Source of the DNA: Tissierellaceae bacterium HCP3S3_D8
Lineage (GTDB): Bacteria > Bacillota > Clostridia > Tissierellales > Tissierellaceae
Reading direction: 5' to 3'
DNA length: 24,000 nt
Assembly: GCA_052067355.1 (NCBI GenBank)
Contig: JBQHQH010000015.1
Coordinates: forward strand, 33,618 to 57,617
Below the pieces are notes generated by a model. The model did no database searches. It saw only the letters and a program-made list of their open reading frames with translations, and was not told the DNA's origin. Positions 1 to 24,000 of this stretch are shown here, piece after piece. The translations under genes and the position numbers were made by a program. Every line of letters starts with the position of its first letter. Position 1 is the first letter of the stretch.

Positions 1-296
1 TCTTTAAAAACCATATGTTTCAGGAGATATTTCCAATCCTGCTAATTAACTCCATAGCAGTCATAGGACGAGCTATAGTACAAGAATCATCTCTAGCATT
101 TTTAGGTCTATCAGATCCTCTATCAAAATCTTGGGGATTGATGATTCAAAGAGTAATAAACTTCAATGGAATCTATTTTACAAGGTTTTGGACTTGGTGG
201 TTACTACCACCATTATTATCATTGATGATAGTGATATATTGTATTAGGATGATATCTAGAGAAATAGAAAATATTATTACCTTAGAAAGTGATTAA
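1..296 (+). CDS. ABC transporter permease, NikC/DppC/OppC-like, C-terminal fragment (5' end outside the window)
   Basis: The frame is open from nt 3. It contains the EAA-loop-like motif ESSLAFLGLSDPLSKSWG, followed by hydrophobic TM segments and WWLLPP, typical of the C-terminus of Dpp/Opp/Nik C-type permeases. Confidence 0.75.
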   Translation, partial: FKNHMFQEIFPILLINSIAVIGRAIVQESSLAFLGLSDPLSKSWGLMIQRVINFNGIYFTRFWTWWLLPPLLSLMIVIYCIRMISREIENIITLESD

Positions 297-313
297 AGAT
301 ATAGAGTGATACT

Positions 314-1273
314 ATGAAAAAAAGAATTGGAATATTAATATTGTCTTTCATAATTATATATATTGCAAATTTTTATATACCAAGGTTTATGCCAGGAGAT
401 CCTTTTTCTCATTCAGAAAGTATATCGGGAAATGAGATGGGTGGTTTAAGTATTGAAGATATAGAGAGGATGAAGGCATACTATGGTCTTGATAAGCCAA
501 TTAATCAACAATTTGCAGATACAGTTAAAGCTAATATAAGGTTTGACTTTGGAAACAGCATACTATATAAAAAACCAGTAGTAGAGATTATATCAAAGGG
601 GCTTCCATGGACTTTTTATATCATGTTTTTTACCCTTATGATCAGTCTACTAATAGGAGTCTTCACAGCTATTTTAGGAATATATAATCCAAAGTTAAAT
701 CGTGTAATTCATAGAATAATGACATCTGTATGTGAGGTGCCTCCATTTATAGTAGGAATATTGCTATTATTTTTAATAGCAGCAAAAGTAAAGTGGATAC
801 CCCTATCTGGGAACCTTACACCTTTCAAGAAATATACAGATAGAATGGACTATATAAAAGATGTACTCGTCCATGGATTGATGCCAATTAGTACTTTAGT
901 GATTATAAATACACCGAGATTTTATTTTACAGCAGTATCGAGTTTTAAAACCATATTAAATAAGCAATATATAGAAAATGCACATTCCAAAGGTTTAAGT
1001 AAGAGGAGAATACTAATAAAATATATCTTGCTAAATGCTGTTTTGCCAATCATTTCAAAGTTCTTTCTGAGTGTTGGAAATGCCATAGGAGCTACTATGG
1101 TTGTAGAGAATGTATTTGCATATCCAGGATTGGGAAAGGTCTTGCGAGATGCAGTAGTATTTAGAGACTTTATCTTAATTCAGGGAATATTTTTAGTATC
1201 AACTACTACAGTATTGATTAGTTCCTTTATTTCAGATTGTATTACTGAATTTATAGCAAAATACAATACATAA
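314..1273 (+). CDS. ABC transporter permease, NikB/DppB/OppB-like
   Basis: 319 aa. The N-terminal TM segment is followed by PRFMPGDPF (the PGDP motif of B-type Dpp/Opp/Nik permeases). It has multiple TM segments and the EAA-like motif IENAHSKGLSKRRILIKYILLNA. Confidence 0.8.
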   Translation: MKKRIGILILSFIIIYIANFYIPRFMPGDPFSHSESISGNEMGGLSIEDIERMKAYYGLDKPINQQFADTVKANIRFDFGNSILYKKPVVEIISKGLPWTFYIMFFTLMISLLIGVFTAILGIYNPKLNRVIHRIMTSVCEVPPFIVGILLLFLIAAKVKWIPLSGNLTPFKKYTDRMDYIKDVLVHGLMPISTLVIINTPRFYFTAVSSFKTILNKQYIENAHSKGLSKRRILIKYILLNAVLPIISKFFLSVGNAIGATMVVENVFAYPGLGKVLRDAVVFRDFILIQGIFLVSTTTVLISSFISDCITEFIAKYNT

Positions 1274-1280
1274 GGGGTTA

Positions 1281-1490
1281 TCAATTCACAATTACTAAAG
1301 ATAAAGTACTAAAATAATGACTGACTCTGAAAGATTTGCTATACTTTCCAGTGAAATTCAAAATTCTCTTTAGGAACTAGGGCTTTTAGCAAGGCGTTCC
1401 TTTAGTTCCTTAATTTTGAATGAGCTGATATAAGTATCAAATCTTGAAGTGGAAGGAATGTTTTATACTTTATCTACTTCAATTCACAAT
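1281..1490. repeat. About 177-nt imperfect palindrome (1299-1475) bracketed by exact 12-nt direct repeats TCAATTCACAAT (1281-1292 and 1479-1490). MITE-like insertion or structured intergenic RNA.
   Basis: Complementary arms read by eye: 1299-1308/1466-1475, 1310-1314/1461-1465, 1331-1338/1438-1445, 1341-1346/1432-1437, 1356-1365/1412-1421, 1372-1379/1403-1410. The element occupies a 278-nt gap inside an otherwise tightly packed operon. Confidence 0.6.
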
Positions 1491-1551
1491 GCACAATTAT
1501 TAATTTGTGTTGGTTACTAACACATGGTGAAATATCAATAGGAGCATATAT

Positions 1552-3171
1552 ATGATTAAAATAGATAGATTAAAAGCTACATATTTCCAAGGATTTTCAT
1601 TAAACTCTATCAGTATGGATATAGATAGAGGAGAGATTGTATCCCTTGTAGGAGAATCAGGCAGTGGCAAAACCACCTTTGGAAAAGCTGTTGTAGGAAT
1701 GTTAAATAAAGATGCAAAAGTAAGTGGTAAGGTTATAATAGATGGTGTAGATATATACAGCATCTCCCAAAGTAAATTCAAAACCATGCAGATGAGAGAT
1801 TTCTCCATATGTTTTCAGAATTCTAAAGAACTTCTAAACCCTCTTCTTACAATAGAAGAACATCTATATGAAGTGTTAATAAAGAAATATGATAGAGGGG
1901 ATATAAGAGAAGAAGTCATAAGACTGTTGACAGAAGTAGGGCTTGAGGAAGATATATTACAGAGACATCCTTGTGAACTTTCAGGAGGAATGATACAGAA
2001 GATATTGATGATAATATCCATATGCTTAAAACCTAAATTTGTTGTATTAGACGAACCTACAAGTTCCCTAGATGAGGAATCTAAAGAACAGATAATTCAA
2101 CTTATAAAGAATATAAATAGGGAATACAATACTTCATTTTTAATCATAACCCATGACTTGACCCTTGCAAAGAACTTAAGCAATAGGATGGCTATCATCT
2201 ACGGTGGAAATATTGTAGAGATTGGGCAGGGAGATGAAATACTAGAAAATCCCATACATCCCTATACAAGAGGACTGATTAATTCAAGTATGGAACTCAA
2301 TCCCTATAAAGATATATGGGGTATCCCAAATGGGGAGAATTATACTAATCTATCTGGATGTCCATTTTTTACTAGATGTAATCAGAGATTGGAGTCTTGT
2401 GAAAAGACCATTCCCAGTTTAAAGAAGACATCTAGGGATAGAAATAGGCTAATAGCTTGTAATCGTGGTGGTATAATTAAGTATATTGAAGGAAATAAGA
2501 TTACCAAAAGTTATAACAATAGAGAAGTTCTTAAAGATATAGATATTGAGTTAATGGCAGGAGAAACTATTTCATTAATTGGAAGATCAGGCATAGGAAA
2601 GACAACCTTACTGAAGATACTGGGAGGATTTTTACCACCAGATTATGGAGAGATATTATTTGAGGGAAATAGAATTGACTTTAGAGAACTTCATAGAAGT
2701 AAATATGGATTACAAGTAGTATTTCAAGATCCTACTACATCTATAAATCCAAATATGAAGATAATAGATGCAGTATCAGAGCCTTTAAGATTATCTTTTA
2801 AACAGAGAGATTATATAGAGGAAACCAAAAAGGCTTTAAAAGATGTAGGACTACCTCAAGACGATGTCTTTCTAAATAAAAAAGTTAAATACCTATCAGG
2901 AGGACAAAAGCAGAGGATATCTGTTGCAAGGGCTTTGACTATGGAGCCAAAGGTATTATTGGCAGATGAACCTACATCTATGCTAGATGTTTCAAGTAAG
3001 GCAAATCTTCTAAGACTGCTAAAAGGTATTCAAAATTCTAAGGGATTCTCTATGATAATAGTAACCCATGATATTATCTCAGCAGTGAAGATATCCGATA
3101 GAATATATCTATTAGAAAAGCCAAATGTAATCAAAGAATATAGGGGAGAAGAAATAGGAGAGATCATATGA
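1552..3171 (+). CDS. Fused tandem ABC ATPase (NikD-NikE / DppD-DppF-like; two nucleotide-binding domains in one polypeptide)
   Basis: Two Walker A motifs (GESGSGKT, GRSGIGKT), two ABC signatures (LSGGMIQK, LSGGQKQR) and two Walker B motifs (VVLDEPTS, LLADEPTS). An oligopeptide-type C-terminal motif (HPYTRGL, CPFFTRC) lies between the two domains. RBS GGAG sits 7 nt upstream of the ATG. Confidence 0.9.
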   Translation: MIKIDRLKATYFQGFSLNSISMDIDRGEIVSLVGESGSGKTTFGKAVVGMLNKDAKVSGKVIIDGVDIYSISQSKFKTMQMRDFSICFQNSKELLNPLLTIEEHLYEVLIKKYDRGDIREEVIRLLTEVGLEEDILQRHPCELSGGMIQKILMIISICLKPKFVVLDEPTSSLDEESKEQIIQLIKNINREYNTSFLIITHDLTLAKNLSNRMAIIYGGNIVEIGQGDEILENPIHPYTRGLINSSMELNPYKDIWGIPNGENYTNLSGCPFFTRCNQRLESCEKTIPSLKKTSRDRNRLIACNRGGIIKYIEGNKITKSYNNREVLKDIDIELMAGETISLIGRSGIGKTTLLKILGGFLPPDYGEILFEGNRIDFRELHRSKYGLQVVFQDPTTSINPNMKIIDAVSEPLRLSFKQRDYIEETKKALKDVGLPQDDVFLNKKVKYLSGGQKQRISVARALTMEPKVLLADEPTSMLDVSSKANLLRLLKGIQNSKGFSMIIVTHDIISAVKISDRIYLLEKPNVIKEYRGEEIGEII

Positions 3172-3992
3172 TATATAAAAAATATGAAGAATTAAAAAAT
3201 CGATTGAGAGATTTAGGAAGTGTTGCCATAGCATTCTCTGGTGGAGTGGATAGTACTTTTCTACTATATGTTGCAAAAGAAGTTTTGAAAGATAGAGTTA
3301 TAGCCATAACAGTAAATGCACCTATGTATACAGAGAGAGAAAAGATGGATGCTAAATATTTAGCTAGTAAATTAGATGTTGAGCATATAAACCTAAAGGT
3401 TGATGAAGGAGAAATAGAAGGTCTTATAGAAAATAAGCCTGATAGATGTTACCACTGTAAAAAAGCCATATTTACTAATATAAGAGAAGTCGCTAAATCA
3501 AAGAATATAGAATATGTCGTAGATGGAACTAATGCTGATGATATAGATGACTATAGACCAGGGATGAAGGCATTAAAAGAATTAGGAATAGTGAGTCCAT
3601 TGAGAGAAGTAGGACTAAACAAGGAAGAGATAAGAATACTATCGAAAGAATTAGATATACCTACTTGGGACAAGCCATCTATGGCATGCTTGGCATCTAG
3701 AATACCCTATGGAACAAATATAAACCATGAAAACCTTAAAATGGTAGAGAGATGTGAAGACTATCTGCTAAAACAGGGATATGGAGGATTTAGAGTTAGA
3801 TATCATGGAAATCTAGCTAGGATTGAACTAGATCCTAAGGATATAGAAAGATTTATAAGCTCCCCAGATATTAAACATACAATAGATTATTTTAAAGAAG
3901 TAGGATTTATCTATGTAACATTGGATTTAGAAGGATATAAAGTAGGTAGTATGAACCATGTTTTAACTGAGACTGAGAAATTTGCTTATTAG
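3168..3992 (+). CDS. larE: LarE, ATP-dependent sulfur insertase for the nickel-pincer nucleotide cofactor (PP-loop ATPase)
   Basis: PP-loop SGGVDSTFLL near the N-terminus and the CLASRIPYG motif carrying the LarE sulfur-donor/cluster Cys (C174), plus C94-x-x-C97. The start overlaps the ATPase stop (ATGA), which implies translational coupling. Confidence 0.9.
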   Translation: MIYKKYEELKNRLRDLGSVAIAFSGGVDSTFLLYVAKEVLKDRVIAITVNAPMYTEREKMDAKYLASKLDVEHINLKVDEGEIEGLIENKPDRCYHCKKAIFTNIREVAKSKNIEYVVDGTNADDIDDYRPGMKALKELGIVSPLREVGLNKEEIRILSKELDIPTWDKPSMACLASRIPYGTNINHENLKMVERCEDYLLKQGYGGFRVRYHGNLARIELDPKDIERFISSPDIKHTIDYFKEVGFIYVTLDLEGYKVGSMNHVLTETEKFAY

Positions 3993-4003
3993 GAAGTGAG
4001 AAT

Positions 4004-4765
4004 ATGCATAAAGAAGAAATTGTAGAGCTGTTAAATGGATTTAAGAATAATGAAATAAGCATGGAAGATGCACTAGAAAAGTTAAAAAGACTTCCCTATG
4101 GAGAATTAGGATATGCAAAGATAGATCACCATAGAGAACTTAGAAATGGATATCCAGAAGTAATATATTGTGAAGGAAAATCTCTAGAGCATATACAAGG
4201 CATAGTAAAACACATGTTAAAAGAAAAAGAAGTAAATATCTTAGGTACTAGAGCCAATAGAGATGTATATGAGGCAATAAAAGACATCACTAATAATGTA
4301 GAATACTATGAATCAGCTCGTATAGTTGTAGTGAAGAGAGAAGAATTTAAGAAGACAGAGAAGAAGATATTAGTAGTCACAGGAGGAACAGCAGATATAC
4401 CAGTAGCAGAAGAAGCAGCCATCACAGCAGAAGTATTGGGAAATACAGTAGAAAGACTTTACGATGTAGGAGTAGCGGGACTACACAGATTGCTTTCCAA
4501 TGTAGATGCATTATTTAAAGCAAATGTAATAATAGCAGTGGCAGGTATGGAAGGAGCGTTAGCAAGTGTAGTAGGAGGATTAGTAGATAAACCTGTAATA
4601 GCAGTACCTACAAGTATTGGATATGGATCAAACTTTGGAGGAGTATCGGCACTTCTTTCTATGTTAAACTCCTGTGCATCAGGAGTGAGTGTAGTAAATA
4701 TAGACAATGGATTTGGAGCAGGATACTTAGCTAGTATGATCAATCAGATGACAGAAGAAAATTAG
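4004..4765 (+). CDS. larB: LarB, nicotinic acid adenine dinucleotide carboxylase/hydrolase (PurE/AIR-carboxylase-like)
   Basis: 253 aa. The C-terminal PurE-like domain has VVTGGTADIPVAEEA and AGMEGALASVVGG motifs characteristic of LarB. The gene lies between larE and larC. Confidence 0.9.
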   Translation: MHKEEIVELLNGFKNNEISMEDALEKLKRLPYGELGYAKIDHHRELRNGYPEVIYCEGKSLEHIQGIVKHMLKEKEVNILGTRANRDVYEAIKDITNNVEYYESARIVVVKREEFKKTEKKILVVTGGTADIPVAEEAAITAEVLGNTVERLYDVGVAGLHRLLSNVDALFKANVIIAVAGMEGALASVVGGLVDKPVIAVPTSIGYGSNFGGVSALLSMLNSCASGVSVVNIDNGFGAGYLASMINQMTEEN

Positions 4766-4775
4766 GAGGGGAAAA

Positions 4776-5597
4776 ATGAATATACTTTATCTAGATTTAT
4801 TTGCAGGTATAAGTGGAGATATGACATTAGGAGGATTTATAGACCTAGGTGTAAAAGAAGAAGTACTATTAGAGGGATTCAAAAAGTTAAATATAGATGG
4901 ATATGATGTAAAGATCAGCAAGAAGAATAAAAATGGAATAATGGGGACAAAAGTAGATATCATCTTAGAAGATGAACACCATCATGATCACGAGCATCAT
5001 CACCATGAGCAAGATCATGAAGACCATCATCATGACCATGAACACGATCATGAGCATCATCACCACCATCATACCCATGATAGAAACCTATTTATCATAG
5101 AAAAATTAATAGATGATAGTGAATTAGATCTTAAGGTAAAAGAATTGAGTAAGAAGATATTTAAATATGTAGCCTTAGCAGAATCTAAGATCCATGGAAA
5201 GTCCCTAGAAGAGATTCACTTTCACGAAGTGGGAGCAGTAGACTCCATACTAGATATTGTAGGTACAGCGATTTGCCTAAATGAATTAGAAATAGATAGA
5301 GTAATCAGCTCACCCCTACATACAGGAACAGGTTTTGTTCACTGTCAACATGGGTTAATACCAGTACCAGTACCAGCTACTTTAGAAATATTAAAAGAGG
5401 AAAATATTCCATTCTATAGTACAGGAATCAAGAAAGAACTAGTAACTCCAACAGGAGCAGCTATAGTAGCAGGAATAGTAGATGAATTTGGACCTATGCC
5501 AAATATGGAAGCAAAGGCAGTAGGATATGGAGCAGGCACTAGAGATTTAGAAATACCTAATATGATGAGAATGATATTAGGTGTAAAAAAAAAGTAG
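4776..5597 (+). CDS. larC: LarC1, N-terminal part of the nickel-inserting cyclometallase LarC (DUF111 family) with a His-rich Ni-binding tract
   Basis: N-terminus MNILYLDLFAGISGDM (typical DUF111/LarC start) and a later HFHEVGAVDSILDIVG motif. The frame ends at TAG 5595-5597, immediately after an A9 run. Confidence 0.9.
   Translation: MNILYLDLFAGISGDMTLGGFIDLGVKEEVLLEGFKKLNIDGYDVKISKKNKNGIMGTKVDIILEDEHHHDHEHHHHEQDHEDHHHDHEHDHEHHHHHHTHDRNLFIIEKLIDDSELDLKVKELSKKIFKYVALAESKIHGKSLEEIHFHEVGAVDSILDIVGTAICLNELEIDRVISSPLHTGTGFVHCQHGLIPVPVPATLEILKEENIPFYSTGIKKELVTPTGAAIVAGIVDEFGPMPNMEAKAVGYGAGTRDLEIPNMMRMILGVKKK
4968..5081 (+). other. His/Asp/Glu-rich low-complexity tract inside LarC1 (about 22 His within residues 68-101)
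   Basis: Translated sequence EDEHHHDHEHHHHEQDHEDHHHDHEHDHEHHHHHHTHD, encoded by CAY/GAY-rich DNA. His-rich regions are a known feature of LarC proteins. Confidence 0.9.
5588..5597 (+). other. Putative -1 frameshift (or transcriptional slippage) site A_AAA_AAG followed by a 0-frame TAG. It would join larC1 to larC2.
   Basis: An A9 run spans 5585-5593. The 0-frame reads GTA AAA AAA AAG TAG. The -1 frame is open from 5561 and reads KKK-VDEEIFVLETNIDD through into LarC2. Confidence 0.7.
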
Positions 5598-5614
5598 ATG
5601 AAGAAATATTTGTA

Positions 5615-6025
5615 TTGGAGACCAATATAGACGATACAACTGGAGAGATACTAGGATATTTGATGGACAAGTTGTTTAAAAAGAATGCTAGAGATGTGTT
5701 TTATACTCCTATCTATATGAAGAAGAATAGACCGGCAATAAAGTTAGAGGTTATATGTGGAGAAAAAGAACGAGATATAATAAAAGAGATAATCTTCAAA
5801 GAGACGTCTACTATTGGAATAAGAGAATTTAGAGCCAGTAGGACAATCATGGAAAGAGAGATAATAAAAGTAAAAACGAGTTATGGAGATATAAGAGTTA
5901 AGAAATCTAGTTTTAAAGATATAACCAAATATGCCCCTGAATATGAAGATTGTAAGGAAGTCGCTGAAAGGTTTAGTATACCTATGAGAGAAGTCTATGA
6001 GGAAACACTAAAAGAGATAAAATAG
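5615..6025 (+). CDS. larC: LarC2, C-terminal part of LarC (probably made mainly as a LarC1-LarC2 fusion)
   Basis: It contains the LETNIDD motif of full-length DUF111/LarC proteins. The only in-frame start is a TTG with no recognisable RBS, and the frame is open upstream to 5561, overlapping the larC1 end. Confidence 0.85.
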   Translation: METNIDDTTGEILGYLMDKLFKKNARDVFYTPIYMKKNRPAIKLEVICGEKERDIIKEIIFKETSTIGIREFRASRTIMEREIIKVKTSYGDIRVKKSSFKDITKYAPEYEDCKEVAERFSIPMREVYEETLKEIK

Positions 6026-6075
6026 ATAGCATCTCTATTATCTGGGTATATAAGGTGAAAAGGGAGGGATTTTCT

Positions 6076-6627
6076 GTGAAGGTAATTGTATTTTTAGCAG
6101 AGGGATTTGAAGAGATAGAAGCTTTGACGGTAGTTGACTATCTAAGGAGAATGGATATCCTAGTGGATACAGTATCTATTACAGATGAAAGAGAAGTAAA
6201 GGGAGCTCATGATATTAGAGTGATATCAGACAGGACAATAGCTGAAATAGAGGATATAAATTCCTATGATGGAGTTGTGATCCCTGGAGGTATGCCTGGA
6301 GCTACAAATTTAAAAAATGACAAAAGAGTAGTTCAGATAGTCAGTTCATTTAATGAGAAGAATAAACTCATATCTGCCATATGTGCAGGACCAATAGTAT
6401 TAGATAAGGCAGATATAATTAAAGACAAGAATGTCACATCTTATCCAGGATTCGACAAGAGATTAAAGGGATGTAAGTACAGAGAAGAGCCAGTAGTAAG
6501 AGATGAAAATATCATCACTGCTAGAGGACCAGCATTAGCAGTAGACTTTGCCATAGAGATAATAGAGTATCTATTGGGAGAAAAGAGAGCAGAGGATTTG
6601 AAGAGAGATATACTATATAGACAATAA
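6076..6627 (+). CDS. DJ-1/PfpI (ThiJ/YajL-like) family protein
   Basis: The nucleophile-elbow motif SAICAGP, the N-terminal EGFEEIE and IPGG are all typical of DJ-1/YajL. I prefer the GTG at 6076 (RBS AGGGAGGG 6061-6068) over the ORF-track start at 6055. Confidence 0.8.
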   Translation: MKVIVFLAEGFEEIEALTVVDYLRRMDILVDTVSITDEREVKGAHDIRVISDRTIAEIEDINSYDGVVIPGGMPGATNLKNDKRVVQIVSSFNEKNKLISAICAGPIVLDKADIIKDKNVTSYPGFDKRLKGCKYREEPVVRDENIITARGPALAVDFAIEIIEYLLGEKRAEDLKRDILYRQ

Positions 6628-6705
6628 TAATTCAGCTTAAAGGCCTTGGAAACTAAATAGTTCACAGGGTCTTATTATTTGTGTTTCTTTGTAGAAAAAC
6701 TGTCA

Positions 6706-6734
6706 TTGCAAAGGCACCGTTTGCATGATAGAAT
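6706..6734 (+). promoter_or_regulatory. Sigma-A type promoter with extended -10: TTGCAA (6706-6711), 17-nt spacer, TGaTAGAAT (6726-6734)
   Basis: The hexamers and spacing were read directly. The promoter lies about 55 nt upstream of the RBS of the next gene. It falls inside the 5' extension of the ORF-track call 6679..7956, so that extension is unlikely to be coding. Confidence 0.55.
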
Positions 6735-6745
6735 TTATTTGATAG

Positions 6746-6766
6746 ATTGTGATTTCAATTCACAAT
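6746..6766. promoter_or_regulatory. Palindromic operator candidate ATTGTGA-N7-TCACAAT just downstream of the predicted -10
   Basis: Perfect 7-bp inverted arms. The right half with its flank (TCAATTCACAAT, 6755-6766) is identical to the 12-mers at 1281-1292 and 1479-1490. Confidence 0.55.
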
Positions 6767-6789
6767 TAAAAGATAAGAGGAGTGATAAA

Positions 6790-7956
6790 TTGAGACCAGA
6801 AACAATGAAGGAAATTGAGGGCCTAAAAGGCATCAATTCCGTAAAAGTTAAAGAAGCCCATGAACGTGGCAAAAGAGTAGTAGGTATGTACTGCGTATTT
6901 TCACCTGCAGAAATAGCATTAGCTGCAGATGCAATCAATGTAACACTATGTGGAACTACCCACGAGCCTATAGAGGCTGCAGAAAGGGATTTGCCACGTA
7001 ATCTATGTCCATTGATTAAATCTAGTTATGGATTTGCTATTACAGATAAATGTCCATATTTCTATTTTTCAGACGTCCTATTAGCTGAAACTACTTGCGA
7101 TGGCAAGAAGAAGATGTATGAGTTAATGGGAAAATTAAAACCTATGCATGTCATGAATCTACCTCAAACTGCTGAAGGGGAAGATGCTCTAGAGATTTGG
7201 AAGAATGAAATGGTGAAATTCAAAGAATTCTTAGAAGAACAATTTGACGTAGAGATAACTGACGAAAAACTAAGAGATGCCATAAAGTTGATGAACAGAG
7301 AGAGAAAGGCAATGAGAAGATTACATAAATTAAATGCGCATAAGCCAGCTCCTCTTTTGGGAACAGATATGCTCTTAGCCCAGTGGTTAAAGGGGTTCAA
7401 TATAGACAAAGAAGCTGGAATCAATTTAGTAGAGAAACTAATAGACGAAGTAGAGGAACAGGTAGAAAAGGGAATATATGCCTTTGATGAAAGTGCTCCT
7501 AGGATATTACTTACAGGTTGTCCAACAGGTGTTGGAGGAGCAGATAAGGTTTTAATAGCCTTAGAAGAAGCGGGAGCGTCTGTTGTAGCTTTAGAAAATT
7601 GTACAGGCTATAAGGGATTAGACGTATTAGTAGATGAAGACAAAGATCCAATACTTGCATTGGCGGAAAAATATCTATCTACACCTTGCTCATGTATGAC
7701 TCCAAACAATAGTAGACTAGACTTAATAGAGAGATTAGCAAAAGAATATCAAGTAGATGGAGTAGTGGACTTGACTTGGCAAGCATGTCATACATATGCC
7801 ATAGAGTCATTTACAGTGAAAAAGTTCGTTCAAGAAGAATTGGGATTGCCATTTATCCAAATAGAGACAGACTATTCAGATTCAGATACAGGTCAGATAA
7901 AGACTAGGGTGGAAGCTTTCTTAGAGACTATAGACACAAGTAAAGCCTTAGCATAA
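6790..7956 (+). CDS. 2-hydroxyacyl-CoA dehydratase / benzoyl-CoA reductase family protein, single-subunit YjiM/double-cubane-cluster-protein (DCCP)-like
   Basis: Cys-containing motifs MYCVFSP, NLCPLIKS, ETTCDGKKKMYE, LTGCPTG, ENCTGYKG and WQACHTY match the HGD-D type family. It is followed directly by the cognate activator ATPase. The start is placed at TTG 6790 (RBS AAGAGGAG 6775-6782, 7-nt spacing); ATG 6805 is an alternative. Confidence 0.7.
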   Translation: MRPETMKEIEGLKGINSVKVKEAHERGKRVVGMYCVFSPAEIALAADAINVTLCGTTHEPIEAAERDLPRNLCPLIKSSYGFAITDKCPYFYFSDVLLAETTCDGKKKMYELMGKLKPMHVMNLPQTAEGEDALEIWKNEMVKFKEFLEEQFDVEITDEKLRDAIKLMNRERKAMRRLHKLNAHKPAPLLGTDMLLAQWLKGFNIDKEAGINLVEKLIDEVEEQVEKGIYAFDESAPRILLTGCPTGVGGADKVLIALEEAGASVVALENCTGYKGLDVLVDEDKDPILALAEKYLSTPCSCMTPNNSRLDLIERLAKEYQVDGVVDLTWQACHTYAIESFTVKKFVQEELGLPFIQIETDYSDSDTGQIKTRVEAFLETIDTSKALA

Positions 7957-7969
7957 TAGAGGAGATAAT

Positions 7970-8728
7970 ATGCACTATATAGGAATAGACATAGGATCTA
8001 CTGCAACTAAGGTATCCGTCTTTATGAAAGATGAATTGATCTGGAACTTTACTATGCCTACAGGATGGAGTAGTATAGAGGTATCTAAATCTATAGAAGA
8101 TGAGATAGAGTCTAATGGCATCAGTATTGAAAATTCTAAAGTAGTAGCTACAGGATATGGAAGAATCTCAGTACCCTATGCAGATAAATCCGTTACAGAG
8201 ATAACATGCCATGGAAAGGGAGTTCACTATCTATTGGGAGAAGATTCTACTGTAATAGATATAGGTGGACAAGATACCAAGATTATCACACTGAAAGACG
8301 GAAGGGTTACTAATTTTACTATGAACGACAAATGTGCTGCTGGTACGGGAAAGTTTATGGAATTGATGGCAAATACTCTAGGAGTATCTATAGATGAACT
8401 AGCTAAGATGGCTTTAGTAGGAGAAGACATCAGTATTACCAGTATGTGTACTGTATTTGCAGAATCAGAAGTAATAAGCCTTATAGGGGAAGGGAAGAAG
8501 AGAGAAGATATTGCTAGAGGGATTATCAACTCTATCATTGGAAGAGTGTATTCCATGTTACATAAACATGGAAGTAGCAATAGGATATATCTGACAGGTG
8601 GACTTTGTGAGGTAGAGCCATTTATAGAATTATTATCTCAAAGACTAGAAAGTGAGATAATGACAGATCCCCTAGCTAGATATGCAGGTTCTATAGGGGC
8701 CGCACTAGTAGCTAAGAGAATTGAATAG
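7970..8728 (+). CDS. (R)-2-hydroxyacyl-CoA dehydratase activator-type ATPase (HgdC/YjiL/BcrAD-BadFG family)
   Basis: N-terminal ASKHA phosphate-1 motif IGIDIGSTATKV, then DIGGQDTK and NDKCAAGTGKF (the cluster-binding Cys region typical of HgdC-like activases). 252 aa. Confidence 0.85.
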   Translation: MHYIGIDIGSTATKVSVFMKDELIWNFTMPTGWSSIEVSKSIEDEIESNGISIENSKVVATGYGRISVPYADKSVTEITCHGKGVHYLLGEDSTVIDIGGQDTKIITLKDGRVTNFTMNDKCAAGTGKFMELMANTLGVSIDELAKMALVGEDISITSMCTVFAESEVISLIGEGKKREDIARGIINSIIGRVYSMLHKHGSSNRIYLTGGLCEVEPFIELLSQRLESEIMTDPLARYAGSIGAALVAKRIE

Positions 8729-8733
8729 TAGAT

Positions 8734-8772
8734 AAAAAACTAGGTAAGATTAATTTTTACCTAGTTTTCTTT
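8734..8772. terminator. Bidirectional rho-independent terminator between convergent genes
   Basis: The stem CTAGGTAA (8740-8747) / TTACCTAG (8757-8764) has a 9-nt loop. It is flanked by A6 upstream and TTTTCTTT downstream. Confidence 0.75.
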
Positions 8773-8779
8773 ATATATA

Positions 8780-9406
8780 CTATTTTAAATTCCCCACAAT
8801 TTTAGTACCGTGAACTTCTCTTACTCCTGTCTTATTTACTATATCCATATAATTATCCTCGGTAACGCCTCCACCAGCTAATATAGTTATTCTATCATTG
8901 GAATAATTCACTAGTTCTTTCAAATTATCTAGATTATGGGTTGCACTTTGTGAACCACCTTTAGTTAGGACTCTATTTATTTTAAGCTCCACTAATCTAT
9001 CTAATGCAGACTTTTTATCCTCTATAGAATCAAATGCCATATGAAAGGTGAGCTTCATATCTCCTGCCTTATCTATAAGCCTCTTTATAGTAGGCTCATC
9101 TATTTTATTGTCAGCAGTCAAAGCACCTATGACTATTCCATCTACATTCATAGAATGACAGATTTCTACATCTTTTTCCATAATCCTAACTTCTTCTTCA
9201 TTGAAGACAAAGTTACCTCCTCTAGGACGTATTATTACAAATACAGGGATATTTAAGGATTTTTTAGACATCATAATAGTTCCTAGGCTAGGCGTAGTAC
9301 CTCCTTCTTCTAGATTATCACATAGTTCTATTCTGTCCGCACCTAAGTCGCAGGCTCTTTTAGCCTCTAAATAATTTCCTACACAAGCTTCTTTTAGTAT
9401 ACTCAT
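8780..9406 (-). CDS. cutC: CutC family protein (TIM-barrel; annotated as copper homeostasis, biochemical role unresolved)
   Basis: Motifs GADRIELC, EGGTTPSLG, IIRPRGGNF, TFHMAFD and RVLTKGG align with E. coli CutC. The start is moved to Met15 of the track ORF (ATG at 9406-9404), where AAGGAG lies 9 nt upstream. Confidence 0.8.
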   Translation of the reverse strand: MSILKEACVGNYLEAKRACDLGADRIELCDNLEEGGTTPSLGTIMMSKKSLNIPVFVIIRPRGGNFVFNEEEVRIMEKDVEICHSMNVDGIVIGALTADNKIDEPTIKRLIDKAGDMKLTFHMAFDSIEDKKSALDRLVELKINRVLTKGGSQSATHNLDNLKELVNYSNDRITILAGGGVTEDNYMDIVNKTGVREVHGTKIVGNLK

Positions 9407-9515
9407 TATCAATATCTCCTTTTCAATCTTAAATAAATTATACATCATGTGTATAATTATAAGTCATATATATATATTATCAAATATTAATTAGATTCTC
9501 GGATATAGATAGTCT

Positions 9516-9584
9516 CTGTACATAACTTACTTATCATTAGGGAAGTTATATGTAATAGATTTATAGAGGACTAAGATATATAAT
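9516..9584 (+). promoter_or_regulatory. Conserved 52-nt upstream block (copy A, 9516-9567) with weak -35 TAGATT (9556-9561) and -10 TATAAT (9579-9584)
   Basis: The block is 50/52 identical to 19804-19855 and 45/52 identical to 17022-17073. All three have the same 12-nt offset to the -10 and a 17-nt -35/-10 spacer. Confidence 0.7.
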
Positions 9585-9608
9585 TTGATTAGAAAGGATT
9601 GTATAATC

Positions 9609-11429
9609 GTGAATAAACGTCAAATAAGCTTATTGAAAAAACTAATAGTTCAAGAGGATTATCAACCCATAAAATATTTTTCTAAGGAACTTGATATATC
9701 TGGGAAAACGGTGTCTAAAGATCTTGATGAAATCGAAGATTCTATCTATTCCATAGGAGCTAGAGTAGATAGAAAACAAGGTATGGGGATAAAACTTTTT
9801 TATACTCCTTCCCAGTTAGATGACTTGAATAATATGCTAAATAATACAAATGTATTTGAGGGAGATAAGGGCTTAGAGCATAGGCGAATTCAGATTTTAT
9901 TGAGTTTACTTATGAATACAAATAGATATACTACAATTCAAAGACTATCGGATAAATATATAGTAAGCAGGACGTCTATCAATAATGATTTAAATGAGAT
10001 TCAGGAGAAACTAGATAAATATGGTTTAGAACTTTCACGAACTGTTAGGGGAACCAAGATATTAGGTAGTGAGATAAATATTAGGAAGGCTCTAGTCTCT
10101 ACAATTCAAGAGTATGGGAAATTTCATCCAGATTATATTGTAGAGTATCAGAATATTAGGCACAGAGAACTTAAAAACATGGGGAAGAATACTATCCTAG
10201 ATGAAAAATCCATTATATTCTTTGAAAATCTATTAAATAAATTGGAAAGTGATTTAAAACTTGTAATATATGAGCCATATTACACCAATCTATTGACTCA
10301 CTTAGTTATTATGACAAATAGGATAATAAGTGGAAATTGTATAGATGATCAATCTGAGGAAAATGATGTAATCTTGGTAACCAATAAAAAGCTATACCAT
10401 AGTGCTATATATCTAATAGATGAGATAGAGAAAAAATTTAACATCAAGATAAATACAGAGGAAATAATATATATCTATAAATATTTGACTTCTATAGGAC
10501 TTAGTTATGACGGAAATAGGGAGAAGGAGAGAGGGTGTAATCTGCCTCATGTCAAATTTACTAGAGATCTAATAGATATAGTATCTCAGATGTCAGATAT
10601 AGATTATAGTCTAAGGACTAATCTATATGACAGATTGTCATTGCATATAAAGCCTATGCTAAATAGAGCAAAGTATAATATTCAGATAAAGAATCCACTG
10701 TTAAAGGACTTTTTAGGAGAATTTCAAGAAGAGTTCTCTGTAGTAAAGTTAGCTTGCTTCTTAGTCTGCAATAGACATGAAGTAAATATGATAAGTGATC
10801 ATGAAGTCGCCTATATTTTATCCTACTTTATATCAGAAGGAGAGAGAAGTGTAGAAGACATCAAGATAAAGACAGTAGTCATCTGCCATAGTGGATATGG
10901 AACTAGTCAACTGTTGGCGACTAGATTGGAAAAGTCCTTTAGCAATATTGAGGTAGTGGATATTATTTCATCTAATTTTATTAACAATATAGACTTAAGC
11001 AAGATAGATCTAATAGTTTCAACTGTACCTTTGGATATAGAGGAGACATACTTTACGGTATCTGCTTTCTTAAATGAAATTGATAAGAAGAATATAGAAA
11101 ACCATATGGAGTCTATATTTAGAAATAGAAGGGCTCTATCCTTTCCAGAGGAAATAGAGAAGATACCAGTAGAGAGTATTGAAGGTAATAGGGATATAGA
11201 GGAATTTAATAGTGCTCTCAATAGGGATAATTTACTTCATATAAAAGATAATATCTATATATATCCAGTAGAGAATAGGAAGAATTTTACTAAAAAGACC
11301 ATAATAGAAGAGAAAGAATATAGGAAGTATATATATTCCATAGATTATTCCAGTTATAGATATCTATCTAAGACCCTAAGACAGATAATAAGAGAAAATA
11401 TAGGTGAGGAGAATCTAGATGAAGATTGA
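9609..11429 (+). CDS. PRD-domain transcriptional regulator, LicR/MtlR/ManR-like (HTH - Mga-like - PRD - PRD - EIIB(Gat)-like), lacking a fused EIIA domain
   Basis: The N-terminus has wHTH-like KRQISLLKKL...ELDISGKTVSKDLDEIE and a second HTH-like TIQRLSDKYIVSRTSINNDLNEIQ. The central region is PRD-like. An EIIB-like phospho-Cys motif VVICHSGYGTSQLLATRLE follows. The start could be GTG 9609 (RBS AGAAAGGA) or TTG 9585. Confidence 0.8.
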   Translation: MNKRQISLLKKLIVQEDYQPIKYFSKELDISGKTVSKDLDEIEDSIYSIGARVDRKQGMGIKLFYTPSQLDDLNNMLNNTNVFEGDKGLEHRRIQILLSLLMNTNRYTTIQRLSDKYIVSRTSINNDLNEIQEKLDKYGLELSRTVRGTKILGSEINIRKALVSTIQEYGKFHPDYIVEYQNIRHRELKNMGKNTILDEKSIIFFENLLNKLESDLKLVIYEPYYTNLLTHLVIMTNRIISGNCIDDQSEENDVILVTNKKLYHSAIYLIDEIEKKFNIKINTEEIIYIYKYLTSIGLSYDGNREKERGCNLPHVKFTRDLIDIVSQMSDIDYSLRTNLYDRLSLHIKPMLNRAKYNIQIKNPLLKDFLGEFQEEFSVVKLACFLVCNRHEVNMISDHEVAYILSYFISEGERSVEDIKIKTVVICHSGYGTSQLLATRLEKSFSNIEVVDIISSNFINNIDLSKIDLIVSTVPLDIEETYFTVSAFLNEIDKKNIENHMESIFRNRRALSFPEEIEKIPVESIEGNRDIEEFNSALNRDNLLHIKDNIYIYPVENRKNFTKKTIIEEKEYRKYIYSIDYSSYRYLSKTLRQIIRENIGEENLDED

Positions 11430-11901
11430 AAACATCCTTGATGTAGAAAATATATTTGTAAATGATACTTTAACATCTAAAGAAGAGGTTATTGATAGAT
11501 TGACAGAGAGCCTTGTAGTATCGAAAGTGGTTTTGGATAAAGAGAAGTTTATAGAGTCCATATATGATAGAGAGAGCAGAGCTTCTACATATGTAGGGGA
11601 ATATCTAGTTATTCCTCATGGAACTTGTAAGCATATAGCAAAGCCAGCAATTGCCATTGCTAAAGTAGATAGAGAATTTTCTTGGGGAGAAGTCTATGAA
11701 ACTGTAAAGTTAGTTATCCTGTTTGCCATCCCAGAAGATGGACAGTGGGAAGAGGAGTTAGAGATATTAAAGAGATTTGCCTCTTCACTGGGAGATTCGA
11801 AATTTATAAAAGAGCTTTTGGAGGCTGATACAGAGGGGGAATTATTTCAATCTGTATGTAAATATCTTAGAGAGAAGTGGGAGAGATACAATGAGAACTA
11901 A
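11419..11901 (+). CDS. Stand-alone PTS EIIA domain of the fructose/mannitol/Ntr type (PTS_EIIA_2)
   Basis: 160 aa with the phospho-His motif VIPHGTCKH and an overall EIIA_2 pattern (REsraSTyvGeylvIPHG...VkLVilFAiP). It overlaps the regulator stop by 11 nt (ATGAAGATTGA). Confidence 0.8.
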   Translation: MKIENILDVENIFVNDTLTSKEEVIDRLTESLVVSKVVLDKEKFIESIYDRESRASTYVGEYLVIPHGTCKHIAKPAIAIAKVDREFSWGEVYETVKLVILFAIPEDGQWEEELEILKRFASSLGDSKFIKELLEADTEGELFQSVCKYLREKWERYNEN

Positions 11902-12466
11902 AGATAAGGTTTCCCTATTACAATCTGAAAGAGTAAATATATTTAGAAGAGGAATTGCAGCAATATTTGATATCTATATATCATCAGTTTTGGCAAATAT
12001 ACCTATTTTGCTTATCTATAGTATAGAGACTGGTGAAACTAATATGACTAAGAATTTGTCTTCTCTATCTAAGCTAAATGGAGGTTTGGCGTGTATACTT
12101 GGGATTCTCATGGTCTTATTATATTATATAGTTCTTCCAGTATATAAGTTTCATGGTCAGACTTTAGCGAAGAGAATATTGGGCTTTAAGGTTGTAAAGA
12201 TGGATGGTGGAGATGTAGACTTAAACACCATGTTTAAAAGAGAGGTCATAGGTTCTATGATTGTAGAAGGTGGGTTTATAAGTAGTGGAAACTATTTAAG
12301 GCAACTCATACTCATAATTACAGGTTCTGATCTACTATATACATGGCTTTTATATATATCTTTTGGAACTACAATTTTATCTATAATCTGTATGGTATTT
12401 TCAAAAGAAAATAGGATGTTACATGATTATATTTCTGGAACTAAGATTTTAAGTTTAAATAGATGA
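11891..12466 (+). CDS. RDD-family integral membrane protein
   Basis: N-terminal RRGIAAIFDIYISS, central KRILGFKVV and C-terminal MLHDYISGTKI motifs, with 3-4 hydrophobic segments, match the RDD-domain pattern. It overlaps the upstream gene by 11 nt. Confidence 0.6.
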   Translation: MRTKDKVSLLQSERVNIFRRGIAAIFDIYISSVLANIPILLIYSIETGETNMTKNLSSLSKLNGGLACILGILMVLLYYIVLPVYKFHGQTLAKRILGFKVVKMDGGDVDLNTMFKREVIGSMIVEGGFISSGNYLRQLILIITGSDLLYTWLLYISFGTTILSIICMVFSKENRMLHDYISGTKILSLNR

Positions 12467-12493
12467 TATTTGAGACAGTAAATGGAGGTGAAC

Positions 12494-12820
12494 ATGATGA
12501 AGAAGATATATCTATTTTGTGATCAAGGTATGAGCACAAGTATGTTGGCTAAGAAGATGCAGGATATTGGAGACAAACACAATTTACCTTTAGAAGTAAA
12601 GGCCTTTTCTATTAAGATATTGGAAAAGATATTAGAAGAAAAACATCCTGACTGTGTATTATTAGGACCTCAAGTTAGACATCTACTTGAAGATACTAAG
12701 AAGAGAGTAGAGAGCTATGATGTGCCAGTTGGAGTTGTTGACTCTGTTGATTATGGGATGATGGATGGAGAGAAAGTCCTAAAAAAAGCAATACTATTGA
12801 TGAAAAATTATAAAAAGTAG
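12494..12820 (+). CDS. PTS EIIB component, lactose/cellobiose/chitobiose family (copy 1)
   Basis: KIYLFCDQGMSTSMLAKKM carries the phospho-Cys loop of Lac/Cel-family EIIB. About 108 aa. RBS GGAGG lies at 12484-12488, so the track start at 12482 contains the RBS; ATG 12494 or 12497 is preferred. Confidence 0.9.
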   Translation: MMKKIYLFCDQGMSTSMLAKKMQDIGDKHNLPLEVKAFSIKILEKILEEKHPDCVLLGPQVRHLLEDTKKRVESYDVPVGVVDSVDYGMMDGEKVLKKAILLMKNYKK

Positions 12821-12831
12821 GAGTGGTAATA

Positions 12832-14172
12832 GTGCTTAAAAAACTAGAAAAGATTTTGATGCCTATGGCAGATAAATTGGGAAGGAATAAGGTCCTAGTT
12901 GCGATTCGTGACGGATTTTTAATATCAACTCCACTATTAATCGTAGGGTCTATCTTTTTATTGATAGCCAATTTTCCAATAACAGGTTGGTCTGAATTTT
13001 GGACACAATATCTAGGAGAAGGTTGGGAGATGTGGTTTATAAATGTATCTAGAGCGACATTTAGTGTCATTGCTCTATTGACCTGTATAGGGACAGGATA
13101 TGCTTATTCTAGAGAGATAAAGGGAGATAAGATTCAAGGTGCAGTAGTGGCATTTGTTTCATTTTTAATCTTGATGCCCACTATGATTCCATATGAAGGA
13201 GTTGAGGGGACAGGTAATGTAAGTGCATTAGGTTTTGAATATGTTGGATCAAATGGAATATTTTTGGCATTAGTAGTATCTATATTGTCAGTATCCATAT
13301 TCGATTGGGCTTATAAAAAGGGATGGACAATAAAGATGCCTAGTGGAGTTCCACCAGCAGTAGCAGACTCTTTTGCAGCTTTGATTCCAAGTGCAATAGT
13401 AATGTTTGTATTCTTCTTAACTAGAATTGTATTTGAATTTACACCATTTGAGACGGCTCACAATTTTATATATAAAGTATTACAAACTCCGCTACAAGGA
13501 GTGGGAAATACTTTAGGAGCACAGGTTGTCTATGGAGTAGCATCTACACTTTTCTGGTTCTTTGGGATAAATGGACCGGCAGTTACAAACGCAGTATTTG
13601 GACCAATAACCAAGATATTGACAATAGAAAATTTAGAGGCATTTCAAGCAGGATTGCCATTGCCTAATATATTTACTGATCCATTTTCCAACTTCTTTAC
13701 TGGATTTGGTGGTGGAGGAAGTACACTTTCACTAGTTATAGTTATGATATTATTTTGTAAATCCAAGAGAATTACTCAATTAGGTAAACTATCTATTGTA
13801 CCAGGTATCTTTGGAATCAACGAGCCTATAATATTTGGTCTACCAATAGTATTAAATCCTATATTGATAATTCCATTTATAGGGGTTCCTACAATGAATG
13901 TAATCCTATCTACTATAGCAACTAGAGCTGGGATTATACCGTACACTACTGGAGTAGCGTTGCCATGGACTACCCCAATAGGATTCTCAGGATATCTATC
14001 TACAGGAAGTCTATTTGCATCATTATGGCAGATAGGACTATTGATACTTGGATGTATATTCTATTATCCATTTATAAAAATATTGGATAAACAATATCTA
14101 AGGGAAGAAAGAGAAGCAGAGGATAATGAATCTGATATAGATGACATTTCTTTTGACGATCTATCTTTCTAA
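12832..14172 (+). CDS. PTS EIIC permease, lactose/cellobiose/chitobiose family (copy 1)
   Basis: About 446 aa and polytopic. Motifs AIRDGF, FWFFGINGP, FGGGGSTL and GINEPIIFGLPIVLNP are typical of ChbC/CelB/LicC-type EIIC. GTG 12832 is preferred (AGGAG at 12819-12823) and aligns with the Met start of copy 2. Confidence 0.9.
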   Translation: MLKKLEKILMPMADKLGRNKVLVAIRDGFLISTPLLIVGSIFLLIANFPITGWSEFWTQYLGEGWEMWFINVSRATFSVIALLTCIGTGYAYSREIKGDKIQGAVVAFVSFLILMPTMIPYEGVEGTGNVSALGFEYVGSNGIFLALVVSILSVSIFDWAYKKGWTIKMPSGVPPAVADSFAALIPSAIVMFVFFLTRIVFEFTPFETAHNFIYKVLQTPLQGVGNTLGAQVVYGVASTLFWFFGINGPAVTNAVFGPITKILTIENLEAFQAGLPLPNIFTDPFSNFFTGFGGGGSTLSLVIVMILFCKSKRITQLGKLSIVPGIFGINEPIIFGLPIVLNPILIIPFIGVPTMNVILSTIATRAGIIPYTTGVALPWTTPIGFSGYLSTGSLFASLWQIGLLILGCIFYYPFIKILDKQYLREEREAEDNESDIDDISFDDLSF

Positions 14173-14192
14173 TGAATTTAGGGGGTAAGACA

Positions 14193-14714
14193 ATGAAGAT
14201 TTTAATGATATTCGATCAAACACAAGCTGGATTAGGAGGCAAGGAAAATCCTGATTTACCTCTAGGTGGCAAGAGTATGCCAATAGGTTCTGCACATATG
14301 TTAGAACCCAATTTAAAAGAAGTAGATGGAAAAGTTGTAGCATGTCTATATTGTGGAGACGGATATTTTAAGAAAAATAGGGAAGAAGTAAAATTTAAGA
14401 TGGCCGCAATGGTAAAAAAGATCAATCCAGATGTAGTAGTATGTGGCCCAGCTTTTAACTATGCTGGATATGCAGAGATGTGTGCAGTATTAGCTCATGA
14501 GATAAATGAGAAGACAGATATCCCAGCTATTGCTGCCATGTCTAAAGAGAATGAGGAAACTATTTCAAAATATAAGGATTCAGTAAATATCGTCATCATG
14601 CCTAAAAAAGGCGGAACAGGATTAAGTGAATCTCTTAACAATATCTGTGTTCTTGCAAAGAAAATAGTAGATGGCGAAGATATAACTGATTACGCAGAAC
14701 AAATATGTTATTAA
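14193..14714 (+). CDS. Conserved hypothetical protein, about 173 aa; its N-terminus resembles that of GrdB/PrdB-type reductase B proteins
   Basis: The pattern MKILMIFDQTQAGLGGKENPDLP resembles the (V/I)xxxNQFFxxIGGEEKAD pattern I recall at GrdB N-termini. RBS GGGGG lies 7 nt upstream of ATG 14193. There is no in-frame TGA (no Sec). The function is not assignable. Confidence 0.45.
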   Translation: MKILMIFDQTQAGLGGKENPDLPLGGKSMPIGSAHMLEPNLKEVDGKVVACLYCGDGYFKKNREEVKFKMAAMVKKINPDVVVCGPAFNYAGYAEMCAVLAHEINEKTDIPAIAAMSKENEETISKYKDSVNIVIMPKKGGTGLSESLNNICVLAKKIVDGEDITDYAEQICY

Positions 14715-14716
14715 AA

Positions 14717-14755
14717 ATAAGGTAGCCTAAATTTTCTAGGCTACCTTATTGATTA
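14717..14755 (+). terminator. Strong hairpin, possible partial terminator or attenuator between the small protein gene and the M42 genes
   Basis: A perfect 13-bp stem ATAAGGTAGCCTA (14717-14729) / TAGGCTACCTTAT (14737-14749) with a 7-nt loop. The trailing sequence TTATTGATT is only moderately U-rich. Confidence 0.45.
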
Positions 14756-14779
14756 GAGAAGAAAGGAAGAGTGAAAAGT

Positions 14780-15856
14780 ATGAACATAGATGATAATACA
14801 TTGAAATTAGCACAGGAACTTACTCAAATAATAGGTGTATCAGGTAATGAGAGGTATATATCTAAAGCATTACAACAGCAATATAGGAGATATACAGAAG
14901 AAATAGTGTTTGACAATCTAGGTTCAGTATTTGCAGTAAAGAGATGTGGAAAGGAAAATGCTAAAAAAGTCATGATCTCAGGAAATATGGATGAGACTGG
15001 ATTTATGGTGAATGGGATTACAGATAACGGACTTCTTAAGATATTGCCATTGGGAACCGTATGGGATCAGACCATATTATCTCAGAGAATTAGGTTGATA
15101 AATGGAGAAGGTAAGGAGTTTAAAGGAGCCATAGTGACTAAGAATAGTGGCGAAGATAGATCTAAGATAATAGGCGTTGGCGAGATGTTTGCAGATATTG
15201 GTGCTAACAGTAAAGAGGAAATAAAAGAAATGGGTATAAAATTAGGAGATTCCATGGTCATAGATGGACCCTTTGAAGTACTAGCTACAGGCAAGAGGAT
15301 ACTTTCTAAAGCTTGGAACAATAGATATGGATGTATGCTTGGAATAGAACTATTAGAGGCATTAAAAGATGTAGAATTAGATGTGGACCTATATGTTGGC
15401 TGTACAGTTCAAAAAGAGATAGGCCTAAGAGGAGCAGAGACTGCTACAAATTTAGTAAAACCAGATTTAGGAATAGTTCTAGATTGTCTACAAGCCAATG
15501 ATATTGAAGGTAAAGAAGATGCAGTAGGTAAATTAGGAGAAGGACTATTGATAAACTACTATGATAAATCTATGATGCCTAATAGAGCATTGATCAGCCA
15601 TCTAGTAGATATATGTAAATCAAATGATATAAAGCACCAATACTATTATTCAATGAAAGAAAATGATGCTAAGTGGATTCACAAATTATTAGTAGGATGC
15701 CCAACTTTAATGGCATGTATCTGCACAAGAAATGTAAATACAAATAGCTCTATTATCGACATGGATGACTATCTATCTGCAAAAGAAGCGGTTATTAGGG
15801 TTATAAAATCTTTAGATACAGAGACTATTGATAGATTTAAAGCCGAAAATAGATAG
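14780..15856 (+). CDS. M42-family peptidase paralog with degenerate active-site/metal ligands (predicted non-catalytic)
   Basis: It aligns with the neighbouring M42 gene but has GNMDETG (canonical GHMDEVG), WNNRYG (WDDRIG), VQKEIGLRGA (VQEEVGLRGA) and RNVNTNS (RYMHSP). ATG 14780 is preferred over GTG 14771, which is too close to the RBS. Confidence 0.8.
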   Translation: MNIDDNTLKLAQELTQIIGVSGNERYISKALQQQYRRYTEEIVFDNLGSVFAVKRCGKENAKKVMISGNMDETGFMVNGITDNGLLKILPLGTVWDQTILSQRIRLINGEGKEFKGAIVTKNSGEDRSKIIGVGEMFADIGANSKEEIKEMGIKLGDSMVIDGPFEVLATGKRILSKAWNNRYGCMLGIELLEALKDVELDVDLYVGCTVQKEIGLRGAETATNLVKPDLGIVLDCLQANDIEGKEDAVGKLGEGLLINYYDKSMMPNRALISHLVDICKSNDIKHQYYYSMKENDAKWIHKLLVGCPTLMACICTRNVNTNSSIIDMDDYLSAKEAVIRVIKSLDTETIDRFKAENR

Positions 15857-15888
15857 GATATAGGATTAAGAGTATTGGAGGAGAGCTT

Positions 15889-16968
15889 ATGTATAATATA
15901 GATTTCCAGATGCTAAAGGAATTAAGCGAAGCTGATGGAATATCAGGTTGTGAAAGAGAAGTAAGTAGAGTCGTAAATAGATATTTTAGAGAATATGCTG
16001 ATGAGATCATGTATGATAACCTAGGTTCTATAATTGGACTAAAAAAAGGAAATGAAGATGGACCTAAGATAATGATTGCCGGACATATGGATGAAGTTGG
16101 ATTTCTAGTAAGACATATAGATGAGAATGGCTATATAAGGATATTGCCTGTAGGTGGATGGTGGGGACATGTACTTCCATCTCAAGAGATGAGGATAACT
16201 ACATCTACTGGTAAAAAGATATATGGAGTAGTGGGAAGTCGTGCACCTCATGGAATGCCTTCCGAGGAAAAAGAGAAAGTAATTAAGCCAATAGATCTGT
16301 TTATAGATATAGGAGTAGAAAACAGGGAAGAGGCTGAAGAACTGGGAATACAGATTGGAGATATGATTACACCTAATACAGAGTGTAGGATTATGAACAA
16401 TTCAAATTATATAGTGGGAAAGGCATGGGACGATAGAATAGGTGTAGCAGTAGCCATAGATGTCTTAAGACACCTTCAAAGCACTGAACATGATGCAAAT
16501 GTCTATGCTGTAGGTACAGTCCAAGAAGAGGTAGGATTAAGGGGAGCAAGAACAGCTACTCAAGTGATAAATCCTGATATTGGTATTGCACTAGATGTGA
16601 CAACTGCTAAGGATACACCTATGGATAAGGGAGACATAGGATTAGGGCGTGGTGTCATCTTGAGTATATTAGATGCAACGGCTTTAGCACATAGAGGACT
16701 CTTAAATGAGTTTGAACACATATGTGAAGATCTAAATCTAGATATAAATTATGATGCCATGACTGTAGGTGGAACCGATGCAGGTAATATTCACAAGACC
16801 TTTAGTGGAGTTATTACTATGACACTTTCTATTCCTACACGCTATATGCACTCTCCTAGATTGTTGATCCACCAAAGAGACTATATAGAGACTGTAGAAG
16901 TCTTGGCAGAATTCTGTAAAAGGCTAGATAAAGACCTATTGGAAAGGTTAAGAATAACTACTAAATAA
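15889..16968 (+). CDS. M42-family aminopeptidase (FrvX/YsdC/PepA-like, canonical ligands)
   Basis: Motifs IAGHMDEVGF, KAWDDRIGVAV, TVQEEVGLRGA, ALDVT and PTRYMHSP correspond to the His/Asp/Glu-Glu/Asp/His dinuclear site of M42 peptidases. RBS GGAGGAG. Confidence 0.85.
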   Translation: MYNIDFQMLKELSEADGISGCEREVSRVVNRYFREYADEIMYDNLGSIIGLKKGNEDGPKIMIAGHMDEVGFLVRHIDENGYIRILPVGGWWGHVLPSQEMRITTSTGKKIYGVVGSRAPHGMPSEEKEKVIKPIDLFIDIGVENREEAEELGIQIGDMITPNTECRIMNNSNYIVGKAWDDRIGVAVAIDVLRHLQSTEHDANVYAVGTVQEEVGLRGARTATQVINPDIGIALDVTTAKDTPMDKGDIGLGRGVILSILDATALAHRGLLNEFEHICEDLNLDINYDAMTVGGTDAGNIHKTFSGVITMTLSIPTRYMHSPRLLIHQRDYIETVEVLAEFCKRLDKDLLERLRITTK

Positions 16969-17021
16969 CAGATTTTAACAATATATAATATATTTTAGCC
17001 TACTAATGGGTATTCTACAAC

Positions 17022-17090
17022 ATGAACATAAGTTACCTATTATTAAGGAAGTTATATGTAATAGATTTACAGATAGACTTAGGATATAGT
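17022..17090 (+). promoter_or_regulatory. Conserved 52-nt upstream block (copy B, 17022-17073) with -35 TAGATT (17062-17067) and -10 TATAGT (17085-17090)
   Basis: 45/52 identical to copy A without gaps. The right half GGAAGTTATATGTAATAGATTTA is identical. Spacing to the -10 is the same. Confidence 0.65.
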
Positions 17091-17202
17091 CTAATTAGAA
17101 AGAATTTAGATACGATATATACGTATAATTGTCGTATTTAATAAAATATAGGAACTAGATATTCATAGATAAAACTTATCGTTCTCAATGGAGGTAATAC
17201 AG

Positions 17203-18327
17203 ATGGAACAAATCTTAAATGATAAAATTGATGAATATAGAGAAGAATTATTGAAATCTATTGTGGAAGTGGTAAATATACCCAGTATTAAAGGAGAGTC
17301 AAGTGACGATGCACCTTTTGGGAAAGAGCCAAAGAGAGCATTGGAGAAAGCCCTTGAAATAGCAAGAAATCTAGGATTTCAAACTCACATTGTAGACAAT
17401 TGTGTTGGATATGCTCAATACGGAGAAGGGGAAGGCTATATAGGAGTTGTAGGACATCTAGACGTGGTAGATGAAGGAGAAGGATGGAAGTTCCCTCCAT
17501 TTAGTGGGCATATCGAAGATGGGAAGATGTATGGAAGAGGTGTATTAGACAATAAAGGGCCAATCATGTCGGCTCTCTATGGACTATATGCTGTTAAAGA
17601 ATCTGGTCTAAAGATAAACAAGCCAGTAAGGATTGTATTTGGGACTAACGAAGAAACTGGATTTGGTGATATACCTCACTATTTAGAAAAGGAAAAACCA
17701 CCGATAATGGGATTTACTCCAGACTGTAAATATCCAGTAGTATATGGAGAAAGAGGAAGGGCAAATATACAGTTTCAGATAGAATATAATAGCGAGAACT
17801 ATGAAGATATGACTAGAGAATTTTTTAGCTTTTTAAATACCTATATCCTTTCTAGTAAGAGCAATGGAGATAGGTTGGGAATAGACTTTAGTGATAGTGA
17901 ATTTGGTACTATGGAGATGAGGAATTACAAGATGGATGTAGAGGAATCTAAACTACTCTTTAACCTTAGCCTGAGTTATCCAGCCATAGTGAATATTGAT
18001 GAAATAGTGAAGAGGATAGAGTCAAAACTATCCGAGAATATAAAGTTAAACTTGCTGTTAAATTATGATCCAGTTAAATTTGAGAAAGACTCTTTCTTAG
18101 TTAAATCTCTACAAAAGGCATATGAAGATGTGACAGGATTAGATGGTACTCCTGTAACTACTACAGGAGGGACATATGCAAAGATAGTTCCCAATATTGT
18201 ACCCTTTGGTCCATCTTTTCCTGGACAGAAGGGGATAGCTCATAATCCAAATGAGTATATGGACATAAGTGATATTATTTTAAATGCAAAGATATTTGCT
18301 CAAGCAATATATAATTTAGCAAAATAA
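17203..18327 (+). CDS. M20-family dipeptidase, PepV/Sapep-like
   Basis: Motifs VGHLDVVDEGEGW, GRGVLDNKGP, FGTNEETG and GFTPDCKYPVVYGERG match PepV-type M20A. At about 374 aa it seems shorter than the roughly 460-470 aa I recall for PepV. ATG 17203 is preferred because GGAGG (17190-17194) lies inside the track's 5' extension. Confidence 0.75.
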   Translation: MEQILNDKIDEYREELLKSIVEVVNIPSIKGESSDDAPFGKEPKRALEKALEIARNLGFQTHIVDNCVGYAQYGEGEGYIGVVGHLDVVDEGEGWKFPPFSGHIEDGKMYGRGVLDNKGPIMSALYGLYAVKESGLKINKPVRIVFGTNEETGFGDIPHYLEKEKPPIMGFTPDCKYPVVYGERGRANIQFQIEYNSENYEDMTREFFSFLNTYILSSKSNGDRLGIDFSDSEFGTMEMRNYKMDVEESKLLFNLSLSYPAIVNIDEIVKRIESKLSENIKLNLLLNYDPVKFEKDSFLVKSLQKAYEDVTGLDGTPVTTTGGTYAKIVPNIVPFGPSFPGQKGIAHNPNEYMDISDIILNAKIFAQAIYNLAK

Positions 18328-18348
18328 AGTTAGAAAAGAGGGATATAT

Positions 18349-19308
18349 ATGAGTTGGTCTTTTATAGCTACATGGAGGATGGCATTGGAGGGTATCCAAG
18401 AGGGAGCTAAGTTATTAGAAGACAATGGAAGTTGTGGAGATGCTGTGGAGGCAGCTATAAAGATGGTAGAGGATTTTCCATATTATAAATCTGTAGGATA
18501 CGGTGGGCTTCCCAATGAAAATGGGGAAGTAGAACTAGATGCAGCCTATATGGATGGGGATAGTTTATCTATTGGAGCTGTTGCAGGAATCAAGGACTTT
18601 AAAAATCCCATAAGCATAGCTAGAAAGCTGAGTGAAGAGAAATTCAATTGTTTTTTAGTAGGTCAAGGAGCAGAGGAATATGCTCATAAAAATGGATTTG
18701 AAAGGGTAAATATGCTTACAGACAGAGCTATTATCCACTATAAGAATAGACTGAAGGAGATCAAGGAGAAAGAACTTACTCCATATTCTGGACATGACAC
18801 TGTGGGAATGGTTGCACTAGATTTGAATAATTCCATGGCAGCTGGCACATCTACAAGTGGCCTATTCATGAAGAAAAGAGGTAGAACAGGAGATTCTCCA
18901 CTATCAGGTTCAGGATTTTATGTAGATAGTCAAATCGGAGGAGCAACAGCCACTGGATTAGGAGAAGATATTATGAAAGGATGTATCTCCTATGAAATTG
19001 TAAGGCTTATGAAAGAAGGATATACACCTCAGGAAGCAGCAGATAAGGCAGTACTTGAACTGAATAATCTGCTTATCAGTAGGAGAAAGGAAGCAGGAGA
19101 TATCTCTGTTGTATGTATCAATAATAAGGGAGAATTTGGAGTAGCTACAAATATAGAGGGATTTTCCTTTGTAGTTGCTACTGATAAATTATCTCCAACT
19201 GTATATGTGTGTTCAGTAGATAATGGCAAGACCACATATAAAGCTGCAAGTAAAGAATGGTTAGATAATTATATGAAGACTAGAACTGCACCACTAGAGT
19301 TAAAATAA
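18349..19308 (+). CDS. Ntn-hydrolase of the glycosylasparaginase (aspartylglucosaminidase) type, Asparaginase_2 family
   Basis: The autoproteolysis/nucleophile motif GHDTVGMVALD (Thr151, codon 18799-18801) is followed by TSGLFMKKRGRTGDSPLSGSGFY and ATGLGEDIM. The N-terminus FIATW...DAVEAA...SVGYGGLPNENGEVELDAAYMDG parallels human AGA (VNTW...DAVE...SVGFGGSPDE). It lacks the IAIHGGAG start of isoaspartyl peptidases such as IaaA. Confidence 0.75.
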   Translation: MSWSFIATWRMALEGIQEGAKLLEDNGSCGDAVEAAIKMVEDFPYYKSVGYGGLPNENGEVELDAAYMDGDSLSIGAVAGIKDFKNPISIARKLSEEKFNCFLVGQGAEEYAHKNGFERVNMLTDRAIIHYKNRLKEIKEKELTPYSGHDTVGMVALDLNNSMAAGTSTSGLFMKKRGRTGDSPLSGSGFYVDSQIGGATATGLGEDIMKGCISYEIVRLMKEGYTPQEAADKAVLELNNLLISRRKEAGDISVVCINNKGEFGVATNIEGFSFVVATDKLSPTVYVCSVDNGKTTYKAASKEWLDNYMKTRTAPLELK

Positions 19309-19343
19309 TCAAGGAAGGTCAAAATAGAAAGAGGGTTGCGATT

Positions 19344-19667
19344 ATGGAAGGTATGGAATTGATGAATTTTCAAATAATAAGCAATGTAGGAGATGCAAAA
19401 TCATATCTATTTGAAGCTTTAAAGGCTTCAAGAGAAGATAGATTTGAAGATGCTGAAAAACTTATTAAAGATGCAGATAAGAGTTTAGAGAAAGCCCATG
19501 AGATCCATGTAGAGTTATTACAAAGTGAGACACAGGGGCAACCTATTGAGATATCTCTTTTATTGATGCATGCAGAGGATCAGATGATGACTACAGAGAT
19601 GTTTAGAGATATCACTAATGAGATGTTATTGATGCATAAGAAATATTCAAATGTGGATAAAGAATAA
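19344..19667 (+). CDS. PTS EIIA component, lactose/cellobiose/chitobiose family
   Basis: 107 aa, predicted helical, with IISNVGDAKS and the phospho-His region LLLMHAEDQMMT typical of ChbA/LicA/LacF-type EIIA. GAGGG lies 8 nt upstream of the ATG. Confidence 0.85.
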   Translation: MEGMELMNFQIISNVGDAKSYLFEALKASREDRFEDAEKLIKDADKSLEKAHEIHVELLQSETQGQPIEISLLLMHAEDQMMTTEMFRDITNEMLLMHKKYSNVDKE

Positions 19668-19686
19668 TATAGATTTGATAAAAGAG

Positions 19687-19726
19687 CTGTTTCATAATTA
19701 ATTGATTATGAAGCAGTTTTTATTTT
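19687..19726 (+). terminator. Rho-independent terminator after the EIIA gene
   Basis: A 12-bp stem CTGTTTCATAAT (19687-19698) / ATTATGAAGCAG (19705-19716) with one G-U pair and a 6-nt loop, followed by TTTTTATTTT. Confidence 0.8.
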
Positions 19727-19803
19727 ATAGTGATTCAAAAGTCTTAAATTACCAGCTCCATTTTCTAGTAGTATCTGAAACACTACTTTGTTTATCTATA
19801 TTA

Positions 19804-19872
19804 CTGTACATAACTTACTTATCATTAGGGAAGCCATATGTAATAGATTTATAGAATATTACAATATATAAT
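19804..19872 (+). promoter_or_regulatory. Conserved 52-nt upstream block (copy C, 19804-19855) with -35 TAGATT (19844-19849) and -10 TATAAT (19867-19872)
   Basis: 50/52 identical to copy A (only TT to CC at the centre). The ATATATAATTT -10 region is also shared. Confidence 0.7.
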
Positions 19873-19906
19873 TTTATTATAGATATCATTTAAGCATATG
19901 CCTTTG

Positions 19907-19920
19907 AGAAAACGCTTTCG
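19907..19920. promoter_or_regulatory. Candidate catabolite-responsive element (cre): AGAAAACGCTTTCG
   Basis: It matches the central part of the Firmicute cre consensus WTGNAANCGNWNNCW, with mismatches at both outer positions. It lies about 40 nt downstream of the predicted -10 (roadblock position). Confidence 0.35.
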
Positions 19921-19985
19921 AAGAACTGAAGAGAATAGAGTTTAAATGATAAAGAATAGAGAAAGACTATAGCTAGGAGGTGAAT

Positions 19986-20312
19986 ATGATGAAGAAGATA
20001 TATCTATTTTGTGATCAAGGCATGAGCACAAGCATGTTGGCTAAGAAGATGCAGGATATTGGAGACAAACACAATTTACCTTTAGAAGTAAAGGCCTTTT
20101 CCATTAAGATATTGGAAAAGATATTAGAAGAAAAACATCCTGACTGTGTATTATTAGGGCCTCAAGTTAGACATCTACTTGAAGATACTAAAAAGAGAGT
20201 GGCAAGCTATGATGTGCCAGTTGGAGTAGTTGATTCAGTTGATTATGGAATGATGGATGGAGAAAAGGTTCTTAAAAAAGCAATATTATTGATGAAGAAT
20301 TACAAAAAATAG
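19986..20312 (+). CDS. PTS EIIB component, lactose/cellobiose/chitobiose family (copy 2)
   Basis: The protein is identical to copy 1 except for one residue (E to A in KKRV[E/A]SYD). RBS AGGAGG lies at 19975-19980; the track start GTG 19980 overlaps the RBS, so ATG 19986 or 19989 is preferred. Confidence 0.9.
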   Translation: MMKKIYLFCDQGMSTSMLAKKMQDIGDKHNLPLEVKAFSIKILEKILEEKHPDCVLLGPQVRHLLEDTKKRVASYDVPVGVVDSVDYGMMDGEKVLKKAILLMKNYKK

Positions 20313-20323
20313 GAGGGATAATA

Positions 20324-21670
20324 ATGCTTAAGAAACTAGAAGAAGTTTTAATGCCTATAGCAGATAAATTAGGCAAGAATAAGATCTTAATTGCAATTCG
20401 TGATGGATTTTTAGTATCTACTCCTCTTATTATTGTAGGATCCATATTCCTTCTAATAGCTAACTTTCCAATAACTGGTTGGTCTGAATTTTGGGCTAGG
20501 TTCTTTGGAGAAGGCTGGGAATCATATCTATCAAATGTGGCCAGAGCTACATTTGATATAGTGTCAATATTGACAGTTATCGGCATAGGATATGCTTATG
20601 CAAGAGAGATAGGAGCAGACAGAATACAAGGGGCAATCGTATCATTAGTAGCTTTTGTAATCTTAATGCCTACAGCTATTCCTTATGTAGGAGAAGAAGG
20701 ACCTGCAATAATGAGAGCTATAAGTTTTTCCTATATAGGAACCAATGGAATATTTTTAGCAATGTTAGTTTCTATTTTATCTGTTCGAATATTTAATTGG
20801 GCCTATAATAAAGGATGGACAATAAAATTACCTAAGGGAGTACCACCTGCTGTATTTGATTCCTTTGCAGCATTGATTCCAAGTGCAATAGTAATGTTTA
20901 TATTCTTTGTAGCTAGAATTGTATTTGAGCTTACTCCATATGAGTCTGCACATAACTTTATATATACAGTGCTACAAGCTCCATTGATGGGAGTGGGAAA
21001 TAGTTTAGGTGCTCAAATTGTATATGCGGTAGTATGTTCTATCTTCTGGTTCTTTGGAATAAATGGACCTTCAGTTGCAAATTCAGTTTTTTCACCAATA
21101 TTTAGAACCCTATCAATGGAAAATCTAGCAGCTTTTGAAGCAGGTTTGGCATTGCCACATATATACACTGGACAGTTTGTAGACCTATTCCAAACATTTG
21201 GTGGTGGAGGAAGTACTCTTTCACTAGTCATCCTCATGATAACAATTTGTAAATCAGAGAGAATCAAACAGTTGGGAAGATTGTCTATTGTACCAGGTAT
21301 ATTTGGAATCAATGAACCTATAATATTTGGTCTGCCAATAGTATTAAATCCTATAATGATAATTCCATTTATAGGTGTGCCATTGATGAATACAATTTTA
21401 TCAGCTATAGCTTTTGAAACTGGATTTCTACCTTATACAAATGGGGTTGCATTACCTTGGACAATACCATTAGGATTTTCAGGATATCTATCTACAGGTA
21501 GTTTCAAGGCATCCATATTCCAAGTTATATTGTTGATATTAGGCTGCGTAGTTTATTATCCATTTGTAAAGATATTAGATAAAAACTACTTAAAAGAAGA
21601 ACATTCTCAAGACGATGAAGATGGATTAGACGATATATCCTTCGATGATATATCCTTTGATGATCTATAG
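20324..21670 (+). CDS. PTS EIIC permease, lactose/cellobiose/chitobiose family (copy 2)
   Basis: 448 aa and colinear with copy 1 without internal gaps. About 70 percent of residues are identical by eye. Same family motifs (FWFFGINGP, FGGGGSTL, GINEPIIFGLPIVLNP). Confidence 0.9.
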   Translation: MLKKLEEVLMPIADKLGKNKILIAIRDGFLVSTPLIIVGSIFLLIANFPITGWSEFWARFFGEGWESYLSNVARATFDIVSILTVIGIGYAYAREIGADRIQGAIVSLVAFVILMPTAIPYVGEEGPAIMRAISFSYIGTNGIFLAMLVSILSVRIFNWAYNKGWTIKLPKGVPPAVFDSFAALIPSAIVMFIFFVARIVFELTPYESAHNFIYTVLQAPLMGVGNSLGAQIVYAVVCSIFWFFGINGPSVANSVFSPIFRTLSMENLAAFEAGLALPHIYTGQFVDLFQTFGGGGSTLSLVILMITICKSERIKQLGRLSIVPGIFGINEPIIFGLPIVLNPIMIIPFIGVPLMNTILSAIAFETGFLPYTNGVALPWTIPLGFSGYLSTGSFKASIFQVILLILGCVVYYPFVKILDKNYLKEEHSQDDEDGLDDISFDDISFDDL

Positions 21671-21675
21671 AAGAT

Positions 21676-21709
21676 AAAAGACTAGGTAAATTTTTACCTA
21701 GTTTTTTTG
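21676..21709. terminator. Rho-independent terminator after EIIC copy 2
   Basis: Stem CTAGGTA (21682-21688) / TACCTAG (21695-21701), followed by T7 (21702-21708) and preceded by an A-rich stretch. Confidence 0.8.
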
Positions 21710-21850
21710 TGCAGAATTATGTTACAATAGAGAAAACTTATATTATATGGAGTTCTATACTCTGATATATAGATAGCTTACTTATATAGGGACTATAGAA
21801 TATACTAAATTTGATAGTAGATTGATGGAGACAAATAAGGGAGTGATATC

Positions 21851-22630
21851 ATGGAGCCTATAATAACCATAAAAAATCTAAGGAAGTCCTATGGAGATAA
21901 GGAAGTTCTTAAAGATATAAATCTCAATGTAAATAGGGGAGAAATCATAGGATATATAGGGCCAAATGGGGCTGGAAAAAGTACTACTGTAAAGATTATG
22001 CTAGGGCTTATAAATGACTATGAAGGAGAAGTCAGCATATTGGGCAAGGATATACGGGGAGATAGTATTGAATACAAGAGAAGGATAGGTTATGTTCCAG
22101 AAACGGCGGAAATATATGAGAATCTAACTGCCAGAGAATATCTTACATTTATAGGAGAACTCTATGGTATGGAATATGATGAAGCAGATGAAAAGGCTGA
22201 AAAGTTAATGGAGTTATTTGGAATCAAGGATGTCTATGATTCTAGGATCAGCTCTTATTCCAAGGGAATGAGGCAGAAGACATTGATCATATCTGCTCTA
22301 ATCAATGATCCAGATATACTATTTTTAGATGAGCCTCTAAGTGGTATAGACGCCAATAGTGTAATGGTATTTAAAGAGGTATTAGGGGAATTGGCTAAGA
22401 ATGGTAAGACCATATTCTATTCCTCTCATATAATGGAGGTAGTTGAAAAACTAAGTAGTAGAATAGTTCTCATCAACGGAGGAGAGATAGTAGCAGACGG
22501 AAATATTGAAGACTTAAAGAATAATTCCATGGAAGGTTCATTGGAAAAGATATTTAATGAATTGACTGGATTTAATAGATATGAAGAGATTGCTAAAGAA
22601 ATAGTAGACACCATAAAGAAGGTGGTGTAA
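21851..22630 (+). CDS. ABC transporter ATP-binding protein (ABC-2/exporter-type single NBD)
   Basis: Walker A GPNGAGKST, signature-like YSKGMRQK, Walker B ILFLDEPLSG and H-loop SSHIM. RBS AAGGGAG. Confidence 0.85.
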   Translation: MEPIITIKNLRKSYGDKEVLKDINLNVNRGEIIGYIGPNGAGKSTTVKIMLGLINDYEGEVSILGKDIRGDSIEYKRRIGYVPETAEIYENLTAREYLTFIGELYGMEYDEADEKAEKLMELFGIKDVYDSRISSYSKGMRQKTLIISALINDPDILFLDEPLSGIDANSVMVFKEVLGELAKNGKTIFYSSHIMEVVEKLSSRIVLINGGEIVADGNIEDLKNNSMEGSLEKIFNELTGFNRYEEIAKEIVDTIKKVV

Positions 22631-22633
22631 TAG

Positions 22634-24000
22634 ATGGAGGACTATAGAGTGCTGAAGTTCTTGGATCTATTCAAAGGTATATTTGAGAGATTTGGTATAG
22701 ATTATAAAGCTATGAGGAAGATACTTCAAGTCAAATTATTATTAGATAGTAGAAGAGTTGCTACTGTATTGCAAAACTCCAAAGCTAATAGAGAGGAAAA
22801 TAAGGATAAAAATAATTTCATAAAATCCTTAGGTATGTATTTATTGCTAGGATTTTTGATGATTCCCATCGTTATCTTTGGGCAAAATTACCTATTCCAG
22901 ATGAGTATTGTAATGGGAATGTTTATGTTTTTTATGATGACATCTCTGATATCAGATTTTAGCTCTGTGTTACTAGATCTAAAGGACAAGAATATTTTAC
23001 TTTCAAAACCCATCAATAATAGAACACTTAATATGGCAAAGATAATTCATATATTTTTCTATGTATTTATGACTACTATGGCAATGATGGGACCAGCTTT
23101 AATAGCATCTTTGATTAAAAATGGAGTATTATTTTTCTTCATATTCTTGATGGAGATAATCCTCATAGATCTATTTTTAATTGTAGTTACAGGACTTGTA
23201 TATCTGCTAATCCTGAGATTTTTTGATGGAGAGAAGCTAAAAGATATAATAAATTATGTACAGATAGGGCTTACACTTACACTTTCCATAGGATATCAGA
23301 TGATCAGTAGAATATTTCAGTTTGTGGATTTTGATACAGTAAAATTTACAAATAAGTGGTGGACCTATCTCTTGACTCCAGTGTGGTTTGCAGGTTCTTT
23401 TGAATTCTTTATAAGAGGGAATAGAGATGGATATATAGTGGCATATACAATTATGGCTTTTATTATACCTATTGTATCTATCATAGTATATATAAAGCTC
23501 ATGCCAGAATTTGAAAGAAACCTACAGAAATTGACTAGTGCAGGAAAGGCAAAGAAGAATAAAGACAGACTTACAGGGACTATATCTAGATTGATATGCA
23601 AGACTAAAGAGGAGAGAAATTTCTATAGATTTGCAACTAATATGATGAAAAATGAAAGGACATTTAAGCTAAAGGTATATCCTAGTTTAGGAATGGGATT
23701 TATATTTCCATTTTTAATACTATTGAGTTTTAGTTATACTAAAGACATCTCACAGATCTCACAGGGAAGTATCTATTTTACAATGTATTTTTCCTATATT
23801 ATAATACCTGCTGTACTGCAATTCTTAGGATATTCAGGAGATTATAAAGGGGCATGGATCTATGAGACATTTCCCATAGATTATTGGGAATCCATATATA
23901 GAGGAACAGTAAAAGCTGCATTTATAAATCTATTTACACCGATATTTATATTGATAAGCATTATATTCTTGATTGTATTTAAGCTTAGTATATTACCTCA
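22634..24000 (+). CDS. Polytopic membrane protein, probable permease partner of the preceding ABC ATPase (3' end outside the window)
   Basis: This gene is not in the ORF track because it has no stop in the window. I translated it by hand from ATG 22634 (MEDYRVLKFLDLFKGIFERFGIDYKAMRKILQVKLLLDSRR...) and found no in-frame stop to 24000. It has many hydrophobic segments and starts 4 nt after the ATPase stop. Confidence 0.65.
   Translation, partial: MEDYRVLKFLDLFKGIFERFGIDYKAMRKILQVKLLLDSRRVATVLQNSKANREENKDKNNFIKSLGMYLLLGFLMIPIVIFGQNYLFQMSIVMGMFMFFMMTSLISDFSSVLLDLKDKNILLSKPINNRTLNMAKIIHIFFYVFMTTMAMMGPALIASLIKNGVLFFFIFLMEIILIDLFLIVVTGLVYLLILRFFDGEKLKDIINYVQIGLTLTLSIGYQMISRIFQFVDFDTVKFTNKWWTYLLTPVWFAGSFEFFIRGNRDGYIVAYTIMAFIIPIVSIIVYIKLMPEFERNLQKLTSAGKAKKNKDRLTGTISRLICKTKEERNFYRFATNMMKNERTFKLKVYPSLGMGFIFPFLILLSFSYTKDISQISQGSIYFTMYFSYIIIPAVLQFLGYSGDYKGAWIYETFPIDYWESIYRGTVKAAFINLFTPIFILISIIFLIVFKLSILP

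Follow-up and report, generated by a model that had tools for sequence, protein, structure and literature searches.

Why would an operon keep a full-length peptidase gene whose product seems to have lost the chemistry of its family? In the stretch of DNA analysed here (24,000 nucleotides, "the window"), two genes for M42-family proteins lie in tandem, and the preliminary description had pointed to five motifs at which the first, M42-A, departs from the second, M42-B: GNMDE against GHMDE, WNNR against WDDR, QKEIG against QEEVG, LDC against LDV, and RNVNT against RYMHS. All five differences are present in the sequence.

Two M42 subfamilies and the metal site of M42-A

All features given here are on the plus strand. 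M42-A spans 14780-15856 from its likely start, an ATG at 14780 (358 aa, the length of its homologs). The first possible start is a GTG at 14771 (361 aa), and our residue numbers for M42-A run from this codon, so that numbering from the ATG is lower by 3. M42-B spans 15889-16968 (359 aa). The 32-nt spacer between the genes (15857-15888) contains GGAGGA at 15877-15882, 6 nt upstream of the M42-B start, and no terminator-like site; in related loci the gap is mostly 5-55 nt. A perfect 14-bp hairpin (14716-14750; RNA fold -20.4 kcal/mol, z -4.9) lies between the GrdB-like gene and M42-A, and the M42-A ribosome-binding site, AAAGGAAG, is found downstream of it at about 14762-14769. The ribosome-binding sites of both genes are good.

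Both proteins match PF05343 (Peptidase_M42) end to end, M42-A with E 1e-74 and 251.7 bits and M42-B with E 1e-102 and 340.3 bits, relative to a curated cut-off of 23.2 bits; the first open reading frame is thus intact and of full length, as had been noted before. The two share 34% identity across 358 residues and come from two old M42 subfamilies, YtoP-like for M42-A and YsdC-like for M42-B, rather than from a recent tandem duplication. Their placement in the tree agrees with this assignment. In Foldseek comparisons, the AF2 model of M42-A (pLDDT 83.4) matches YtoP in PDB entry 9a5r with a TM score of 0.93 and 41% identity, and the M42-B model matches YsdC in the same entry with a TM score of 0.93 and 45% identity, each being the reciprocal best structural match of the other. 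The M42-A model has TM scores of 0.90-0.93 to M42 structures, and the two-domain architecture, a catalytic domain plus a PDZ-like dimerisation domain, is seen in both models (TM 0.84-0.93 to YtoP, YsdC, PhTET2 and 5ds0). Judging from these models, the M42 fold is retained in M42-A despite the loss of ligands.

The zinc chelators of PhTET2 and its proton acceptor, E212, have been identified (PMC8993905). In a HMMER alignment to PhTET2 (1y0r), with positions counted by hand, N72 of M42-A is equivalent to H68, N183 to D182, K215 to E212, E216 to E213, D238 to D235 and N323 to H323. In PhTET2 numbering, M42-A therefore carries H68N, D182N, E212K and H323N, and only E213 and D235 are kept. Three of the five metal ligands (H68, D182, E213, D235 and H323) are replaced and two remain, and a lysine, K215, occupies the position of the general base, in agreement with what the preliminary description had read from the motifs. 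A codon check places the four substitutions at 14984-14986 (N72), 15317-15319 (N183), 15413-15415 (K215) and 15737-15739 (N323), each one base away from a canonical codon, and also places Lys-Glu-Asn at 15656-15664, where the family has an invariant Gly-Gly-Thr. The residues kept are D74 and E75, E216 (15416-15418), D238 (15482-15484), H304 and R320. In M42-B, all five ligands and the general base are present (H66, D181, E213, E214, D236 and H321), E213 in its own numbering being the general-base position, E212 of PhTET2.

Because three of its five ligands are replaced, M42-A is an M42 family homolog and not a canonical metallopeptidase, and the annotation label that it shares with M42-B, 'M42 family metallopeptidase', overstates what it can do. 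We infer that it is probably inactive, solely from the loss of three ligands and the base. A new cysteine-based metal site was considered and dropped, because canonical YsdC or PepA share the cysteines inspected by eye, which follow NRYG, follow the ligand Asp and precede R320. The exception among the conserved cysteines is C310, which is specific to the paired M42-A lineage, its still-canonical members included.

Pairing with M42-B and selection on M42-A

M42-A lies immediately upstream of M42-B in all 23 genome loci that have the operon. It is degenerate in 19 of these loci and still canonical in four, all from Erysipelotrichaceae, and each of the 20 degenerate genome loci counted overall has an M42-B ortholog directly downstream. 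Three further degenerate M42-A lineages, traced to contigs, have the same context, directly upstream of M42-B. The partner itself is canonical in every complete copy, 22 of 22 from the paired loci (the copy in locus L003 is N-terminally truncated) and 2 of 2 from the three extra contigs. A shared strand, adjacency, the 32-nt gap, a ribosome-binding site and the lack of a terminator, together with a gene order kept in 23 loci and three contigs, indicate that the two paralogs are made together.

Away from M42-B, the picture is different. All 56 solitary M42-A-like genes kept for analysis are canonical, and so are the Staphylococcus-type solitary relatives of YtoP. The idea that a tandem arrangement by itself leads to degeneracy was rejected, since each of the 56 genes that make up 20 other tandem M42 arrays has the canonical residues; the genome's own M42 trio on another contig is canonical too. 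Paired M42-A proteins form one clade (support 99), as do the M42-B proteins (support 100), with the four still-canonical paired M42-A proteins branching as the sister group of the degenerate proteins; the pair is thus older than the loss of ligands. When 400 genomes of the same class were searched, no other M42-B ortholog was recovered, with matches at most 43% identical, and the locus is therefore rare.

Across 11 locus pairs, dN/dS is 0.07-0.20 for M42-A and 0.02-0.13 for M42-B. M42-A is under purifying selection, which rules against a gene in decay, and its reading frame is uninterrupted and of full length in each of the 23 loci from genomes, as it is in dozens of clusters from metagenomes. 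Loss of catalytic residues, an intact gene and purifying selection together mark M42-A as a probable pseudoenzyme.

The degenerate orthologs group in a well-supported clade that comprises 46 or more sequence clusters, and the second histidine is absent from all of them. Of about 51 columns that are invariant in the family, those most strongly lost in this clade are H72, D183, E215, H323 and the GGT loop; relaxation is no more than mild at E216 and at about nine others, and the Gly, Asp and Arg residues of the scaffold are invariant throughout. The clade also lacks the Ser or Thr that follows D235. H323 has been lost at least three times, with at least 10 state changes and seven different residues, and D182 has changed at least seven times. 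The replacements are N, K, E, Q, D, S or G at H323, K, N or H at E212, and N, S or Q at D182, a variation by lineage that fits lost constraint and not a new, fixed chemistry. Thus the degenerate copy noted at the outset is conserved in orthologous loci, as a supported clade under purifying selection with a canonical M42-B downstream, but not with the same substitutions, because the residues differ by lineage. Early-branching members lack H323 only and, by their residues, might have kept weak activity. A set of lineage-signature residues (Y264, K266, M269, P270, W302 and C310) is invariant and was present already in the still-canonical paired M42-A proteins.

Operon context and candidate roles of M42-A

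The transcription unit of the pair also encodes a Lac/Cel-family PTS EIIB (12482-12820), an EIIC of the same family (12823-14172), and a GrdB-related protein without selenocysteine (14172-14714, NF041545), which is directly 5' of M42-A in all related loci and has no relative that we could find among solved structures. The gene string IIB-IIC-GrdB-like-A-B is conserved in those loci. A downstream unit (17188-19667) encodes a Sapep/PepV-type M20 dipeptidase (17188-18327), a glycosylasparaginase (18349-19308) and a Lac/Cel EIIA (19344-19667). The product of 18349-19308 matches bacterial glycosylasparaginase with E 7e-62, compared to about 1e-38 for isoaspartyl peptidases, and by this similarity it is a true glycosylasparaginase.

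This gene content resembles the ega locus of E. faecalis, which is described as having Lac/Cel EIIB/EIIC, a glycosylasparaginase, a dipeptidase and a GrdB-like gene, and as using GlcNAc-L-Asn (PMC11549559 and PMC11976118, describing Combret et al., Res Microbiol 175:104169). All of the described ega components are found in the window, a comparison that is to that published description. The two loci differ in other genes: M42 genes are absent from ega as so described, and its regulator is of the GntR type, whereas in the window the A-B pair is accompanied by a regulator of the PRD/Mga type and by a second pair of EIIB/EIIC genes. A glyco-asparagine context for the A-B pair is supported by the glycosylasparaginase and by the likeness to ega.

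Since M42-A has lost most of its metal site but is maintained by selection, invariably 5' of an intact M42-B, its most likely role is that of a partner subunit without catalytic activity. We estimate at roughly 55% the probability that M42-A is such a partner of M42-B in an ega-like operon for salvage of GlcNAc-Asn or glycopeptides, the association of the two proteins being presumed. M42-A would be a conserved protein of the M42 (TET) family without catalysis of its own, in which neither His ligand remains and the bridging Asp and general-base Glu have been replaced; from the gene layout it is predicted to be co-transcribed with M42-B, and it would most likely bind M42-B physically, forming with it either a mixed dimer or a particle of the TET type that cuts at the M42-B sites only. 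The PTS would bring in GlcNAc-Asn or short Asn-glycopeptides, M42-B and the M20 dipeptidase would trim the flanking residues until the amino and carboxyl groups of the Asn are free, and the glycosylasparaginase would then cleave the sugar-Asn bond. Contact, stoichiometry and substrate are what we infer here, as is the contribution of M42-A, which could be to act as a scaffold, to shape the chamber or pore, or to bind substrate.

Contact between members of these two subfamilies has a precedent. B. subtilis YtoP and YsdC are crosslinked in cells, as found by crosslinking MS (PMC10090944, O'Reilly et al. 2023), and an integrative model is available (PDB 9A5R). M42-A and M42-B belong to the same two subfamilies, although the A-B pair includes a member whose metal site is lost. 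In B. subtilis the two genes are, we presume, neither adjacent nor in a PTS operon. A second heteromer, between PhTET2 and PhTET3 of P. horikoshii, is a tetrahedral 12-subunit particle built from dimer blocks, in which peptide processing is altered (PMC4220976). There, both subunits are active with different specificities and assembly needs cobalt, whereas M42-A is degenerate. We know of no dead subunit in the PhTET2/PhTET3 system.

A more specific version of the partner reading makes M42-A an obligate non-catalytic subunit of a TET-like A/B particle of defined stoichiometry, in which the eroded pocket, with Y264, K266, M269, P270 and W302, would bind peptides that carry glycans, or gate their passage, for the M42-B sites. 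This we offer tentatively, as something that falls short of an even chance.

The strongest alternative, which we regard as unlikely, is that M42-A acts without M42-B in a non-enzymatic role, as a receptor or chaperone for an imported glyco-amino acid or in partnership with the GrdB-like protein, the tail of EIIC or the PRD regulator. The invariant signature residues, being already in place in the still-canonical paired M42-A, could equally serve such a function, and the GrdB-like gene neighbours M42-A as constantly as M42-B does. Metal also bears on this alternative. M42 dodecamer assembly is reportedly driven by metal binding, according to a paper citing Dutoit 2019 (PMC7948507), and the TmPep1050 mutants H60A, H307A and H60A/H307A (PDB 5NE7, 5NE8 and 5NE9) have, by PDB titles and chain counts, two chains per deposition, like the dimeric form 5NE6. 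These are the engineered equivalents of N72 and N323 of M42-A, so a metal-poor M42-A may not be able to join a 12-mer. The mutants, however, were made in the laboratory from an active enzyme, whereas M42-A is natural and selected and has in addition lost its general-base residue and the bridging Asp. Against a role apart from M42-B, degenerate M42-A is never seen without M42-B immediately 3' of it, gene order is fixed with short gaps, and the YtoP-type and YsdC-type paralogs of B. subtilis are in contact.

Less probable still, and in our view doubtful, is that M42-A remains an enzyme, either with one metal or independent of metal, using the retained Glu and Asp together with Asn or Lys, perhaps on another bond of a glyco-amino acid. 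E216, D238, D74/E75, H304 and R320 are kept, and the earliest-branching members of the clade lack H323 only. However, one would expect a newly evolved site to have become fixed, whereas the former ligand and base positions vary within the clade, and the GGT loop on the substrate side and the Ser or Thr after D235 have been lost too.

That M42-A is a slowly decaying pseudogene or a sequencing or assembly artefact would fit the single-base distance of its four substitutions from canonical codons, but is effectively refuted by a dN/dS far under 1 and by the closest relative (89% amino acid identity, dS 0.51), an independent assembly in which the same substitutions recur and therefore are not sequencing errors, and the intact frames and good ribosome-binding sites argue against it as well.

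Implications for the M42 family

To our knowledge, M42/TET peptidases are studied as homo-oligomers in which every subunit is active, and we know of two M42 heteromers, YtoP-YsdC and PhTET2/3, the latter made of two active enzymes. In the limited collection of literature that we searched, we found no description of an inactive M42 homolog, nor of a non-catalytic partner role in this family. A review of pseudopeptidases covers mostly eukaryotic M12 and M14 cases, and M42, M18 and clan MH are absent from it (PMC11266112). The concept is the same in those other metallopeptidase families, where full-length homologs without catalytic residues have protein-protein or scaffold roles.

If the partner reading is correct, a conserved pair of one dead and one live M42 protein, found in Clostridia, Erysipelotrichaceae relatives and an Enterococcus, would bring pseudoenzyme biology to the M42 family and would offer a natural system for the coupling of metal binding, assembly and activity in TET particles. 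On the more specific, tentative version with an obligate subunit of an A/B particle, M42-A would be the first pseudo-subunit in a self-compartmentalised aminopeptidase, with the active site of one partner lost repeatedly once the pair existed. The finding also flags the extra peptidases of GlcNAc-Asn salvage loci in gut Firmicutes as a functional module, which bears on the use of host N-glycoprotein remnants.

The M42 gene pair and its metal sites

The upstream gene of the pair, M42-A (forward strand), begins at GTG 14771 or, more likely, at ATG 14780 and ends at 15856; homologs are 358 amino acids long, and the ATG has a ribosome-binding site some 10 nt 5′ of it. M42-B follows on the same strand at 15889-16968, with GGAGGA ahead of its start, and a scan of the spacer between the genes for a terminator-like site found none. 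The Pfam Peptidase_M42 match spans the whole domain in both proteins (E = 1e-74 for M42-A, 1e-102 for M42-B), which are 34% identical, score under every NCBIfam equivalog cut-off and carry the database name 'M42 family metallopeptidase'. Between the preceding GrdB-like gene and M42-A is a perfect 14 bp hairpin (14716-14750; -20.4 kcal/mol, z -4.9) with a weak T-run after it; it may terminate transcription in part, mark a processing site or act as a stabilizer fixing the transporter/peptidase transcript ratio.

We read the catalytic positions of M42-A residue by residue from a HMMER alignment to PhTET2 (1y0r). Zinc in PhTET2 is chelated by H323 (site M1), H68 (site M2), E213, D235 and the bridging D182, and E212 accepts the water proton (PMC8993905). 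The corresponding M42-A residues, numbered from the GTG, are N323, N72, E216, D238, N183 and K215. M42-A thus lacks both histidine ligands, the bridging aspartate and the general base, and retains two carboxylate ligands; the catalytic set of M42-B is complete. The preliminary description had compared the motifs of the two proteins correctly at all positions, and its proposal that the substituted residues are those of the ligands and base is borne out by the alignment and the published residue list. With three ligands and the base missing from its sequence, M42-A is very unlikely to carry out canonical two-metal hydrolysis.

Pairing of M42-A with M42-B

Scanning one genome per prokaryotic species yielded 80 loci, 23 of which share a conserved string: RDD, EIIB, EIIC, GrdB-like, (M20), M42-A, M42-B, (second GrdB-like), glycosylasparaginase, EIIA/M20. 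M42-A lies immediately 5′ of M42-B in all 23, with gaps mostly of 5-55 nt. M42-B is canonical in each of its 22 complete copies, the other (locus L003) being N-terminally truncated. M42-A is degenerate in 19 loci (an Enterococcus, a Sarcina MAG, Romboutsia, Tissierella and Clostridium species) and canonical in four, all Erysipelotrichaceae. Three more degenerate lineages, found by protein search and traced to contigs, have the same EIIC, GrdB-like, M42-A, M42-B context, and their complete M42-B copies are canonical. Each of the 56 solitary M42-A-like genes kept for analysis, which come from Staphylococcus, Erysipelothrix, spirochaetes and others, has the canonical set. In a second tree all paired M42-A fall in one clade (99) and all M42-B in another (100), and the four canonical paired M42-A are sister to the degenerate ones. 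The pair is therefore older than the loss of the site in M42-A.

Several loci depart from the basic order. In the group made up of C. baratii, C. nitritogenes and Clostridium sp. Ade.TY (L007, L009, L010, L012), M42-B is followed by another GrdB-like gene, a diverged one (35-42% identical), giving GrdB-like, M42-A, M42-B, GrdB-like. In an operon variant (L089:8366-12694), M19 dipeptidase, M3 oligopeptidase and MlrC-like genes adjoin the pair, consistent with a peptide-type substrate. The closest relative of the entire locus (L001, CABMKH010000005.1), with protein identities of 87-96%, carries the label Varibaculum timonense (Actinomycetota), which is probably wrong, as the gene content of L001 looks Clostridia/Tissierellia-like.

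Tandem arrangement by itself does not go with degeneracy. As a control we took 20 other tandem M42 arrays of the same class, most of them conserved trios whose genes overlap, and all 56 of their M42 genes are canonical. So are the three genes of an overlapping trio on another contig of the window's own genome (C2:110825-113723; HDDEEDH, HDDEEEH, HDDEEDH). This trio, residue pattern included, is found again in 17 of the 20 arrays sampled, which suggests a widespread three-paralog M42 module resembling TM1048-1050.

The best structural match of M42-A is B. subtilis YtoP (PDB 9A5R chain A, 41% identity), with YsdC second (36%); M42-B best matches YsdC (9A5R chain B and 1VHE, 45%), with YtoP behind (38%). 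Entry 9A5R is an integrative model of a YtoP-YsdC heteromer, and this pair is among the paralogs with heteromeric contact by in-cell crosslinking MS (O'Reilly et al., PMC10090944). In archaea, for which the preliminary description had pointed to hetero-oligomeric TET complexes, PhTET2 and PhTET3 dimers do build defined heterododecamers (PMC4220976). There is thus precedent for mixed M42 particles, including these two bacterial subfamilies, although both archaeal partners are known active enzymes, whereas M42-A has an eroded metal site.

Given the strict ordered pairing with an always-intact M42-B and the YtoP-YsdC precedent, we propose that the most likely function of M42-A is physical association with M42-B, as its non-catalytic partner (probability about 0.55-0.6). 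It is possible, if rather unlikely beside this pairing, that M42-A works without M42-B, as a binding or regulatory protein. A serious caveat to a TET-like particle of M42-A and M42-B is that dodecamer formation in M42 enzymes is reported (PMC7948507, citing Dutoit 2019) to be under the control of metal binding, and engineered TmPep1050 histidine mutants equivalent to N72 and N323 are two-chain PDB entries. M42-A may accordingly make only dimers or heterodimers.

Evolution of the degenerate site

Protein search returned 120 relatives of M42-A, and a maximum-likelihood tree places it in a clade of at least 46 sequence clusters (SH-aLRT 99). The second histidine is absent from every member (46 clusters), and many additionally lack D182, E212 or H68 (PhTET2 numbering), stepwise from HDEEDN through HNEEDN to NN(K/N/H)EDN. 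Among some 51 columns invariant in canonical M42 relatives, the strongest losses in the degenerate clade are at H72, D183, E215, H323 and the G-G-T loop ahead of invariant Asp299. Relaxation is only mild at E216 and at about nine further columns, and the scaffold Gly, Asp and Arg are unchanged. On the tree, H323 shows at least three losses and 10 state changes, to seven different residues; D182 shows at least seven changes and E212 at least three losses. Of the suggestion that orthologous loci might conserve the degenerate copy with the same substitutions, the first half stands, across both the loci and the clade; the second does not, as the replacement residues vary by lineage.

This variation indicates that constraint at the metal site was lost rather than replaced by a new fixed chemistry, and it makes it quite improbable that M42-A remains an enzyme with other chemistry. 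An AF2 model (pLDDT 83.4, pTM 0.86) matches M42 structures at TM 0.84-0.93, so M42-A retains the fold. A decaying pseudogene or artefact can be dismissed on the locus comparison and the dN/dS of M42-A, 0.07-0.20 over 11 locus pairs, about twice that of M42-B (0.02-0.13) and comparable to other operon genes. By these measures M42-A is being maintained rather than decaying, and with selection acting on the protein outside the metal site it almost certainly does something.

In the canonical paired M42-A of L013, L014, L028 and L031, both glycines of the G-G-T loop are already gone and the gene evolves about twice as fast as its partner, so functional asymmetry may predate metal-site loss.

Operon context and proposed role

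The window also encodes a PRD/Mga-type regulator with a detached EIIA_2 domain, an RDD membrane protein, Lac/Cel EIIB and EIIC, and a GrdB-related protein without selenocysteine (NF041545); after a gap downstream of the pair come a Sapep/PepV-type M20 dipeptidase, an Asparaginase_2 protein and a Lac/Cel EIIA. For the Asparaginase_2 protein, the match to bacterial glycosylasparaginase has E = 7e-62, versus about 1e-38 for isoaspartyl peptidases. A divergently oriented CutC-family gene (8780-9448, reverse strand) lies upstream of the regulator. The M20 dipeptidase (17188-18327; 379 amino acids) matches models of 447-466 positions in two stretches and seems to be without part of the middle (lid) domain. 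The EIIB proteins at 12482-12820 and 19980-20312 are nearly identical, with one E/A difference, and their EIIC partners have diverged far more; two identical EIIB proteins are also known from E. faecalis, but in the cel (cellodextrin) locus (PMC11976118).

The E. faecalis ega locus, for use of GlcNAc-L-Asn, comprises a glycosylasparaginase, Lac/Cel EIIB and EIIC, a dipeptidase and a GrdB-like gene (PMC11549559, PMC11976118). By its shared components with this published locus, the window resembles an enlarged version of the ega system and may be related to it. Glycosylasparaginase requires free α-amino and α-carboxyl groups on Asn, and the M42 and M20 peptidases would thus trim imported Asn-glycopeptides to GlcNAc-Asn. 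As the partner of M42-B, M42-A could serve as a scaffold, adapt the chamber or the pore to bulky substrates that carry glycans, or bind substrate via the M42-A-specific invariant residues Y264, K266, M269, P270, W302 and C310, which the canonical paired M42-A already have.

In the set of papers searched, none describes an inactive M42 homolog, and a 2024 review of pseudo-metallopeptidases (PMC11266112) does not mention M42. M42-A would be a pseudoenzyme partner in a family in which hetero-particles are known and dead subunits are not.
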